A stretch of DNA of 64,000 bases from Candidatus Moraniibacteriota bacterium (GTDB lineage: Bacteria; Patescibacteriota; Minisyncoccia; Moranbacterales; UBA1568), in the NCBI GenBank assembly GCA_013334575.1, contig JAAXXG010000004.1, positions 18,464-82,463 of the forward strand, written 5' to 3'. The translations under genes and the position numbers were made by a program. Numbering within the stretch: position 1 is the stretch's first letter; each line of letters opens with the position of its first letter. The notes beneath the pieces are model-generated. The model was not told where the DNA came from and did no database searches. It saw nothing but the letters and a program-made list of their open reading frames with translations. Of this stretch, positions 1 through 64,000 are shown one piece after another.

Positions 1-82
1 GCCGAGGGCTCCCGGAAGGGGCATACTTGGCGATGGCACCCATTCTAGCAGGTTTTCGGAAAAAGGAAAGGCCGGTCTTTCT

Positions 83-1606
83 TCAAGAGACCCGGTGTCG
101 TCCGCGTATCTTCCGGTCGTCGGATTGCCGGCGGTCTTCTATGATCTCTTTCGCCCGCTCGCGAAGCGTATCAAGGGCTTCCTTGTCGAGTTCCTTCGAT
201 CGGCGGAGCAGCGTTTCCTTGGTATTGAGGGAGGGATCCTCGATCGTTTCCGAGAGGAGGACGTCGAGAATCGCACCGATCTTCGGTCCGGGCGCGAGTC
301 CGAGTTCATGCTGAAGGTCGTTTCCACCGATCGCGAGCATCTTTACCGATACCGGATCGTTCGAGACCTTCTCGATGACGTATTCGAGGTGTCGGAGCTT
401 GTACGGTTTCGCCTTCGGGACGCCGGAACCGAGCCGGTCCGCGATGCGGAGCTCGATAAGGTCCCGCATGTTTTCGAGTCCTACCCGTCGGATCAGCCGT
501 CGGACCGAGGATTCGGTCACCTCGTCGACGTTGTAGTAGAACATGTGCTGATCTACGAGGAGCGATGTCCGATCCGTTATATCTTTCGGGAACCGGAGCC
601 GCTCGAGGATTTTCCGGGTCATGCGCGCTCCCACGTGTTCGTGTCCGTGGAACGTGGCGCGATATCCGGAACCGCGTTTGGTGCGCGTTTTCCCGATATC
701 ATGAAACAGTGCCGCCAGCCGAACGTCGAGCCGATCCGAGCGGCAGGCGCGGAGTGACCGGATATTGTGGTCGTAGATCTCGTACCGGTGATGGAGGTTC
801 TGGGCGACGCCGACACCTTCCTCGAGTTCCGGGAGAAATTGTCGGAGCAGCCCGGTTGTCCGGAGGAGCTCCACCCCGTCAGCGGGGCTGTCCGACAGGA
901 TGATCCTCGAGAATTCGTCGCGGATCCGTTCCATCGATACGTGTGAGAGAAGTGCGGAGTGCTTTCCAATCGCGGCGAGCGTCGTCGTCTCGATCGTCCA
1001 GTCGCCGTCGGGAAGAGCGCCGTCTTTCCTGAGTTCGGAGAACAGGCGGATAGCCCGCATCATTCGTAGCGCATCTTCCCCGAAGCGCTGATCGGGATTT
1101 CCGACCGTCCGGATCGTCTTCCGTCCTATATCGTCCCTGCCGTGGAAGGGATCGACGATGTCGACTTCGCGCCGACCTTCCTTCTCGGATTTCCGGACCG
1201 ACAGGGCTATCGCGTTCATCGTGAAGTCGCGACGTGAGAGATCCTCCGTGAGGGAAGTCACGAACGTGACCCGGTCCGGACGGCGGCGGTCCGAATAGTC
1301 CGATTCTGTCCGGTAGGTCGTCACCTCGACGACGTCGTGTTCGCGTCCGGCCTTTCCGCGCGGCAGGAACGGTTCCGTCTTCACGCCGACGGTCCCGAAA
1401 TCATTCTCATAGAAACTGTCGGGAAACATCCGCAGCACGTCCTCCGGCTCCGCGTCCGTGGTGATGTCCCAATCTTTCGGCTCGCGCCCAAGGAACAGGT
1501 CCCGAACGCAGCCTCCGACGATGTGTCCCTCGTACCCGTTCGTTCCGAGCGTATCGAGGATCCCGAGAACGGGGGACGGGATGAGGGTTGAGTCGAGAAA
1601 ATCCAT
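83..1606 (-). CDS. cca: CCA-adding tRNA nucleotidyltransferase / poly(A) polymerase family enzyme with HD domain
   Basis: 507-aa ORF. N-terminal Pol-beta-like head motif GGCVRDLFLGREPKDWDITTDAEPEDV. C-terminal HD motif LFHDIGK. Confidence 0.8.
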   Translation of the reverse strand: MDFLDSTLIPSPVLGILDTLGTNGYEGHIVGGCVRDLFLGREPKDWDITTDAEPEDVLRMFPDSFYENDFGTVGVKTEPFLPRGKAGREHDVVEVTTYRTESDYSDRRRPDRVTFVTSLTEDLSRRDFTMNAIALSVRKSEKEGRREVDIVDPFHGRDDIGRKTIRTVGNPDQRFGEDALRMMRAIRLFSELRKDGALPDGDWTIETTTLAAIGKHSALLSHVSMERIRDEFSRIILSDSPADGVELLRTTGLLRQFLPELEEGVGVAQNLHHRYEIYDHNIRSLRACRSDRLDVRLAALFHDIGKTRTKRGSGYRATFHGHEHVGARMTRKILERLRFPKDITDRTSLLVDQHMFYYNVDEVTESSVRRLIRRVGLENMRDLIELRIADRLGSGVPKAKPYKLRHLEYVIEKVSNDPVSVKMLAIGGNDLQHELGLAPGPKIGAILDVLLSETIEDPSLNTKETLLRRSKELDKEALDTLRERAKEIIEDRRQSDDRKIRGRHRVS

Positions 1607-1679
1607 AGGAAAAGTTTCCCGGGACGTTTCTCGCCCGTTTCCGGGCAGAATCGCCTCCGATGATGGGACGTACTCCCGG

Positions 1680-3446
1680 TCAGAGCGTGCGACGGCGGGT
1701 TTCTTCCTTGTAGCAGGCGAGCGTATCCCCGACCTGCACCTTCTCGCTGCCCTCGAAGACGAGCCCGCATTCGTTTCCCTGGCCGACCTCGTCGACGTTC
1801 TGTTTGTTCTGCTGGAGATTGAGCAGTTTCCCGTTTCCTACGGTTTCTCCTCCGCGGCGGATCTCGATGAGCGAGTTTCGGAGGATCTTGCCCTCGCTTA
1901 CCCGGCCGCCGATGATCTGGTCGCGCTTCCCGGTCTTGAAAACCGCGAGAACCGAAAGGAGTCCGAAATCGGTGCGGACGATTTCAGGGGGGAGCAGGTC
2001 CGCAAGGCGCTCCTTCGCCGAATCGACGAGCTTGTAGATGATGTTGAAGGTCTCGATCGCGACGCCGTCCTTTTCGGCGATCCGCTTGGCGACCGGGGTC
2101 GGTTCCACGTTGAAGGCGAAGATCACCGCACCCGCTCCGGCGGCCATCTTCACGTCGGATTCCGTGACCGCTCCCACCCCGGAAGAGATCTCTTCGAGGG
2201 TTACCTCCTCGTTTCCGATCGCCCCCAGGATCTGTTCGATGGCCTCGAGCGACCCCTGGACATCGGCCTTGAGTATGTAAGGGAGGTATTTCCGGCCTTC
2301 CTCCTCTTCGGCCCTCATCTTGAGGCTCTTGCCGGAGACGACGGCCTGTGATCGGGCGCGGGCCGACGCTTTGCCGCTCTCGACCGAAACGACGTCGTTG
2401 ACCTGCGGCGCATCGTGAAATCCGTAGACGACCGCCGGGACCGACGGACCCGCGGTCTCGAGGCTTTTTCCGGCATGGTCTTCCATGCGTCGGATGCGGC
2501 CGAAGACGCCTCCGGCGACGACATCCTGACCGACCTTGAGGGTGCCGGTCCGGACAAGGACGGTCGCGACGGGCCCCTTCTGCTTGTCGAGGTGGGATTC
2601 GAGGACGACGGCAAGACCGCTTCGCTTCGGATCGGCGACGAACTCCTCGACCTCGGAGACGAGGAGGATGTTTTCGAGGAGCGAGTCGATGCCGACGTTC
2701 TGCTTGGCGCTGATCTCGGAACAGAGAATCTTTCCGCCCCACTCCTCGATGAGGATATCGTGTTCGGCGAGTTCCTGTTTCACTCGTGCCACGTTGGCGT
2801 CCGGCTTGTCGATCTTGTTGATCGCGACGATGACCGGAAGGTTCCGTTCCTTGAGGTAGGTGATGACCTCCTTGGTCTGTTTCTGGATTCCGTCGTCCGC
2901 CGCGACCACGAGAATCGCGATGTCGGCGATGGAGACACCGCGCTTTCTCATGGCCGAGAAAGCCTCGTGTCCCGGGGTGTCGATGAAGGTGATCAGCTTG
3001 CCGCGCTTCTTGACCTGGTAGGTACCGAGGTGCTGCGTGATGCCCCCCGCCTCTCCGGCCGCGACGCTCGCCTTGCGGAGAGTGTCGAGCAGCGTCGTCT
3101 TTCCGTGGTCCACGTGGCCCAGAATCGTTACGATCGGCGCTCTCGGCGAAAGCTTCTTCTCGCCCTCCTTCTCCTTGGCACAGAGTGCGAGAAGGCCTTC
3201 GAGATCGAGCGGCTTGTCGGCGGATCCTTCCTCCTCGGCAGGCGACGCCTCGAACCCGAGATCGGAAGCGATGATACTCGCGGTCTCATAGTCGACCTCC
3301 TCGTTGATCGTGGCGAGGATGCCGTTCTTCATGAGCTCGGTAATGACCTGAGCCACCGGAAGTCCCAGCCGGTCCGCGAGGTCCTTGACGGTAACGGTCG
3401 CCGGAAGGGGGACTTTCTTGACGTCGGTCTGATTCGTCTCGTTCAT
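1680..3446 (-). CDS. infB: translation initiation factor IF-2 (short form)
   Basis: 588 aa. IF2 N-terminal segment ([25 protein letters not shown]). GTPase motifs [25 protein letters not shown]. Beta-barrel C-terminal domains. Confidence 0.9.
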
Positions 3447-3461
3447 GATGATGCCGTTAGC

Positions 3462-4001
3462 TTATCCTTTCGTTTCCGTCCTTGTCTTCCCGAATGCTAC
3501 GGGCCGTTTTCCGGCAGCCGCCCCGACGACGTGCCGTTCCTCGTCGGACAAGGGATATTCCTTCGTTTCGGAGCCCTTTTCGACCGGTTTCGCGTACACG
3601 CGCGTCCCTTCGCGCGTATGGATCGACGATATGACGAATCCGGTATTCTTCCCGTCGAGGAGTGCGACCGCGAAGCTTTGGTTTCCCCCGACCTCCTTGA
3701 AGGGGTTGAATCGGAGGAGTCCGGTCTTGTGTATGCTTTCCTGGCCGAGCCGGTACAGCTGTTCGGCGATACCGTAGAGCTTTCGGATCTCTTCGTCGGC
3801 CGCGTCGAGTCCTTCCTTCTGCTTCAGGATGATCTCTTCGAGGTCGACTCCGGTCTTGCCGGAGAAGAGTGCGGTCAGGTCTTTACGGAGCTTTCGGACA
3901 CGAAAGAAGAGAAGGACGGAAACGAGCAGTCCGAGGCTGCCGATGCCGATGCTGGCCAGGGTCAGCGGTACGATTACCGATGCGGAAAACAGTCCTTCCA
4001 T
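3462..4001 (-). CDS. DUF4446 family membrane-anchored protein
   Basis: 179 aa. N-terminal TM helix. Hallmark block LLRFNPFKEVGGNQSFAVALLDGKNTGFVISSIHTREGTRVYAKPV matches the DUF4446 consensus (RYNAF-DVGG-QSF-ALLD-GNG-V-SS--R-SR-YAK). Confidence 0.7.
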   Translation of the reverse strand: MEGLFSASVIVPLTLASIGIGSLGLLVSVLLFFRVRKLRKDLTALFSGKTGVDLEEIILKQKEGLDAADEEIRKLYGIAEQLYRLGQESIHKTGLLRFNPFKEVGGNQSFAVALLDGKNTGFVISSIHTREGTRVYAKPVEKGSETKEYPLSDEERHVVGAAAGKRPVAFGKTRTETKG

Positions 4002-4098
4002 ACGCGAAAAATCGGTATTTCAAGCCTAGCACGCGGATTCGGGGGTGTAAAGGTTCCTGGAAACGGCAAAGACCTCGGGTTCCCGAGGTCTTGTGGCT

Positions 4099-4575
4099 TC
4101 ATTGATGGTGCAGAGAACGGCGGGTTTCCTGATACTGGGCGATTTTCCATTCGTTCCCGTTTTTTTCTCGACTGAAGGTAAGCGTAAGATCCGTGTACAA
4201 CGTACAAAAAGGCTCGGCTTCCGGGTCGTTGTCGCGGGTGTTCTTAAGGAGTCCCGGGACAGTGGCCTTGAAACAGAACATTATGGAAACGACTGACGGC
4301 CCACCCCAGTCATCTTCCATAAAAACTACGCTGTCGAGAAACTCGATAACCTCGGTCTTCTGGATAATCCCGAAATAGACTTCGTAGAAGTTTCGAATCT
4401 GGGTAAGGCCGTCGTGCTTACGTGGGATCAATGTTGATATGAGCCTGGCGTCGTTTCGGAAGAGTCCGATGACACGTGACAGATCTCTCGATCCGACAGC
4501 ATCGACATATGCGGATATAAGGTGCTCCGCGAGTGAGGCGACGGGATTTCCCGTCCGGGTCGCTGTAAGTGGCAT
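4099..4575 (-). CDS. hypothetical protein (possible NTF2/SnoaL-like fold)
   Basis: 158-aa ORF with coding-like composition on the minus strand. No recognisable catalytic motif. Confidence 0.35.
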   Translation of the reverse strand: MPLTATRTGNPVASLAEHLISAYVDAVGSRDLSRVIGLFRNDARLISTLIPRKHDGLTQIRNFYEVYFGIIQKTEVIEFLDSVVFMEDDWGGPSVVSIMFCFKATVPGLLKNTRDNDPEAEPFCTLYTDLTLTFSREKNGNEWKIAQYQETRRSLHHQ

Positions 4576-4792
4576 GGGCGGTGCACGGTTTTGTTGAGGT
4601 GTTAGGGGACTGTTAGCTCTGTCACGTTGTACGCCCGATGACTCCCGTTTGTCAAGGCCGTTTCCGGGGCGTATCGGAGGGGTTGCGCTTTACATTTCCA
4701 TACGGAGGACTATCATGGAAAACGTTGCGTTCCGGAACGGCGTTTCGTCGTTTCGGGCCACGTTACTTGAAGAGGAAAGAGAAAGACCGATC

Positions 4793-4843
4793 GCGACCGG
4801 ACAGACGAAAGGATTCCGGTTCCGAGTGGTCTTTTTGTTTTGC
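4793..4843 (+). promoter_or_regulatory. leader hairpin plus T-run (attenuator-like) upstream of the SulP transporter gene
   Basis: AGACC...GGTCT stem followed by TTTTTGTTTTG. A short uORF with a GGAGG SD (ATG 4715) precedes it. Confidence 0.25.
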
Positions 4844-4889
4844 CTTCGGGAAACATCATCCGTAAGCGCCGCGGCGCAGATCAATCCGT

Positions 4890-6521
4890 ATGCCGATTGC
4901 CGAGAATATCAGGAAGAACCTCAAGTCGGGACTCACGGTCTCGCTCATCTCCATCCCGCTGTCCGTCTCGCTCGCCGTCGCGTCCGGCGTGACGCCGGTC
5001 ATCGGCGTGATGACAGCGGTCTGGGCCGGTCTTATCGCCGCAGCCTTCGGCGGCAGCCATTACAATATCGTCGGTCCGACGGGAGCGCTCTCGGGCATCA
5101 TCGCGACCTTCGTCTTCTCGCAGGGAATCGGAAGCGTGCCGATGCTCGCGATCCTCGCCGGCATCATCATTCTCCTGGCATACTTCTTCCGGCTCGAGCG
5201 GTATCTCATCCTCGTGCCGTCGAGCGTAATCCACGGGTTCACCCTGGGAGTGGCCTTCATCATCGGGCTTAACCAGTGGAACGCCGCGTTCGGACTTCAC
5301 GGGCTCCCGTCGCACGAGAAGTTCTCGGAGAACCTGCTTGAGTCGTTCCGGCACGTTCCGGATCTCTCGCTGCCGACCTTCCTCGTCTTCCTCGTCTTCC
5401 TCGGCGGCCTGTTCCTCTTCAAGCGCTACGTGCCGAAGTTTCCGGGCGCCATCTTCCTCGCTCCGGTCGGTATCCTGCTCGGCTATCTCGGGCAGGCTGA
5501 CATCATCCCGCTTTCGCTCGAGACGCTCGGTATGAAGTACGGGGATATGGGATTCCGTCTCTTTTCGGCGCCTCATTTCTTCTATTCGGCGGCGCTGCTC
5601 AAGGGAGCGCTGGTCATTGCGCTCATCGCGATCCTCGAGACGATGCTCTCGGCCAAGATCGCGGACGGCATGACGAAGACGAAGCATGACGAGCGGAAGG
5701 AGATGTTCGGACTCGGGCTCGCGAACGTCGTATCCGGCCTCATGGGCGGGATGCCGGCGACCGCCGCCCTGGCGCGCACGTCCCTCAACATCAAGAGCGG
5801 TGCGGATCATAAGACATCCGCCATAATCAATGCCGTCGCCGTGACGGTCATCTCGGTTTTCCTGCTCCGCTTCTTCCAGTTCATCCCGATGGCGGTCATC
5901 GCGGCCATCCTGGTCTTCGTCGCGATCCAGATGGTCGAGACGGAGCATTTCTTCCGGTTCTTCCGGTTCGACAAGTCGATCTTCGTGATCTCGGTGATTG
6001 TCGCTTTCGTGACGGTCGCGGAGGATCCGATCGTCGGTATCCTGCTCGGTGTCGTCCTCTCGCTCCTCCTCTCGGTCGACAAGATGTCCCGCGGGCATTT
6101 CCATGTCCGGTTCAACCGCTACGACGAGGGAATCGTCGGCGAGCATTCGGGGGACCAGTTCCGCGAGACCGAGGAGAACGCGGACGTGCTGCTCTACTCC
6201 GTCCGCGGACGCCTCTGCTACTTCAACTGTCGGGCGCACGTGAGCCGCTTCGAGGAAGGACTTGAAAGATACAAGGAGATCATCCTGCGTCTGCGTGAGG
6301 TCCATTTCATCGATATCGACGGCATCGAGGCGCTCAACGAAATCATCTCGATCATCGAGGCACGCGGGCAGAAGGTCGCCCTTACGAGTATCGATCCGGC
6401 GATCGCCGACCTGCTCAAGGAAGGACTCGAGTCCTATAGCCGGCTTGAGAAGGAGGGGATGATCTTCTCCAAGTCCGAAGACGCCGTCCGCGCACTCGGC
6501 ATCGAACCGAAGAAGGAATAG
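4890..6521 (+). CDS. SulP family inorganic anion (sulfate/bicarbonate) transporter with C-terminal STAS domain
   Basis: 543 aa. Many TM helices. SulP signature region (LARTSLNIKSGADHKTSAIINA). C-terminal STAS-like domain (LLYSVRGRLCYFNC...ALTSIDPAIADLL). Confidence 0.85.
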   Translation: MPIAENIRKNLKSGLTVSLISIPLSVSLAVASGVTPVIGVMTAVWAGLIAAAFGGSHYNIVGPTGALSGIIATFVFSQGIGSVPMLAILAGIIILLAYFFRLERYLILVPSSVIHGFTLGVAFIIGLNQWNAAFGLHGLPSHEKFSENLLESFRHVPDLSLPTFLVFLVFLGGLFLFKRYVPKFPGAIFLAPVGILLGYLGQADIIPLSLETLGMKYGDMGFRLFSAPHFFYSAALLKGALVIALIAILETMLSAKIADGMTKTKHDERKEMFGLGLANVVSGLMGGMPATAALARTSLNIKSGADHKTSAIINAVAVTVISVFLLRFFQFIPMAVIAAILVFVAIQMVETEHFFRFFRFDKSIFVISVIVAFVTVAEDPIVGILLGVVLSLLLSVDKMSRGHFHVRFNRYDEGIVGEHSGDQFRETEENADVLLYSVRGRLCYFNCRAHVSRFEEGLERYKEIILRLREVHFIDIDGIEALNEIISIIEARGQKVALTSIDPAIADLLKEGLESYSRLEKEGMIFSKSEDAVRALGIEPKKE

Positions 6522-6707
6522 GGGAAGCCCAAGTGGTTTTTTCGGAAGGCGGGATCGATCATGTTCCGAGATGACTCTTCCTGTTGCTGGGACTGGTTTC
6601 AATGACCGTTGACATCGTAAAAACGGTCGGAGCATCGGTCGTATGCTTGGCGGTCAGGATACGGCTTCCAAAGGCGGGCTTTCGGCTTCGGTCCCGTTGT
6701 AAGCATA

Positions 6708-6735
6708 TAAAAAGCGGAACAGCTGTTCCGCTTGG
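6708..6735. terminator. bidirectional rho-independent terminator between the convergent sulP and the 6752-7474 gene
   Basis: Perfect palindrome AAGCGGAACAGCTGTTCCGCTT flanked by A/T runs. Confidence 0.5.
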
Positions 6736-6751
6736 TGAGTCATCTCCGCTT

Positions 6752-7474
6752 TCATCTCCACTCGAAGTAGAGTCGATTTGATGCGGTATCGGCGACACGG
6801 ATCTTTTCCTCAATTTTGAGTTCGTCTTCATTGAAATCAAACCATAAACGCACCGCTCTTTCATAATCCAGTGGACGTTTTTCTTCTTCGGGTCGTGACA
6901 CTTCGCGTGTGACTATCCGGCTTATTTCGATAAGAGTAATAAAGGGAAAGTTTTTTAATCTTATGTCTAGCCGCCTAATGTTGAGTTCAGCCTTCCTGCC
7001 TATTTCTTGAAGGCTTTTCGCAAAGGCTTGATCCGCGTAAAGAAGTTCAGTTCCATTTTCAAGAGCGTTAAGAAATTTCTTTTTAAGCGCAGGTAGTGTA
7101 GTTTCTTCTAAAATCTCGATTTTCTGCCCTTCCTGTTTGTGCCAAGGGGCGCATATTAACAGACATGAGCGGATTATCAACGTGCTGACTATGAAAATCA
7201 GTAAATGGAACAATATTGGACGATTCGGAAGAAATTGAAATTTTATAGCTATTACAACTAGAGATGCCAGTATCAAGGCGTATGCCCAAATGCGCCTCCC
7301 TCTTTTTTCTTGATTAGAACGCATACTGAATAGTTTTTCCCTCGCATCATCCAGCTCTCTTTGCAGGGTTTTAAACTCATCTAGCACTGGCATGAGGAAG
7401 GTCGCTATTCTTTCCGAAGCGGTTGTCCTTGGGACGATCGTTTTTGCCTCTAGGCTGTCGTCTGGATGTTTCAT
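6752..7474 (-). CDS. hypothetical membrane protein encoded in an AT-richer segment
   Basis: 240 aa. Central hydrophobic helices (IWAYALILASLVVIAIKF, LLIFIVSTLIIRSCLLICAPW). Visibly lower GC than the flanks. Confidence 0.5.
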   Translation of the reverse strand: MKHPDDSLEAKTIVPRTTASERIATFLMPVLDEFKTLQRELDDAREKLFSMRSNQEKRGRRIWAYALILASLVVIAIKFQFLPNRPILFHLLIFIVSTLIIRSCLLICAPWHKQEGQKIEILEETTLPALKKKFLNALENGTELLYADQAFAKSLQEIGRKAELNIRRLDIRLKNFPFITLIEISRIVTREVSRPEEEKRPLDYERAVRLWFDFNEDELKIEEKIRVADTASNRLYFEWR

Positions 7475-7640
7475 GGTAGCAGGTATTCTTGTTAAAGAGG
7501 ACTTTTTCCGTCAGGCTTCATCCTGACATGGGATCCTAGCAGATAATATAAAAAATGTCAATAGTAATTATCAAAAGTATATATCATTTTTTCTTTAAAA
7601 TAGGATAAAATGTAATATAATAAATTATTGTTATAATATG

Positions 7641-7675
7641 TTGACACAATAGTACTTAGAGAGTATAATGGCTTC
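7641..7675 (+). promoter_or_regulatory. sigma70-like promoter for the TrmB-family regulator gene
   Basis: TTGACA, then 17 bp, then TATAAT (ttgacacaatagtacttagagagtataat) immediately upstream of ATG 7678, in an AT-rich divergent intergenic region. Confidence 0.45.
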
Positions 7676-7677
7676 AT

Positions 7678-8451
7678 ATGAAAGAAAGCCTGATCAAAAT
7701 AGAAAATCTCCTGAAGAAAGCCGGTTTTCTGGATAAGGAAGTCGCGGTGTACCTTACCCTTCTCGAGATGGGTCGCGGCGTGGTTTCCGAGATCGCTCGG
7801 AGAGCGAATGTGAACCGGACGACCGGATACGTAATCCTAGACAGTCTGACGGGAAAAGGTTTGGTGAGCGTGTCCGGCAAGAAACCGAAACAGGAATATA
7901 TGGCGGAGTCGCCCGAGAATCTCGTGAAGTATCTGTATTCTGAGATTGAGTCGCGTAAGGCGATTACGAGGCAATTGGATGGACTGTTGCCTGAAATGAC
8001 TTCTTTGTATCGGAAGGGAGATCGACCGAAAGTATATTTTTATGAGGGCGAAGAGGGATTGAAGCGGGTGTATGAGGATACGCTGACCGCGACTGGGCCG
8101 ATTGTCGCCTATGCGACATATGAAGATATGCACAAGGCGTTGCCTGGATATTTCCCGGACTATTACAAGAGGCGTGCTAAAAAGGGGATATTTGCGCGCG
8201 GAATCGTTCCGGAGACGCCGCTTGCTTATGAGAGAGTGCGCGAGGATAAGAATGAGGCGCGAGAATTAGCGCTCGTTCCGGCGGACAGATACACGTTTTC
8301 TCCCGATATCGAAATCTACGACAACAAGATCATGATCGCGTCGTGGCGGGAGAAACTCGGTATCATCATCGAGTCCGGCGAGATCGCCGACGCGATGAAG
8401 AAGATCTTCGAGCTTGCGTGGATCGCAGCGAAGGGAATGGACAGGAATTGA
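7678..8451 (+). CDS. TrmB family transcriptional regulator (wHTH sugar-responsive regulator-like)
   Basis: 257 aa. N-terminal TrmB-type HTH block (LKKAGFLDKEVAVYLTLLEMGRGVVSEIARRANVNRTTGYVILDSLTGKGLV). Confidence 0.7.
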   Translation: MKESLIKIENLLKKAGFLDKEVAVYLTLLEMGRGVVSEIARRANVNRTTGYVILDSLTGKGLVSVSGKKPKQEYMAESPENLVKYLYSEIESRKAITRQLDGLLPEMTSLYRKGDRPKVYFYEGEEGLKRVYEDTLTATGPIVAYATYEDMHKALPGYFPDYYKRRAKKGIFARGIVPETPLAYERVREDKNEARELALVPADRYTFSPDIEIYDNKIMIASWREKLGIIIESGEIADAMKKIFELAWIAAKGMDRN

Positions 8452-8503
8452 ATCAAACGAAAGAAGGCCGGAGACATCCGGTCTTCTTTCGTTCGTCATG
8501 CTT

Positions 8504-9532
8504 CTATTCCTCGACGACTTCCATCTGCATCGTCGCGTAGTCCAGGATGACGGGCATGGGGTGCATGAGACCGATAAGTTCCGGATGCCGTTTCCCGATG
8601 ATCTCGCGCCCGAGCCGGTTGAGATAGAGGCTCCGTTCCTTCGCGCGGACGCGCTCTTCCGCGTCGGTGAAGATCGACGAGCTGAGCAGCACGAATCCGT
8701 CCGGCGCGCGTCCGGCCTCGACGTTCCGGCCGACGATATCGGCCGCGGTCGCGATCGGCTCGCCGACGTTCGGGTCGTACGGGCCGACGATGAGGGCCAT
8801 GTTCGGGGCGTGGAGCCAGTCGAATCCCTTCCCGATGGCGAGGATCCACTCGCCGTGAACGAGGTCTTCGGACGGCTTCCCGCTTATGGAAGTCTCGGCG
8901 ATGCGTCCCATGTTTCCCTGGACGAGCGGAAGGAGGTCGGCCAGGACCCGATCGGGCATGGAGGGATAGAGTTCGCGGAAGAGGAGACGGAGCGCGCCGT
9001 CGGAATCGTCGGACAGTGTCGAGACGTCGATCTGCTTCCCGCCATCCCCGTGGAAAATGAGCGTGTCGCGGTCCGTCTCGAGACCGACCCGGATCGGGAC
9101 GACAACCCCGTTGTCCTTTCCGTAGATGCGCAGGATCTGCTGACGGAAGTTCTCGGTGAACCGCATGGACGCCTCCTTGTCGTGCCCGAAGCCGGCGCAA
9201 CCGCGCTGCTTGTCTCCGGCGGAAAAGTGGTAGTTCACGAGGACGAGGACGCGTTTCCCCTCGGAGACGGCCTTTGTGACGAGCTGGTCGAACGCTTCGT
9301 TGAGGTATGGCCAACCGAGGTCGAATTTGCCGCCGATGTTCCGGAACGGACGCATGATTCCCAACGGCGTCTTCGTGACAGTCGGCATGTGGACGCGTCC
9401 GTCCATGCACTTGAAGACGACGATCTTCGTCGGATGCTGCGCGAGATAGAGTTCGCGTTCGAGCCGCTGCGCCATGAACATCTCGGAATGTCTGCGGTTG
9501 AGCTCGACGAGCATCTTCTTGCGGTTTTCCAT
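8504..9532 (-). CDS. carboxysome-shell carbonic anhydrase (CsoSCA)-like domain protein; function unknown
   Basis: 342 aa. CxDxR motif (KCMDGR). His...Cys pair 10 residues apart (NYHFSAGDKQRGCAG), about 60 residues downstream. This reproduces the Cys/His/Cys plus Asp-Arg arrangement of CsoSCA/beta-CA-like folds. The overlapping plus-strand ORFs are Arg/Asp-rich antisense artefacts. Confidence 0.45.
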   Translation of the reverse strand: MENRKKMLVELNRRHSEMFMAQRLERELYLAQHPTKIVVFKCMDGRVHMPTVTKTPLGIMRPFRNIGGKFDLGWPYLNEAFDQLVTKAVSEGKRVLVLVNYHFSAGDKQRGCAGFGHDKEASMRFTENFRQQILRIYGKDNGVVVPIRVGLETDRDTLIFHGDGGKQIDVSTLSDDSDGALRLLFRELYPSMPDRVLADLLPLVQGNMGRIAETSISGKPSEDLVHGEWILAIGKGFDWLHAPNMALIVGPYDPNVGEPIATAADIVGRNVEAGRAPDGFVLLSSSIFTDAEERVRAKERSLYLNRLGREIIGKRHPELIGLMHPMPVILDYATMQMEVVEE

Positions 9533-9625
9533 ACGGATTCGGCCGTGGCCGCCGGCGGATTGCGGCGAGACGACCCGGATACGGGTTCCACCCCATTATA
9601 GACCCGTTCCGTGTCGGGTACAGAA

Positions 9626-9654
9626 AAAGCCGCCCGAAGGCGGCTTTTCGGAAT
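9626..9654. terminator. rho-independent terminator (palindromic, bidirectional)
   Basis: AAAAAGCCGCCCGAAGGCGGCTTTTT between the CsoSCA-like gene and the SDR gene. Confidence 0.5.
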
Positions 9655-9663
9655 CGTCCGGAA

Positions 9664-10461
9664 TCAGGAGATGAGCGATCCACCGTCGGCGACCACCATC
9701 GAACCGGTCATATAACTTGCCGCATCGCTCGCAAGGAAGAGTGCGACAGTCGCCATCTCGTCGGGGTCCGCGTAGCGGCCCATCGGTATGGCGGAAAGGA
9801 ACGCCTTCATCTGCTCGTCGGTCATCGCCGGGGCCCCTTCGCTCATCGCGGCCACACCCTCGGTCGCCACACCGCCCGGGGCGATGGCGTTCACGCGGAT
9901 CTTGTGAGGGGCGAGTTCGAGCGCGAGGTTTTTGGTGAAGCCCCAGACGCCATGCTTGGACGTATCATAGGCGGCGAGTCCGACCATGCTCGGATGCAGC
10001 GCGTCGATCGAGGCGATATTGATGATCGTTCCGCTTCCCTGCGTGACCATCGCCTTGGCTGCCTCGCGGCAGCCAAGGAAGACTCCGCGACCGTTCACGG
10101 CCTGGACCTTGTCCCAGAACCCGACCTCCATGTCGAGGACCGGTGAGGTCGGGAAGATACCGGCATTGTTCACCATCACGTCGAGGCTTCCGAAGGCTTC
10201 CTTCGTCTTCGCGACGAGCGCCTCAACGTCTGCCTCCGAAGAGACGTCCGTCTTCACGAAGATGGCCTTCCCTCCGAACTCCGAAGCGATGGCCTCGGCC
10301 TTGGCGACGCCTGCCTCTTCGTTGATATCCGAGATGACTACTGACGCACCGGCTTCCGCGAAACGCTTCGCGATGCCGTACCCGATACCGTTGGCGCCAC
10401 CGGTCACGATGACCGTCTTTCCAGTGAAATCGAACAGCTCCGCGATTTTCTTCTGCGACAT
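9664..10461 (-). CDS. SDR family NAD(P)-dependent oxidoreductase (glucose 1-dehydrogenase / 3-oxoacyl-ACP reductase-like)
   Basis: 265 aa. Rossmann motif TGGANGIGYGIAKRFAEAGASVVISD. NNAG motif. Catalytic YxxxK region. Confidence 0.9.
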   Translation of the reverse strand: MSQKKIAELFDFTGKTVIVTGGANGIGYGIAKRFAEAGASVVISDINEEAGVAKAEAIASEFGGKAIFVKTDVSSEADVEALVAKTKEAFGSLDVMVNNAGIFPTSPVLDMEVGFWDKVQAVNGRGVFLGCREAAKAMVTQGSGTIINIASIDALHPSMVGLAAYDTSKHGVWGFTKNLALELAPHKIRVNAIAPGGVATEGVAAMSEGAPAMTDEQMKAFLSAIPMGRYADPDEMATVALFLASDAASYMTGSMVVADGGSLIS

Positions 10462-10565
10462 ATCCGTTCGTCTTACTGTTTATTTCGGCTTTATATTGCC
10501 AAATACACGTCTATTATGGCATGGAAAGGAGAAGAGGGGAATCCGGCTTTACATATAAGAATCAA

Positions 10566-10592
10566 AAAACCCCGTTTTGGGGTCTTGTGATT
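10566..10592 (-). terminator. terminator hairpin downstream of tRNA-Ser
   Basis: The minus-strand sequence reads CAAGACCCCAAAACGGGGTTTTTT. Confidence 0.4.
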
Positions 10593-10599
10593 TCCGTTG

Positions 10600-10686
10600 A
10601 GGAAAGGGAGGGATTCGAACCCTCGAGGCCCTTGCGGGCCTGCCGCTTTTCGAGAGCGGTACCTTCAACCACTCGGTCACCTTTCC
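10600..10686 (-). tRNA. tRNA-Ser (anticodon CGA)
   Basis: On the minus strand: GGAAAGG/CCTTTCC 7-bp acceptor stem. D-arm ACC-GAGTGGTTGAA-GGT. Anticodon stem CCGCT/AGCGG with loop CTCGAAA (CGA). Long variable arm. T-arm AGGG-TTCGAAT-CCCT. Confidence 0.85.
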
Positions 10687-10740
10687 TATATGTCTAACAG
10701 TATATACTATTGTTCGAAATGATCCTCCCATTTCCGGTCA

Positions 10741-10854
10741 GGGATTCGCCCCGCATGCGCGGGGCGCCCGGCGAATGCCCGGGCGAACCCTCGAGGCCCT
10801 TGCGGGCCTGCCGCTTTTCGAGAGCGGTACCTTCAACCACTCGGTCACCTTTCC
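10741..10854 (-). repeat. tRNA-Ser-derived partial copy with a 38-nt two-hairpin insertion in the T-loop
   Basis: 71 nt identical to the 5' part of tRNA-Ser up to GGGTTCG. Then an insert (CCCGGGCATTCGCCGGGCG + CGCCCCGCGCATGCGGGGCG). Then AATCCC. The sequence after that does not restore the acceptor stem. Confidence 0.7.
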
Positions 10855-10869
10855 TATATTCAACTGACA

Positions 10870-10968
10870 ACCTCTACAACGAACGACCGGCGGCTACGGA
10901 CTCGCACAGGTGAGCGCCTTTCACCAGAGGCTGACCAGCCTTTGGCTGGCAACTACTCGGCTACCTTT
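10870..10968 (-). repeat. degenerate tRNA-like fragment (third copy) starting with the same GGAAAGGT acceptor/D-arm opening
   Basis: The minus-strand sequence begins GGAAAGGTAGCCGAGTAGTTG like tRNA-Ser but does not fold into a canonical cloverleaf. Confidence 0.4.
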
Positions 10969-11050
10969 CCTTCGTTTCCATAACGCCTCCAGTTGTTGTA
11001 CTATATTTAAAGGAATCGGGCAAATCGTCCGAACCGTGCGTTAAGACTGA

Positions 11051-11602
11051 GTGAATCCTATGATGCCTTCCATGGCGTTTGTCGATCCGAGGCAGGTCAT
11101 CGGTGCCCTTCCCGAGAGACCGAAGGGCACTATCGCGGATTTCGGGTGCGGGGCGGGATATTTTTCCGTCGAGTTCGCGAAGGCGGTCGGGGACGAGGGA
11201 AACGTGATCGCGCTCGACGTGCTTCCTTCGGCGCTCGACGCGGTAGAGGGGAGGATCAAGACCGAGGGGCTCCGCAATATCACGACGAAGCGAGTCAATC
11301 TCGAGCGAGCGAACGGTTCGGGACTCGGTCCGTCGAGTGTCGACTGGGTCATCCTCAAAGACGTGTTGTTTCAGAATGCGAAGAAGGAGATTCTGGTCGG
11401 CGAGATTTTCCGGGTGCTCCGTCCCGGCGGGCACGCGATCATCATGGAGTGGGCGCCGGTTTCCGGCGGAGGAATCGGGCCCGATCAGGAGCTCCGGGTT
11501 CCGCCGGAAGCGCTCAAGGACCTGTTACGGAAGGCCGGGTTTTCCGATGTCCGCGATCTTCAGGTTGGGGCTTTCCATTACGGTTTTCTCGTGACGAAAT
11601 AA
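11051..11602 (+). CDS. class I SAM-dependent methyltransferase
   Basis: 183 aa. Motif I DFGCGAGYFSVEFA. Motif II-like VIALDV. Post-I acidic residues. Confidence 0.8.
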   Translation: MNPMMPSMAFVDPRQVIGALPERPKGTIADFGCGAGYFSVEFAKAVGDEGNVIALDVLPSALDAVEGRIKTEGLRNITTKRVNLERANGSGLGPSSVDWVILKDVLFQNAKKEILVGEIFRVLRPGGHAIIMEWAPVSGGGIGPDQELRVPPEALKDLLRKAGFSDVRDLQVGAFHYGFLVTK

Positions 11603-11607
11603 GGCGT

Positions 11608-13026
11608 ATGAAGGGACGTTTCTCGACATGGTCAAGGATGCTTCTCGTACTTCCGCTTCTCGCATCGGCGGTCGTGCTATCGGGATGCGGAAAGGTGACG
11701 GCACCTTCCTATAAGATCGATCTGGAAGTCTGGGGTATCTTTGACGATTCTGATGCCTATCAGGGCGCATTGAGCACCTATCAGCGCATAGCGCAGTCTC
11801 ATATCGGAGCCGTCACGTACCGGAAGATGACTGCGGATACGTACCGGGAAGACCTGCTGTCCGCGTTCGCGGAGGGGCGCGGGCCCGACGTGTTCCTGAT
11901 CCGCAGTTCGTGGCTTCCGCTGTTCAGGAACCTGATCGTGGCGGCTCCGGAGTACGAGTTCAGTGAGAAGGACTTCCGGGATGCGTTCGTCGATGTCGCC
12001 GCGGACGATCTTGTAGTCGACGGACGTACCTACGGGGCACCGATTTCCGTCGATTCGCTCGGGCTCTACTACAACAAGAACCTGCTGAATGCCGCCGGCA
12101 TCGCGACGCCGCCCTTGACGTGGGACGAGTTGGAGACCGATATCAAGCTGCTTAATTCGGTCGATTATTACGGGAACATACGACAGTCGGGCGTCGCGCT
12201 GGGAACTTCGAAGAACATCAACCGCTCGACCGATATTCTCATGGCAATGGCTGAACAGCGGGGTATCAGGACGCTCCGAGACGGATTCCGTGACGACGTT
12301 GACGTGTCATCGGAACCGATGCGTCAGGCGATGTCATACTATGCCGGATTCGCGAGTATCGGTTCGGAACGGTATTCGTGGAATGCCGACCAGCATTATT
12401 CCATCGACGCCTTTTCCGAGGGGAATCTGGCGATGATGATGAACTACTCGTGGCAGGTCGACGCGATCAGGAAGAAGAACGCGAAACTCAATTTCGGGGT
12501 CGCTCCGCTTCCCCAGATCCGCGGGGCCGCACCCGCGAACTTCGCGAACTACTGGGTGTTCGTCGTCGCCAAGGACCGCAAGGCCCCTTCAACCGACCAG
12601 AAGACGAAGACGTTCCCGGACGGGAAGTACAACGATATCCGGGCTCACGAGTCCTGGCAGTTCCTGCACTATCTCGCCTTTCCGCATCCCGGGAACGCGT
12701 TCGTCCTGCGGAACGCTCTCATGACGGACTCGTCTGCTCAAGTGGAGGTCAAGGAGGATCCTGCCGCGACGATCCTTGCCCGTACCGGGCAGCCGGCGGC
12801 GCGACGGGATCTCATTACGGAACAGCGGAAAGATCCGTGGCTTGCGCCGTTCGCGTACGGAAACCTGATCGCCAAGGGGTGGCGGGTCGGTGATACGGAG
12901 AGCGCAGAGCAGATCCTTTCCGATGCGATCGAATCGGTGAACCGTGGAGAGACGGCGTTGCAGCAGGCACTTTCCGCGGCATTCTCGCAGCTCTCTCAGC
13001 AGCAGAGGAGACTTCCGGGCGATTGA
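11608..13026 (+). CDS. ABC transporter substrate-binding lipoprotein (family 1 extracellular solute-binding protein, sugar-type)
   Basis: ATG 11608. Lipoprotein signal peptide MKGRFSTWSRMLLVLPLLASAVVLSGCGK. SBP_bac_1-like blocks (GPDVFLIRSSWLP, GLYYNKNLLNAAGI...TWDEL). The 5' 460 nt of the six-frame ORF 11146-13026 overlaps the methyltransferase and is not coding. Confidence 0.8.
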   Translation: MKGRFSTWSRMLLVLPLLASAVVLSGCGKVTAPSYKIDLEVWGIFDDSDAYQGALSTYQRIAQSHIGAVTYRKMTADTYREDLLSAFAEGRGPDVFLIRSSWLPLFRNLIVAAPEYEFSEKDFRDAFVDVAADDLVVDGRTYGAPISVDSLGLYYNKNLLNAAGIATPPLTWDELETDIKLLNSVDYYGNIRQSGVALGTSKNINRSTDILMAMAEQRGIRTLRDGFRDDVDVSSEPMRQAMSYYAGFASIGSERYSWNADQHYSIDAFSEGNLAMMMNYSWQVDAIRKKNAKLNFGVAPLPQIRGAAPANFANYWVFVVAKDRKAPSTDQKTKTFPDGKYNDIRAHESWQFLHYLAFPHPGNAFVLRNALMTDSSAQVEVKEDPAATILARTGQPAARRDLITEQRKDPWLAPFAYGNLIAKGWRVGDTESAEQILSDAIESVNRGETALQQALSAAFSQLSQQQRRLPGD

Positions 13027-13038
13027 CGAAGAAGATAT

Positions 13039-13326
13039 ATGGATTTTCTGAAGGAGATCGGCACGCCGGTCGCTCGGGCGGCCGGTGTCATCGAGGATGC
13101 GACTCCGGTCGCGACCATTCTCGCGAATGCGCTCTCGCTCGTCCTCGGTCTGGCGGGTGCGTTCGCCATGCTTTCGTTCGCGGTCGCCGGTGTCGCGTAC
13201 GCGCTTGCGGGCGGAGACGAATCACGGATGCGGCAGGCAAAGAATGCCATGGTCTATTCGGTCATCGGGGCGCTCGTCTGCGTGGCGTCGCTCGTCGTTG
13301 TCCGTACCGTGGCCGGCGTGCTATAA
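13039..13326 (+). CDS. VirB2/TrbC-like (T4SS pilin-like) small membrane protein
   Basis: 95 aa. Two hydrophobic helices flank the conserved motif VAYALAGGDESRMRQAKNAMVYSVIGALV. Confidence 0.55.
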   Translation: MDFLKEIGTPVARAAGVIEDATPVATILANALSLVLGLAGAFAMLSFAVAGVAYALAGGDESRMRQAKNAMVYSVIGALVCVASLVVVRTVAGVL

Positions 13327-13365
13327 TCCGACGGTACGACATCCAAACGGAAAGGAGGTGAACGC

Positions 13366-13755
13366 ATGAAATCGATGAAGCAGATCGGATACGGCGTTCT
13401 CGCCGCGGCGCTTTCGCTTCCGTCGGCGGCGCTCGCACAGTTCGGGCAGGTGCCGAGCGGCAGCAATTACAACAGTGTCGCATCGACCGGAGGACTTACG
13501 ACCGATAACTTCGGGGTCATCCTCATCCGCGTCATGAACTGGGTGCTGGGTATCCTCGGCATCGGAGCGATCATCTCCTTCGTTATCGCGGGTATCATGT
13601 ACTTGACGGCCGGCGGAGACGAGGGGAAGACCGAGAAGGCGAAGGGTATGATGACCTATGCCATTATCGCCGTCATCGTGGCGCTGGTCGGCTACGTGGT
13701 GATCAACACGGTGGTCGGATTGCTCGGAAGCAACAAGGTGTCGGGAAGCTATTGA
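13366..13755 (+). CDS. VirB2/TrbC-like (T4SS pilin-like) secreted small membrane protein
   Basis: 129 aa. Signal peptide (MKSMKQIGYGVLAAALSLPSAALA). Motif IMYLTAGGDEGKTEKAKGMMTYAIIAVIVALVGYVV. Confidence 0.6.
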   Translation: MKSMKQIGYGVLAAALSLPSAALAQFGQVPSGSNYNSVASTGGLTTDNFGVILIRVMNWVLGILGIGAIISFVIAGIMYLTAGGDEGKTEKAKGMMTYAIIAVIVALVGYVVINTVVGLLGSNKVSGSY

Positions 13756-13849
13756 CGCGTCCCGCAGGAACGAGACAGCCCCGCTTTTGCGGGGTTGTCT
13801 TTTTTCGTACCCGACGATATGATGAGGGAAAGAAACAACCTTCCCGCTT

Positions 13850-14290
13850 ATGCGAACGTACGCATCCCGCTCCCTTCTCGTTCTCGGTCTTCTTCTTCTC
13901 GTTCCGACGGCCGATGTTTCCGCGGCAGCGACGTGTACCAACGGCGAGCTCATAAACGGCGTCTGTGTCCCGTCGGCGTCCTCGACGGGGCTTCCGGATA
14001 CCGCCGCTGATACGGTCGTCATCAATATCATGAACTGGCTGCTCGGGATGCTCGGTTTGCTGGCCATGATCATGTTCGTCGTCTCCGGAATCATGTATCT
14101 GACCGCGGGAGGGGACGAGAAGCGGACGGAGAGCGCGAAGAACAATATCAAGTATGCGGTCATCGGGGTCGCCGTCGCGTTGCTCGGGTACGCCGTCGTT
14201 TTCACCGTACAGCAGATAGTGACCGGCGGCGCTTCGGGGACGTCGTACGGCTCGTCATCGACGACCGGAGGGAGCGGGGTGAAGTATTGA
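13850..14290 (+). CDS. VirB2/TrbC-like (T4SS pilin-like) secreted small membrane protein
   Basis: 146 aa. Signal peptide. Motif IMYLTAGGDEKRTESAKNNIKYAVIGVAVALLGYAVV. Gly/Ser/Thr-rich C-terminal tail. Confidence 0.6.
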   Translation: MRTYASRSLLVLGLLLLVPTADVSAAATCTNGELINGVCVPSASSTGLPDTAADTVVINIMNWLLGMLGLLAMIMFVVSGIMYLTAGGDEKRTESAKNNIKYAVIGVAVALLGYAVVFTVQQIVTGGASGTSYGSSSTTGGSGVKY

Positions 14291-14331
14291 AATCCTTGTC
14301 GGGAGGTTCTGAATACAAGAATGCACGTCTT

Positions 14332-15519
14332 ATGAAAAAAGCGGGAAGGGAAGTCATTATTTTTTTGGTAAGTGCGTCTTTGTTTGTAATTTCCATTCCT
14401 CAGGTTTCCGCTGCTACGCTTTGGAAATTTACAGGCACCAAGACGACCAGCGTGACACAATCCGGTTTCGCGACGCCAGAGGCGTGCAGCTCCTACATGG
14501 TCAGCAACGGTTACGCTGGAACGTGTAAATATGACAGTGCGGCTGGATCGTATCGGTTTACCGGAACCAAGACCGAGAGCGCAACGTACGACGGATTTGC
14601 TTCTTTGGCAGCCTGCGATTCCTATGCGACAAGCAATAATCTTAATGGAACCTGCGCCTCCTATACGACATCGTCAGGATCGGCAGGCACCTGTACCGGG
14701 AATACGACGAAGGTTGTTGGATCGTGTCGGGCGACCTGCGTGAGTTCTGCGGAAAAGGCGGACGGCGTGTGCACTGCCGAAAGCGGGGCGTCGTATAGCG
14801 GACTAAATTGCTGCGTTGCTACTTCGGCGGGTCAGACGTCCGGAACGTGTACCGGAACAAGCGGTCGGTCGGGGAGCTGTTATTCCGTCGGAAACTGTCC
14901 AAGCGGCACGGTTTCCGACGGTTCGTGCACGAGCGGCGATTCTTGTTGTACCGCGTCGTCGAGTGCGCAGACGACTTCAGCCAGCGGCAGCGTTTCGACC
15001 ACGGCCACGTTCACGAATCCGCTCAATTTCTCGACCGTTCAGGAGGCGACGGGAGTGTTTCTTTCCGCGTTCCAGGGGATCATCGTCATGCTCGCGCTCA
15101 TCTTCCTGGTGCTCGGCGGGATATTCTATATCACCTCCGGCGGCGATTCCAAGAGGATAGACAAGGCCAAGGCGATGATCACCGCGGCCATGATCGGACT
15201 CGCTATCGGAGTCCTGGCGCCGTCCCTCCTTAAGGAGATCGGCAACATACTCGGCTGGGGCGGTGCGCAGGTTCCGTCGGAAGTAAGCAGTGCGAAATCG
15301 GCGGTCGAGGTCGCGCAGAACGTTCTGAATTTCCTGCTTTCCATCGTCGGTCTGCTCGCCATGATCATGCTTGTCATCGGCGGGCTCATGTTCTTCGCGG
15401 CTGCCGGCGACGAGAAACGGGCCGAAACGGCCAAGGGTATCGTCAAGTACTCGGTCATGGGTCTTTCGCTTGCCGTCGTCTCACTCATCATCGTGCGGAC
15501 CATCGCGACGTTGTTGTAG
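14332..15519 (+). CDS. secreted Cys/Thr-rich protein with two tandem VirB2/TrbC-like pilin domains
   Basis: Signal peptide. A ~40-aa ectodomain unit is repeated twice ((W/R)FTGTKT-S-T--GFA---AC-SY--SN). A Cys-rich stretch. Two pilin motifs: IFYITSGGDSKRIDKAKAMITAAMIGLAIGVL and LMFFAAAGDEKRAETAKGIVKYSVMGLSLAVV. An alternative TTG start at 14287 overlaps the previous gene. Confidence 0.55.
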   Translation: MKKAGREVIIFLVSASLFVISIPQVSAATLWKFTGTKTTSVTQSGFATPEACSSYMVSNGYAGTCKYDSAAGSYRFTGTKTESATYDGFASLAACDSYATSNNLNGTCASYTTSSGSAGTCTGNTTKVVGSCRATCVSSAEKADGVCTAESGASYSGLNCCVATSAGQTSGTCTGTSGRSGSCYSVGNCPSGTVSDGSCTSGDSCCTASSSAQTTSASGSVSTTATFTNPLNFSTVQEATGVFLSAFQGIIVMLALIFLVLGGIFYITSGGDSKRIDKAKAMITAAMIGLAIGVLAPSLLKEIGNILGWGGAQVPSEVSSAKSAVEVAQNVLNFLLSIVGLLAMIMLVIGGLMFFAAAGDEKRAETAKGIVKYSVMGLSLAVVSLIIVRTIATLL

Positions 15520-15605
15520 CGGACTCGGTTTTTCCAGGAGAAGAAAAAAAGCGGCCGAGGGAGGATTTCCCAGGGGCCGCTTCTTGTGTTTTTTTGATTG
15601 ACGGG

Positions 15606-16685
15606 CTACCAGGCTAACCACGGCCGCCAGAGACGAAATGTGACGACGGTGCGTTCAATCGACTTATCGCCAGTGCGGAACTGGCTTTCTGTCGGCTCGC
15701 ACAGGTTGAACGTGACATGAGCTCCTTTGTCACCGGGCGAGATGATTATTTTTCCTCCTTTCTTCCTGATGATTTGGTCTTGGTCAGAGAACAGCGTTTC
15801 GGAGACGCCATTCAGCATGATGACGTACGGAGGACTGTCTGGATAATTCCAGACGGCGCTCGTGTCTCCCCGGTCGGTCCGTTTCAGGTCGTAGTACTCG
15901 TCGACCCCGCCGTCCCTGCGGATGACATGGAGACGCTTTTCTCCTACGACCTTGAAACGCAGTTCACCTTCCACAGGCATCGGAAGGAATGTGCGCTGCG
16001 AGATGTCGCTCGGGACGTGAAACTCGACGTCGATTCCGACGGTTCGTGCCTTCAGCTCGAACGGGATTCCCGGAGCGAACGCGAGGATGAGGCCGTACAC
16101 GAGCTCCGCGATACCGGCATAGATCGCGATCTTGACGAACCACTTTCCTTTGCCGGGCTCGGCGATATCCTTCGCACCGAACGTGCATAAGGCTGCGAGC
16201 ACGATGGCAATCGCCACCGGGTTTCGCAGCTGGAATATCGTCAGCACCGCTCCGAAGATGCCGATCCCCATGTATACGTAGGCCCACAGACGAATCATCT
16301 TCATCACCTCCTCGCCACCCGCCTCCGCAAACTTCTTGAGTTCGAAATCCGGAAACTTCTCCTTCGTGAAGAGGGCGGTCAACAGTTGAGGGATTCGGAC
16401 TGACGGCATTCCGTTCAAACCGGCGCCGGCGGCAAACGACGCTGAAAGCGGTTCAGCACGCAGAACGAGGAAGGTTCCCGCGAATGCGAACACGATTTGC
16501 AAAGCCGCTACCGCGATGCTCCATCCGAGCGAGCTGAACAGCATCATAAGCGAGAGAAGTACCGCGGCCGGGGCGAGTATCGCGATCCAGGCATTTTTCA
16601 GGAGGACGTTCGCTTTCGCGAGCCAGTCTTCTCCCACGTTCTGACTATGTCGTAAAAAGAATCTCATTATTTTTTTCCTCCCCAC
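15606..16685 (-). CDS. hypothetical polytopic membrane protein with C-terminal soluble domain
   Basis: 359 aa. Multiple N-terminal TM helices. No recognisable family. Confidence 0.45.
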   Translation of the reverse strand: MGRKKIMRFFLRHSQNVGEDWLAKANVLLKNAWIAILAPAAVLLSLMMLFSSLGWSIAVAALQIVFAFAGTFLVLRAEPLSASFAAGAGLNGMPSVRIPQLLTALFTKEKFPDFELKKFAEAGGEEVMKMIRLWAYVYMGIGIFGAVLTIFQLRNPVAIAIVLAALCTFGAKDIAEPGKGKWFVKIAIYAGIAELVYGLILAFAPGIPFELKARTVGIDVEFHVPSDISQRTFLPMPVEGELRFKVVGEKRLHVIRRDGGVDEYYDLKRTDRGDTSAVWNYPDSPPYVIMLNGVSETLFSDQDQIIRKKGGKIIISPGDKGAHVTFNLCEPTESQFRTGDKSIERTVVTFRLWRPWLAW

Positions 16686-16715
16686 CGGATACGAGCACCC
16701 GGTGATTATTTGTTG

Positions 16716-17714
16716 TTAGTGTTGTGAACAATACTGGGCGAGGGCGACGACGGCGACACAGAAGGCAAGCGATACCCATCCGGCAATCCTCCACCGCAGG
16801 GGAAGCTTCTCAGACGCTTTCGGGTGATTCTCGACCTTTTCGCTCATCGCCGACTTGAGGCGGAGCTCCAGCTCTTTCTCGTAGTAGGCTTTGCGTGCCG
16901 CACAGCTTTCCTGCTTCTTCTGACTGGCGTTCGGGGCGCATATGTCCGGGACGTTCGGGTATGCGTCGTCCGTCGATTTTATGGCCGATCGCCTTACCCG
17001 TTCGTACTCGTCCGAACCGAGGACCCATTGCGCCTCGAGCATCGTCGAGAGAAGCGGGAGGTTCGACTTCCGGACTGCGTCCAGGATCTCTTCGAATCGC
17101 TTCTCGAACGATTCCGTCGAGATGAATCCGCTCGCCTCCAGTTCGTCGATGACTGTGTCGATGGCTTTTTCGCGGGTCAGGTTGTCCTTTCTTATCTTTT
17201 CATTGATCCGTACGGCGATATCTTCAAGATATTTCACCCTGATATCGTCCGGCGTATCCTCGAGCGGCGATCTCGTCGTTTCCTTGATGGTGACCGTGGC
17301 TGGTTCAGAACCATTCTTCGATCCTTTCCCCTTTGCGGACTGGGACGGTTGATTCAGTTCTTTGACCGTCTCAGTCGCGTTCTTTTTGAAGAAGATGTTC
17401 GTGGCAAGGGATGCCACCCGCTTTCCTTTGTCGGCCTCGTCCAATTTTTTCAAGCGAACGATGAACGCGCGGACGAGCTCCTTGTCTTCTTTGGATCTCA
17501 TGAGGGCGACAACGAAGTCCAGAGCGGCGGTGTCCTGACTGGTGAGTGCTGCCAGCAGCATGTTTTTCAGCCATTCCAGAAAGCCGTTCGTGGAATCCTT
17601 TCCGACGACAGGCATCGAGTGATTTCCGGGCCTCGACTCCTTAAAGAGTGTCAGGAATGTTACAACGAGAGTCGTGAGATCCGTGAGGCGTTCTCCAAAT
17701 GGGTAAGACTTCAT
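16716..17714 (-). CDS. hypothetical protein with C-terminal TM anchor
   Basis: Start refined to ATG 17714 (MKSYPFGERL), preceded by a GGAGGG SD. Lys/Glu-rich. C-terminal hydrophobic helix (IAGWVSLAFCVAVVALA). Confidence 0.45.
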   Translation of the reverse strand: MKSYPFGERLTDLTTLVVTFLTLFKESRPGNHSMPVVGKDSTNGFLEWLKNMLLAALTSQDTAALDFVVALMRSKEDKELVRAFIVRLKKLDEADKGKRVASLATNIFFKKNATETVKELNQPSQSAKGKGSKNGSEPATVTIKETTRSPLEDTPDDIRVKYLEDIAVRINEKIRKDNLTREKAIDTVIDELEASGFISTESFEKRFEEILDAVRKSNLPLLSTMLEAQWVLGSDEYERVRRSAIKSTDDAYPNVPDICAPNASQKKQESCAARKAYYEKELELRLKSAMSEKVENHPKASEKLPLRWRIAGWVSLAFCVAVVALAQYCSQH

Positions 17715-18046
17715 GATTATGTCCCTCCGTTTAGTGTCGTGTTTGATGCAGAAAAAATTGTTCAGGTGCCCGTTACGGTTTGGTTGGCCTTTCGGGCACG
17801 GATCCGTAACGGGGTATTCTAGCATAAAAAAACAAAAAAGTCAATTATACGGAGCAGCGAGTGGTCGGACGGAGAGGGAGCTTAAATAATGGCTTTTTAT
17901 AGGCATTTTCATGATTTCTTTCGGAAAGTACGAGTCGGTGTCAGTCCGGGTTTCCGGACCTGCCGTTCAGGGGTTCGCACTCTCGTTTTTAACGTCTGTC
18001 CGACAGCGTGTTCCGAGGTGGTTTTAAGAAGGGTCGTTTTTTTCTT

Positions 18047-18081
18047 GGCCGTTTGACATCGGGGCCGTTCCGCGCTATACT
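18047..18081 (+). promoter_or_regulatory. candidate sigma70 promoter of the nusA transcription unit, followed by ~160-nt leader with a hairpin
   Basis: TTGACA, then 17 bp, then TATACT (tttgacatcggggccgttccgcgctatact). Hairpin AGCCCCTCGTCGGGGCT in the leader. Confidence 0.3.
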
Positions 18082-18243
18082 TGACCCATACGGTGACGGT
18101 CGGCTGGAGTTCGCGAGGAGCGGACTTCTTTTCTTTAGAAGCCCCTCGTCGGGGCTTTGAGAACGATGCCGGTCGGAGCCGATAATCGGTTAAATAGGGC
18201 GTATTCTGGTCGTTCCGGCCGGGAGACGCCGTAATCAAACGGT

Positions 18244-19524
18244 ATGGCAGCACGGAAGAAAATGCCCGAACCGGAGCCGAGTCTCTCGGGACGGCTCGGG
18301 GAGTTCGGGAGCGCGATCATGCAGATCGTCGACGAGAAGGGACTTCCCAAGGAGAAGGTTCTCGAGGTCGTCGAGGCGGCGCTCGCCGTCGCGTACAAGC
18401 GCGATTATGGCAAGAAGAGTCAGGTCATTCGCGCGGAGTTCGACGAGGTCGCGAAGACGGCCCGGTTCTTTCTCGTGAAGGAGGTCGTCGACGAGACGAC
18501 TCGCGAGTTCGTCGAGGAAGGGGAGGAATCCGAGGACGAGGAGGCCGAGGCTCCGGTGACTGAGCCGGTCGCGGAAGGCGAGACGGCCGAAGATGGTGAG
18601 GAGAAGCTTTCCCGGTACAATCCGGAGCGCGACCTGACGCTTCCGGACGCGCAGCTTATCAAGCCGGACGCGAAGGTCGGCGACGTGATCGAGACGGAAC
18701 TTCCGGCGCACGAGGACTTCGGCCGCGTGGCGGCACAGACTGCCAAGCAGGTCGTCATTCAGCGTCTCCGCGAGGCGGAGCGCCAGGTCATGTACGAGGA
18801 GTACAAGGATCACGAGGGCGAAGTCGTCAACGGCATCGTCCAGCGCATCGAGGGCCGCAACGTCTACGTCGACCTCGGTAAGTCGGTCGGTATCCTGTTC
18901 CCGTCGGAGCAGGTGGAGGGCGAGCTCTATCGGATCGGGCAGCATCTCAAGGTGTATCTCGTCCGCGTCGAGGCGGAATCGAAGGGTCCCGGGCTCGTAC
19001 TGTCCCGTTCGCATCCCGAGATGATCCGACACCTGTTTACGCTCGAGGTTCCCGAGATCTCGCTCGGGACCGTCGAGATCAAGGCGATTGCCCGCGAGGC
19101 GGGATCCCGTACGAAGATCGCGGTGTCCGCGAATCAGGAAGGCGTCGATCCGATCGGTTCCTGTGTCGGTCAGCGCGGTACTCGTGTTCAGGCCGTGATC
19201 GACGAACTCGGCGGCGAGAAGGTCGACATCATCGAGTGGAACGAGGATCTGCCGAAGTTCGTGACCGCGGCGATGAGCCCGGCCAAGGTCGTGTCGGTCG
19301 ACATCGTCGAGGACGAGGCCGAAGGCCGTCGGGCCAAGGTGGTCGTTCCCGAGGATCAGCTCTCACTCGCCATCGGGAAGCGCGGACAGAACGTCCGCCT
19401 CGCGGCGAAGCTTGTCGGATTGCGTATCGACGTGTCCGGGACGGGCGCGACCGCCATCGAGGCGGAGCCGGCCCAGGAAGAGCCGGTCGAGGCGGGCGGG
19501 GACGACATGACGGCTGCCGCATAG
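18244..19524 (+). CDS. nusA: transcription termination/antitermination factor NusA
   Basis: NusA N-terminal domain (VVEAALAVAYKRDYGKK). S1 domain (GEVVNGIVQRIEGRNVYVDLG). Two KH domains (IKAIAREAGSRTKIAVSANQEGVDPIGSCVGQRGTRVQAV...GEKVDII). Alternative internal starts at 18262 or 18319 are possible. Confidence 0.9.
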   Translation: MAARKKMPEPEPSLSGRLGEFGSAIMQIVDEKGLPKEKVLEVVEAALAVAYKRDYGKKSQVIRAEFDEVAKTARFFLVKEVVDETTREFVEEGEESEDEEAEAPVTEPVAEGETAEDGEEKLSRYNPERDLTLPDAQLIKPDAKVGDVIETELPAHEDFGRVAAQTAKQVVIQRLREAERQVMYEEYKDHEGEVVNGIVQRIEGRNVYVDLGKSVGILFPSEQVEGELYRIGQHLKVYLVRVEAESKGPGLVLSRSHPEMIRHLFTLEVPEISLGTVEIKAIAREAGSRTKIAVSANQEGVDPIGSCVGQRGTRVQAVIDELGGEKVDIIEWNEDLPKFVTAAMSPAKVVSVDIVEDEAEGRRAKVVVPEDQLSLAIGKRGQNVRLAAKLVGLRIDVSGTGATAIEAEPAQEEPVEAGGDDMTAAA

Positions 19525-19573
19525 GCGTCTTTGCGGCAGCGTCCCTATTCTCAAAACGGTTAACGTTTCCAAT

Positions 19574-20116
19574 ATGAACCTCTGGCATGAGATTTCCGAA
19601 GGCGCCAAGGCGCCCGAGGTCGTGAATGTGATCATCGAGTGTCCCAAGGGCACCAAGAACAAGTACGAAATCGACAAGGAGACGGGGCTCATCAAACTCG
19701 ATCGCGCGATGAAGACCGCGCAGGACTATCCGTTCGACTACGGCTTCGTCCCGCGTTCGCTCTGGGAGGACGGCGATCCTCTGGATGTGGTCGTGCTCAC
19801 GACCTATCCGCTCGCGCCCGGCATCCTCGTCGAGGTGCGCCCGGTCGCGGTGATGGGTATGATCGACTGCGGTGAGGGTGACGACAAGATCATCGCCGTC
19901 CCGAAGGACGATCTCCGTTGGGACGACGTGAAGGATCTCAAGGATATAAACCCGCATACGCTCAAGGAGATCCAGCATTTCTTCCAGACGTACAAGTCCA
20001 TCGAAGAAGGCAAAGAGGTCGTCGTGAAGAAGTTCCGCGGGAAGAAGGAGGCCGTCGCGGCCGTGAAGAAGGGGCTTTCGCTCTACGCGAAGAAGTACGG
20101 GAAGAAGAATGACTGA
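19574..20116 (+). CDS. ppa: inorganic pyrophosphatase (family I)
   Basis: 180 aa. Motifs VIIECPKGTKNKYEIDKETG, DYPFDYGFVPRSLWEDGDPLDVVVL. Confidence 0.9.
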   Translation: MNLWHEISEGAKAPEVVNVIIECPKGTKNKYEIDKETGLIKLDRAMKTAQDYPFDYGFVPRSLWEDGDPLDVVVLTTYPLAPGILVEVRPVAVMGMIDCGEGDDKIIAVPKDDLRWDDVKDLKDINPHTLKEIQHFFQTYKSIEEGKEVVVKKFRGKKEAVAAVKKGLSLYAKKYGKKND

Positions 20117-20190
20117 CAACTAACAACCGACAACCGACGACCCGACTTCGTTGTACGTCGCGGGTCGCGTGTTGTGGGTTCGGAATCACT

Positions 20191-21480
20191 ATGGACGTGA
20201 ACGTGAAGAAACTGCCGAAATCGACCGTCGAACTGGCCGTCTCGATCCCGTGGGACGAATGGAAAGGGGAGATCGACCATGCGGCGGCCCATCTTTCGGA
20301 GCAGGTGAAGGTCGAGGGATTCCGCAAGGGGAAGGTCCCGCGCGAGGTGCTGGAGAAGAAGCTCGGAATGTCGACTGTCCTTCTGGAAGGGGCCGAGCAT
20401 GCGATCGACCACCTGTTTCCGCAGGTGCTCCGCGAAGCCGGAGTCGACGGTATCGGCCGCCCGGAAATCAGGCTCGACGACGTGAAGGAGGAAGGCGCGC
20501 TCGAGTTCACCGTGACGGTGGCCGTCATGCCGAAAGCCGGATTGAAAGGATGGTCGAAGGCGGTATCGGCCGTGAACGCCGGGCATGCCAAGGAAGAGGT
20601 CGCGGTTCCGGATGAGGAGGTGGAAAGGGAGCTTGACCGTCTCGCGAAGAGCCGGGCGAAGCTCGTTACCGTCGACCGCGTCGCACGGGAAGGTGACGCG
20701 GTGGAAGTCGACTTCGACGTGACCCGCGGCGGCGTCGCCATCGAGGGAGGCGCCGGCAGAAAGCACCCGATCGTTCTCGGATCGGGTACGTTCATTCCCG
20801 GTTTCGAGGAGCGCGTGATCGGAATGGAACCCGGGACGGAGCAGGCGTTCACGCTGACATTCCCGTCGGAATATCACGAGAAGACGCTGGCCGGGAAGCC
20901 GGCCGAGTTCCGCGTGAAGCTTCTCCTCGTACAGGAGCGGGAGATTCCGGAACTGACCGACGATTTCGCGAAGTCCCTCGGGAGATTCGAGGATCTCGCC
21001 GCGCTTCGGAAGAGCATTTCCGAGGGGATGCTCGCGGAGCGTCGCGAGCAGGCAGCGGAGAAGCGTCGGACCGATATCCTCGAGGCGCTCGTCGGTGAAG
21101 TCGAAGCGGAGCTGCCGGACGTGCTGGTCGAGAACGAGCTCCGTCGGATGATCGGCGAGTTCTCACATCAGGCGTCTATGACCGGACTCTCGCTTTCCGA
21201 CTATCTCGATCGGATCGGGAAGAGCGAGAACGACCTTGCAGCCGAATGGAAACCTCAGGCCGAAAAGCGCGTGCTTTCGCAGCTCGCGCTCGAAGCGATC
21301 GCCGCGGAACGCGAGATCGAGGTCGCGTCCGAGGAGATCGAATCCGAGATGAACAAGGTTCTTGCGTACGTAAAGAGCGTCCGTCAGGCGGAGAAGGATC
21401 TCGATCTTCCGGCGATCTACGCCTCGATCCGTGAGCGTCTCCGGAACGAGAAGGTTTTTGCGCTGCTCGAATCGCTCTGA
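20191..21480 (+). CDS. tig: trigger factor
   Basis: 429 aa. Ribosome-binding N-terminal motif (FRKGKVPREVLEKKLG). Central PPIase-like domain. C-terminal arm. Confidence 0.9.
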   Translation: MDVNVKKLPKSTVELAVSIPWDEWKGEIDHAAAHLSEQVKVEGFRKGKVPREVLEKKLGMSTVLLEGAEHAIDHLFPQVLREAGVDGIGRPEIRLDDVKEEGALEFTVTVAVMPKAGLKGWSKAVSAVNAGHAKEEVAVPDEEVERELDRLAKSRAKLVTVDRVAREGDAVEVDFDVTRGGVAIEGGAGRKHPIVLGSGTFIPGFEERVIGMEPGTEQAFTLTFPSEYHEKTLAGKPAEFRVKLLLVQEREIPELTDDFAKSLGRFEDLAALRKSISEGMLAERREQAAEKRRTDILEALVGEVEAELPDVLVENELRRMIGEFSHQASMTGLSLSDYLDRIGKSENDLAAEWKPQAEKRVLSQLALEAIAAEREIEVASEEIESEMNKVLAYVKSVRQAEKDLDLPAIYASIRERLRNEKVFALLESL

Positions 21481-21551
21481 ACCGGGGATGAAAACCGGCG
21501 GGCCGGAGGTCCGTTGTAGGTTTCGGTACCTCCTCCTAACGTTTCCGACCT

Positions 21552-22136
21552 ATGAAGAACCAGCACCTGGTGCCCATGGTCGTCGAGAAGACGAGTCTCG
21601 GCGAGCGGGCCTATGACATCTATTCGCGCCTCCTGCAGGACCGCATCGTGTTTCTCGGTTCGGCAATCGATGATCCGGTGGCCAATACCGTGATCGCGGA
21701 ACTCCTGTTTCTTGATTCGCAGAATTCAAAGGAGGATATCCGGCTTTATGTCAATTCGCCCGGCGGATCGGTCACGGCCGCGCTTGCGATCTACGATACG
21801 ATGCAGCACGTAAAGGCGCCGGTCTCGACGATCTGCGTCGGTATGGCGGCCTCGGCCGCGGCGCTCCTTCTGGCTTCCGGCGCGAAGGGGAAGCGGCTCG
21901 CGCTTCCGAACAGCGAAGTGATGATCCATCAGGTGCTTGGCGGCGCGGAAGGGCAGGCGACCGAGGTGGAGATTCACGCGAGGCATATCCTCAGGACGCG
22001 GGACCGGCTCAATCGGATCCTCGCGAAGCACACCGGACAGAAGCTCGGGAAGATCGAGAAGGATACCGAACGTGATTACTTCATGACCGCCGACGAGGCG
22101 AAAGCCTATGGTATCGTGGATAAGGTGATTTCCTGA
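21552..22136 (+). CDS. clpP: ATP-dependent Clp protease proteolytic subunit
   Basis: 194 aa. Classic ClpP blocks ([48 protein letters not shown], catalytic Ser/His/Asp context). Confidence 0.95.
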
Positions 22137-22165
22137 TCGCCGGTATCCGTGGAAGATCGAAAAAG

Positions 22166-22189
22166 CCCCGAAAGGGGCTTTTTCGATTC
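22166..22189. terminator. bidirectional rho-independent terminator between convergent clpP and gpmI
   Basis: AAAAAGCCCCGAAAGGGGCTTTTT. Confidence 0.55.
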
Positions 22190-22200
22190 CGGCTCCGTCG

Positions 22201-23880
22201 TTATTTCAGGATCGACAGCAGGCTTGAACCGTTCATTTCCGGCGGTTGCGGCAACCCCATGACCTCGAGGATCGTCGGTGCGACATCGGAGAGGAGTCCT
22301 CGGACCTCGTTCTGCTCGCGTACCATCACGGAGGCGTCCTTCTCGCGGTGGTTGTCGGGCGTGATGTACCAGAGGGGGACCGGATTGATCGAATGCTCGG
22401 TGTCCGTCTCGCCGGTCGCCGCCTTCTTGAGTTCTTCGGCGTTCCCGTGGTCGGCGGTGATCATAAGCGCTCCACCGGCTTTCAGGATGGCCGGGATGAC
22501 GAGGGCGAGACATCGGTCGACGGACTGGACCGCCTCGATGGTGGCCTGTTCGTTTCCGGTGTGCGCGACCATGTCCGGGTTCGCGTAGTTGACCAGGATG
22601 AAGTCGTATTTTCCCTCGCTGACCGCGTGGATAAGCGTCTCGGTGATCTCTCCGGAACTCATTTCCGGTACCTCGTCGAATCGTGAGACGATCGGCGAGG
22701 GGATGAGGATCCGATCCTCCTCCGGAAAGGCGCGTTCCTTTCCTCCGTTGAAGAAGTAAGTGACGTGGGCGTACTTTTCGGTCTCGGCGATACGGAGCTG
22801 CTTGCGGCCCGCTTCGGAGATGACTTCCCCGAGGCTGAGCTCGACGGTCTCGGGCGGAAACAGGATTCCCGACACCGGCAGGTCCCGTTCGTATTCGGTC
22901 ATGGTCACGAAATGGATGTCGAGGAACTTCGGACGTTCGAAGTTCTCGAATCCCGGGAGCGTGAAGGCCTTGGTGATCTCGCGCGCCCGGTCCTCGCGGT
23001 AGTTGAAGAAGATGATCGAATCGCCTTCGCGGACGAGCCCGATCGGTTCGTCGTTCTCGCAGACGACGCCGGGTTCTATGAATTCGTCGGTGATTCCCTT
23101 CGCGTAGGACTGTTCGAGATAGAGTGACGGGTCGGTCAGGTGCTCGCCTTTTCCCTCGGTGAGCATCCGGTACGCTTTTTCGATCCGGTCCCAGTTGTTG
23201 TTGCGGTCCATCGCCCAGTTGCGTCCGATGAGCGAGGCGATCCGTCCCGTACCGAGAAGCCGCATTCGTTTTTCGAGTTCCCGTATCTGGACGGTTCCGT
23301 CTGTCGGGGAGGAGTCCCGTCCGTCGGTGAAGATATGGACAAACGTCTCGGAGATGCCTTCGTCGGACGCCGCTTTCAGGATGGCATCGAGATGATCCCT
23401 GTTGGAGTGGACGGAGCCGGAACTTAAGAGTCCCATGACGTGGAGGCGCCCGCCGCGGGATTTGACGTTCTCGATGGCGGCGAGAAGTACCGGGTTGCGC
23501 GAAAAACTCCCGTCCTGGATCGAGAGGGCGATACGCGGAAGGTTCTGGTATATGACGCGCCCGGCTCCGAGAGTCATATGACCGACTTCGCTGTTTCCGA
23601 CCACGTTCCACGGGAGGCCGACCGAGATGCCGGACGCCTGCAGGGTGGTGAGGGGATAGAACCGGTTGAGTTTTTCGAACGTGGGCAGTTTCGCTTCGCG
23701 GATGGGGTTTCCCTGGGTGATATTGCTCACCCCCCAGCCGTCGAGGACCACGAGGACGAACGGTCGGTACACGATCTTTCTGTTATTTTCGGTATAAATC
23801 CGGCTTTTGAAGTATACCACCCGCGATCCCGCTTTGACAAAGCGACCCGCCGAGGCTATGATGAAGCCGCTACTAACCAT
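22201..23880 (-). CDS. gpmI: 2,3-bisphosphoglycerate-independent phosphoglycerate mutase
   Basis: 559 aa. N-terminal PFVLVVLDGWG. Metal-binding and phosphotransferase domain blocks typical of iPGM. Confidence 0.9.
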   Translation of the reverse strand: MVSSGFIIASAGRFVKAGSRVVYFKSRIYTENNRKIVYRPFVLVVLDGWGVSNITQGNPIREAKLPTFEKLNRFYPLTTLQASGISVGLPWNVVGNSEVGHMTLGAGRVIYQNLPRIALSIQDGSFSRNPVLLAAIENVKSRGGRLHVMGLLSSGSVHSNRDHLDAILKAASDEGISETFVHIFTDGRDSSPTDGTVQIRELEKRMRLLGTGRIASLIGRNWAMDRNNNWDRIEKAYRMLTEGKGEHLTDPSLYLEQSYAKGITDEFIEPGVVCENDEPIGLVREGDSIIFFNYREDRAREITKAFTLPGFENFERPKFLDIHFVTMTEYERDLPVSGILFPPETVELSLGEVISEAGRKQLRIAETEKYAHVTYFFNGGKERAFPEEDRILIPSPIVSRFDEVPEMSSGEITETLIHAVSEGKYDFILVNYANPDMVAHTGNEQATIEAVQSVDRCLALVIPAILKAGGALMITADHGNAEELKKAATGETDTEHSINPVPLWYITPDNHREKDASVMVREQNEVRGLLSDVAPTILEVMGLPQPPEMNGSSLLSILK

Positions 23881-24055
23881 TGTACCCCTCTCCTTGCGGC
23901 AGCGACGAACGACTATGAAAGGGATCGGATTTTCACCTATTTCTCAGATTTCTCCGAACGGTTCCGGTGGTTGCCGGACGCCTCTTTCTCGCGTCATGTC
24001 CGCGCGGTCCTAGTCCGCGCGGTCTCGGCGCCGTGCCGGGAGAGCGACACTCCCT

Positions 24056-25582
24056 ATGACCGTATCCATGCTTTTGACCGCCGCCGTCGCGTTGGCGGCC
24101 GGTTCCGTCGCGGGCTATCTCGCCCGTCAGTCCATGGCGAAGACCCGGCTTTCGACGGCCGAGGGACAGGCCGAGAAGATGCTGAAGGAGGCCGAAAAGA
24201 AAGCGGCCGATATCACGCTGGACGCCAAGAACAAGGCGGTCGGCATTCTTGACGAGGCGAAGAAGGAAACGCAGACGAAGGAAGAGGATTTCCGCGAACA
24301 GAAGAAGCGCGTCGAGAAGCGCGAGGAACAGCTCGAGAAGCGGCTCGAGGAGGTGGACCGCGAGAAGCAGAAGCTGCTTTCAAAGGCCGACGAGATCCGA
24401 GGCATCCAGGCGGAGACCGAACGGTTGAGAGGCGAGGAGATCGAGCGGCTCGAGCGGATCGCGAAGCTGTCCAGGGAAGAGGCGGAAAAGGAGATCTTCC
24501 GCGCCGTCGAGGAGGAGAGTCGCGATGTCATCGCGTCCCGTATCGCCAAGCTCGAACGGGAGGGGGAGGATCAGGTCGAAGAGCGGGCGCTCAACCTGAT
24601 GGCAGCCGTCATCCAGAAGTACTCTCGTTCGCACGTATCCGAGTTCACGACGACGACCGTCGCTATCCCGTCCGACGACATCAAGGGGAAGATCATCGGA
24701 AAGGAGGGGCGGAATATCCGCGCCCTCGAGAAGGAGACCGGTGTCGAGCTTATCGTCGATGATACGCCGGAATCCGTCGTCATCTCCGGTTTCGATCCGG
24801 TCCGGCGCGAGGTCGCCCGGGTGGCGCTTGAGAAGCTGATCTCAGACGGGCGCATCCACCCGGCCCGTATAGAGGAGGCCGTCGAGGAGGCTCGAAAGGA
24901 CATCGATCAGAAGATCAAGGAGGCCGGTGAGGCCGCCGCGTTCGAGGCGGGCGTCGCCGGACTTCATCCGAAACTCCTGTATATCCTCGGCCGGCTCCGG
25001 TTCCGGTACAGCTATAAGCAGAACGTCCTCCTGCATTCGCTCGAGGTGTCGTATATCGCCGGGGCACTTGCCTCCGAGCTCGGGGCAAACGTCGCCGTCG
25101 CCAAGAAGGCCGGTCTTCTGCATGACATCGGCAAGGCGGTCGACCACGAGATCGAAGGGACGCATGTCAACATCGGCATCCGCATCCTCGAGAAATTCAA
25201 CGTTCAGAAGGAGGTCATCGATGCGATGAAGAGCCATCATGACGAGTATCCGCAGACGTCCGTCGAAGCGGCGATCGTGACCGCGGCCGATATCATCTCG
25301 GCCGGCCGTCCGGGAGCGCGAAAGGAGACCGCGGAAAAATACCTGAAACGGCTCGAGGAGCTCGAGGCGCTCGTGAATTCGTTTACGGCCGTCGAGAAGT
25401 CCTACGCCATCCAGGCGGGACGCGAAGTCCGCGTGTTCGTGAATCCCGAGAAGACCGATGACCTCGGCGCGACGAAACTGGCGCGCGAGATCGCGGACCG
25501 GATCCAGAACGAGCTCAAGTATCCCGGAGAGATCCGCGTGGTGGTGATGCGCGAGACGCGCGCGATCGAATTCGCCCGATAG
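24056..25582 (+). CDS. rny: ribonuclease Y
   Basis: 508 aa. N-terminal TM helix. Long coiled coil. KH domain (GKIIGKEGRNIRALE). HD domain (LLHDIGKAVDHE). Confidence 0.9.
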   Translation: MTVSMLLTAAVALAAGSVAGYLARQSMAKTRLSTAEGQAEKMLKEAEKKAADITLDAKNKAVGILDEAKKETQTKEEDFREQKKRVEKREEQLEKRLEEVDREKQKLLSKADEIRGIQAETERLRGEEIERLERIAKLSREEAEKEIFRAVEEESRDVIASRIAKLEREGEDQVEERALNLMAAVIQKYSRSHVSEFTTTTVAIPSDDIKGKIIGKEGRNIRALEKETGVELIVDDTPESVVISGFDPVRREVARVALEKLISDGRIHPARIEEAVEEARKDIDQKIKEAGEAAAFEAGVAGLHPKLLYILGRLRFRYSYKQNVLLHSLEVSYIAGALASELGANVAVAKKAGLLHDIGKAVDHEIEGTHVNIGIRILEKFNVQKEVIDAMKSHHDEYPQTSVEAAIVTAADIISAGRPGARKETAEKYLKRLEELEALVNSFTAVEKSYAIQAGREVRVFVNPEKTDDLGATKLAREIADRIQNELKYPGEIRVVVMRETRAIEFAR

Positions 25583-25699
25583 CGTACGGTTGACAGTCCG
25601 ACGTGATTTGCTTTTTTTCAGCCAAAAGGTAGAATGGGACTCGGAGGTAATCCGTAGCCAGCTCCCGGATTTATCCGGGACGAGATCCTAGGAAGGCAG

Positions 25700-25990
25700 G
25701 TGAACACTATGGCAAACGTCAACAAGGACGCACTCGTCGCCGCCATCGTCGGGAAGATCGATCTCTCGAAGAAGGACGTCGAGGCGGTCATCGAGACGAT
25801 GGTCGATGAGATCACCAATTCGCTCCGAAAGGGAGACAAGGTGACCATCACCGGTTTCGGGACCTTCCGTGTCTCCAGCCGTGCGGCTCGCGAGGGAATC
25901 AACCCTCAGACCAAGGCGAAGATCATCATTCCGGCCATGACCGTTCCGAAATTCACCGCCGGGAAGACCCTCAAAGAGGCCGTCAAGTAG
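25700..25990 (+). CDS. hup: HU family DNA-binding protein
   Basis: MANVNKDALVAAIVGK...GFGTFRVSSRAAREGINPQT. HU/IHF fold signature. Alternative start 25709. Confidence 0.9.
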   Translation: MNTMANVNKDALVAAIVGKIDLSKKDVEAVIETMVDEITNSLRKGDKVTITGFGTFRVSSRAAREGINPQTKAKIIIPAMTVPKFTAGKTLKEAVK

Positions 25991-26052
25991 TCGTGTGACG
26001 CGGATCGGTTCCTGCTCGGACCATCCCGTGGAACCCGAACACAAAAGATAGG

Positions 26053-26090
26053 GCAATATCCCGTCCGAAAGGGCGGGATATTGCTTTTTT
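26053..26090 (+). terminator. rho-independent terminator after hup
   Basis: GCAATATCCCG-tccgaaagg-CGGGATATTGC followed by TTTTTT. Confidence 0.5.
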
Positions 26091-26196
26091 CCGGGATGTC
26101 CGTAGACTGGACGAGAAGCGGCTCGATATATCGAAGGATGGATTTTTTCGGAAGCGGCGTCCGGACTTTCGTAGGGAGCCCTTTGTCGAAGTTTAT

Positions 26197-26225
26197 CGGG
26201 ACAGGGTATAGTGGTAGTACGTCTG
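26197..26225 (+). repeat. partial duplicate of the 5' end (acceptor, D-arm and start of anticodon stem) of tRNA-Pro
   Basis: cgggacagggtatagtggtagtacgtctg versus tRNA cgggacatagtatagtggtagtacgtctg. Confidence 0.6.
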
Positions 26226-26241
26226 GGGACAATAACGCTGT

Positions 26242-26312
26242 CGGGACATAGTATAGTGGTAGTACGTCTGCTTTGGGAGCAGATAGTCCCGGTCCGATTC
26301 CGGGTGTCCCGA
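26242..26312 (+). tRNA. tRNA-Pro (anticodon TGG)
   Basis: CGGGACA/TGTCCCG acceptor. D-arm GTAT-AGTGGTA-GTAC. Anticodon stem TCTGC/GCAGA with loop TTTGGGA. T-arm CCCGG-TCCGATT-CCGGG. The T-loop has C at position 55, which is unusual. Confidence 0.7.
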
Positions 26313-26360
26313 CAGCGGGATTGTCCGACGGTCTCCAGGGTCGTCGTCGCTCCGCAGGAG

Positions 26361-26426
26361 AGATAGTCCCGGTCCGCCCGAGCATTCGCCGGGCGTCCGG
26401 CGTATGCCGGACGATTCCGTGTATCC
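26361..26426 (+). repeat. tRNA-Pro-derived fragment (anticodon-stem 3' side to T-loop) interrupted by a two-hairpin insertion
   Basis: AGATAGTCCCGGTCCG, then CCCGAGCATTCGCCGGGCG, then TCCGGCGTATGCCGGACG, then ATTCCG. The first hairpin element is the near-exact reverse-strand equivalent of the insert at the tRNA-Ser locus. Confidence 0.6.
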
Positions 26427-26432
26427 TGACAA

Positions 26433-27227
26433 GTGCCCGAATCGATAATGACGGATAAGGGAATAAGAATAAAATCTATGGATTTCCTGCCGATTTCGTT
26501 GTTGAAGGTCGAGACGGTCGCCGACCGCACGAAGGCGTTCTTCTTCACGAAGCCGGATGGATTCTCGTTCCGCGCGGGGCAGTATGTGATGATCCGGATC
26601 CCGTCGGAGCGACTTGTCGAGCCGGATGTCCGTTCCGGAATGCGTCCGATATCGATCGCGTCGGCACCCGGTGATCGCGAACTGACGTTCGTCATGCGGG
26701 CGGGATCGACCGGATTCAAGAAGACGATGTGGAACCTGGTGCCGGGCGAGACGATAGGAGTCGGTGGGCCGCTCGGGAACGCGACCGTTCCGGATGAAGA
26801 GAGCCGTCCGATCGCGATACTGTGCGGTGGCGTAGGAATCGCGCCGGCACGCTCGATGATTCGCGATGCGGTTTCGAAAGGGGATCGGCGGAAGTTCGTG
26901 TTGTTCTCCTCGAATCGGACCCTTCGGGATGTTCCCTGCCACGAAGAGCTGCTCTCGACGGATCTTCCGGGATATTCGTATGTCTGGACGTTGACGAAAG
27001 CCGAGAATGAGCCGTCTCAAAAGGGTGAGGAACGCGGATACATTACGGCGGAGATGATCGAACGACACTTGCCAGAATGGCGGGAAGCACTCTATTATGT
27101 CATCGGTGCGCCGGCATTCGCCGATTCGATGAAGTCCGTTCTGCTCGGGATGGGCGTTGTGCCGGAAAATGTGCATATGGATCCGTTCGCGGGGCTTACC
27201 GGTTCGGGATCGAAGAATGTCGCGTAA
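26433..27227 (+). CDS. FNR-like oxidoreductase with FAD-binding FR-type and NAD(P)-binding domains
   Basis: RAGQYVMIRIP...RPISIASAP (FAD-binding), GGPLG, and an NAD-binding Rossmann segment. No ferredoxin cysteine cluster. Likely true start near 26478 (MDFLPISL). Confidence 0.7.
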   Translation: MPESIMTDKGIRIKSMDFLPISLLKVETVADRTKAFFFTKPDGFSFRAGQYVMIRIPSERLVEPDVRSGMRPISIASAPGDRELTFVMRAGSTGFKKTMWNLVPGETIGVGGPLGNATVPDEESRPIAILCGGVGIAPARSMIRDAVSKGDRRKFVLFSSNRTLRDVPCHEELLSTDLPGYSYVWTLTKAENEPSQKGEERGYITAEMIERHLPEWREALYYVIGAPAFADSMKSVLLGMGVVPENVHMDPFAGLTGSGSKNVA

Positions 27228-27247
27228 ACCGCCGGGTTTCGCGGGAA

Positions 27248-27319
27248 GCGGGTGTCGTATAGTGGCTATTATATCAGCCTTCCAAGCTGAGGATGTGGGT
27301 TCGATTCCCATCACCCGCT
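27248..27319 (+). tRNA. tRNA-Gly (anticodon TCC)
   Basis: GCGGGTG/CACCCGC acceptor. Anticodon stem TCAGC/GCTGA with loop CTTCCAA. T-arm GTGGG-TTCGATT-CCCAT. Confidence 0.85.
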
Positions 27320-27591
27320 CAGTGCAGACAAAAGAGGCTCCGTGAAGGAGTCTCTTTTGTCTGTTATGAGGCGATGGGAATCGAACGGGCAGAAGCGAGT
27401 CTCCGAGCGTCGATGAATGCGACCGGATAGGAAGCATTCAGCGCTGCCCCGGGCTACGAGGCACCGTCAGGTGCCGAGGACGAAATTCCCATCACCCGCT
27501 CAGTGCAGACAAAAGAGGCTCCGTGAAGGAGTCTCTTTTGTCTGTTATGAGGCGATGGGAATCGAACGGGCAGAAGCGAGTCTCCGAGCGT
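27304..27591 (+). repeat. tandem direct repeat: two 107-nt copies, each carrying the last 16 nt of tRNA-Gly from the T-loop onward plus 91 nt of flank, separated by a 74-nt hairpin-containing spacer
   Basis: Copies at 27304-27410 and 27485-27591, both beginning ATTCCCATCACCCGCTCA. Each contains a terminator-like hairpin GACAAAAGAGGCTCCGTGAAGGAGTCTCTTTTGTC. The spacer ends with GGCACCGTCAGGTGCC GAGGACGAA. Confidence 0.75.
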
Positions 27592-27752
27592 AGGCTGCGA
27601 GGAGGCTCGAACATCCGGCTCCGTCTCGGACAACGAGGTGCCGTCAGGGCGGTCGAAGACGACATCTTCGTCATTCTTGGAAGCCGAGTGAATGGGAGTC
27701 TGGAATATGGGGAATACCGAATCTATTCTGTCCGTGATATACTGTCCCCGAA

Positions 27753-28322
27753 ATGAACGTACGACGTATGAACAAGGTTTTTCTCGCATTGGGGGCTGTG
27801 GCGTTCGGATTCGCGGTCTGGCTGCTCGTGGGAGCGCCGGGAGGGAGCAAAATAACGGATTCGCGATCGGAGGGCGACGCCGTCGAGGTGAAAACGGACA
27901 AGAGTGCGGGGTCGGGTCGCGACGCGTCGACTGTGTCGCAAGGGAGTCGGAAGGAACCGGTAAGCAGCGATAAGAACAAGACTATGACGGAAGTCACCGA
28001 ACTGAAGATCGAGAAGCTCGCGGACGGGACGGGAGACCGGATGACGAAGAAGGGAGATACGATCTCCGTCCATTACACTGGGACATTGACGGACGGGACG
28101 AAGTTCGATTCGAGTCTCGACCGTGGGACGCCGTTTTCCTTCACGGTCGGAGGGGGACAGGTCATCGCCGGATGGGACCAGGGACTTCTCGATATGAAGG
28201 TCGGTGAGAAGCGTCGGCTTACGATTCCCGCCTCGCTCGGGTACGGATCACGCGGAGCCGGAGGAGTCATCCCGCCGAATGCGACGCTTATCTTTGAGAC
28301 GGAGCTGGTCTCGATCAAATAG
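27753..28322 (+). CDS. FKBP-type peptidyl-prolyl cis-trans isomerase, membrane-anchored/secreted
   Basis: N-terminal hydrophobic segment. FKBP domain ([62 protein letters not shown]). Confidence 0.85.
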
Positions 28323-28436
28323 CCGGCTCTTCGGTTTTCGGTTTCCGACAGGAGGCGTGCGAACGCCTCCTTCCCGTTTCGCCCGATCCGAATCGACGTA
28401 TGATATACTGAACCGGTAGCGGTCGCCATTCCGGAA

Positions 28437-29597
28437 ATGCGTCGGATCTTTTTCTTCTGTTATCAGGTATTCCTCCACATCTTCGCCGCCGCGGGACTTG
28501 TTCTTGTGGGTGGCTTTTTTGCGGTGCGATTCCATCTGACGGACGTGAAGGGCGGAGTCGATCCGAGAAACGGGGAATACCAGCCGATCGTTCTTGGAAC
28601 CGAGACGGATCAGACGGTCGTCTCGTCCGGTTCGTCGGATTCGTTCGCGCAGCTCGATCGACGCCTTGCCGAATTGTCCCGGAAGCGCTCGCTTCGGGCA
28701 CGGAATCTCTGTGGTATAGGCATTCTCGGCGGCTATGCTCCGGCGAGCGCACGCTCCGTCCTCGGGGCGCTCGATATGACCGATTCGGATCAGGTTACCG
28801 CAAAGATGCTTCTTGCCGCGAAAATCCGCCTCGAGGAGTCCGGACATCCGGACCCGTTCGGGTCGTGCGACGACGGATCCGCGAACGTGTCCGATGAGTC
28901 CGTACTCCGTTCCTTGTATGGGAACGCTTCCGGGGCGAGCCTGTTTCCGTGGATGAACGACAAGGAATGGTCGACCATCCGTTCCGCCATCGTGAAGGAC
29001 CGTGAAGCGATCGATCGGGCCGCCGTCACAGCGGGCGTCGAGCCGCGCCTTCTTGTCTCCTGTGCCATCGTCGAGCAGTTGCGGCTGTTCCATTCGCAAC
29101 GGGAGCTTTTCGAGAAGGTCTTCGAGCCGCTCAAGATCCTCGGGAACGCGAATAAGATCTCACTCGGCGTGATGGGTATCAAGGATGCCGCGGCCGCGGA
29201 GACGGAGGCTCATCTTTCCGATCCGTCGTCGCCGTATTATCTCGGTCCGGAATATCGGAACCTGCTCGACTATCCCGCCGGGGCGGACGTTTCCTCGGCG
29301 CGGTATGCGCGGCTCACGGAGGATGGCGATCATTACTATTCTTACCTGTACGGCGCCCTGTATCTTCGGCAAATGCTCGAGCAATGGAAGAAAGCCGGAT
29401 ACGATATCGTCTATCGGCCGGAAATCGCCGTGACACTCTTCAATGTCGGGTTTCCGCAGTCGAAGCCGAACGCCGATCCGAAGGTGGGTGGGAGCTCGAT
29501 CTCGGTCGGTGACGCTTCGTACAGCTTCGGGTCGCTCGGCTACGAGTTCTACTACTCCGGAGAGCTTCTGGACGCGTTCCCGTACGTCGTGAACTAG
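28437..29597 (+). CDS. hypothetical membrane-anchored protein
   Basis: 386 aa. N-terminal TM helix. No recognisable family. Confidence 0.45.
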   Translation: MRRIFFFCYQVFLHIFAAAGLVLVGGFFAVRFHLTDVKGGVDPRNGEYQPIVLGTETDQTVVSSGSSDSFAQLDRRLAELSRKRSLRARNLCGIGILGGYAPASARSVLGALDMTDSDQVTAKMLLAAKIRLEESGHPDPFGSCDDGSANVSDESVLRSLYGNASGASLFPWMNDKEWSTIRSAIVKDREAIDRAAVTAGVEPRLLVSCAIVEQLRLFHSQRELFEKVFEPLKILGNANKISLGVMGIKDAAAAETEAHLSDPSSPYYLGPEYRNLLDYPAGADVSSARYARLTEDGDHYYSYLYGALYLRQMLEQWKKAGYDIVYRPEIAVTLFNVGFPQSKPNADPKVGGSSISVGDASYSFGSLGYEFYYSGELLDAFPYVVN

Positions 29598-29662
29598 CCG
29601 TATCCGCCCGAACGGAAGACGAGGCCCGTTCGCGGGCCTCGTCTTCCTTTTTCGTTCCGATA

Positions 29663-31408
29663 CTATGTGAGCGGGTCGGTTTCCTTCGCGAGCCGGGCGA
29701 CGAGGTCCGTGATTGTCAGTTCGCCGACTTTGCCATGATCGCGGCTCTCGAGCGTGACGGAGCCGTTCTCAGCCTCGCGCTTTCCGATTACCGCGAGGTA
29801 GGGAACCTTCGCGACCTTGCCGCTGCGGATCTTCTTGCCGAGGGATTCGTCGGAGAGATCGAGTTCGGCGCGGATGCCGACGGCGCGGAGTTCGGAAAGG
29901 ACATTCTTCGCCGACGCCGCTTCCGATTCCCCGATCGGAAGGATGCGGACCTGTTCCGGCGCGAGCCAGAAGGGGAACGCGCCGGCATAGTGCTCGATCA
30001 TGATGCCCATGAACCGCTCGAGCGATCCGGAAATGGCACGGTGGATGACGACCGGGCGCTCGGCTTCCCCTTGTTCGTTCGTGAAGGAAAGATCGAACCG
30101 TTCGGGCAGGTTGAAGTCGCACTGGATGGTCGCGAGTTGCCACTCCCGCCCGATGGCGTCTTTGAACATGAAGTCGAGTTTCGGCCCGTAGAATGCGGCT
30201 TCGCCTTCAACCCGTCGGTAGTTGAGGCCGTTCTCCATCGCCGCTCGTTCGAGCGCCGTCTCGGCGGCTTCCCATGCCTCGTCGGTACCGAGGTATTTCT
30301 CCTTTTCTCCATCGCGGACGGAGAGCGAGACCCAGTAGCCGTCCATCATGCCGAAGACCGTGTAGAAGGTCCGGATGATGCCGACGATCGTCGAGACCTC
30401 TTCCGCGATCTGTGAGACGCGGCAGAAGAGGTGACCGTCGTCCTGCGTGATGGCGCGGACGCGCGTAAGACCGCCGAGCTGACCGGATTTTTCATCGCGG
30501 TAGACGGTCGCCGGTTCGAAGTAACGCACCGGCATGTCCCGGTACGAGAACCGGTTGTCTGCGAAGATCTGCATGTGATGCGGGCAGTTCATCGGCTTCA
30601 TGATGAACTTCTCCTCCTTGCCGGAGACGCGGAAGAGCTCGTCGCCGAACTTGGATGCGTGTCCGGACGTTTCGTAGAGCGCCTCCTTGGCGATGTGCGG
30701 GGTCCAGACGCGGGAGTATCCGCGGTCCCGGTGCAGTCGCCAGAGGAGTGATTCGATCTCCTGTCGGATGATCATGCCCTTGGGCTGCATAAGGGGGAGT
30801 CCGGCGCCGACGAGCGGCGAGACGGTGAAAAGGCCGAGTTCCTTTCCGAGCTTGCGGTGGTCGCGTTTTTTCGCCTCTTCGAGCATGGCGAGATGGGTGT
30901 CGAGTTCAGTCTTCGAGAGGAAGGCATAGCCAGAGATGCGTACGAGCATCGGGTTCTTCTCGTCTCCGCGCCAGTAGGCGCCGGCAAGCCCCTTCATCGC
31001 GAAGGATTCCGGGTCGATATCGCCGGTCGTTCCGGCATGCGGTCCCGCGCACAGATCGACGAAATTCCCGGTCCGATAGACCGTGATTTCCTCGCCTCTC
31101 GCTTCCGCCTCGCTGACGATCTCGAGCTTGAAGGGGTTGTCCGCGAAGAGATGCCGCGCCTCATCCGCCGTGACGACGCTCCGTTCGAAGGGGGCGTTTT
31201 CGCGTATGATCGCGCGCATGCCGGCGACGATCCCGTCGAAGTCCTCCGGCGAGAAGGTGATTCCGTCGGAGAGGAGGACGTCGTAGAAGAATCCGTCGTC
31301 GGTCGCGGGACCGGTGCCGAGCTTCGCGTTCGGGTCGCGCTTCAGGATCGCCATCGCGAGGATGTGCGCGAGCGAATGGCGGACGGTTGCGATTTCGAGG
31401 TGTTTCAT
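29663..31408 (-). CDS. thrS: threonine--tRNA ligase
   Basis: 581 aa. Class II aaRS motifs (HRKLGKELGLF, FRVSGKEE...MKPMNCPHH, anticodon-binding C-terminus). Confidence 0.9.
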   Translation of the reverse strand: MKHLEIATVRHSLAHILAMAILKRDPNAKLGTGPATDDGFFYDVLLSDGITFSPEDFDGIVAGMRAIIRENAPFERSVVTADEARHLFADNPFKLEIVSEAEARGEEITVYRTGNFVDLCAGPHAGTTGDIDPESFAMKGLAGAYWRGDEKNPMLVRISGYAFLSKTELDTHLAMLEEAKKRDHRKLGKELGLFTVSPLVGAGLPLMQPKGMIIRQEIESLLWRLHRDRGYSRVWTPHIAKEALYETSGHASKFGDELFRVSGKEEKFIMKPMNCPHHMQIFADNRFSYRDMPVRYFEPATVYRDEKSGQLGGLTRVRAITQDDGHLFCRVSQIAEEVSTIVGIIRTFYTVFGMMDGYWVSLSVRDGEKEKYLGTDEAWEAAETALERAAMENGLNYRRVEGEAAFYGPKLDFMFKDAIGREWQLATIQCDFNLPERFDLSFTNEQGEAERPVVIHRAISGSLERFMGIMIEHYAGAFPFWLAPEQVRILPIGESEAASAKNVLSELRAVGIRAELDLSDESLGKKIRSGKVAKVPYLAVIGKREAENGSVTLESRDHGKVGELTITDLVARLAKETDPLT

Positions 31409-31668
31409 AGCTCTTCTTCCGTTATGACCCGTATCCCGTTCTTTCTGAACAGTTCTCCGGTTATCCCGTCCCGACCGGTAAGCGTTCCGGAGAACGTGCC
31501 ATCGTACGTCTTTCCGAATCCGCAGGAAGGGGAATTCGCCTTGAGAATCGCTTCACCCTTCCGTATCAGTTCCACGATATCCGCGCAGGGTTTCGATGTC
31601 CCGTCCCAACGAGACATCCTATTCCGGCGAGGCATGCGCTGACGATCTTCATAGGGGTGGAATCGCAT
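31405..31668 (-). CDS. DUF523 (TudS/2-thiouracil desulfurase-like) fragment, possibly truncated
   Basis: 87 aa containing the DUF523 C-terminal signature AILKANSPSCGFG. Stop overlaps the thrS start (ATGA). Shorter than full-length family members. Confidence 0.35.
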   Translation of the reverse strand: MRFHPYEDRQRMPRRNRMSRWDGTSKPCADIVELIRKGEAILKANSPSCGFGKTYDGTFSGTLTGRDGITGELFRKNGIRVITEEEL

Positions 31669-31781
31669 GATATCTCGAGCGTAGCATCCATCGGGAGAAG
31701 TATCAACCGTCGGCCGGAAAAACGATACCGGCCCATCGGACGGACCGATAGGCCGGAAATCGGTTCCGTCGATACCCTTTT

Positions 31782-33197
31782 CTATCGTTTTTCATCGGTG
31801 GTCCGGAAGGAGAGGCGAAGGTCCTTTCGGAGATCCGCGGTCTGCACGTACTCCTTGTCCTTGGCCTTTACGGTGACCTTGACCGGGATCGTGCCCGTTC
31901 CGGACTGCTTCTGGATGAGGAGTTCGTAATTCTCCGCCGTGACCGTCGAGGGGAGGGTATAACTGATGGAGGTCGGCAGCGTCTGGCCGATCAGGCAGTC
32001 CACCTTGTATCCGAAGACCGATTTGTTCCAGTCGGCGGAATCGGCCGACGAGACGCCGCCCGTCTTCTGTCGGCTGTTCTCGACGTAGACGGATCCCTTC
32101 GGCGCGATGACGCGCGCATAGGAGTGATAGTCGCTGGTCCGCCAGTCTCCGTGCGTCGCGGTGTGGTCGTACGTGTAGGTCACCGTCGCGGTCGGTTTTT
32201 CCACGGTAAAGTCTACGACATAGTCGAGTGACCGTTTCACATAGTAGTCGCTTTTGAGCGCTCCTACATTGGCATCGACCACCATGAGATAGTCCTTGGT
32301 CCAGTCCTTTTCCACTTCGCCGTCCCAGTGAACCGCCTCGACCTGCTTCTGAAGGGCCTCATCCTTGAAATACAGCTGTACGTTCTTGTTACGGAGCTCC
32401 TCGAGGCCGAGGTCGGTAAGCTTCTTCAGGTCGCCGATGCCGGATACGTGCGAAACGATCTCGGCGGCAAGCTTCTTCATGACGTTCTTGCGGGCCTGCT
32501 TGAGTTCAGCCGGGACGTCGTCGCCGAGGTAGGCCTTCTCGACATCCTCTTCCAGGTCTATGGCACCGCCGTCTTTCGAGTAGGTGCCGAACCCCGGTAT
32601 GGTGATGGGTCCGGTTACGCCGAGCACGTCGTTCAGGACGTCGGCGTTCACCGCGATGGCACCCTCGAATTTCTCGTATCCGCCGCCGAGACGGTAGAAG
32701 TACTCGGCCTTGGCGACGTTTTCGGGGAAGCTCGGGCTCCAGTTGGAATCGCGGAACTTCCATTTCTTGATCTGCATGTATCGCGTAAGGGGATACGGCG
32801 GGGTGATCTTGGCCGTGATGCGCTGGTCGAGCAGGTTGGCATCCTCGACCGAGAACGAGACGATCTTCCCGTCCTTCACCTTGAGCACGCCGTACTGACC
32901 GAGAAATCCGCCGCCCGGTCGGAGCTCGTAGTTGTTCTGGAGCATCACGAGGAGCGTGTGGGTAACACCGTCCTGCTTCGTGAAGGTCGAGACGAGAGAG
33001 TCCACGGTCGCGATCTCCTGTTTGGTATCCGCCTCGATCGGCAGGAGTTTGGTCACTTTCGTGAGGAGGGAGAGTCCTCCGACCGCGAATTCCTGCTTGT
33101 GGCTCTTCGCATACGAGTAGAGGAACCAGCCCCCGACGATCAATACGAGAACGACGAGGATCGCGATGACGCGTCCCTTGGTGAGAAATCGGTTCAT
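31782..33197 (-). CDS. DUF4012 domain-containing membrane-anchored protein
   Basis: 471 aa. N-terminal TM. Hallmark MLQNNYELRPGGGFLGQYGVLKVKDGKI, matching the DUF4012 NNAELRPTGGFIG motif. Confidence 0.7.
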   Translation of the reverse strand: MNRFLTKGRVIAILVVLVLIVGGWFLYSYAKSHKQEFAVGGLSLLTKVTKLLPIEADTKQEIATVDSLVSTFTKQDGVTHTLLVMLQNNYELRPGGGFLGQYGVLKVKDGKIVSFSVEDANLLDQRITAKITPPYPLTRYMQIKKWKFRDSNWSPSFPENVAKAEYFYRLGGGYEKFEGAIAVNADVLNDVLGVTGPITIPGFGTYSKDGGAIDLEEDVEKAYLGDDVPAELKQARKNVMKKLAAEIVSHVSGIGDLKKLTDLGLEELRNKNVQLYFKDEALQKQVEAVHWDGEVEKDWTKDYLMVVDANVGALKSDYYVKRSLDYVVDFTVEKPTATVTYTYDHTATHGDWRTSDYHSYARVIAPKGSVYVENSRQKTGGVSSADSADWNKSVFGYKVDCLIGQTLPTSISYTLPSTVTAENYELLIQKQSGTGTIPVKVTVKAKDKEYVQTADLRKDLRLSFRTTDEKR

Positions 33198-33354
33198 GAC
33201 GTTTCGGCAGTATGTTACCGGGTCATTCTATCACGGCGGGCCGTCCGTCGGAAGCGGGCCGGCGTCTCCTTGGCCGGAGAAGAGGCTCCCTTTACAGTAC
33301 GTTCTCGCGTGCTACAATATTTCCGAACTGCCGGAACGCGTGGTTCCGGGCAAG

Positions 33355-33425
33355 GCGGGTATAGTACAATGGTAGTACACTAGCTTCCCAAGCTAGGGAC
33401 ACGGGTTCGATTCCCGTTACCCGCT
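33355..33425 (+). tRNA. tRNA-Gly (anticodon CCC)
   Basis: GCGGGTA/TACCCGC acceptor. D-arm GTAC-AATGGTA-GTAC. Anticodon stem CTAGC/GCTAG with loop TTCCCAA. T-arm ACGGG-TTCGATT-CCCGT. Confidence 0.85.
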
Positions 33426-33452
33426 CAGAAAAAATGTTCACTCGTACGTCTT

Positions 33453-33791
33453 ATGGAACAGTGTAAGGACAAGATTCTCCTGGTCGTTCGAGGGGTATCG
33501 TCCGATGATGACTGTCGGATGTGGGAGGATATCCTCGGGTATGTGCCGGACGAGGCGTGTGCCGATATCCTTCGGTTTCTTGAAGAGGATCCGAAGAATA
33601 TCGCGTCGCTTTCCGCGCGCCTGCGTCGGAAGATCATGGCGGTCGTGAATCTTGACGAGGAGGCATGGGACGCCGCTCTTAAGGAGGATGTCGAATATCT
33701 TCGTTCGATGATTCCTTCGGATCTTCTGGACGAGGCGGATCGCCGTCTGTCAGAGACGGGGGAAGTCGTCAGTCAGGCGCCCGAAGCGTAA
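33453..33791 (+). CDS. hypothetical protein
   Basis: 112-aa acidic ORF immediately downstream of tRNA-Gly(CCC). Confidence 0.35.
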   Translation: MEQCKDKILLVVRGVSSDDDCRMWEDILGYVPDEACADILRFLEEDPKNIASLSARLRRKIMAVVNLDEEAWDAALKEDVEYLRSMIPSDLLDEADRRLSETGEVVSQAPEA

Positions 33792-33827
33792 CACGGACGG
33801 CGATTTAAACCGCAGCAAGTCTTCATT

Positions 33828-34316
33828 ATGGGAATGGAATCGCATACGTCGGCAGGTGCAGAATCGGAGGCGAAGAATCGAGAATCGGATCGCGAAAGCG
33901 AGCTGTCGCATGAACCGGAGAAGTTCCGCACAGTTTTGCTGGTAACGGCTCCTTTGGCTGCTGCGACACTCCAGTACGTGAGCGCGCTTTTTGAGCAGCG
34001 GAAGCAGAAGGGGACTGTTGATTATAAGGAGGCTCTCATGAATCCGGAAGTGCTTACTCGCATGAAGGATTCCGGCCTCAAGACCTATGATGCAATGGGT
34101 GCCTTGGAAGGGGTTGTCGAGGAGCAACGGTTCGATCGATTTGAGACAGGGATGCGGGAAAGGATCGACGCGGCCGGTTCCGAAGAGGAGAAAGAGAGGC
34201 TTCTGAACGAGCTGAAACAGCTGAAAACCCGTAGAGATAAGGAGCAGGATGATGCGAAAAAGAGAAAAGAAGCAACAGGAAATCTTTTGAGAGCGCTGTT
34301 CGGAGTTCAGAAATAG
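33828..34316 (+). CDS. hypothetical protein (charged, coiled-coil-prone C-terminus)
   Basis: 162-aa ORF. Confidence 0.35.
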   Translation: MGMESHTSAGAESEAKNRESDRESELSHEPEKFRTVLLVTAPLAAATLQYVSALFEQRKQKGTVDYKEALMNPEVLTRMKDSGLKTYDAMGALEGVVEEQRFDRFETGMRERIDAAGSEEEKERLLNELKQLKTRRDKEQDDAKKRKEATGNLLRALFGVQK

Positions 34317-34423
34317 GCGACATCATTTCTCTTGCCCGCGGATCGACTCCGCGGGCTTTTCGTATCCGCAGAATTGCATGTTATGGCTTTATTAAGAGAT
34401 TTTTCGTTCTTTTTTAGAATGAT

Positions 34424-34458
34424 ATTGACATATTTTAAATTTTGATATATAATATAAA
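34424..34458 (+). promoter_or_regulatory. near-consensus sigma70 promoter
   Basis: TTGACA, then 17 bp, then TATAAT (ttgacatattttaaattttgatatataat) in an AT-rich stretch about 40 bp upstream of ATG 34498. Confidence 0.5.
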
Positions 34459-34497
34459 AACAAATAAAGACAACGAAAACTTAGACACTTAAAAAAG

Positions 34498-34809
34498 ATG
34501 ATCATAAAAGACATTAACGATGGAGCGACCGCCTTTTGGTCTTTCCTGAAGAAGCTTTTCGTGGCCGTTCTGTTGGCTGAGTTTGTGGTGGTGTGTCTGG
34601 CCGCCGCAATAAAATCAGGCAAGATCGCTTTCGTGGCGTACGTTGCGTATGCCGTGATAGAGGGGATTGATCCCTTCTTGCCAGTTTCTTCATTCCCGCT
34701 AGTAGGAGGTTTCTTCCTCTTGGCGGGGGTGGCGTGCCTTATCGTCGCCATCCTGGCGGTCGTGAAGGCAGTCAAAATTATTTTCGGGAGAGACTCGACA
34801 GGAGATTAA
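34498..34809 (+). CDS. small two-TM membrane protein, hypothetical
   Basis: 103 aa. Helices LFVAVLLAEFVVVCLAAAI and LVGGFFLLAGVACLIVAILAVV. Lower GC than the surroundings. Confidence 0.45.
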   Translation: MIIKDINDGATAFWSFLKKLFVAVLLAEFVVVCLAAAIKSGKIAFVAYVAYAVIEGIDPFLPVSSFPLVGGFFLLAGVACLIVAILAVVKAVKIIFGRDSTGD

Positions 34810-34832
34810 GTCTCTTCAAAAAAATTGGAGTC

Positions 34833-34867
34833 ACCTTCGTGCTTGTGTGCGAAGGTGATTTTTTTGG
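34833..34867 (+). terminator. rho-independent terminator
   Basis: GTCACCTTCGTGCTTGTGTGCGAAGGTGA followed by TTTTTTT. Confidence 0.55.
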
Positions 34868-34963
34868 TGCGCGAGCCTTACTCCGGATTGACCGAAGTTT
34901 CCTTATCGAATAAGTGATGTATCCTGGTCGTGAATGGTTATGGACCGTCGAGGATAAAAACTC

Positions 34964-35470
34964 TTGACGGAATCTTCCGGGAACGATAGAACGGGGACAT
35001 ATCATGAACCCTTAAAACAGATCGGCTATGTACTTTTATCAGAAACCGGAAGGATTCGATCCGAAGTTCGAGATCGTCGCTTGCTGGCTCATGCGATCCG
35101 ATGGTCGCCTCGCTCTCCTTCTCGGCAACCATGGAAACCCGAGGGGAATACGTGGGGTGTGCCTGCCGGGAAGGTCGAAGAAGGGGAGGTGCCGATTGTC
35201 GCCATGATGCGTGAGCTTTCCGAAGAGGCGGGATTCGTCGCGCTTTCCAGGGATGCTATCGGTTTCGAACGCACGCTGTATGTGCGATATCCGGACTACG
35301 AGTTCGTCTATCACATGTTCCGTACCGATGCCCCGGACGGATTTGAGACGGTGATCAATCCGGAAGAGCATCAGGGCTTCCGTTGGGTCACGCCGGAAGA
35401 AGCGCTCACGATGCCACTCATTCCGGAACTTGATTCCTGCATCAGGATTTCCTTTCTCGGAGGCGAATAA
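34964..35470 (+). CDS. NUDIX hydrolase
   Basis: Nudix box GKVEEGEVPIVAMMRELSEEAGF (GX5EX7REUXEEXGU pattern). Confidence 0.8.
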   Translation: MTESSGNDRTGTYHEPLKQIGYVLLSETGRIRSEVRDRRLLAHAIRWSPRSPSRQPWKPEGNTWGVPAGKVEEGEVPIVAMMRELSEEAGFVALSRDAIGFERTLYVRYPDYEFVYHMFRTDAPDGFETVINPEEHQGFRWVTPEEALTMPLIPELDSCIRISFLGGE

Positions 35471-35675
35471 TCCGAAAGCGGTACGTACATCCGTGCCGCT
35501 TTCAACGTTTTGACGCGCCCTTACGTCGTTCCGGCCCGCCTCTTGTCGTTGATGGCAGTCGGCACTTTACGGCGGTCCGAAAAGGTGCTATACTGTAACT
35601 GTCGTGAAAGACGGGTGTGCCGCGAGTGCGCCCGTCTTTTCCGTTGTCGGGGTAAAAAGTAACAGGAATATCGGT

Positions 35676-36776
35676 ATGATTCAGGCGAGTATTTTCCCGG
35701 GACGGTATGTCCAGGGCGCTGGGGCCCTGTCGAGGCTCGGCAAGGAGTCGGCCCGGTTCGGTAAGAAGGCGTTCGCGATCTGTGATCCCTACGCGTTCGA
35801 GCATATCGTGCCCGGATACGAGGCGGACATCCGCAAGGAGGTCGAGATCGCGTTCGAGAAGTTCAACGGGGAGTGCAGCGACAAGGAGATCGGTCGCGTC
35901 ACCGGGCTCGTGAAGGAGTCGGGGAGTTCCGTGGTGATCGCGATCGGCGGAGGCAAGACGATCGATACCGCCAAGGCGGTCGCCCACGCGCTGTCGCTTC
36001 CGGTCATCATCGCGCCGACCATCGCCTCGACCGACGCGCCGTGCAGTGCGCTGTCGGTCATCTATACCGACGAGGGCGCCGTCGACCGTTATCTCTTCCT
36101 GCCGGCGAACCCGAACGTCGTCCTCGTGGACACCTCGGTCATCGCCAAGGCGCCGGTGCGGTTCCTCGTGTCGGGCATGGGCGATGCGCTCTCGACCTGG
36201 CTCGAGGCCAAGTCGTGTCAGACGAAATATGCGAACAATTTCGCGGGCGAGAAGGGGAGCATGACCGCGTATGCCCTCGCCGAGCTCTGTTTCGATACCC
36301 TGCTCGAGTTCGGCGTCGCCGCGAAGGTCTCGAACGAGACGGGGACCGTCACGCCCGCCTTCGAGAAGGTCGTCGAGGCGAATACGCTCCTCTCCGGTCT
36401 CGGATTCGAGAGCGGCGGTATCGCCTCGTGCCATGCCGTACATAACGGACTCACCGTCCTCGAGCCGACGCACGCGTACTATCACGGCGAGAAGGTTTCG
36501 ATCGGTGTCGTCACTTCGCTCTTCCTGACCGACAAGCCCGCCGATTTCATCGACGACGTCTACGACTTCTGCGAGTCGGTCGGCCTTCCGACGACGCTTG
36601 CTCAGGTCGGACTCGCGGACGTGTCCGACGAGGATCTCATGAAGGTCGCGGTCCGGGCCTGTGCGGAGGGCGAGACCATCTATAACGAACTCGTGCCGGT
36701 CACGCCGGAGTCGGTCTTCAACGCCATCAAGGCGGCGGATGCCTACGGCCGGGCGCGCAAGTCGGGAGAGGTGTAA
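35676..36776 (+). CDS. gldA: glycerol dehydrogenase (iron-containing alcohol dehydrogenase family)
   Basis: Start refined to ATG 35676 (MIQASIFPGRYVQGAGAL). GGGKTIDTAKAVAH. Metal-binding His/Asp blocks. Confidence 0.85.
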   Translation: MIQASIFPGRYVQGAGALSRLGKESARFGKKAFAICDPYAFEHIVPGYEADIRKEVEIAFEKFNGECSDKEIGRVTGLVKESGSSVVIAIGGGKTIDTAKAVAHALSLPVIIAPTIASTDAPCSALSVIYTDEGAVDRYLFLPANPNVVLVDTSVIAKAPVRFLVSGMGDALSTWLEAKSCQTKYANNFAGEKGSMTAYALAELCFDTLLEFGVAAKVSNETGTVTPAFEKVVEANTLLSGLGFESGGIASCHAVHNGLTVLEPTHAYYHGEKVSIGVVTSLFLTDKPADFIDDVYDFCESVGLPTTLAQVGLADVSDEDLMKVAVRACAEGETIYNELVPVTPESVFNAIKAADAYGRARKSGEV

Positions 36777-36796
36777 TCGACCGTTTCGATTGCCGT

Positions 36797-36826
36797 CGAG
36801 AAACGGGGCCCGTACGGGTCCCGTTT
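36797..36826 (+). terminator. terminator-like hairpin after gldA
   Basis: GAAACGGGGCCCGTACGGGTCCCGTTTC. Confidence 0.4.
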
Positions 36827-37028
36827 CTGTCTGTCTTCGCGAGGAGTCTTCGGCATGGCGGGCAAGGATTCGGAATTTCTCGATTACTACCGCATGCATC
36901 CGGTATTATAGGGAGCAAGATATTCGTGATGAGGCCTTTCGTCATTGACAATGGCGGCTGCTTCCACTAGTGTCGTGGCAAGGAGTTTCAATGCGAGTCA
37001 CTTAAAACTATCTGGACCGGAGGAAACA

Positions 37029-37502
37029 ATGAGCATACGAAATAGAAGGGAAGGGAAAACGAACCTTGATTTTCTTCGCATCATCGTTGTTATCGTGGCA
37101 CTGTTCTACCTTCTCTATTTTATCTTACGGGTACAGTATTTCAATCATGAGACCGCTCAGAGACTCATGACGGAGATACCGCGGGAGCAGGTAATGAAAA
37201 AGGGCGACAGCTTCTATCGATTCGATTTTTTGGCGGTTCACACCGACGGAACACTCAAGGAAATACGACTTGTCCCACATACGACGGTCGGCAGTTCATG
37301 GCGCTTGGATTATGTCGCGACCTTGGGCTACCAAGATCCCCATTCCCTTGAGAATCGTCTGACAGCTGAGATAGACGAAAGGACCATCCCGATAAAAGGG
37401 ACAAAGTGCTTTCGTGGGACTGGAACGGTTGAGTTGCATGACGGGAAAGCTCTCTGGACGAATATCCATCTTATTCCCGGTACGACGTTTCCGATTCAAT
37501 AA
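37029..37502 (+). CDS. hypothetical membrane-anchored protein, paralog A
   Basis: ATG 37029 with GGAGG SD. One TM. C-terminal block IPIKGTKCFRGTGTVELHDGKALWTNIHLIPG, shared with the 38364-38858 product. Confidence 0.5.
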   Translation: MSIRNRREGKTNLDFLRIIVVIVALFYLLYFILRVQYFNHETAQRLMTEIPREQVMKKGDSFYRFDFLAVHTDGTLKEIRLVPHTTVGSSWRLDYVATLGYQDPHSLENRLTAEIDERTIPIKGTKCFRGTGTVELHDGKALWTNIHLIPGTTFPIQ

Positions 37503-37527
37503 CGATCGTTTGCGGGAACAGTGAAAG

Positions 37528-37617
37528 CGACCGGGAATATCCCAGTCGCTTTTCTCTTTTCATGGTACGAGTCAGGTTGTTCCCGTCACGAACGCGTTGA
37601 GCGTCGGGAGAGGCGTA
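37528..37617 (+). repeat. terminator hairpin plus trailing sequence, duplicated at 39050-39140
   Basis: GCGACCGGGAATATCCCAGTCGC followed by TTTTCTCTTTTCATGGTACGAGTCAGGTTGTTCCCGTCACGAACGCGTTGA. The second copy is about 85% identical. Confidence 0.6.
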
Positions 37618-37791
37618 GGGTAGCTTAATATCAAAATATTAGCGAAAATGGATTCGTATGACTCCATTTTTCAAATTTGAAGCCTTGTTTTTCATCTGTA
37701 GAAGTAAGTTAATTCGGGCGGTTGACAGCGGCGTGTTCTAGTGGTAGCGTGCCTGTGCTTAACAATTTTTCAACCAAAAGACTTTGAAATC

Positions 37792-38298
37792 ATGATGCAA
37801 CACAACGGAAGTTACCCGGTTCAATGGAGCATTCGTCTTTCGGTGTACGCCCTTGCGGCCTACTCGATGTATGCTCTCGCCATGCGTGTAGAAACCCTCA
37901 CGCCGCAGTCGTTCTTTTTCCCGTATCTGATGTACACGATATTTTCGTCGTTCGGTTCCGGGACGATGGTCGAGTCCGCAGGGGATGTTATCAACACGAT
38001 GCTCCTGACAGACGTCGTCGGCTTTATGGGGATTTCTTTCCTTGTCTCGAAGCGAGAGGTGTCGCTGAGGCCGAAGTTTCTGTTTGGATCCGTCCCAGTC
38101 GTGTCTGGATTGATAGCGTTACATGTTTGGTATATCAGCCTTTCAAACGGACGCGGAGACTTTTGGCAGGATAGTTCCGGGCTTGCCGTAGAATTCATGA
38201 TGTTTGCCGTCCTCGGGCTGTTTCTTGGTGCTATCTGGTTCTTGATCAAAAACGGTCCGGATAGCCGCACGCTTGGCGTGCTCGGGCAACCGGAATAA
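37792..38298 (+). CDS. hypothetical polytopic membrane protein
   Basis: About 168 aa with 4-5 predicted TM helices. Lies between the two paralogs. Confidence 0.45.
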   Translation: MMQHNGSYPVQWSIRLSVYALAAYSMYALAMRVETLTPQSFFFPYLMYTIFSSFGSGTMVESAGDVINTMLLTDVVGFMGISFLVSKREVSLRPKFLFGSVPVVSGLIALHVWYISLSNGRGDFWQDSSGLAVEFMMFAVLGLFLGAIWFLIKNGPDSRTLGVLGQPE

Positions 38299-38363
38299 TG
38301 CCGTACGATTACTGAATGGTCTGATCCCGCGAGCCGAAGAAGGTCGCGGGATTAATATCTTAA

Positions 38364-38858
38364 ATGGAGGCACTCATGGATAGTTTAAAAAGGACGAACA
38401 TCAATCTGTTCTTGGTCAACTCGGCCCTTTTCGGCATTTTAATTTGCATCGCATGGCTTGGTATCCGGGAGTATGACAGCTGGAGGCTTGGCAGCGATCT
38501 TACAAGGGAAGTGCCGATGGAACAGGTTTCGATAAGTGGGAGCAGGGAATATCGCCTGTGCTTCTTGGCGAGGTACGAGGATGGAAAATGTGAGAGTATC
38601 GATCTCATCCGCGGAACCACGGAGACTTATCCGGTCGATAATCCGCATTGCTGGCAATTTCAGGAGGAATTGAATTGGCAACCCGGTTTTCCTACGCTCC
38701 CTACTCTCAAGGCGAGGCTGACGGAAGGTGTTCCAAAAGACGAGATTCCTGTCCGAGGAAAAAAGACTTTTCAAGGGGTGGCTGTCGTGGAATATGTCGA
38801 TGGCTTCGCTGGCTGGAGAAATATCCATGTGGTTCCGCAATCAATCAGAGCTGAATAA
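38364..38858 (+). CDS. hypothetical membrane-anchored protein, paralog B
   Basis: One TM. C-terminal block IPVRGKKTFQGVAVVEYVDGFAGWRNIHVVPQ, paralogous to 37029-37502. Confidence 0.5.
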   Translation: MEALMDSLKRTNINLFLVNSALFGILICIAWLGIREYDSWRLGSDLTREVPMEQVSISGSREYRLCFLARYEDGKCESIDLIRGTTETYPVDNPHCWQFQEELNWQPGFPTLPTLKARLTEGVPKDEIPVRGKKTFQGVAVVEYVDGFAGWRNIHVVPQSIRAE

Positions 38859-38879
38859 ACCACATGACAACCGAAAGCG

Positions 38880-38910
38880 GCGCGAGAATCGTGCCGCTTT
38901 CAAAGTTTCT
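38880..38910 (+). terminator. rho-independent terminator-like hairpin after paralog B
   Basis: GAAAGCGGCGCGAGAATCGTGCCGCTTTC. Confidence 0.4.
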
Positions 38911-39049
38911 ATCCTCGTTCTCGATGTTGACTGATGATATTCGGCACGTTTCGTGAAGCTTGAATTGGTTTCTTTTCGTATTCACGACCTTTTCGGGGGA
39001 GTCTAGTTTCGGTGAAAAGACCGTATGCTGTAACCGAAAAGGAAAGGAG

Positions 39050-39140
39050 CGGCTGGGATATTTCCGGTCGCTTTTCTCTTTTCATGGTACGAGTCAGGTT
39101 GTTTCTGTCACGAACCCGTTGAACATCCGGAAGAGGGAAT
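39050..39140 (+). repeat. second copy of the 37528-37617 terminator/tail repeat
   Basis: GGTCGCTTTTCTCTTTTCATGGTACGAGTCAGGTTGTTTCTGTCACGAACCCGTTGA. Confidence 0.6.
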
Positions 39141-39276
39141 CGAGGAGCGATCCGGCTCCCGTTTGACCGAAAAGGGCTTTCTTGCTAGGATTTTTCCGCT
39201 ATCTGTCAAGCAGGGTGCTTGATTTTTTCGTTAACAAGACGCGGGTCATCCGTGTCGACAACCATGGGGGTGTATC

Positions 39277-40758
39277 ATGAAGCCTTTCGTATCGAAGATT
39301 TTTCCGGGTAAAGAACTGGTCTTTCCCGGTTCAAAAGAATGGGTCGCTATCGGTGGGAGGGATATGTTTCCCGCCGCAGCCAAGGTGCTTCTGAGCACCA
39401 GTATTTACACTATCGGCGTCATCGGATACGGTTCGCAGGGGCACGCGCATGCGTTGAACCTCCGCGATTCGCTCAAAGGGGTCGATATCACGGTCAGAGT
39501 CGGTCTTTCGGTGGGGAGTGCTTCCCGGGCGAAGGCAATAGCCGACGGATTTACGGAAGAAAACGGCACGCTCGGTGAGACGTTTGACGTCATCCGGAAA
39601 TCGGACCTTGTCATCCTGCTGATTCCCGACTCGGAACAGGTCAGGCTGTATAAGGAAATCTTCGAGGCGATGCGTCCGGGAGCGTTTCTTGGTCTCGCGC
39701 ACGGGTTCCTGCTCGGTCATCTGGAAAGCGTCGGCGAGTATTTCCCGGACAAGTTCAGCGTCATCGGGGTCTGTCCGAAGGGGGTCGGCCCGTCCGTCCG
39801 CTGGTGGTACGAACAGGGGCGCGAGCGGAACGGTGCCGGAATCCCATGCTCTTTCACGGTGGAGCGCGATTATGGCGGTGCCGGTGACGTCGCGCTTGCC
39901 TGGGCGATCCTGATCGGCGCGCCGTCTGTTTCCTGGACGACGCTCCGGCAGGAGTATCGGAGCGATCTGGTCGGGGAACGTGCCGTATTGCTTGGCGGTT
40001 TGTGGGCGCTTGTCGAGGAGACCTACCGGTATTTCGTCGCCAACGGCATGCGAGAGGAGGATGCATTCAATCTGGCCGTCGAAGGCATTACCGGCCCGAT
40101 CAGCGATCGCATCTCGCGGCATGGCGGACTGCTCGGACTCTACCGCGAGGTTTCGGAAAAGGAGGGAGGTGTGGAGGAGTTCGCTCGTGCCTATATCGTC
40201 ATGTACGGTCCGGCGAAGGAGTTGATCAAGCAGATCTATGAAAGTGTCTACTCCGGAGACGAGATCCGTGAAGTGGTCGCGATGGCGAATCAGCCGATGA
40301 AACCGATCGACGGTTCCGACATGTGGACGGTCGGCAAGCGGGTTCGGGAGAATCGCGGGCGCATGAACTGGGAAATCGATCCGATGGTCGCCGGTTTCTA
40401 TGTCGCCATGATGATGGCACAGGTCGACGTGTTCCGCGAGAACGGCCATTACTGGAGCGAAGTCTGCAACGAGAGCATCATCGAGGCGATCAAATCGCTG
40501 AGTCCGCTCATGCATGCCAAAGGCGTCGGCTTCATGGTGGATAGCTGCTCTCCGACGGCGAGACTTGGCACCAGGAAAAGGGGTCCGCAGTTCATGACGG
40601 TCATCCGGGAAGAGGTTCTGCCCGGCTTCGACCAGTCGATGGGGATGCCGTCATCGGAGACCCATCTTTTCCAGGAGTTTCTGACACATCCGGTACACTC
40701 AGCACTCGCTCTGTGTCTCCATCTGGTTCCGCAAGAGGACCTGTACGTAGGCAATTGA
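39277..40758 (+). CDS. ilvC: ketol-acid reductoisomerase, class II (long, plant/enterobacterial type)
   Basis: 493 aa. Rossmann GVIGYGSQGHAHALNLRDS. Blocks GFTEENGTLGE, GLAHGFLLGH, VIGVCPKGVGPSVR. Duplicated knotted C-terminal domain. Near-colinear with plant KARI. Confidence 0.85.
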   Translation: MKPFVSKIFPGKELVFPGSKEWVAIGGRDMFPAAAKVLLSTSIYTIGVIGYGSQGHAHALNLRDSLKGVDITVRVGLSVGSASRAKAIADGFTEENGTLGETFDVIRKSDLVILLIPDSEQVRLYKEIFEAMRPGAFLGLAHGFLLGHLESVGEYFPDKFSVIGVCPKGVGPSVRWWYEQGRERNGAGIPCSFTVERDYGGAGDVALAWAILIGAPSVSWTTLRQEYRSDLVGERAVLLGGLWALVEETYRYFVANGMREEDAFNLAVEGITGPISDRISRHGGLLGLYREVSEKEGGVEEFARAYIVMYGPAKELIKQIYESVYSGDEIREVVAMANQPMKPIDGSDMWTVGKRVRENRGRMNWEIDPMVAGFYVAMMMAQVDVFRENGHYWSEVCNESIIEAIKSLSPLMHAKGVGFMVDSCSPTARLGTRKRGPQFMTVIREEVLPGFDQSMGMPSSETHLFQEFLTHPVHSALALCLHLVPQEDLYVGN

Positions 40759-40830
40759 CGGGAGCCAAACCAAAAACGAAAGCGGGAGAGAAACCACTCC
40801 CGCTTTCAACGTTTCCGGCGATATCCGCAA

Positions 40831-43503
40831 TCAAACCGTTCCGGTCGCGAGGCTGTTCAACATACGGAACAGCGTATCGAGAAAAAGCTTGCCTGGATTC
40901 GGTTCGGAACCGTTTCGCAGCCGTTCGTCGGAGGCACCGAGGACGCGGGGGAGGGTGTCCGGAAGGTCGGCACGGACGGGCGTGCCGAGCGAGACGAATT
41001 CGTCGAAGCCGATCCGATCGACGGTCGGGTTCTCGGTCATACCGGTCAGCGTCGCTCCCGTTTCTTCCGCGGTTATATCCACGGCCGCGGCATCCGTTTC
41101 CGGAGTATCGTCCTCCGAAGCAAGGATCCAGACCCAACCCGCTCCCGTATCGGCATAGACGGCGTCGTCCGGGACGCTTTTTCCATACGAATATTCCACG
41201 GTCTGTACGGTCTTCCCGTCGGGGCGGCGGAGTTCTATGACGGCGCGTCCGTTGGGGAACGTGAAACGCGAGTCCGCATGACGGAGGATGATCTCCTCGC
41301 CGGGATCGACGGAGATGTCCGAGAGGATCGCGTGGTTCACGAGCTTCGACATGTCCGAGCCGGTCGCGATACTCCAGCCGGAGAGCGGGACCCGCTTCGG
41401 GGAATCGTTCCGGATGCGTATCCATTCGGAATCCGTATCCCTGCCGGTCGGATTCGGACAGAGCCGGGTCAGATGCAGGTTCCTCGAGGGGTATTTGGCG
41501 ATGGTGATCGAAAACGGCTTCACGTATTCCTCGGTGCCGTCGCGGAGCGTGAGCGTTCCCTCGTACGTGCCGGTCTTTTCGTACCGGTGCCGGGTTGAGG
41601 CGAGGTAACTCCGGTGTCCGTCGCCGAAGTCCCAGACGTACTTCATCTTCTTCTTGTTCCCTTCGGTCGAGAACGGCGTCAGGACGCCGCGGTATCCCTT
41701 TTTCGGGATCGAGACCTCTTTTGCCTTCGGCTCCTTGCCGAAGAGGTTGTCGAGGCCGGGCGTGCGAGTCCTGCTCCATCGGTATTTCCCGTTTCCGGAA
41801 TACCCGTACGAGGCGTCTTCGGACGCGGTTTCGTAGGAGACCGCGTCCATTATCGTGCCGTCGCGCGCGACGAGCGAGACCGCGCCGTCGGAATTGCGGA
41901 GTGCGAGCCGGGTGAGCGAGCGTGGAAGGACGAGATACCCTTTCGCCGGGATCGTCATGTACGTCGGGTCGGTCTTTTCGGTCCAGGTGAATTTTCCGGC
42001 ACCGCTCCGGACGGTCCATCCGGAAAGTCCGACCGGTTCGTCGCCCGCGTTGGAGAGCTCGATCCATTCGTCCGGTTCGCCTTTCGTCTTCGGGTTCGGG
42101 AAGAGCTCGTTGAGGCGCACGATGCCGACCGGAGGTATGTGTGTGATGACCGGTTCCGGATCGAACGTATTCGGCGTGCCTCGTGTCGGGACGTGCGTCA
42201 ATCGGAACGCGTCTCCCGTCCGGGCATACGAGGCGTTCTGTTCGGTCTTCGAATAGGAAAACGAGTCGGCTACGGAGCCGTCCGGAAAAAGGAGGGAGAG
42301 CGTTTCCGTCCCGGTATTGTTGAGCGCGATGCCGGACAGTTTCGCGTCGATGATCGGAAACGATCCGGCGTCGGCGGAGAATCCCTTTGCGAATACATAT
42401 GTCCTGCCGGAAGCGTCGCGGAGCGCCCATCCGGAGAGGTCGACGGACGCGGCGGACGTATTCCGCAGCTCGATCCACTCGTCGGAGCCGGATTCGGGAT
42501 AGGGGAGAAACTCGTTTATGAGGATCGTTCCGAACGGTGGAACCGGAGCCGGTTCCGGAGTAGGTTCGACGGTCTCTTTCCTATGATTCGTAGGCGTCGG
42601 GAGCTTCGAGAGGGACCACTTTCCGGTTTCCCGGTCGAAGACGAGGCTCTCGTTCTTTCCCGGGTTGTCGCCGATACTCTTGGAAAACGGCGCCGTATGT
42701 CCCGAACCCCAGGTGACGGATGTGACCATGCCGCCCTTGTCATCGAAGAGCGCGAGGCTATTGTCCGTCGTGAGTGCGGGCGAGGTCTTGTTCGTGCTCA
42801 CGGCATCGGCGAGTCCGATGAATGCCGCGGAACCGTCCTTGTTCGCCCAGAGGAAGTATCCGTGCCCCGGGATCGTATCCGTATCCGAGAAGGCATGGAA
42901 GAGCGCGCCCTTCGTCGCCGTATCCCCCTTGGTCTTGCGGCGCAGTTCGAACCCTTTCAGGGAGAAGGCGGCCTCGTCCGTATTGTAAAGCTCGACGAAG
43001 TCGTCGTTTACGGTATCTCCGGCGATCTGAAGCTCGTTCAGGATCGGTCCGGTAGCGGCGTCTTTCGAAGGTCCATCCGCCGGATCGGCTCCGGATGCGG
43101 TCGGGAGAGTCGTAATGCCCGTGGAATCCGTTGTCTGGTACGCCGAAACGTCCGACGGTTCCGCATTGTCGGCTCCGGATGATGCCGGTGTTGCTGAAGG
43201 GGCGACCTCGACCGGCGGAATATCCGCAGTATCCGAAGACGCCTCCATCGTAGCCGGAGCGTCATCGGCGGATACCCGCGATGTCGGGGGCTCGGCCTCC
43301 GTTGCCTTGGTCGATTCGGCGGAAACGGATTCCGGTGATGATTCCGACGGCCCGGTGTCTTCGGAATCCGATGTGTCGGGCGTGGCCGACTCCGTCGTAG
43401 CGACGTTCCCGGCCCCGTCGGTCACGTCGGCGATGACGGGATCCGCCTCGCAGACGATGAGAGAGAAACAGAGCAGGAGCGGAATGACCGTTCGGTGTCC
43501 CAT
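40831..43503 (-). CDS. large secreted protein with four lamin-tail-domain (LTD) repeats and a PKD domain
   Basis: Start refined to ATG 43503 (signal peptide MGHRTVIPLLLCFSLIVCEA). Acidic Ser/Thr/Pro-rich linker. LTD units (LNELQIAGD...FVELYN, ILINEFLPYPESGSDEWIELRNTSAASVDLSGWALRD, VRLNELFPNPKTKGEPDEWIELSN...LSGWTV, LHLTRLCPNPTGRDTDSEWIRIRN...LSGWSI). PKD-like WDFGDG. Confidence 0.75.
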   Translation of the reverse strand: MGHRTVIPLLLCFSLIVCEADPVIADVTDGAGNVATTESATPDTSDSEDTGPSESSPESVSAESTKATEAEPPTSRVSADDAPATMEASSDTADIPPVEVAPSATPASSGADNAEPSDVSAYQTTDSTGITTLPTASGADPADGPSKDAATGPILNELQIAGDTVNDDFVELYNTDEAAFSLKGFELRRKTKGDTATKGALFHAFSDTDTIPGHGYFLWANKDGSAAFIGLADAVSTNKTSPALTTDNSLALFDDKGGMVTSVTWGSGHTAPFSKSIGDNPGKNESLVFDRETGKWSLSKLPTPTNHRKETVEPTPEPAPVPPFGTILINEFLPYPESGSDEWIELRNTSAASVDLSGWALRDASGRTYVFAKGFSADAGSFPIIDAKLSGIALNNTGTETLSLLFPDGSVADSFSYSKTEQNASYARTGDAFRLTHVPTRGTPNTFDPEPVITHIPPVGIVRLNELFPNPKTKGEPDEWIELSNAGDEPVGLSGWTVRSGAGKFTWTEKTDPTYMTIPAKGYLVLPRSLTRLALRNSDGAVSLVARDGTIMDAVSYETASEDASYGYSGNGKYRWSRTRTPGLDNLFGKEPKAKEVSIPKKGYRGVLTPFSTEGNKKKMKYVWDFGDGHRSYLASTRHRYEKTGTYEGTLTLRDGTEEYVKPFSITIAKYPSRNLHLTRLCPNPTGRDTDSEWIRIRNDSPKRVPLSGWSIATGSDMSKLVNHAILSDISVDPGEEIILRHADSRFTFPNGRAVIELRRPDGKTVQTVEYSYGKSVPDDAVYADTGAGWVWILASEDDTPETDAAAVDITAEETGATLTGMTENPTVDRIGFDEFVSLGTPVRADLPDTLPRVLGASDERLRNGSEPNPGKLFLDTLFRMLNSLATGTV

Positions 43504-43606
43504 GGGTGTCGGTTTCGGTGTCGGTTTTATCACATCATAGCAGACGCGGTCGACGACGTTGAGAGAGGGCGATATTTCGTGTATACTATTGATAAGAAAC
43601 AAACCT

Positions 43607-43954
43607 ATGCGTATCGACATCGTCCCGGAAGGGAACAAGACCAAGCGCGAGAGTCAGCCGGAGAACGATTACGGCCTTCCGTTCATTTTCGATACCGTGT
43701 TCGGTGGCGTGAAGCATCTTTTGGAAAGCGTCGTCTCGAGCGTCGCCGACATGGTCGACGAGGCGCTCGGCATGGCGTTGCGGCGGGCCTTCGCCGTCAT
43801 TCTGGGAGTGTTCGGTATCTGGTTCCTGTTCAGCGGATTCGCGAAGCTGCTCGACTACCTGTACGGGGCTCCCGGCGTCGGCGAGGTGATCGTCGGGGCG
43901 CTGGTATTCATGTCGGCGATCATCGTGTCGGCGTTCGCCCGTCGATCCCGATAG
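43607..43954 (+). CDS. small hypothetical membrane protein
   Basis: Two hydrophobic helices (AFAVILGVFGIWFLFSGF, VIVGALVFMSAIIVSAFA). Start choice uncertain (ORF from 43559). Confidence 0.35.
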   Translation: MRIDIVPEGNKTKRESQPENDYGLPFIFDTVFGGVKHLLESVVSSVADMVDEALGMALRRAFAVILGVFGIWFLFSGFAKLLDYLYGAPGVGEVIVGALVFMSAIIVSAFARRSR

Positions 43955-43999
43955 GGCGGCGGAATAATAAACGGACCGTAAACCATAACAACAACGGTA

Positions 44000-44280
44000 T
44001 GGCGAAGAAAACGATCAGAAAGTCGACGAAGAAGCCGGTAAAGGCGTCATCGGTCGAGGCGTTCCGGAAGAACTTCGAGAAGGAGGTCGCGAAGGGGATG
44101 AAGTCGGTCGAGAAGGAGGCCGCGAAGATGAAGAAGTCGGTCGATACGGCCGTGAAGCAGGCCGACGCCTACATCCGCAAGAATCCCGAGAAGGCCATGG
44201 CGATCGCGTCCGGCATATCGGCGGCGCTCGGTGCGGCTGCGGCGCTTATAGCGACACATGGCAAGAAGGGGAAGAAATAG
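44000..44280 (+). CDS. DUF883/YqjD-ElaB-like small protein with C-terminal membrane anchor
   Basis: Lys-rich helical N-terminus. C-terminal KNPEKAMAIASGISAALGAAAALIA followed by basic residues. Confidence 0.4.
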
Positions 44281-44390
44281 CGTCCCGTACCGCTTCCGAC
44301 CGCCCCGGCGGATGCCGGGGCGGTTTTGGTATTCCTTGCGGAGCTCGGGTTCTTCACGATAGAGTATGAGAAAGTCGACTTGTTTCGAAT

Positions 44391-44858
44391 ATGACTACGG
44401 ACGAGCTGCTGGGACTGGTTCGCGATATCGTGGATGATGCGTTCCGATTGAGTGTCAAGCGGACATCGGAACATGTGGCGCCAGTGAACTACGCGTGTGT
44501 GTTCACTCAGTCTGCTGACGCTTACGAGGAAACGTTCGCCGCCGCCAAGTTGCTCGGCCGGGTCGTGACCGAAACGACGACGGGTCCGGTCTTTCTGATC
44601 AGGCCTATTCCGACCGATGCTGGTGACCTTCGTATATTGAAGATACGAAAGCCGGATCCGAAACGACGGGAACGAGGCGATGCGGATTTTACCGTCCCGG
44701 ACTACGAATCGTTCAAGGGGAAGCATGTCGGGACGCCGGGATTTTCCGTGATCGTTCGGCCGGAAATGGAAATGGTCGAACTGCTGGATCCGTCGAGTGA
44801 CGTGCTTGTCTATTATTCTCATCCGACTCTCGGGGAGGTTCTCGGACTTGCGATGTAG
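44391..44858 (+). CDS. hypothetical protein
   Basis: 155-aa ORF. No recognised motif. Confidence 0.3.
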   Translation: MTTDELLGLVRDIVDDAFRLSVKRTSEHVAPVNYACVFTQSADAYEETFAAAKLLGRVVTETTTGPVFLIRPIPTDAGDLRILKIRKPDPKRRERGDADFTVPDYESFKGKHVGTPGFSVIVRPEMEMVELLDPSSDVLVYYSHPTLGEVLGLAM

Positions 44859-44877
44859 GAGTCTTGTCGCTTCCGGT

Positions 44878-45660
44878 ATGTTGCGTCGCAGCATTATCGT
44901 ATATAGCTTATCTGTCTTGATCGTCGCCGGTTTCGCGGTGACGCTTTTGCGTGTCTCGTTCAGCGGGAAACGATCCTTCGAGAATCCCGTGAGTGATCCG
45001 GTGCCGACGGAGGTATCCGCGGAAAGGGCCGATTCCGACTCGCAGGCGGGGGATACCGTGACGGCCGACGGGTCCGAACAGGTTTCGATCGAAGGCGGAA
45101 CGGGTGCGCCGGAAGCGGCTGTGTCATCCGCGGGTACCGAGAAGGCGACTGAGCCCGATACGGTATCGTCCCGGAAGGAGGTCGGAGGTGTTCGGGCTCC
45201 GAAAATCACCGATCGGCTTGTCACGTTCGGGTACGAGGATCGCTCGTCGCGGAATATCGATACGATCGTCGTTCATTCTTCCTACGATGCGATCGGGGAC
45301 GATCCGTATTCGGTGTCGGGCGTCATCGAGGAATATCGGCAGTACGGCGTCTCGGCGCACTACCTGATCGATCGGAAGGGGGGCATCTCCCGGCTGGTCG
45401 AGGATCGCGATGTCGCATACCATGCCGGAGTCTCCACGATGCCGGACGGCCGTACGGGCGCGAATGCGTTCTCGATCGGCATCGAGGTCATCGAGAAGGA
45501 TACGGACTCGCCGACTTCGGCGCAGTACGCGAGTCTCCGGTCGCTCGTCACGTACCTCAAGGGGGAGTACGACATAAAGTACGTCCTCGGACATCGCGAT
45601 ATCGCACCCGGCCGCAAGACCGATCCATGGGGGTTCGACTGGAGCAGGATGAGAGAGTAA
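44878..45660 (+). CDS. N-acetylmuramoyl-L-alanine amidase (Amidase_2/PGRP family), membrane-anchored
   Basis: N-terminal TM (IIVYSLSVLIVAGFAVTLL). Amidase_2 blocks IVVHSS, AHYLIDRKGGISRLV, AYHAGVS, GHRDIAPGRKTDP. Confidence 0.8.
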   Translation: MLRRSIIVYSLSVLIVAGFAVTLLRVSFSGKRSFENPVSDPVPTEVSAERADSDSQAGDTVTADGSEQVSIEGGTGAPEAAVSSAGTEKATEPDTVSSRKEVGGVRAPKITDRLVTFGYEDRSSRNIDTIVVHSSYDAIGDDPYSVSGVIEEYRQYGVSAHYLIDRKGGISRLVEDRDVAYHAGVSTMPDGRTGANAFSIGIEVIEKDTDSPTSAQYASLRSLVTYLKGEYDIKYVLGHRDIAPGRKTDPWGFDWSRMRE

Positions 45661-45672
45661 AGAAAAAACGAC

Positions 45673-46221
45673 ATGGGAAAAAGGATTACGTTCGTAACCG
45701 GAAATCCGGCGAAGGCGGACTATCTCGCGAAGTACCTTGGCTTTCCGGTGGAACATCGGAAGCTGGATCTCGACGAACTTCAATCGCTTGATCTCCGGGA
45801 AATCGTCGAACACAAAGTCCGACAGGCATACGCATCGGTCGGAGCGCCGGTTATCGTCGAGGATGTCTCGCTTGAATTTTTCGCACTCGGTCGGCTTCCG
45901 GGGCCGTTCATCCGTTTTTTCGTGGAGGAGGTTCCGTTTGAAACGATCTGCTCGATGCTCGACGGAAAGCCTCGCGAGGCGATAGCCCGGTGCGTTTTCG
46001 GGTATTTTGACGGCAACACCCTTGAGCTTATCGAGGGCGAGTTGCCGGGACGGATCGCGAATCAGCCTGCGGGCGATCGAGGCTATGGTTGGGATCGCAT
46101 CTTTATTCCGGAAGGGTACGATATCACTCGTGCGCAGTTCAACGAGGAAGACGACCGGAAGACCTATCTCCGACTGAAACCGTTTGCTGCACTCAAATCG
46201 TTCCTGGAGACTACCGTATGA
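45673..46221 (+). CDS. rdgB: non-canonical purine NTP pyrophosphatase (RdgB/HAM1 family)
   Basis: MGKRITFVTGNPAKADYL. Ham1 fold blocks. Acidic/Lys catalytic residues in expected positions. Confidence 0.8.
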   Translation: MGKRITFVTGNPAKADYLAKYLGFPVEHRKLDLDELQSLDLREIVEHKVRQAYASVGAPVIVEDVSLEFFALGRLPGPFIRFFVEEVPFETICSMLDGKPREAIARCVFGYFDGNTLELIEGELPGRIANQPAGDRGYGWDRIFIPEGYDITRAQFNEEDDRKTYLRLKPFAALKSFLETTV

Positions 46222-46520
46222 CGTATTCATTCAATCTAAACATCGATAAGGAGTCGTCGCGACTCGTCCTGCTGAAGGACGTGGAAGAGATCGTGTCGCG
46301 GGAGTGGCCGGAGTCGCGGGATATGGGGCGACAGCTTTTCGAGGCGATCGATGGCATTCTGACGGAGACCGGTCTTGTGCCGGCGGACGTGCCTTCGTTC
46401 GGTATCGAGACCGACGTTTCGGATTCGTTTACATCGGTGAAGATCGGCGAGTCCGTGGCGAAGGCATGGGAGTTTGGAACGGGCGACTTAAAGGCTTCAA
46501 ATGGGAAAGGGGCTTTGTAG
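46218..46520 (+). CDS. hypothetical small protein
   Basis: About 100 aa. ATG 46218 overlaps the rdgB stop (ATGA). Confidence 0.3.
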   Translation: MTYSFNLNIDKESSRLVLLKDVEEIVSREWPESRDMGRQLFEAIDGILTETGLVPADVPSFGIETDVSDSFTSVKIGESVAKAWEFGTGDLKASNGKGAL

Positions 46521-46806
46521 AGCCGTATTCTTGGATTAAAATTGGCTGCTTGACAGAGAGTCGGCCGATTGGTATCATGAGTCTACTTGCATAGGGAGTC
46601 CGCTCTAGAGGGCTTTCGATAGGGGTAAACAAACAACCGCGCCTCGGCGCGGATTTGCACGTCGAGTTTTTCCTTTTTTCCCCAAAGGAGAATGTTCCGC
46701 GACCTCTCGGGTGGATCAATTTCATAGATAACCAGAACCATCAGTCCCTGCTTGCCTTCGGGTCGCTCCCGAGAAGAAGACAAGAAGTGGCGATGGAAAT
46801 TTTCGT

Positions 46807-50238
<3,432 letters not shown>

Positions 50239-50265
50239 GCTTCACTGACTTCTAACGCCATCCCT

Positions 50266-53868
<3,603 letters not shown>

Positions 53869-53889
53869 GCCCGACACGCATGTCCCGAA

Positions 53890-53925
53890 GAAAACGCTCC
53901 CGATCCGTCGGGGGCGTTTTCGGTT
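53890..53925 (+). terminator. rho-independent terminator after rpoC
   Basis: GAAAACGCTCCCGATCCGTCGGGGGCGTTTTC. Confidence 0.5.
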
Positions 53926-54008
53926 TATACAGACGCATGCGTATCGGAAGTCGATCGTGAATCCGGGAATCGCTTTTTCACTTGTAGGTACGAAAAAGTC
54001 CGACAGTA

Positions 54009-54608
54009 TTACTGTCGGACTTCCTGTTGTCGGTTCGGATTTCCGAGATAGTACGGCATAGTCCGATCGTTCAGGGCCGCCTTGTACTTTACCGCCATGA
54101 CCGCATCCGCGAACGGCTTGGGAATCCATGATTGGAAGTTTTCCGGTCCTTCTGCTACGGCGCGTTTCCTGAGGAATACGAGGTCGCCCGTGAGATGGGC
54201 ACCGATGCTTCGTTGAACAATTTCGATCATTCCGCTGCCGCGGCGGGTAACCGTGATGATCGAATGCGCGGACGAACACCACCCCTGTATGTCGCAGTTC
54301 TTTCCGGTTTCCTGAAGCCAGTATGGATTCAGTTTCTGGCCCGAAGGTCCGCAGACCACTATGACGGATCTGTCCGCATCCCGGAAACGTTCCGGATAGC
54401 TGATCCGTTGCAATTTTCCTCGGAGGGGTTCCGGAACGATAAAAAGTCCATGTTCGGATTTCGATTTCGGTAATCTGAGGATGGCACGTTTGTCGTTTCT
54501 TGCGAGAAGCAGTCTTCGCAGCTCAGTCGCACGGACGGCCGATTCGAATTCGTCGCGACTAATGGCAACCGTGATGTGCGGAGAGGTCGGGATACCGGAA
54601 TAGTTCAT
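54009..54608 (-). CDS. uncharacterised protein, member 1 of a four-gene tandem paralog array
   Basis: 199 aa. Shares the blocks PHITVAISRDEF / VIVVCGPSGQKLNPYWL / GWCSS / GMIEIVQR with the three upstream genes. Confidence 0.55.
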   Translation of the reverse strand: MNYSGIPTSPHITVAISRDEFESAVRATELRRLLLARNDKRAILRLPKSKSEHGLFIVPEPLRGKLQRISYPERFRDADRSVIVVCGPSGQKLNPYWLQETGKNCDIQGWCSSAHSIITVTRRGSGMIEIVQRSIGAHLTGDLVFLRKRAVAEGPENFQSWIPKPFADAVMAVKYKAALNDRTMPYYLGNPNRQQEVRQ

Positions 54609-54722
54609 GATAGGTATTTCTGGCGGTTTGGTTTAAGAATTGATGGTAAGGGGCGAAAAGAGATGATACCTGAGCGGACGGATCCGGTCAACCGGTTGCG
54701 TACAAGTGAAAGGCCTCGCGTA

Positions 54723-55352
54723 TTACGGCGAGGCCTGATCGGTCGTTTTGTGGAAGTACGAGATCCGCAAAAGCGGATTTTTCTCGGTCATTTCGAGATC
54801 TTTCTTTCTGTTACACGCTTTGTCGAGTGCGGCACGGATCGTCTCCTCGTATCTGCAAAGCGTTATTTTGTCGAGATGTCCGATTTTCTCGTCGGTGATT
54901 TTATTTACGAAGATCCTGATAATGCCATCCTGAACGTCTCCCATCGCATGATTCCTGATGATCACTCTGGGATTCTGCGTCTTGGCGCGGACGGTGTATG
55001 CGGTATAGCCTTGATCCGGAGAGAACCAGGCGGTGATTTCCGGCGGCATATCGTCGGAGACATCCCTGAACCATTGCCTGAACCTCCTTCCCTTATGCGT
55101 GCATACGATTGTCGCCGCATCGGTATTCTGCGAGTACGTTTCCGGGACGAAGAGTCGGAGCCGTCGGTTCCGCAGTGATTCGGGAACGTGGAACGCCTTC
55201 TTGTTCGCGTCGAGAATCGGTAACGGCACGATCCGTTTTCCGCCGCTTATCCAGCTCGCTTCGAGAAGTTCCTGGTCGAGCTTTCTCTCGATATCGACGA
55301 CAACCGCGATGAACGGTTCCCGTCCCCGGTACGCTTTTTGCGGTCGTTTCAT
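54723..55352 (-). CDS. uncharacterised protein, member 2 of tandem paralog array
   Basis: 209 aa. Blocks PFIAVVVDIERKL / ATIVCTHKGRRFRQWF / AWFSP / PRVIIRN. Confidence 0.55.
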   Translation of the reverse strand: MKRPQKAYRGREPFIAVVVDIERKLDQELLEASWISGGKRIVPLPILDANKKAFHVPESLRNRRLRLFVPETYSQNTDAATIVCTHKGRRFRQWFRDVSDDMPPEITAWFSPDQGYTAYTVRAKTQNPRVIIRNHAMGDVQDGIIRIFVNKITDEKIGHLDKITLCRYEETIRAALDKACNRKKDLEMTEKNPLLRISYFHKTTDQASP

Positions 55353-55410
55353 GGTGAACGGGTTTTCGTTTGAGGTAAGTCGGTCGAGCGCCTATCGTCG
55401 GAATGTGATC

Positions 55411-56352
55411 TTATGCGGTTCGCCGCTCCAGATGGTAAAACGCGTGGATCCGGTCTTCACTTCCGACTTTGCGTAGGAGGGCCGCGACTGCATCACCGTA
55501 CGGACCGAACGCTCCCGGAGTATCCGACGGACGCTTCCGCATCAGGATGGCCTTTTCCAGGTTGATAGAAGTAACGGATATCCGGTCGCGGACGATGAGG
55601 CGCTTCGCGATCTCGACCGTCCCGTCCGGCCGGTAGCATGCCGTTACCAGGTTCTTCTGACTCGAGAACCATGCTTGGGCGCGTGAGCTGCCCAGCTGAT
55701 CGTCCCGGATCCAGAACGGACGAAGCGGCTTTCCGTCTTCCGCACAGACGACGACCGTCCCGTCGTTTCTGATGTGCTCCGCAAAACACAGATTGAGACG
55801 CATCTCGTTGAACTGCGGATCGAGGTAATACTGCCGATTCCGTTCGAGCAGACTCGGGAGGGAAACGATGGCGGAGTCGTGGCTGACTCTGACCAGCGTC
55901 GCCGTTATCCAAGGGAGGCGTTCCGCTATTTTCGAGAGCGTGTCACGGGGGAGCCAGATCGAGATGAACGGCTGGGTCATTTCATTCAGTCTGAGTTGCA
56001 TGGCTTTTCTGTTGGCTTGAAGTTTGCGAATCCGATCCCGGAGGCGTTTTCCGGGGTTTTTCGTTTTGTGAAAGGGCGACGTGGCATGATACGATATCGT
56101 CTTTCGTCGGTCAATACCCCCCCGGCGCGCCTTGACGAGCCGTGACGATGCGACGGCGTCTTGGCGGGACAACTCGGCTTTTACGGCGAATTTCCGAATT
56201 TTATGAATAAGGCGGCCATGAGTGATGTAGCATGTGAAAAAGGATGGAGCGGTTCGGCGTATTTGAGCATGCGAGCCCAAAGCGTGCCAGGGAGAAGTGT
56301 CTGACGGCGGACAGGATACGAAAAACCCGGCGATGTTCATGCCGGGCTTCAT
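55411..56352 (-). CDS. uncharacterised protein, member 3 of tandem paralog array (with ~110-aa N-terminal extension)
   Basis: 313 aa. Blocks PFISIWLPRDTL / TVVVCAEDGKPLRPFWI / AWFSS / GTVEIAKR. Confidence 0.55.
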   Translation of the reverse strand: MKPGMNIAGFFVSCPPSDTSPWHALGSHAQIRRTAPSFFTCYITHGRLIHKIRKFAVKAELSRQDAVASSRLVKARRGGIDRRKTISYHATSPFHKTKNPGKRLRDRIRKLQANRKAMQLRLNEMTQPFISIWLPRDTLSKIAERLPWITATLVRVSHDSAIVSLPSLLERNRQYYLDPQFNEMRLNLCFAEHIRNDGTVVVCAEDGKPLRPFWIRDDQLGSSRAQAWFSSQKNLVTACYRPDGTVEIAKRLIVRDRISVTSINLEKAILMRKRPSDTPGAFGPYGDAVAALLRKVGSEDRIHAFYHLERRTA

Positions 56353-56365
56353 CGTTTGACGGTTT

Positions 56366-56974
56366 TCAGACTGTCAGGCCGGGTTCTTTTCCACAGGGGT
56401 TGAAGAAGTAGCTCATTCTGTACTTCGGGTACTGTGATTTCGCGATGGCCGCATTTATGGCGTCCCTGAAACATTCGAGATCGGAAGGTAGCGCGTCTCC
56501 GAAACCGAATTCGTGTCTTGATTCCAGCAGATCCGATATGAAGACGGACCGATCTTCTATCACCAGGGAACGCCTTTTGATAATGATTTTCCGTTCTTCG
56601 TACCAGGCGGTCACGGTGTAGGCCGTATTGATGGCGGAGAACCAGCACGTGAGGTAGTCCGGGAGGGGGGACTTGTAGAGAAAATGCGGTCGCAGTTTTC
56701 CGCCTTTCAATCCGCACACGACCGTGGCGCCGCCATCTTTCCGATACCGTTCAGCGATATGCAGTCTGATCTTTTCGCGCGGGAAGCAGTCCGGAAAAAT
56801 GAAGCCGGCCGCTTCTTTCGGCATCCTCCGCAGCGGGACATAGAGGCGGTCTTGGAGCTGCCAAGCCGTCTTTTCGAACGGCGTATCCTTGATGATGTCG
56901 AGGCCATCTTTCGTATCGAGATGAACTGCTACGTACGGCGCGACCATGAAGTACGGTCTTCTGTGTTTTCCCAT
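56366..56974 (-). CDS. uncharacterised protein, member 4 of tandem paralog array
   Basis: Start refined to ATG 56974 (MGKHRRPYFMVAPY). Blocks VAVHLDTKDGL / ATVVCGLKGGKLRPHFL / CWFSA / RKIIIKR. The 833-aa six-frame ORF extending to 58867 is an antisense artefact over the helicase gene. Confidence 0.55.
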   Translation of the reverse strand: MGKHRRPYFMVAPYVAVHLDTKDGLDIIKDTPFEKTAWQLQDRLYVPLRRMPKEAAGFIFPDCFPREKIRLHIAERYRKDGGATVVCGLKGGKLRPHFLYKSPLPDYLTCWFSAINTAYTVTAWYEERKIIIKRRSLVIEDRSVFISDLLESRHEFGFGDALPSDLECFRDAINAAIAKSQYPKYRMSYFFNPCGKEPGLTV

Positions 56975-57028
56975 GTAGATTGGATCTGTGGCCGATATCC
57001 GGCCGTTGACGTGATGTAAAACAACGGA

Positions 57029-58705
57029 ATGAAAATACAGGAAAACAAGTGGCGTGTCAAGGGTCTTCGAAAAGCCCTGTCGGAATTTTCGATGGGATGG
57101 TACGCTTTTCCTATGACCCAGGATCAGGCCCTCTCCATTCTCAGAACCGGTGCGTCGGTCTTCCTTACGGGGGAGGCCGGTTCCGGCAAGACACATGTCG
57201 TGAACCGGTATGCGGCGTACCTGCGTTCCCGCGGGATCCCGTACGCGATGACCGCCTCGACCGGGATCGCGGCGACGCATATCCGCGGTACCACCATCCA
57301 TTCGTGGAGCGGCGTCGGAGCGAACCGTGACATGAGCGACGAAGGGTTCGAGCAGCTTGTGAAGAACCGGAGGGCCGTACGGCGGATCCGTGAGGCCCGC
57401 GTTCTCGTGATCGACGAGGTGTCGATGCTCGACGCCCGGGTCCTCTCGCTCGTGGAGCGGATGTGTCGCCGAGCGAAGGGATCGACGTCGCTTCCCTTCG
57501 GCGGACTGCAGGTCGTGCTCGTCGGCGACTTCTTCCAGCTGCCGCCGGTCTCGCGCGAGGGCGCCTCGCGGTTCGCGTTCGAGTCGTCCGCCTGGGATGC
57601 GCTTCGTCCGGTCGTCTGCTACCTTCACGAGCAGCACCGGCAGGAGGACCCGGCGTTCCTTTCGGTCCTTTCGGCGATCCGCCGCGACGAGGTCGGCGAG
57701 GAACACCTCGCGCTCGTGCGGGGGCGGATTCTTGGGCGGGACGACGTGCCGGACGAGGATCTGCCAGTACTCTTCTCGCATAACGCGGACGTGGACGGTC
57801 TCAACGCCGCGGCACTCGACCGACTGCCCGGCAGGTCGCGCGTCTTCCTCATGGCCAAGCGCGGACCGGACAAGCCGCTCGAAGCGCTCGTGCGCGGGTG
57901 TCTTTCGCCCGAGCGGCTCGAGCTCAAGGAGGGCGCATCGGTCATGTTCACCAAGAACAATCCGGACGAAGGGTACGTGAACGGGACGCTCGGCACCGTC
58001 ATCGGGTTCGATGCGGCGAAGAAGTTTCCGATCGTCCGGACGCGAGACGGCGAGGCAGTGACGGTCGCTCCTGCGGAGTGGTTGGTCGAGGAGGGCGAGG
58101 AGATCGTCGCGCGAGTGCGTCAGATCCCGCTTCGGCTCGCGTGGTCGATCACGATCCACAAGAGTCAGGGTGTCTCGCTCGATGCGGCGGTCATGGACCT
58201 CTCGCGCGTCTTCGAATACGGGCAGGGGTATGTCGCGCTCTCGCGGGTGCGCACGCTTGCCGGGCTCTCGCTCGTCGGACTTTCCGACCGGGCGTTCGCG
58301 ACGCATCCCTCGGTACGCGAGAAGGACCGCCTGTTCCGCGAGGAAAGCGAGCGTGCCGAACGCGCGTACGGTTCGCGAAGCGAGGAGGAGATACGGAAGG
58401 ACGAGGAGGCGTTCCTGGTCCTGTGCGGGGTGTCCGGGAAAAAAGAAGGCGGTCCGCACGGCCGCGCGAAGGGAACCGCGAAGAAGGGAAATGGAAAACG
58501 GAAAGCCGCCGGTGCGGGCGGCGGGTTCGACGAGATACGGAAGAAGCATCCCAAGGCGTATATGCCGTGGAAGGAAGACGAGGACAAATGGCTCCGAAGG
58601 CTTTTCCAAGGCGGCGCCGATGTGAAATCCATCGCCGAAGCGCTCGGCCGACAGCCGGGGAGTATCCGCGCGCGGATGAGGAAGCTCGGGCTGGAGGGAG
58701 ACTGA
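57029..58705 (+). CDS. Pif1-like SF1B DNA helicase with C-terminal HTH-like tail
   Basis: Walker A FLTGEAGSGKTH. VLVIDEVSML. GDFFQLPPV. Motif V-VI AWSITIHKSQGVSLD...YVALSRVR. C-terminal KWLRRLFQGGADVKSIAEALGRQPGSIRARMRKLGLEGD. Possible internal start at 57092. Confidence 0.85.
   Translation: MKIQENKWRVKGLRKALSEFSMGWYAFPMTQDQALSILRTGASVFLTGEAGSGKTHVVNRYAAYLRSRGIPYAMTASTGIAATHIRGTTIHSWSGVGANRDMSDEGFEQLVKNRRAVRRIREARVLVIDEVSMLDARVLSLVERMCRRAKGSTSLPFGGLQVVLVGDFFQLPPVSREGASRFAFESSAWDALRPVVCYLHEQHRQEDPAFLSVLSAIRRDEVGEEHLALVRGRILGRDDVPDEDLPVLFSHNADVDGLNAAALDRLPGRSRVFLMAKRGPDKPLEALVRGCLSPERLELKEGASVMFTKNNPDEGYVNGTLGTVIGFDAAKKFPIVRTRDGEAVTVAPAEWLVEEGEEIVARVRQIPLRLAWSITIHKSQGVSLDAAVMDLSRVFEYGQGYVALSRVRTLAGLSLVGLSDRAFATHPSVREKDRLFREESERAERAYGSRSEEEIRKDEEAFLVLCGVSGKKEGGPHGRAKGTAKKGNGKRKAAGAGGGFDEIRKKHPKAYMPWKEDEDKWLRRLFQGGADVKSIAEALGRQPGSIRARMRKLGLEGD
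58642..58694 (+). repeat. repeat R1 (palindrome-cored), in frame as the 3' end of the helicase gene
   Basis: gctcggccgacagccggggagTATCCGCGCGCGGATGaggaagctcgggctgg. Confidence 0.7.
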
Positions 58706-58790
58706 CGATCCTGTTCGCAGCGTTTGTCTTCCTGATGGCCGTGTCGTATCATAGTATATGAAAGAACGGTAAACAAAGAATCGCATCGCT

Positions 58791-59639
58791 ATGGAATCCC
58801 TTATTCCGTTTGAAGAAGAGCGGATCCGGAAGGTCTGGCATAGAGAGAGGTGGTTCTTCTCGGTCATCGATATCGTCGCGGTTCTGACCGATCAGACGGA
58901 TTTCAAGAAGGCCAAAAGTTACTGGACGACCCTGAAAAGCAGGCTCAAGAAGGAGGGAAGTGAAGTGGTCACAAAATGTGACCGGTTGAAGCTCGTCGCC
59001 CGAGACGGTAAGATGCGTGAAACGGACGTCGCCGATATCGAAATCCTGCTCCGGCTCATCCAGTCTGTTCCGTCGCCGAAGGCGGAACCGCTCAAACTCT
59101 GGCTGGCGCGCGTCGGGACCGAGCGGATCGCCGAGATCCGGGACCCGTCACAAGGCATCGACCGGGCGCGGGATTTGTGGAAGAAATACGGCCGGAGCGA
59201 GAAATGGATCCGGCAACGGATGATGGGACAGGAGACGCGAAACCGGTTGACCGACTACTGGAAGGACCACGATGTGCAGGAAGGTGACGAGTACGCCATT
59301 TTGACGAATATCATCCACGAGGAGTGGTCCGGGCTCGGTGTCCGGGAACACAAAGCGCTCAAGAAGCTGGACACCGCGCATAATCTTCGCGACCACATGA
59401 ACGAAGCGGAGCTCGTCCTGACGGCGCTTGCGGAGTTGTCAACGCGGCAGATCGCCGAGAGTACGGGTGCGACCGGATTCTCGGAGAATACGGTTCCGGC
59501 CCGGAAAGGCGGACGCATCGCGAAAAACGCCCGTCTCGAACTGGAATCGAAGACCGGGAAGCGTGTCGTCTCCGGAGAGAACTTTCTCCCGCCGATGAAA
59601 ACCGGAAAAGAAAAGAGATTGAGGTCGGAAAAGAAATAG
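58791..59639 (+). CDS. dinD: DNA-damage-inducible protein D-like (Bro-N domain + DinD C-terminal domain)
   Basis: N-terminal Bro-N block (WFFSVIDIVAVLTDQTD...KAEPLKLWL). C-terminal HKALKKLDTAHNLRDHMNEAELVLTALAELSTRQ resembles E. coli DinD. Confidence 0.65.
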   Translation: MESLIPFEEERIRKVWHRERWFFSVIDIVAVLTDQTDFKKAKSYWTTLKSRLKKEGSEVVTKCDRLKLVARDGKMRETDVADIEILLRLIQSVPSPKAEPLKLWLARVGTERIAEIRDPSQGIDRARDLWKKYGRSEKWIRQRMMGQETRNRLTDYWKDHDVQEGDEYAILTNIIHEEWSGLGVREHKALKKLDTAHNLRDHMNEAELVLTALAELSTRQIAESTGATGFSENTVPARKGGRIAKNARLELESKTGKRVVSGENFLPPMKTGKEKRLRSEKK

Positions 59640-59665
59640 AACATGCATGGTGCATCACAAAGACC

Positions 59666-59755
59666 CTCGGCCGTCAGCCCGGAAGCATCCGCGCGCGGAT
59701 GAGGAAGCTCGGGCTGGCATGAAGAAAGAGGCTCTCGCGAGAAGAGCCTCTTTTT
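59666..59755 (+). repeat. repeat R2 (palindrome core CATCCGCGCGCGGATG) fused to a terminator hairpin
   Basis: ctcggccgtcagcccggaagCATCCGCGCGCGGATGaggaagctcgggctggcatgaagaaag, then GAGGCTCTCGCGAGAAGAGCCTC followed by TTTTTT. Confidence 0.7.
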
Positions 59756-59775
59756 TCTTTGTGCCGATACGGCGG

Positions 59776-60729
59776 TCACCCTTTCATGACGTCGATCACG
59801 GTGAAGTAGGTGTCGGGTGGTTCGTTCGTGAAGTCGTTGTACTGCGTCTCCTCGATCTTTTTCATGAGAAAATCGATGCAAGGAATCGTCCCGTCGACAT
59901 AGGTCTGTCGGCCGTTCACGTTGTGCGTAAACTCGAGCGTGACGCTGCCGTCCGGTGATACCAGGCGGTAGGTGTGCCAGCCATGGCCGTCGAGATATTT
60001 CGGCAGGATGCCCATCGCGAGCTGTGCCATGCGGTTTCTGATCGCCTTGATCGAATCTTCGCCGCGATAGTTGACGCCGAGCCGTCCGAGGAGCTCGCCC
60101 ACCTTCTGCGCCGTCCCGCTCTTGTCCTTCTTTCCGGCCTGGTGGCTTTCGACGATCTCGAGTGAGAAGCCCTTGAGCGTGTCCGGATAGGTTGTCGCCG
60201 CGTGCTCGAACATCGAGAGCAGGAGAACGATCGCCGGGGACATGTTGGGTGAGATGACGGCCGGAACCCCGGATTGCCTGACGGTACGTTCCAGGGCCTC
60301 GCGATCGCCACCGGTCGTGCCCATGACGAACGGGATGCCGACCTTGCAGAACAGTTCGGCGTTTTCGTTCACCGCCGACGGGACGGAATAGTCCACGATG
60401 ATAAGTTCGTCGTAGCGTTTTTTCAGCTCGCGGAGTTTCGCCTCGCGGCCATCCGGGCCGATCGTCTTGAAGACGGTCTTCTTGTCTGCCGATGACCGTA
60501 CCGATACCGTCTTCGTCGTCGTATCCGGACCGACGAGCGCGTACCGGATGACGGCGTAGCGGTCATCGTTGAGTAATGCCTGTGTCACCTGTGTCGCCAT
60601 TTCTCCTGGCAGGCCGGAAATGAGGATAGACTGTTTTAGTTCCATGATATGCATGATTTGGCGTTGAAGAATTGCTGCTTGTGAAGAATACGAATACGGT
60701 AGCCTATCAGGGTCGGGCGAGACCGTCAA
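59776..60729 (-). CDS. dapB: 4-hydroxy-tetrahydrodipicolinate reductase
   Basis: 317 aa. N-terminal Rossmann GLPGEMA. DapB signature EIVESHQAGKKDKSGTAQK (E-x-H-H/Q-x-K-x-D-x-P/K-SGTA). Confidence 0.8.
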   Translation of the reverse strand: MTVSPDPDRLPYSYSSQAAILQRQIMHIMELKQSILISGLPGEMATQVTQALLNDDRYAVIRYALVGPDTTTKTVSVRSSADKKTVFKTIGPDGREAKLRELKKRYDELIIVDYSVPSAVNENAELFCKVGIPFVMGTTGGDREALERTVRQSGVPAVISPNMSPAIVLLLSMFEHAATTYPDTLKGFSLEIVESHQAGKKDKSGTAQKVGELLGRLGVNYRGEDSIKAIRNRMAQLAMGILPKYLDGHGWHTYRLVSPDGSVTLEFTHNVNGRQTYVDGTIPCIDFLMKKIEETQYNDFTNEPPDTYFTVIDVMKG

Positions 60730-60758
60730 TCACACCGCTGTCCTTAGTCGCTGACCCA

Positions 60759-60832
60759 GGAGCATCCGCGCACGGATGAGGAAGCTCGGGCTGGAATGAA
60801 GAAAGGGATCCTCTTGGAGAATCCCTTCTTTC
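60759..60832 (+). repeat. repeat R3 (CATCCGCGCACGGATG) fused to a terminator hairpin, in the dapB upstream region
   Basis: ggagCATCCGCGCACGGATGaggaagctcgggctggaatgaagaaag, then GGATCCTCTTGGAGAATCCC followed by TTCTTTC. Confidence 0.7.
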
Positions 60833-60849
60833 GTGATGATGCACGGTTT

Positions 60850-61458
60850 TCAGTTTTTCCTGAAGCCTTCCGGAAGGCAAATATTTCGGTAGTACAGGGA
60901 CGCGTACGTCCCATAGTCCTGTTCGGACGGGATTATGACTCGGTTTATTTTTCGAGCAAGAGGAAGTATCGGTTCTGATTTTGACCGCGAGCCGTTTTTC
61001 CAGCAGATTGCTACAGTATCAGAGATGCTTCGGGGAGTCATGATCATGCCGAGCTCCATTCTTCCGTTAGATTGATTCCTCCGGATCAGAAGGGAGCCTT
61101 TCGGCGCATTCGATATCTGAGATTCGTTGGCTATGTTGCGGAAGCTTCTATCCAGAGCCTCGTACGCTTCTTCTCCGGGGAGGTACAGAAAATCTGTCTT
61201 GTAGGAGAGGCTGGCGATTCCGATTTTGTGCAGCGTACCGTCAGCGGTATAGACGGAAAGACTGTCGCGATCGGCGGATTTCGACTCGATTCTCAGACAC
61301 GTTTTCTCTTTGGTGATAATATAGGATCCGATCGGAATATTCTTCAGTTTACGTTGGAATTCTTCCGCGCCATCCAGTGGGTTGGTTGTTTTTACGTACG
61401 CGGCAAAAAGAAAGAGAGTGATACCGAGAATCATCCCGACAAGCGTGAATTTGCGCAT
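60850..61458 (-). CDS. hypothetical secreted/membrane-anchored protein in an AT-richer island
   Basis: Start refined to ATG 61458 (MRKFTLVGMILGITLFLFAAYV, signal/anchor). No recognised family. Confidence 0.45.
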   Translation of the reverse strand: MRKFTLVGMILGITLFLFAAYVKTTNPLDGAEEFQRKLKNIPIGSYIITKEKTCLRIESKSADRDSLSVYTADGTLHKIGIASLSYKTDFLYLPGEEAYEALDRSFRNIANESQISNAPKGSLLIRRNQSNGRMELGMIMTPRSISDTVAICWKNGSRSKSEPILPLARKINRVIIPSEQDYGTYASLYYRNICLPEGFRKN

Positions 61459-61653
61459 GAGTAAACCCGTTTCCGGGCCCTGGTTGAGGTTGGTGATGTG
61501 AAGACTACTATGGCATTCTATTATAGCAGAAAAGAGCCGCATCGTCAACCGTCAGGAAAGGGCTTGGATGAGGCGAAATAGGGAGAAGTAACTTTTGATG
61601 TGTTCAAATATGCACGGCATATGTTTTCTGGTGCAGCAAGCTTTGTGGCTTGA

Positions 61654-62742
61654 TTGGGGCTTTACAAAGGGGTTTTTCGGCGTATAGTGAAGGGAGAAAC
61701 TATTCTTGAACTTCCTATGGAGCGCACCGAACTTCTCAAGAAGATAGAACAACTTCGCGGATCGAAGGCTATCTCGTATGTGACGAGCGATCGGCAGGGT
61801 CCGGTGAATGCACGCATTGCGATGGATATCATCCCGTATATGAGCGAGCAGTTGCGCTCGATCGGCAAGGTTCCGAAGATCGACCTCGTCCTGTTCAGCG
61901 CGGGTGGGGACACGATGGTGCCGTGGCGGCTCGTCTCGATGATCCGTGAGTACTGCGATACCTTCTCGGTTCTCGTGCCGTACAAGGCACACAGCGCGGC
62001 GACGATGATTTCGCTCGGGGCCGACGAGATCGTGATGACCGATATGGGTGAACTGACCCCGATCGATCCCTCGACGGCGAACCCCTTCAATCCCTCCGAT
62101 CCGCAGAATGTTCAGAATAAGATTCCGATCTCCGTTGAGGAGGTGATGGCATACTTCGATCTCGCGAAGAACCGCGTCGGCATTACCGAGGAGGCCGAAC
62201 TGACGAAGGTCTTCAATAAGCTCACGGAGAGCACTCCGTCCGTCCATCCGCTCGCGCTCGGGAACGTGAACCGTACCTACAAGCTCATCCGCATCCTCGC
62301 GAAGCGGCTTCTTGGGAGCCATCGCGAGCCGCTCGGAGAATCCGAGATAGAGATGATCATAGACGCTCTGACCGAGAAACTCTATTCGCATCAGTACGTG
62401 ATAGGTCGCCGCGAGGCCAAGGAAGACCTCGGTATCAAAAGCGTTTCGTACGCCGATGATGAACTCGCCTCGCTTCTCGCCTCGCTGTATGAGTCCTATC
62501 GTGATTCGATGGGCCTTCATGGACAGTGGAATCCCGAGGCCGAAGTCGGCGAGTTCCGCGCCGAGAATAAAAAGGACTACGTCATTGCCGCAATCGAGAG
62601 TGCCGGTAAGTCGAACCGGTTCGAGATCCGTATGGAGTTCAAGAAGACCCAGCAGGTCGTTCCGCAGCAGACCCCGCAGGGGATCGTGAACGTCCAGCAG
62701 GAGCAGGTCTCGTTCCGTATCGTCAATCAGGGGTGGAAGTAA
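61654..62742 (+). CDS. SDH family ClpP-fold serine proteinase (S49-like periplasmic serine protease class)
   Basis: Block DLVLFSAGGDTMVPWRLVSMIREYCDTFSVLVPYKAHSAATMISLGADEIVMTDMGELTPIDP matches the SDH family (DLILHTPGG...VPHYAMSGGTLIALAADEIVM...LGPVDP). Possible internal start 61717 (MERTELL). Confidence 0.65.
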   Translation: MGLYKGVFRRIVKGETILELPMERTELLKKIEQLRGSKAISYVTSDRQGPVNARIAMDIIPYMSEQLRSIGKVPKIDLVLFSAGGDTMVPWRLVSMIREYCDTFSVLVPYKAHSAATMISLGADEIVMTDMGELTPIDPSTANPFNPSDPQNVQNKIPISVEEVMAYFDLAKNRVGITEEAELTKVFNKLTESTPSVHPLALGNVNRTYKLIRILAKRLLGSHREPLGESEIEMIIDALTEKLYSHQYVIGRREAKEDLGIKSVSYADDELASLLASLYESYRDSMGLHGQWNPEAEVGEFRAENKKDYVIAAIESAGKSNRFEIRMEFKKTQQVVPQQTPQGIVNVQQEQVSFRIVNQGWK

Positions 62743-62755
62743 GGAAGGTGTTCGT

Positions 62756-63298
62756 ATGATCGAAGAGATGGCGTATTCTTATTCTGGTCTAGAAGAAGGG
62801 CTTTCCACAGGCGTTGTTCCTGAATCTTTTCGGAGTTCCTGGCAGAATTCTTTAGTAGGTGTAGAAAAAATTGCGACTGAAAACGATGATCCAGATAAAA
62901 GCATACTAGCAAAGTATCAGTTAAAGCAGAAATCAGAAATAGACAGCTTAGTGAAACAAGTAAGAGAGTCTCTGGATGAAATAAAAGAGAAAGAAAATGA
63001 TTTTGATAAAGAATTAAAACGGCATAAGTCAGATTTAGGTAATACAAACAATTTCTTAGTTGGCGTCGTTGTCGCTGTTGTTTTATTTTTTGTGACGACA
63101 CTAACGACGGTATTCTGGGAATTGATACTCTCAAATAAAGCAACAAGCGAGCTGAACCTTCAGTACAATCAGAATTATAAGAATTATTCAGACCGGATTA
63201 TTTCTCAGAAGGATGAAATTGATTCTCTGCAAAGGGAAGTTGATGCTACGAGAAATGAAATTCAGCGCTTGCGAGATAGAAATCAATATCTGAAGTGA
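62756..63298 (+). CDS. hypothetical coiled-coil protein with one central TM helix (AT-rich)
   Basis: 180 aa. Lys/Glu-rich heptad-like segments flank FLVGVVVAVVLFFVTTLTTVFW. Markedly lower GC. Confidence 0.45.
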   Translation: MIEEMAYSYSGLEEGLSTGVVPESFRSSWQNSLVGVEKIATENDDPDKSILAKYQLKQKSEIDSLVKQVRESLDEIKEKENDFDKELKRHKSDLGNTNNFLVGVVVAVVLFFVTTLTTVFWELILSNKATSELNLQYNQNYKNYSDRIISQKDEIDSLQREVDATRNEIQRLRDRNQYLK

Positions 63299-63459
63299 TT
63301 TTTTCCTTTGTAAATTCATGATCGACCTTAAGCAACAGACCATCGAGACATACGAGCGGGCTACGCGGGAGATGGTGCGCGAGTGAACTCATTTTTCTGT
63401 CATTCCGGACTTGATCCGGAATCTACGGCTTCCGTTCAGATGCGTTTTTTGGTCTGATT

Positions 63460-63487
63460 TACTACCATATTACGTAATATGGTAGTA
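63460..63487. promoter_or_regulatory. 28-bp perfect palindrome, candidate operator
   Basis: TACTACCATATTACGTAATATGGTAGTA, about 210 bp upstream of the LysE-family gene. Confidence 0.45.
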
Positions 63488-63696
63488 CTGGGTTGGAATC
63501 GAATGTGGGGTATTTTTTGGATGGCGCGGGCGGTTGTCGTTTTTCGTCAGGAATGACGAACCCCTCGCAATGTTGGAAAAGAGTGAAGATTTTGTTTGCA
63601 GTAAAACTTATCGTCCTGGATCCCGGGTCAAGCCCGGGATGACGGGGTTGTATGATTCATATATGCTGTTGGAGTGAAACGAAAAACGTAGAACAT

Positions 63697-64000
63697 ATGC
63701 TGCTACTGACAACGCTTCTCGAAACGTTCCTGCTCGGGCTGGTGGGCGGGGCGGTGCCCGGGCCGATGATGGCGTCGGTCTTCGCCGAGGTGCTCGGGCG
63801 CGGGTTCGCGCGGAGTCTGCGCGTCGTCTTTCGTGCGCTCGTCGCCGAATCGCTCGTCGCGCTCATTGTACTTCTGGTCTTCTCCGGACTGTCCGTTCCC
63901 GAGTCGGCGTTCCATCTCGTCTCGATCGCCGGGGCGGGCGTGCTCTTGTGGCTCGCCTTTCAGGTCTGGCATATATCGTCGGTGCCCGAGGAAGGTGGCG
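63697..64000 (+). CDS. LysE/RhtB family amino-acid exporter (partial, runs off window end)
   Basis: MLLLTTLLETFLLGLVGGAVPGPMMASVFAEVLGRGFARSL. The N-terminal GxxPGP motif is characteristic of LysE-type translocators. Confidence 0.6.
   Translation, partial: MLLLTTLLETFLLGLVGGAVPGPMMASVFAEVLGRGFARSLRVVFRALVAESLVALIVLLVFSGLSVPESAFHLVSIAGAGVLLWLAFQVWHISSVPEEGG

Follow-up and report, generated by a model that had tools for sequence, protein, structure and literature searches.

The window, i.e., the complete stretch of 64,000 nt that was analyzed, contains an intact tRNA-Gly(TCC) gene (anticodon UCC), which is followed downstream by two E cassettes in an array, termed E1 and E2 (Table 1). A repeat search at the locus and in the whole window revealed a single direct-repeat family here, with two copies of 107 nt each (27304-27410 and 27485-27591) that are 100% identical, an exact match that excludes a chance origin. 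The two copies start 181 nt apart and are, therefore, separated by a spacer of 74 nt. Counting on the sequence showed that they share their start in the T-loop, with G57 of the tRNA at position 27303 and A58 at position 27304. The repeat, its length, and its T-loop start had all been described correctly in an earlier sequence-only reading, while the composition of the copies has to be corrected slightly: each consists of 18 nt of the tRNA 3'-part and 89 nt of flank, in contrast to the 91 nt that had been proposed. Two further elements of that description are present as claimed, namely, a terminator-like hairpin in each copy (GACAAAAGAGGCTCC-GTGAA-GGAGTCTCTTTTGTC, hairpin B in Table 1), and, at the end of the spacer (27460-27484), the hairpin GGCACC-GTCA-GGTGCC followed by GAGGACGAA.

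Table 1. Features of the tRNA-Gly(TCC) locus and of the twin-hairpin (el) loci; all positions refer to the window.
Feature	Position	Strand	Basis
tRNA-Gly(TCC), intact	27248..27320	+	ARAGORN; Rfam tRNA, 63.4 bits
DR0, the tRNA's own 3'-part from A58 (ATTCCCATCACCCGCTCA); opens repeat copy 1	27304..27321	+	sequence, repeat search
Hairpin B copy 1, terminator-like stem-loop	27327..27361	+	sequence, inverted repeat
IR, imperfect inverted copy of the tRNA 3'-part (TGAGGCGATGGGAATCGAAC)	27367..27386	+	inverted repeats, consensus fold
E1 core	27387..27484	+	conserved in relatives; covariation
E1 helix P2	27387-27392 / 27444-27449	+	consensus fold
E1 helix P3	27414-27420 / 27434-27440	+	consensus fold
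E1 hairpin P4	27460-27465 / 27470-27475	+	sequence
E1 tail (GAGGACGAA)	27476-27484	+	
DR1, direct copy of the tRNA 3'-part from A58; opens repeat copy 2	27485..27502	+	sequence, repeat search
Hairpin B copy 2, within repeat copy 2	27508..27542	+	sequence, inverted repeat
IR copy 2, within repeat copy 2	27548..27567	+	sequence, repeat search
E2, second E cassette	27568..27675	+	alignment; nhmmer match 27551-27675, E = 1e-11
el (35 nt + CG), T-loop of the truncated upstream tRNA-Ser(CGA) copy	10747..10783	-	
Truncated tRNA-Ser 5'-part copy, 76 nt	10784..10859	-	100% identity with the intact gene at 10616-10691
el, T-loop of a diverged pseudo-tRNA-Pro fragment 3' of tRNA-Pro(TGG)	26377..26413	+	

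The earlier view that no element lies between the repeats did not hold, because the spacer (27411-27484) is the 3'-part of the E1 core and thus belongs to a conserved structured element. Two additional features had been overlooked. One is the inverted copy of the tRNA 3'-part (IR), for which folding predicts two alternative partners, either DR0, resulting in a long hairpin, or DR1, resulting in a closing stem (P1). The other is the region 3' of the second repeat copy (27592-27675), which is a diverged relative of the spacer. E2 is identical to E1 from 27568 to 27591 and is a decayed E from 27592 onward: the partners of P2 and P3 are gone, P4 is broken, and the terminal copy of the tRNA part has degenerated to ATCTTCGTCATTC. 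A strict scan of positions 27100-27800 found no sigma-70-like promoter and did not call hairpin B a terminator. The only contig of a near-identical strain (L001, 98% identity) ends inside the tRNA, and an exact look-up of the FKBP protein of the window retrieved no independent assembly of the repeat.

The E cassette is a non-coding sequence of about 130 nt that comprises the inverted tRNA 3'-part, a core with two helices, a hairpin, and the direct tRNA 3'-part from A58. The order within one unit of the array is the tRNA 3'-part from A58, the terminator-like hairpin, the inverted copy, the core with P2, P3, and P4, and the tail GAGGNCGAA, and the unit extends up to the A58 at which the following tRNA 3'-part copy starts. 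An alignment of 18 E sequences strongly argues for the predicted pairing: 99.6% of the cells are paired, compensatory changes occur in 9 of the 15 base pairs, none of 500 shuffles was as good, and pairing dropped to 25-43% in controls with a slid register. In addition, the 3'-half of E is 76-91% identical between the window and its relatives, compared to just 70-71% for the DNA of the adjacent FNR gene. A comparison of the E regions with Rfam 15 yielded solely tRNA and chance-level matches, and no family reached E = 1. The AT-rich copies matched no family at E <= 1, and the core of a second cassette type, F, also had no match. As a structured motif the E core is well supported, and it has no Rfam counterpart. 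A hammerhead-like reading of the arrangement CUACGAG-hairpin-GAGGACGAAA was rejected, because the spacing of the core is wrong and no ribozyme or other Rfam family matched at E <= 10. A search of the full-text literature for T-loop insertions in Patescibacteria/CPR or for GIY-YIG proteins in connection with tRNAs retrieved nothing relevant apart from the SegB papers discussed below, and the family of cassettes beside CPR tRNA genes seems to be new to the literature.

Comparison with Moranbacteria relatives showed that an E cassette lies 3' of the orthologous tRNA-Gly(TCC) gene in several syntenic loci (L003, L006, L007/L008, L009, L012/L070, L071, and L074), and the E1 core is conserved in L003, L006, L007, L009, L012/L070, and L074. 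In some of these relatives F is present alongside E, and both the number and the order of the E and F copies vary. Direct repeats of the tRNA 3'-part, like DR0 and DR1, flank the insert in the relatives as well, and hairpin B of the window is homologous to a hairpin 3' of the cassette in L007/L009. In the outgroup (L072/L073) the site is empty and the start codon of the FKBP gene follows only 24 nt after the tRNA, so that a presence/absence polymorphism is evident. The tRNA-Gly(CCC) gene at 33355 had been put forward as a locus without duplicates, which is true for the window; a relative (L046), however, carries a twin-hairpin cassette at its tRNA-Gly(CCC) gene.

A metagenome scan revealed that the E core also adjoins genes for tRNA-Glu (L084, L089), tRNA-Lys (L093), tRNA-Asp (L081/85), tRNA-Asn (L083), tRNA-Gly(GCC) (L079/82, L080), and other tRNAs. 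In all 3'-type copies the right junction is at A58, and both flanks, the inverted and the direct one, correspond to the local tRNA. F shows the same adaptation of its flanks at a tRNA-Gly(GCC) gene (L057). The inverted flanks of E and F thus differ according to which tRNA is local (Gly, Glu, Lys), from which it follows that they are derived from the target and are not borne by the element. MITEs were dismissed as an explanation on these grounds, i.e., the variable flanks and the absence of element-specific terminal inverted repeats. The recurrence of one boundary, G57|A58, had been noticed before for the Ser, Pro, and Gly loci of the window, and it extends to the right junction of every 3'-type E or F cassette in other genomes. 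Some E copies lie outside of T-loops, i.e., in the D-loop of a pseudo-tRNA (L083), at a junction 3' of the T-stem (L081), and in palindromes that are not part of a tRNA (L088 and L092). In every tRNA-adjacent locus E has the same orientation as the tRNA. A phage origin was also considered and rejected, as the E pattern and the el pattern are both absent from IMG/VR.

The el element is a twin hairpin that interrupts tRNA copies at two loci of the window, in the case of tRNA-Ser as part of a unit of 168 nt. It was found in 60 genome loci, almost all of them in Patescibacteria, with several loci per MAG and some at contig ends. Nearly all of the approximately 63 distinct copies lie between two T-loop halves, in both orientations and bracketed by CG on either side, and their stems exist in more than nine different complementary variants. 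The occurrence in both orientations shows that el is a DNA-level insert. At the orthologous pseudo-tRNA-Pro site, L002 has no insert, the window and L001 carry el in forward orientation, and L005 carries it in reverse orientation. L007/L009/L012 have a cassette 5' of tRNA-Pro that L003/L006 lack. An intron of the archaeal T-loop type or a split tRNA was rejected: the host is bacterial, el is found in either orientation, and none of the interrupted copies is complete, since the 3' acceptor strand is missing from the Ser copy, the 5'-half from the Pro fragment, and the 3'-part from 5'-type E copies. In 16 loci of other genomes el is located directly 5' of an ORF of 84 aa, which has a Pfam GIY-YIG domain (1.2e-17) and is UPF0213-like according to PDB matches (1zg2, 1ywl). 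The layout of these cassettes is truncated tRNA, el, ORF, and intact tRNA, and the small GIY-YIG nuclease is the only enzyme gene found inside cassettes of this kind. The protein is a bare catalytic domain without a recognizable DNA-binding domain, and a specificity for the T-arm is, therefore, putative. A tblastn search found no GIY-YIG gene in the 64-kb window or in any of the retrieved E/F loci, and E and F are linked to the el-type nuclease solely through their analogous architecture.

It had also been suggested that the spacer is reminiscent, through GCATTC, of the core at the Ser and Pro loci. This resemblance turned out to be superficial: GCATTCA in E is a strand of P3 that pairs with TGAATGC, while GCATTCG at the Ser and Pro loci is a hairpin loop, and among the 60 twin-hairpin loci the E profile gave a signal only where the tRNA-Gly locus also has a genuine E cassette. 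A common origin of E and the Ser/Pro insert was rejected based on these two results. Small tRNA-linked cassettes in Patescibacteria have at least three core types, namely, E, F, and el, the latter with or without the nuclease gene. The junction with the tRNA gene lies in the T-loop, at G57|A58, for el and for E and F cassettes of the 3'-type, and all tRNA-adjacent cassettes carry a duplicated tRNA piece, so that an intact tRNA gene is always left.

The cassette family has most likely been spread by DNA breaks in the T-loop of tRNA genes. Our tentative explanation, to which we assign slightly less than even confidence, is that the cassettes are nuclease-driven selfish elements that restore the tRNA, that two E copies form an array at tRNA-Gly, and that the 107-nt repeat stems from the youngest event. 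A T-arm-directed GIY-YIG nuclease from el-type cassettes would cut tRNA genes in the T-loop and leave 2-nt 3' CG overhangs, and recombinational or microhomology-mediated repair would copy a cassette into the break. Only products that regenerate the tRNA would survive, i.e., either tRNA / cassette / tRNA 3'-part or tRNA 5'-part / cassette / tRNA, and the ORF-less E, F, and el cassettes would be mobilized in trans. The IR ends with ...GGGAATCG(AAC), DR1 begins at A58, and el has CG on either side, and the junctions of the T-loop-joined cassettes all fit one break with a 2-nt 3' CG overhang. In the youngest event, a segmental duplication or gene conversion in a 181-nt register would have overwritten the front of an older and already decayed cassette with DR0, hairpin B, the IR, and the initial 24 nt of the E core, thereby generating the exact repeat. 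The left edge of the copied tract is at A58 because the homology between tRNA and cassette starts there. We infer both which nuclease cuts and by which route the cassette is copied. Several observations count against the nuclease model, among them the lack of a GIY-YIG gene in the window and in the retrieved E/F loci, the bare catalytic domain of the 84-aa protein, the main cut site of SegB near the 3'-end of the tRNA, and the E copies outside of T-loops. Furthermore, simple homing does not account for the IR, and a fold-back or hairpin intermediate would presumably be needed. The intact tRNA copy retains the putative target, and thus immunity is not accounted for. And E is always co-oriented with the tRNA and more conserved than the neighboring coding gene, which a function as host RNA explains equally well.

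Such a function is one alternative: E and F would be structured RNAs that are useful for the host and co-transcribed with the tRNA, for example a cis switch, in which maturation would be blocked when the IR pairs with the tRNA 3'-half and allowed when it pairs with the downstream copy and the 3'-half is released, or a stable small RNA with a tRNA-like 3'-end, and the duplications would result from ordinary recombination between repeated tRNA parts. E may be made as RNA, and besides the fixed orientation and the conservation of the core, this alternative is in agreement with the covariation of P2 and P3, the wobble pairs of the consensus fold (G-U on the tRNA strand), the terminator-like hairpin that the cassette has at its own 3'-side, and the retention at the orthologous locus in relatives with an FNR identity of only 60-76%. 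Furthermore, a predicted read-through RNA (27248-27510) folds far better than shuffled sequences (z = -7.6), and in this fold the 5' acceptor strand of the tRNA pairs with DR1 while the tRNA's own 3'-part pairs with the IR. However, the missing promoter, the terminator-like hairpin between the tRNA and E, and the outgroup, which entirely lacks the cassette, do not favor it. Copy number, order, and completeness differ among close relatives, and many copies, including E2, are truncated or decayed. The presence of the core at many unrelated tRNAs and at non-tRNA palindromes, with flanks copied from the target, is typical of insertion. We regard a host function as rather unlikely; it would be compatible with a mobile origin. 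The same low probability is given to the view that E and F represent either structured, self-acting nucleic-acid elements of a new class or a tRNA cis switch, in each case with a mechanism that has no described counterpart. In the former case, a small catalytic or protein-recruiting RNA, or a single-stranded DNA, would enter the loops of stem-loops, chiefly tRNA T-loops, and a hairpin or fold-back intermediate would copy the target in inverted and direct orientation; in the latter, E/F would set whether the 3'-half of the adjoining tRNA is free or sequestered.

Three further explanations are less probable. E and el might be non-autonomous members of the IS200/IS605 world, i.e., palindrome-associated or REP-like units that are mobilized by a Y1 HUH transposase and, in single-stranded form, integrate 3' of a short target, e.g., TTCG, exposed in hairpin loops. 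Indeed, E has a hairpin close to either end (P0 and P4, and a tail of 9 nt leads to the right junction), el consists of two hairpins, the targets are loops of stem-loops (the T-loop, a D-loop, and other palindromes), E always lies in one orientation with respect to the target strand, and a gene for a Y1 transposase of 136 aa (PF01797) lies just 3' of the E/F array in one relative (P0023). This gene was seen only once, in a single locus, however, and insertion of IS200/IS605 elements does not duplicate the target, in contrast to the direct and inverted duplications of tRNA parts, 18 to more than 100 nt in length, that are present here. In addition, el occurs in both orientations and is partnered by a GIY-YIG and not a Y1 gene. 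We consider this origin improbable. The proposal of the sequence-only reading, attL/attR sites of a tyrosine-integrase element in the T-loop, which would have been reduced to an integrase-less, CIME-type remnant, is disfavored and even less probable. T-loop integrases generate direct repeats that equal the tRNA 3'-part from the T-loop onward, and DR0 and DR1 flank the insert in exactly this way; the post-cassette hairpin in L007/L009 also fits an original terminator that has been displaced downstream. Yet neither the cassettes nor the gene calls at the syntenic tRNA-Gly loci include an integrase, no examined cassette is long enough to encode one, and a long form of the element was not encountered. 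Att sites do not feature an inverted tRNA copy, the core shows base-pair covariation, the sister cassettes encode a nuclease instead of a recombinase, and 5'-type cassettes duplicate the promoter-proximal part of the tRNA. Lastly, exact repeats can be mis-assembled and el copies are often found at the ends of MAG contigs, so that a single cassette might have been collapsed or expanded to 1.6 copies. Such an artifact is very unlikely because the 107-nt repeat is shorter than common short reads. In addition, the two copies continue differently on the right, region 27592-27675 is a recognizable decayed E that cannot arise from mis-joining the first copy, and multi-cassette arrays are present in independent assemblies of relatives.

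CPR/Patescibacteria have tiny genomes with minimal tRNA sets, and yet their tRNA genes carry at least three kinds of small cassettes; the T-loop-joined kinds have one common junction, G57|A58, and the tRNA-adjacent ones bring a spare tRNA part. If the nuclease model is true, tRNA-directed homing of the SegB type and the accompanying segmental amplification, which have been reported from phages to date, would also take place on bacterial chromosomes, a role would be assigned to the GIY-YIG proteins of the UPF0213 type that are widespread as stand-alone proteins, and pseudo-tRNA fragments as well as contig breaks in CPR assemblies would be accounted for. The cassettes can also cause errors in tRNA annotation and, in the form of false att sites, in the prediction of integration sites, and the E core is directly testable as RNA.

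Among the known systems, the free-standing homing endonuclease SegB of the phages T4 and T6 resembles the el cassettes in that a GIY-YIG gene is embedded among tRNA genes. The motif of tRNA genes that T4 SegB recognizes is the conserved T-arm sequence GGTTCRANTCC, and its cleavage, which generates 2-nt 3' overhangs, takes place mainly near the 3'-end of the tRNA and not in the T-loop (PMC2330249). The breaks drive a recombination-dependent copying and tandem segmental amplification of tRNA loci (PMC13096335). In contrast to the longer phage protein, the 84-aa, UPF0213-like ORF of the el cassettes is located on the chromosomes of CPR bacteria and has a predicted function, and the el pattern is absent from IMG/VR. 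Furthermore, the el cassette is joined to a truncated tRNA copy inside the T-loop and starts with a twin hairpin of 35 nt, and the cassettes of the window itself have no ORF at all. Elements integrated at T-loop att sites and CIMEs likewise have direct repeats of the tRNA 3'-part and restore the tRNA by a copy borne on the insert, but the inserts described here have only about 110-180 nt, lack an integrase, contain an inverted tRNA copy and a covarying core, and also exist as 5'-type versions. IS200/IS605 miniatures and REP/RAYT systems are similarly small, hairpin-rich, multi-copy, ORF-less, and linked to stem-loops, whereas the cassettes duplicate long target segments in both orientations and the linked enzyme is a GIY-YIG protein. 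Archaeal tRNA introns and split or permuted tRNA genes share the extra sequence at D- or T-loop positions and the presence of related inserts in different tRNAs. The host in our case is bacterial (RNase Y, Moranbacteria homologs), an intact gene is always present alongside, and the interrupted copies lack the other half and cannot yield a tRNA. The E core resembles Rfam families in its size and covariation, both of which are typical of a structured RNA motif.

The tRNA-Gly(TCC) gene is followed by the tandem 107-nt repeat that the sequence-only reading had described, and the hairpin and spacer features quoted with it were also found. Repeat search recovered two copies with 100% identity, 181 nt apart, and counting along the T loop (G57 at 27303, A58 at 27304) placed the start of both exactly at A58. 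It is unlikely that the repeat is an assembly artefact. Two features had been overlooked: the 3' part of the tRNA is also present in an inverted, slightly imperfect form (inverted repeats I7/I8), and the sequence behind the second copy is related to the 74-nt spacer but has diverged from it (alignment A1; nhmmer E = 1e-11).

RNase Y and an FNR-like reductase are among the neighbouring genes. The reductase has its best named homologues in Candidatus Moranbacteria (CPR/Patescibacteria), and it was used to collect contigs of relatives, in which the gene order RNase Y, HU, tRNA-Pro, FNR, tRNA-Gly(TCC), FKBP is kept. At the loci L003, L006, L007/L008, L009, L012/L070, L071, and L074 tRNA-Gly is followed by a unit that consists of a species-specific hairpin, the inverted tRNA 3' part (GGTGATGGGAATCGAAC), a conserved core, and the direct tRNA 3' part. 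The earlier view that no element lies between the repeats is not supported, because the 74-nt spacer belongs to this conserved non-coding cassette, named E (copies E1 and E2 in the window). In several relatives E is adjoined by a second core type with the same flanks, F, and the number, order, and completeness of the units vary (Table). The F core is a hairpin GGGTATTCTAGAAAG...CTTTCTAGAAACCC followed by CTCCGGAGG...GGGGAGGAGG, with inverted and direct tRNA flanks as in E; no F core was found in the window. In the more distant L072 and L073 the site is empty, and the FKBP start codon lies 24 nt past the tRNA. The hairpin after the cassette in L007/L009 is homologous to hairpin B, the terminator-like stem-loop after tRNA-Gly in the window. 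In a relative with 60% identity (P0023 place, 69-kb contig), the F/E array is directly followed by a gene for an IS200/IS605-type Y1 transposase (PF01797, 136 aa), which lies downstream of tRNA-Gly(TCC) at a distance of about 300 nt. A 16-nt palindrome, GTCGCTCGCGAGCGAC, is inserted in a pseudo-tRNA-Gly(CCC), within its anticodon region, and, at another locus, inside E, and may represent a further family of small palindromic inserts.

Locations of the features and arrangement of the cassettes (positions without an L-number, which denotes a locus of another genome, refer to the window)
Feature	Location	Arrangement or context
tRNA-Gly(TCC)	27248-27320	
107-nt direct repeat	27304-27410; 27485-27591	
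Inverted tRNA-Gly 3' part	27367-27386	
Diverged spacer relative	27592-27675	after second repeat copy
Array	window	E, then decayed E
Array	L003	E, F
Array	L006	E, then F and E as 3' fragments
Array	L012/L070	F, then two E fragments
Array	L071	F, E
Array	L007/L009/L074	single E
F cassette	L003 11081-11194; L070 3456-3570; L071 3533-3642; L057 1438-1550 (-)	
E, 3'-type	L084, L089; L093; L087, L076, L090/91	downstream of tRNA-Glu; tRNA-Lys; other tRNAs
E, 5'-type	L079/82, L080; L081/85; L083	Gly-GCC; Asp; Asn
E, non-tRNA	L088, L092	apex of palindromes unrelated to tRNA
16-nt palindrome	L046 ~1327-1342; L074 ~3495-3510	
el tandem units	L062 3679-3858; L019 36-250	contig ends
el outside T loops	L013 35-66; L027 135-166	
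Divergent GIY-YIG ORFs	L033 7100-7330; L065 3816-4043; L052 2919-3146; L055 2327-2581	next to tRNA genes
tRNA-Pro 5' piece	26191-26221	just upstream of tRNA-Pro(TGG)
65-nt segment	58630-58694; 59653-59717; 60730-60794	
84-nt repeat	37526-37609; 39048-39131	
Hairpin CGAAAGCGG...CCGCTTTCAACGTTT	35473-35510; 38871-38908; 40777-40814	

For four copies of E, RNAalifold predicted a closing stem formed by the inverted and direct tRNA copies, the helices P2 and P3, and the hairpin P4, with compensatory changes at 10 pairs and with G-U wobbles on the tRNA strand. Across 18 copies from many loci the 15 pairs of P2/P3 were 99.6% paired and nine of them had changed on both sides; none of 500 shuffles reached this level, and sliding the partners lowered pairing to 25-43%. 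The 3' half of E is 76-91% identical between the window and relatives, compared to only 70-71% for the DNA of the adjacent FNR gene, and the differences are mostly compensatory changes in P4. No family of Rfam 15 matches E.

E2 matches E1 with 100% identity from A58 over hairpin B and the inverted copy up to nt 24 of the core. Past this front it is heavily decayed: P2 and P3 have lost their pairing partners, P4 is broken, and the tRNA copy at the end is degenerate. A step as sharp as this would not be expected from a uniform tandem duplication. The simplest history would start from an older array of two cassettes, like those in relatives, in which recent gene conversion, or a duplication in the 181-nt register, would have copied the front of unit 1 over that of unit 2. 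The converted tract would begin at A58 because the homology between tRNA and cassette starts there.

One metagenome scan with the E-core pattern yielded 18 loci, about 15 of them genuine, which fall into three groups (Table). In the 3'-type the inverted and direct flanking copies agree with the local tRNA, and the right junction is always ...GAGGCGRA|A58. In the 5'-type a truncated tRNA 5' copy, E, and the intact tRNA follow each other; the left junction lies at or near the T arm (in the D loop in L083), and the duplicated segment of L079 takes in about 35 nt of upstream flank. Every tRNA-adjacent E has the orientation of its tRNA. F adapts to its host tRNA likewise, with flanks GGGTAACGGGAGTCGAA and ACTCCCGTTACCCGC at tRNA-Gly(GCC) in L057. 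Therefore, the flanks are made from the target and are not borne by the element.

The tRNA-Ser and tRNA-Pro loci carry el, a 35-nt element of two CG-bracketed hairpins (CG-CCCNG GCATTCG CNGGG-CG-NCCNGC GNAT GCNGGN-CG). In both cases it interrupts a T loop: at Ser that of a truncated tRNA-Ser copy on the upstream side, a 76-nt exact repeat within a 168-nt unit, and at Pro that of a pseudo-tRNA-Pro fragment, which is diverged and lies downstream of the gene. A third tRNA-Pro-derived piece is a 31-nt imperfect copy of the 5' end (tcgggacaGGgtatagtggtagtacgtctgG), which is also present in the 98%-identical strain L001. Other repeats of the window comprise a 65-nt segment present three times (71-85% identical, about 1 kb apart, ending ...CATCCGCGCGCGGATGAGGAAGCTCGGGCTGG), probably the ends of three paralogous genes, and an 84-nt repeat (85% identical) and a threefold hairpin that recur at 1.5-3.4 kb spacing, which suggests a paralogous gene series with terminators or upstream regions in common.

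A genome scan for el yielded 60 loci, almost all in Patescibacteria MAGs; these contain several loci each, and some loci are located at contig ends. Of the about 63 distinct copies, nearly all are enclosed by the T-loop halves GGTTCG...AATCC or their complement, 30 in sense and 13 in antisense orientation by strict patterns, and the remaining copies are mostly T-loop-like by eye. For the stem of the second hairpin more than nine complementary variants were counted. L002 has an empty orthologous pseudo-tRNA-Pro site; the window and L001 contain el there in forward orientation, L005 in the reverse one. Upstream of tRNA-Pro, L007/L009/L012 have a cassette that L003/L006 lack. At L013 and L027 el is flanked by GTGTTAACCG...GGCTACACCAC instead of T-loop halves, and therefore it also targets a non-T-loop site. 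L062 contains three head-to-tail 74-nt units (tRNA 3' part, 13-nt spacer, GGTTCG, el) and L019 tandem repeats that recur every 78 nt; in both, el units seem to have been amplified locally. In 16 loci an 84-aa ORF lies 3' of el, some tens of bases away (at most about 200) and in either relative orientation. It encodes a GIY-YIG domain (Pfam PF01541, 1.2e-17), with the UPF0213 proteins 1zg2 and 1ywl as nearest solved relatives. The layout of these nuclease cassettes is truncated tRNA, el, ORF, intact tRNA, and the Ser and Pro units of the window are ORF-less versions. By tblastn no GIY-YIG gene was found in the window or at any of the collected E or F loci. More divergent small GIY-YIG ORFs at four loci have 33-44% identity to the el-linked ORF, and that of L065 is preceded by a GGTTCGCCGAAGCGAACC hairpin.

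The likeness between E and the Ser/Pro insert in 'GCATTC', to which the sequence-only reading had pointed, is superficial: in E the motif pairs with TGAATGC as one strand of a helix, and in el it forms a loop. An E profile matched el loci only when a genuine E was also present. Common to the T-loop-joined cassettes is the architecture, i.e., the G57|A58 junction, a duplicated tRNA part, and an adjoining intact tRNA.

GIY-YIG enzymes leave 2-nt 3' overhangs. The junctions may be taken for the ends of a single T-loop double-strand break with the 3' overhang CG. el has CG at both sides, and the inverted copy of 3'-type E/F ends with ...GGGAAT-CG, which would be the right-hand break end in its bottom strand, together with the overhang; in the top strand, the 5' end of this break end would be the A58 at which the direct copy starts. 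In many tRNA genes T4 SegB recognizes GGTTCRANTCC, a motif of the T arm (PMC2330249), and it drives recombination-dependent tandem amplification of tRNA-containing segments (PMC13096335). We propose that small GIY-YIG nucleases, encoded by el-type cassettes, cut tRNA genes within the T loop and that cassettes would be copied into the break during repair, with the conserved T arm providing homology or microhomology. Products would persist only if the tRNA is regenerated, which would explain the duplicated tRNA parts. The inverted copy adjoins a palindromic terminator, and this might point to a fold-back or hairpin intermediate resolved inside the palindrome, a speculation that fits the sequences.

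A serious rival is that E has a host RNA function, which would be compatible with a mobile origin. The covariation, the fixed orientation, and the strong conservation are in agreement with it, as is the predicted fold of a read-through transcript (27248-27510, z = -7.6), in which the inverted copy is bound to the 3' half of the tRNA, and the downstream copy to its 5' acceptor strand. However, the site is empty in L072/L073, copies are variable and decayed, the flanks are derived from the target, and no promoter was detected. Hairpins at the ends, loops as targets, and the single Y1 transposase gene beside an array point to an IS200/IS605-type origin, which leaves the long duplications and the GIY-YIG linkage unexplained. 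For an attL/attR-type integrase scar, the initial explanation of the repeat, no integrase was seen among the called genes of the syntenic tRNA-Gly loci or inside any cassette, and the inverted copy and the covarying core do not follow from it.

Descriptions of these cassettes were found neither in Rfam nor in the searchable literature. The E and el patterns do not occur in IMG/VR. The nearest known system is the tRNA-directed homing of the SegB type. In contrast to it, the cassettes described here are chromosomal and reside in CPR bacteria, are joined in the T loop to a truncated tRNA copy, have a twin hairpin as leader and a minimal nuclease, and include the ORF-less structured cores E and F. 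There is a real chance that the E and F cores represent something new.

Follow-up and report, generated by a model that had tools for sequence, protein, structure and literature searches.

The locus described here is, in our estimate with a probability of about 60%, an insertion hot spot in which the last 50–70 nt of a helicase gene serve as the attachment site and modules have entered serially by recombination. It lies in a stretch of 64,000 nt (the window) whose sequence comes from a metagenome-assembled genome (MAG) of Candidatus Moranbacteria. The occurrence of the hot spot with other cargo in related genomes points to a gene-capture site, small and integron-like, in a bacterial group about which little is known.

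The helicase (Pfam domains PIF1/AAA_30/Pif1_2B) has a 100% match to an NCBI protein of Candidatus Moranbacteria, and its gene, like the dapB-like gene downstream, is annotated in GCA_013336155.1. Sequence comparison showed that the C-terminal tail is kept throughout the clade. The last 37–65 nt of the live tail (T0) are repeated in T1 and T2, giving the order T0-dinD-T1-dapB-T2, followed by a lipoprotein-like gene (Table 1). The initial annotation had assigned exactly one gene to each interval; we confirmed this, with a dinD-like gene (Bro-N) on the plus strand and a dapB-like gene on the minus strand, the product of the latter scoring under the TIGR02130 cut-off. T0 does form the in-frame end of the helicase, as had been proposed, its translation closing with LGRQPGSIRARMRKLGLEGD and a stop. 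Hypothetical translation gave CITKTLGRQPGSIRARMRKLGLA and a stop for T1, and VLSR, a stop, PRSIRARMRKLGLE and a further stop for T2; both copies are intergenic, non-coding relics of the helicase tail. The GC content of the modules is 48–59%, versus 66% in the helicase gene. Promoter-like sites of their own were seen for dinD and the lipoprotein gene, and a region homologous to the dinD promoter was found upstream of dinD in two relatives (L168 and L174).

Table 1. Features of the helicase locus (positions in the window)
Feature	Position	Strand	Remarks
PIF1-family helicase gene	57113..58705	+	530 aa (P0001); C-terminal helix-turn-helix-like tail; putative target gene
T0 (copy 1), live helicase tail	58630..58705	+	in frame, intact; a-part 58630-58663, core 58664-58694, last codons E-G-D and stop 58695-58705
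Promoter-like site of dinD module	58724..58752	+	TTGTCT-17-TATCAT
dinD-like gene	58791..59639	+	Bro-N domain, phrog_15286; cargo of module 1
T1 (copy 2), relic tail	59653..59722	+	non-coding; a-part 59653-59686, from another helicase allele; core 59687-59717; Ala codon and stop
Terminator hairpin, type B	59721..59757	both strands usable	between dinD and dapB
dapB-like reductase gene	59776..60645	-	Pfam DapB_N/DapB_C; cargo of module 2
T2 (copy 3), putatively the oldest relic	60730..60799	+	decayed a-part with in-frame stop; core 60764-60794 (30/31), then Glu codon and stop
Terminator hairpin, type C	60797..60834		3' of T2
Lipoprotein-like gene	60850..61458	-	54.5% orthologue of the gene directly after the L002 helicase
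Promoter/5'UTR module of minus-strand cassette genes	61459..61575	-	conserved; TTGACG-17-TATAAT at 61548-61520, then ggcttggatgagg
SDH-type serine protease gene	61717..62742	+	conserved right flank

That the repeat has three copies was borne out: a 31-nt core, ATCCGCGCGCGGATGAGGAAGCTCGGGCTGG, was found three times at ∼1 kb spacing, being exact in T0 and T1 and carrying one mismatch in T2, while none of 100 shuffled sequences gave a match. Similarity extends in the 5' direction to form a 65-nt unit (58630-58694 in T0; 59653-59717, 85%; 60730-60794, 71%). The coordinates originally reported for the second and third copies were recovered by BLAST (59666-59717, 92% over 52 nt; 60759-60795, 95% over 37 nt). 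A stable hairpin with a T-run follows each of these two copies. The perfect 16-bp palindrome CATCCGCGCGCGGATG attributed to the repeat is present only in copy 2; in copy 1 the palindrome spans 14 bp (TATCC...GGATG) and in copy 3 it is disrupted by a G>A change. It is also broken in T2 and T3 of L002 and in many live tails of relatives. A nested inverted repeat, CAGCCCGG/CTCGGGCTG, results from the Q-P-G and L-G-L codons and is not conserved in the other genomes.

These properties bear on the possibility that the repeat is a selected cis-element derived from the helicase tail (a terminator or insulator, an operator on the palindrome, or a small RNA) whose core is preserved by selection rather than by recombination. 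The relics do have a gene's terminator on one side and the promoter module of the following gene on the other; conservation of the core far exceeds that of the 5' flank (31/31 and 30/31 identities in the window versus 25/36 and 16/36 in the a-parts, according to the segment table), and copy 2, when folded together with its terminator, does significantly better than shuffled sequences. Still, the significance in copy 2 is due to the terminator (type B, z = -3.9 and -3.4), and the region of copy 1 does no better than shuffles (z = +0.5). A search of Rfam in E-value mode over positions 58000-62000 produced no match, the palindrome is often broken, as described above, and the cores vary by genome, following the helicase allele of each. 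Since copy 2 is located between convergent genes, it cannot be a promoter element. We thus regard a cis-regulatory origin of the repeat as quite unlikely.

The pattern that insertion would leave behind is seen when the copies are compared part by part. Adjacent copies always have a 14-nt block, ATCCGNNNNNGGAT, in common, and the similarity to the left and to the right of this palindromic block switches partner (segment table). In the window, copy 2 is a hybrid, as first suggested, with a 5' part like copy 1 and a 3' part like copy 3. In L174, the a-part of T0 resembles T1 (17/18) and its b-part resembles T2 (14/17). In L168, the a-part of T0 is of the resident type (LKRQPGA, as in P0020), and T1 is identical in 42 of 42 positions to the helicase tail of another genome, L001. 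The junctions of the relics are situated at differing points, 18, 22 and 34 nt before the shared block, and such differences indicate that the relics were made in several events.

Comparison with relatives showed arrays of helicase-tail relics at the same gene in five genomes: the window, L001, L002, L168 and L174/L175. Direct repeats of the target together with a restored helicase ORF were also found in L001, L002, L168 and L174. The cargo of the arrays is unrelated, comprising dinD, dapB, lipoprotein genes and genes for proteins of 364, 111, 218, 219 and 210 aa; the 218-aa and 219-aa genes, both from L174, are unrelated to each other. Empty sites were observed in L008/L088, in which the SDH protease gene directly follows the helicase terminator, and L173 has neither dinD nor a relic. 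No arrays were found in L004, L006-L008, L086-L091, L094, L167 or L173, nor at helicase loci with 60% identity or less. That only five genomes have arrays is an observation that speaks against a capture model.

In three genomes (the window, L168 and L174), the dinD module is bounded by the same pair of junctions. On the left of dinD there is always a b-part ending in KLGL(D/EGD) and a stop, together with the gene's own promoter; on the right, after 13-14 nt, there is an a-part, ITKTLGRQP. In L174, dinD stands behind a relic rather than behind the helicase, and both junctions are still present. Lineages with helicases of about 65-75% identity share a dinD 3' half that is 92-100% identical. Significant direct repeats flank dinD in L172 and L169 as well; none were detected around dinD in L182 or in five viral homologues. 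Taken with the five array genomes and the empty relatives, the shared junctions of dinD uphold the earlier suggestion of a cassette-like layout produced by repeated recombination at one site.

The same junctions have been obtained in independent assemblies from other samples (L168, L174 and L175). This makes it scarcely credible that the array is an artefact of chimeric joining at a short repeat, even though the source is a MAG; the exact repeat is just 31 nt long, and the gene order is coherent with that of relatives.

Serial insertion could have proceeded as follows. The incoming DNA, ∼1 kb in size, would carry a single gene, the promoter of that gene and a copy, a|b, of the helicase tail. 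A reciprocal (Campbell-type) crossover in or beside the ATCCGNNNNNGGAT block would join the resident a-part to the incoming b-part, the new a|b joint re-completing the helicase reading frame; the incoming a-part would form a hybrid with the old b-part, terminator included, that would be displaced downstream as a non-coding relic. In the window, the dapB module would have entered first and the dinD module second, and the stretch from T2 through its terminator to the lipoprotein gene would represent the ancestral helicase junction. In favor of capture, the lipoprotein gene downstream of T2 has as its orthologue in L002 the gene that immediately follows the helicase. We infer both the reciprocal recombination itself and a donor that was either circular or linear. 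The initial annotation had considered a gene tail encoded by a mobile repeat; the repeat is best seen as copies of the gene tail, rather than as a mobile repeat that happens to encode it, though in the scheme given here the newest module would indeed have supplied the last codons of the live gene.

As to the terminators, a hairpin nearly identical to type B follows the helicase in L001; type C is found behind the helicase in L090 and before dapB in L002. A tie between terminator type and right-hand cargo was considered and was not upheld, type C accompanying dapB in L090/L002 and the lipoprotein gene here. The lack of a strict link tells against the simplest chain model.

The strongest competing explanation of the repeats is local tandem duplication, by unequal crossing-over or replication slippage, starting inside the helicase tail, with the genes replaced later and the cores maintained by gene conversion. 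The array of L002 fits this explanation, as it contains three paralogous lipoprotein genes (23-41% identity), whose promoter module is the same in each case and whose preceding relics share their starting position in the tail; in addition, the cores match the helicase tail of their own genome in the window, L001 and L002. Yet the L002 paralogues are much more diverged than the relics between them, relic starts vary between events, and the cargo in the window, L001 and L174 is unrelated. Furthermore, dinD is oppositely oriented, has a promoter to itself and shows one pair of junctions throughout three lineages, and T1 of L168 is a foreign (L001-type) tail, not a self copy. Tandem duplication is, in our opinion, unlikely. 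Its plain form, duplication of whole genes, was rejected: dinD, dapB and the lipoprotein gene are unrelated, and paralogy was seen only among the three lipoprotein genes of L002. Two observations count against a capture model nonetheless: the L002 paralogues could be the result of tandem duplication, and identical cores within a genome could be due to gene conversion.

REP and MITE elements occur in many copies dispersed across the intergenic regions of a genome. Integrons have a tyrosine recombinase gene, intI, and an attI site adjoining the array; their attC sites are imperfect inverted repeats with RYYYAAC...GTTRRRY ends, which follow promoterless ORFs facing one way. Membership of the repeat in either class, raised by its palindromic core, the cassette-like 1-kb spacing and the single gene per interval, is very improbable. 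A dispersed family was not found: with up to three mismatches allowed, the 64 kb contained only three copies, all at the helicase locus, no further copy of the unit was present in the 4.7 kb beyond the window (∼69 kb of the genome searched in all), and scans with the peptide motif and self-BLAST in about 180 related loci detected the unit only at or next to helicase tails. A strict integron did not withstand analysis either, as there was no integrase nearby, no attC-type site and no RYYYAAC...GTTRRRY ends on the repeat, and the cassettes have their own promoters and both orientations.

Other mobility machinery was searched for as well. No integrase, resolvase or transposase was found within the arrays, and no recombinase in the Pfam-annotated flanks of four array genomes (L168 having no Pfam record) or among 20 other ORFs of the window (Pfam); annotated genes within 10 kb included no family of Phage_integrase type. 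A search of viral contigs for a phage or plasmid attP with a degenerate core pattern gave 0 matches. In Xer/dif modules (IMEX, pdif), XerC/XerD bind a 28-bp dif-like site with two 11-bp arms and a 6-bp spacer. The shared block is GC-rich, with arms of 5-7 bp and a 4-bp centre, and in this it appears unlike known dif sites. The agent of insertion may be either a site-specific recombinase acting in trans or RecA-dependent homologous recombination on 30-70 nt of homology. The ends of identity around ATCCGNNNNNGGAT vary between events, and because crossover positions look variable we lean slightly to homologous recombination or branch migration. A further reading, tentative and in our view rather doubtful, is that Moranbacteria (CPR/Patescibacteria) possess a hitherto undescribed gene-capture platform in which a trans-acting recombinase inserts and shuffles promoter-bearing single-gene circles of ∼1 kb at the short palindromic core within the final codons of the helicase gene, a housekeeping gene of PIF1 type; each circle would then be a carrier of a replacement helicase C-terminus, and the system would be integron-like with a protein-coding attachment site.

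CPR bacteria have tiny genomes and, to our knowledge, few mobile elements have been described in them; how they gain or swap accessory genes is therefore poorly understood. With serial insertion at this locus, the last codons of a conserved helicase would be a reusable docking site for single genes, with scars from which the order of events could be read. Were a dedicated recombinase at work, the locus would represent a new cassette system whose attachment site is coding; if homologous recombination suffices, a 'portable homology' of 30-70 nt would make any neighbour gene transferable between lineages. For annotation, it would mean that the C-terminal residues of the helicase vary with the last module inserted.

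Integron arrays resemble this locus in having single-gene units separated by a repeated, partly palindromic site beside a fixed platform, with the newest unit apparently closest to the platform. They differ in that no intI, attI or attC was found here, the units have their own promoters and terminators and both orientations, and the repeat is a copy of the coding end of a gene. Minimal mobile elements (MMEs) of Neisseria are, like the modules described here, variable genes between conserved flanks, swapped across lineages by homologous recombination, but they depend on conserved genes on both sides and do not duplicate their target (PMC3787668), whereas here each module brings its own short copy of the end of the left flank. 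In the tycheposon islands of Prochlorococcus, serial integrations at a single site move earlier elements inward, and incomplete target copies (partial tRNAs) remain scattered among the cargo, much as proposed here; tycheposons, however, carry tyrosine recombinases and target tRNA genes (bioRxiv 10.1101/2020.12.28.424599), while no recombinase is known for the locus in the window, where the target is the coding end of a protein gene, whose reading frame has to be preserved. Elements related to ICESt1/ICESt3 at fda undergo tandem accretion of integrative elements and cis-mobilizable elements (CIMEs) at the 3' end of a protein-coding or tRNA gene; as proposed here, the incoming element restores the target gene, older elements without integrase genes but with attL/attR are displaced downstream, and arrays contain internal att sites (PMC5704250). 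Differences from ICE/CIME arrays are the size of the modules (single genes of ∼1 kb), the lack of an integrase in any array or flank examined, crossover positions that look variable, the CPR host, and a target that is the HTH-coding tail of a helicase. The signs of accretion were found at our locus: direct repeats from the 3' end of the target with a restored target ORF, and empty sites (L008/L088 and L173) along with differing cargo among the five arrays.

The threefold repeat described in the initial annotation is present: its 31-nt core ATCCGCGCGCGGATGAGGAAGCTCGGGCTGG occurs three times in the window, with 0 matches in any shuffle of the window, and the repeat unit grows 5′ to 65 nt, over which copies 2 and 3 share 85% and 71% with copy 1. 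The matching contig, JAAXUE010000001.1, belongs to a Candidatus Moranbacteria MAG (GCA_013336155.1). The palindrome, described as perfect over 16 bp, is so only in copy 2 (T1); it spans 14 bp in copy 1 (T0) and is broken by one change in copy 3 (T2). T0 is the end of a PIF1-family helicase gene, and the tail of this gene recurs as non-coding relics in T1 and T2: intergenic, they would translate into the same peptide ending, and each relic is followed, after its stop codon, by a strong hairpin with a T-run (type B after T1, type C after T2). Each interval between copies holds one gene, as had been noted; GC content of these modules is 48-59% versus 66% in the helicase.

Coordinates and layout of features in the window and in helicase or dinD loci of other genomes (L-handles)
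Feature	Locus and position	Strand	Remark
PIF1-family helicase gene	window 57113-58705		T0 is its in-frame end
T0 core	window 58664-58694		exact
dinD-like Bro-N gene	window 58791-59639	+	fills one interval between copies
T1 core	window 59687-59717		exact; reads CITKTLGRQPGSIRARMRKLGLA, stop
dapB-like gene	window 59776-60645	-	fills the other interval
T2 core	window 60764-60794		one mismatch; reads VLSR, stop, PRSIRARMRKLGLE, stop
Lipoprotein-like gene	window 60850-61458		3′ of T2
SDH-type protease gene	window 61717		right flank of the array
Array	L001		helicase-T0-210 aa(-)-T1
Array	L002		helicase-T0-lipo1(-)-T1-lipo2(-), 364 aa(-)-T2-lipo3(-)-T3-111 aa(-), dapB(-)
Array	L168		helicase-T0-dinD-T1
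Array	L174/L175		helicase-T0-218 aa(-)-T1-dinD-T2-219 aa(-)
dinD-like gene, other sites	L168 706-1554; L172 4949-6203; L169 26-1420
Promoter/5′UTR module	window 61459-61575; L002 8306-8457, 9160-9274, 11254-11370, 11842-11959; L006 12290-12407; L007 11723-11830; L086 about 11215-11300	-	upstream of cassette genes

We compared about 180 helicase loci. The helicase and its tail (...W.EDED.WL..L..GG.D..SI...LGRQPGSIRSRIEKLGL...) are conserved across the clade, and besides the window four other assemblies carry extra tail copies at the same gene; that the copies are an assembly artefact is the least probable of the explanations considered. No extra copies were seen in the close relatives L004, L006-L008, L086-L091, L094, L167 and L173, nor in about 140 more distant helicase loci. 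The synteny check proposed earlier revealed both empty sites and same-site arrays with other cargo, the cargo genes being mutually unrelated except for three lipoprotein paralogues of L002. The SDH-type protease gene that forms the right flank in the window comes immediately after the helicase stop and terminator in L008 and L088; in L090 dapB lies directly beyond the helicase terminator; and both dinD and any relic are missing from L173, whose helicase is the closest to that of L168. Since the lipoprotein-like gene after T2 has its orthologue (54.5%) directly after the L002 helicase, T2 with its terminator and this gene would represent the old helicase junction, now 2.1 kb away. In L167 (2103-2222; helicase P0003, 81% identity) the tail follows the clade consensus up to ...SIRSRIEKL, then departs from it and terminates in DPTIVEKTDKRGND and a stop, with no relic downstream; an insertion may have replaced this tail without leaving a duplicate.

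To characterize the junctions, each copy was divided into an a-part (before the Ile codon), a 14-nt block ATCCGNNNNNGGAT and a b-part. Similarity switches partner at the block. In L174 the T0 a-part matches T1 (17/18 and the whole block) and its b-part matches T2 (14/17); in L001 T0 equals T1 over 32/32 nt through the block and diverges afterwards; in the window the core is identical at 31/31 and 30/31 positions, the a-parts at only 25/36 and 16/36. Resident and foreign tail parts can be told apart in L168, with T0 having the lineage-typical a-part LKRQPGA, as in protein P0020, and T1 agreeing at 42/42 positions with the live tail of L001, which belongs to another lineage. All five differences between the a-parts of T1 in the window and in L168 are at third positions of helicase-frame codons, and thus live alleles were the source of these relic segments on more than one occasion. 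The relics begin 18, 22 or 34 nt 5′ of the block and stem from several events. The dinD module has the same pair of junctions in three genomes: on the left a b-part ending in KLGLD and a stop (KLGLEGD in the window), then a homologous promoter region; on the right, 13-14 nt past the stop, the a-part (C)ITKTLGRQP. These junctions are kept in L174, where dinD adjoins a relic rather than the helicase.

We favor serial insertion via reciprocal recombination in the helicase tail, with a probability of about 0.6. In such a Campbell-type event the tail would recombine with a tail copy, consisting of a and b, on incoming DNA; the new T0 would combine resident a with incoming b, and the relic would combine incoming a with old b and the old terminator. 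The junctions have the pattern expected from such an event. The ancestor would have had the order helicase-T-type C terminator-lipoprotein-SDH protease; arrival of the dapB module would have produced T2, and the dinD module, arriving later, T1. This order would explain the hybrid nature of copy 2, already recognized in the initial annotation, as well as the terminators on T1 and T2 only and a helicase now ending in EGD while the relics terminate in A or E. A trans-acting, site-specific enzyme would account for the palindromic block being included every time; homologous recombination or branch migration over 30-70 nt of homology would account for the variable identity ends and the mosaic a-parts. 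The suggested search for a recombinase gave none: no integrase, resolvase or transposase families were present in the arrays, in the Pfam-annotated flanks of four array genomes (for L168 no Pfam record exists) or in 20 further window ORFs, a small share of each genome. Between the window and L168, the dinD 3′ half with the following 13-14 nt (window 59130-59669) has 92-100% nucleotide identity, compared with mostly 47-77% in the helicase 3′ regions (rising to 88% in a single conserved stretch) and only ~51% in the dinD promoter region; this mosaic suggests recent exchange between lineages.

Three points sit less comfortably with the favored model. Terminator type and the gene on its right show no strict linkage; type C occurs with dapB in L090 and L002 and with the lipoprotein gene in the window, type B with dapB in the window and with another gene in L001. 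The lipoprotein triplet of L002 may include a true tandem duplication, and gene conversion could partly be the source of core identity within a genome. Tandem duplication plus gene conversion is an unlikely alternative, albeit the strongest one. Less likely still is a selected cis-element. The fold check proposed for the palindrome gave a good structure for copy 2, owing to its terminator, and for the copy 1 region one no better than shuffles; the repeat region has no match in Rfam, hence a known RNA was rejected as its identity, and the degenerate core pattern has no match in viral contigs. No further copies exist in the 64-kb window or 4.7 kb beyond, and with copies confined to the helicase locus a dispersed repeat was rejected. 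Of the initial interpretation, repeated recombination at one site is supported; a REP/MITE family or an integron proper is very improbable.

Several observations concern the cargo. A promoter/5′UTR module, ccctcatccaagccctttccggacgg-TTGAC(G)-17 nt-TATAAT-...aaccagggcccggaaacggg-ATG in minus-strand reading, is conserved upstream of minus-strand cassette genes of unrelated sequence; in L001 and L002 a tail relic begins 5-20 nt past it. At L002 12035-12110, just before dapB, a partly palindromic unit (cggcttggcaagccagcc) is repeated three times in tandem between this module and a heavily degraded tail relic that has a terminator of type C. The dinD-like protein has 70-77% identity across very distant phyla (Peribacteria, Gracilibacteria, Wirthbacteria), and its gene, usually a lone insertion, has significant flanking direct repeats in two unrelated contexts (L172, 40 nt at 90%; L169, 61 nt at 82%) and none significant in L182 or viral homologues; dinD may itself be mobile as a single-gene module. 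The dapB-like gene falls short of the curated cut-off for each of the two dapB models (plant type, 238 versus 294.6 bits) and has no other lysine-pathway genes in its annotated neighbourhood, so its role may differ from that of DapB. The DapB_N-like part of the L001 cassette gene (6214-6846) covers 73 aa only (38% identity).

The rpoC-helicase gap (54009-56974, minus strand) is occupied by four distant paralogues (199, 209, 196-313 and 202 aa; 24-26% mutual identity; GC 51-59% versus 66% in the helicase) with no Pfam family. In L090 a homologue occupies the same place, in L002 a different gene; the gap resembles a second variable patch, one that has no tail-type repeats. At 62800-63600, annotated by NCBI as a DUF6941 gene and a 164-aa gene, GC falls to 36-44% (mostly >50% in the rest of the window; third-position GC 0.33 in ORF 62756-63298), and this is probably another foreign insert. 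Long minus-strand ORFs antisense to rpoC (50242-54282, 1346 aa) and to the helicase (56366-58867, 833 aa) were rejected as artefacts of high GC.

We place the helicase-tail locus outside every named family. Integrons are like it in unit size and layout, but the locus lacks their defining features. Neisseria minimal mobile elements (PMC3787668) share recombinational exchange between lineages; in contrast to them, each module here carries a flank-end copy of its own. The second-closest match is tycheposon islands, where successive integrations leave scattered partial tRNAs (bioRxiv 10.1101/2020.12.28.424599). The closest is the tandem accretion of integrative elements, together with their remnants that lack an integrase (CIMEs), at a target gene's 3′ end (PMC5704250).
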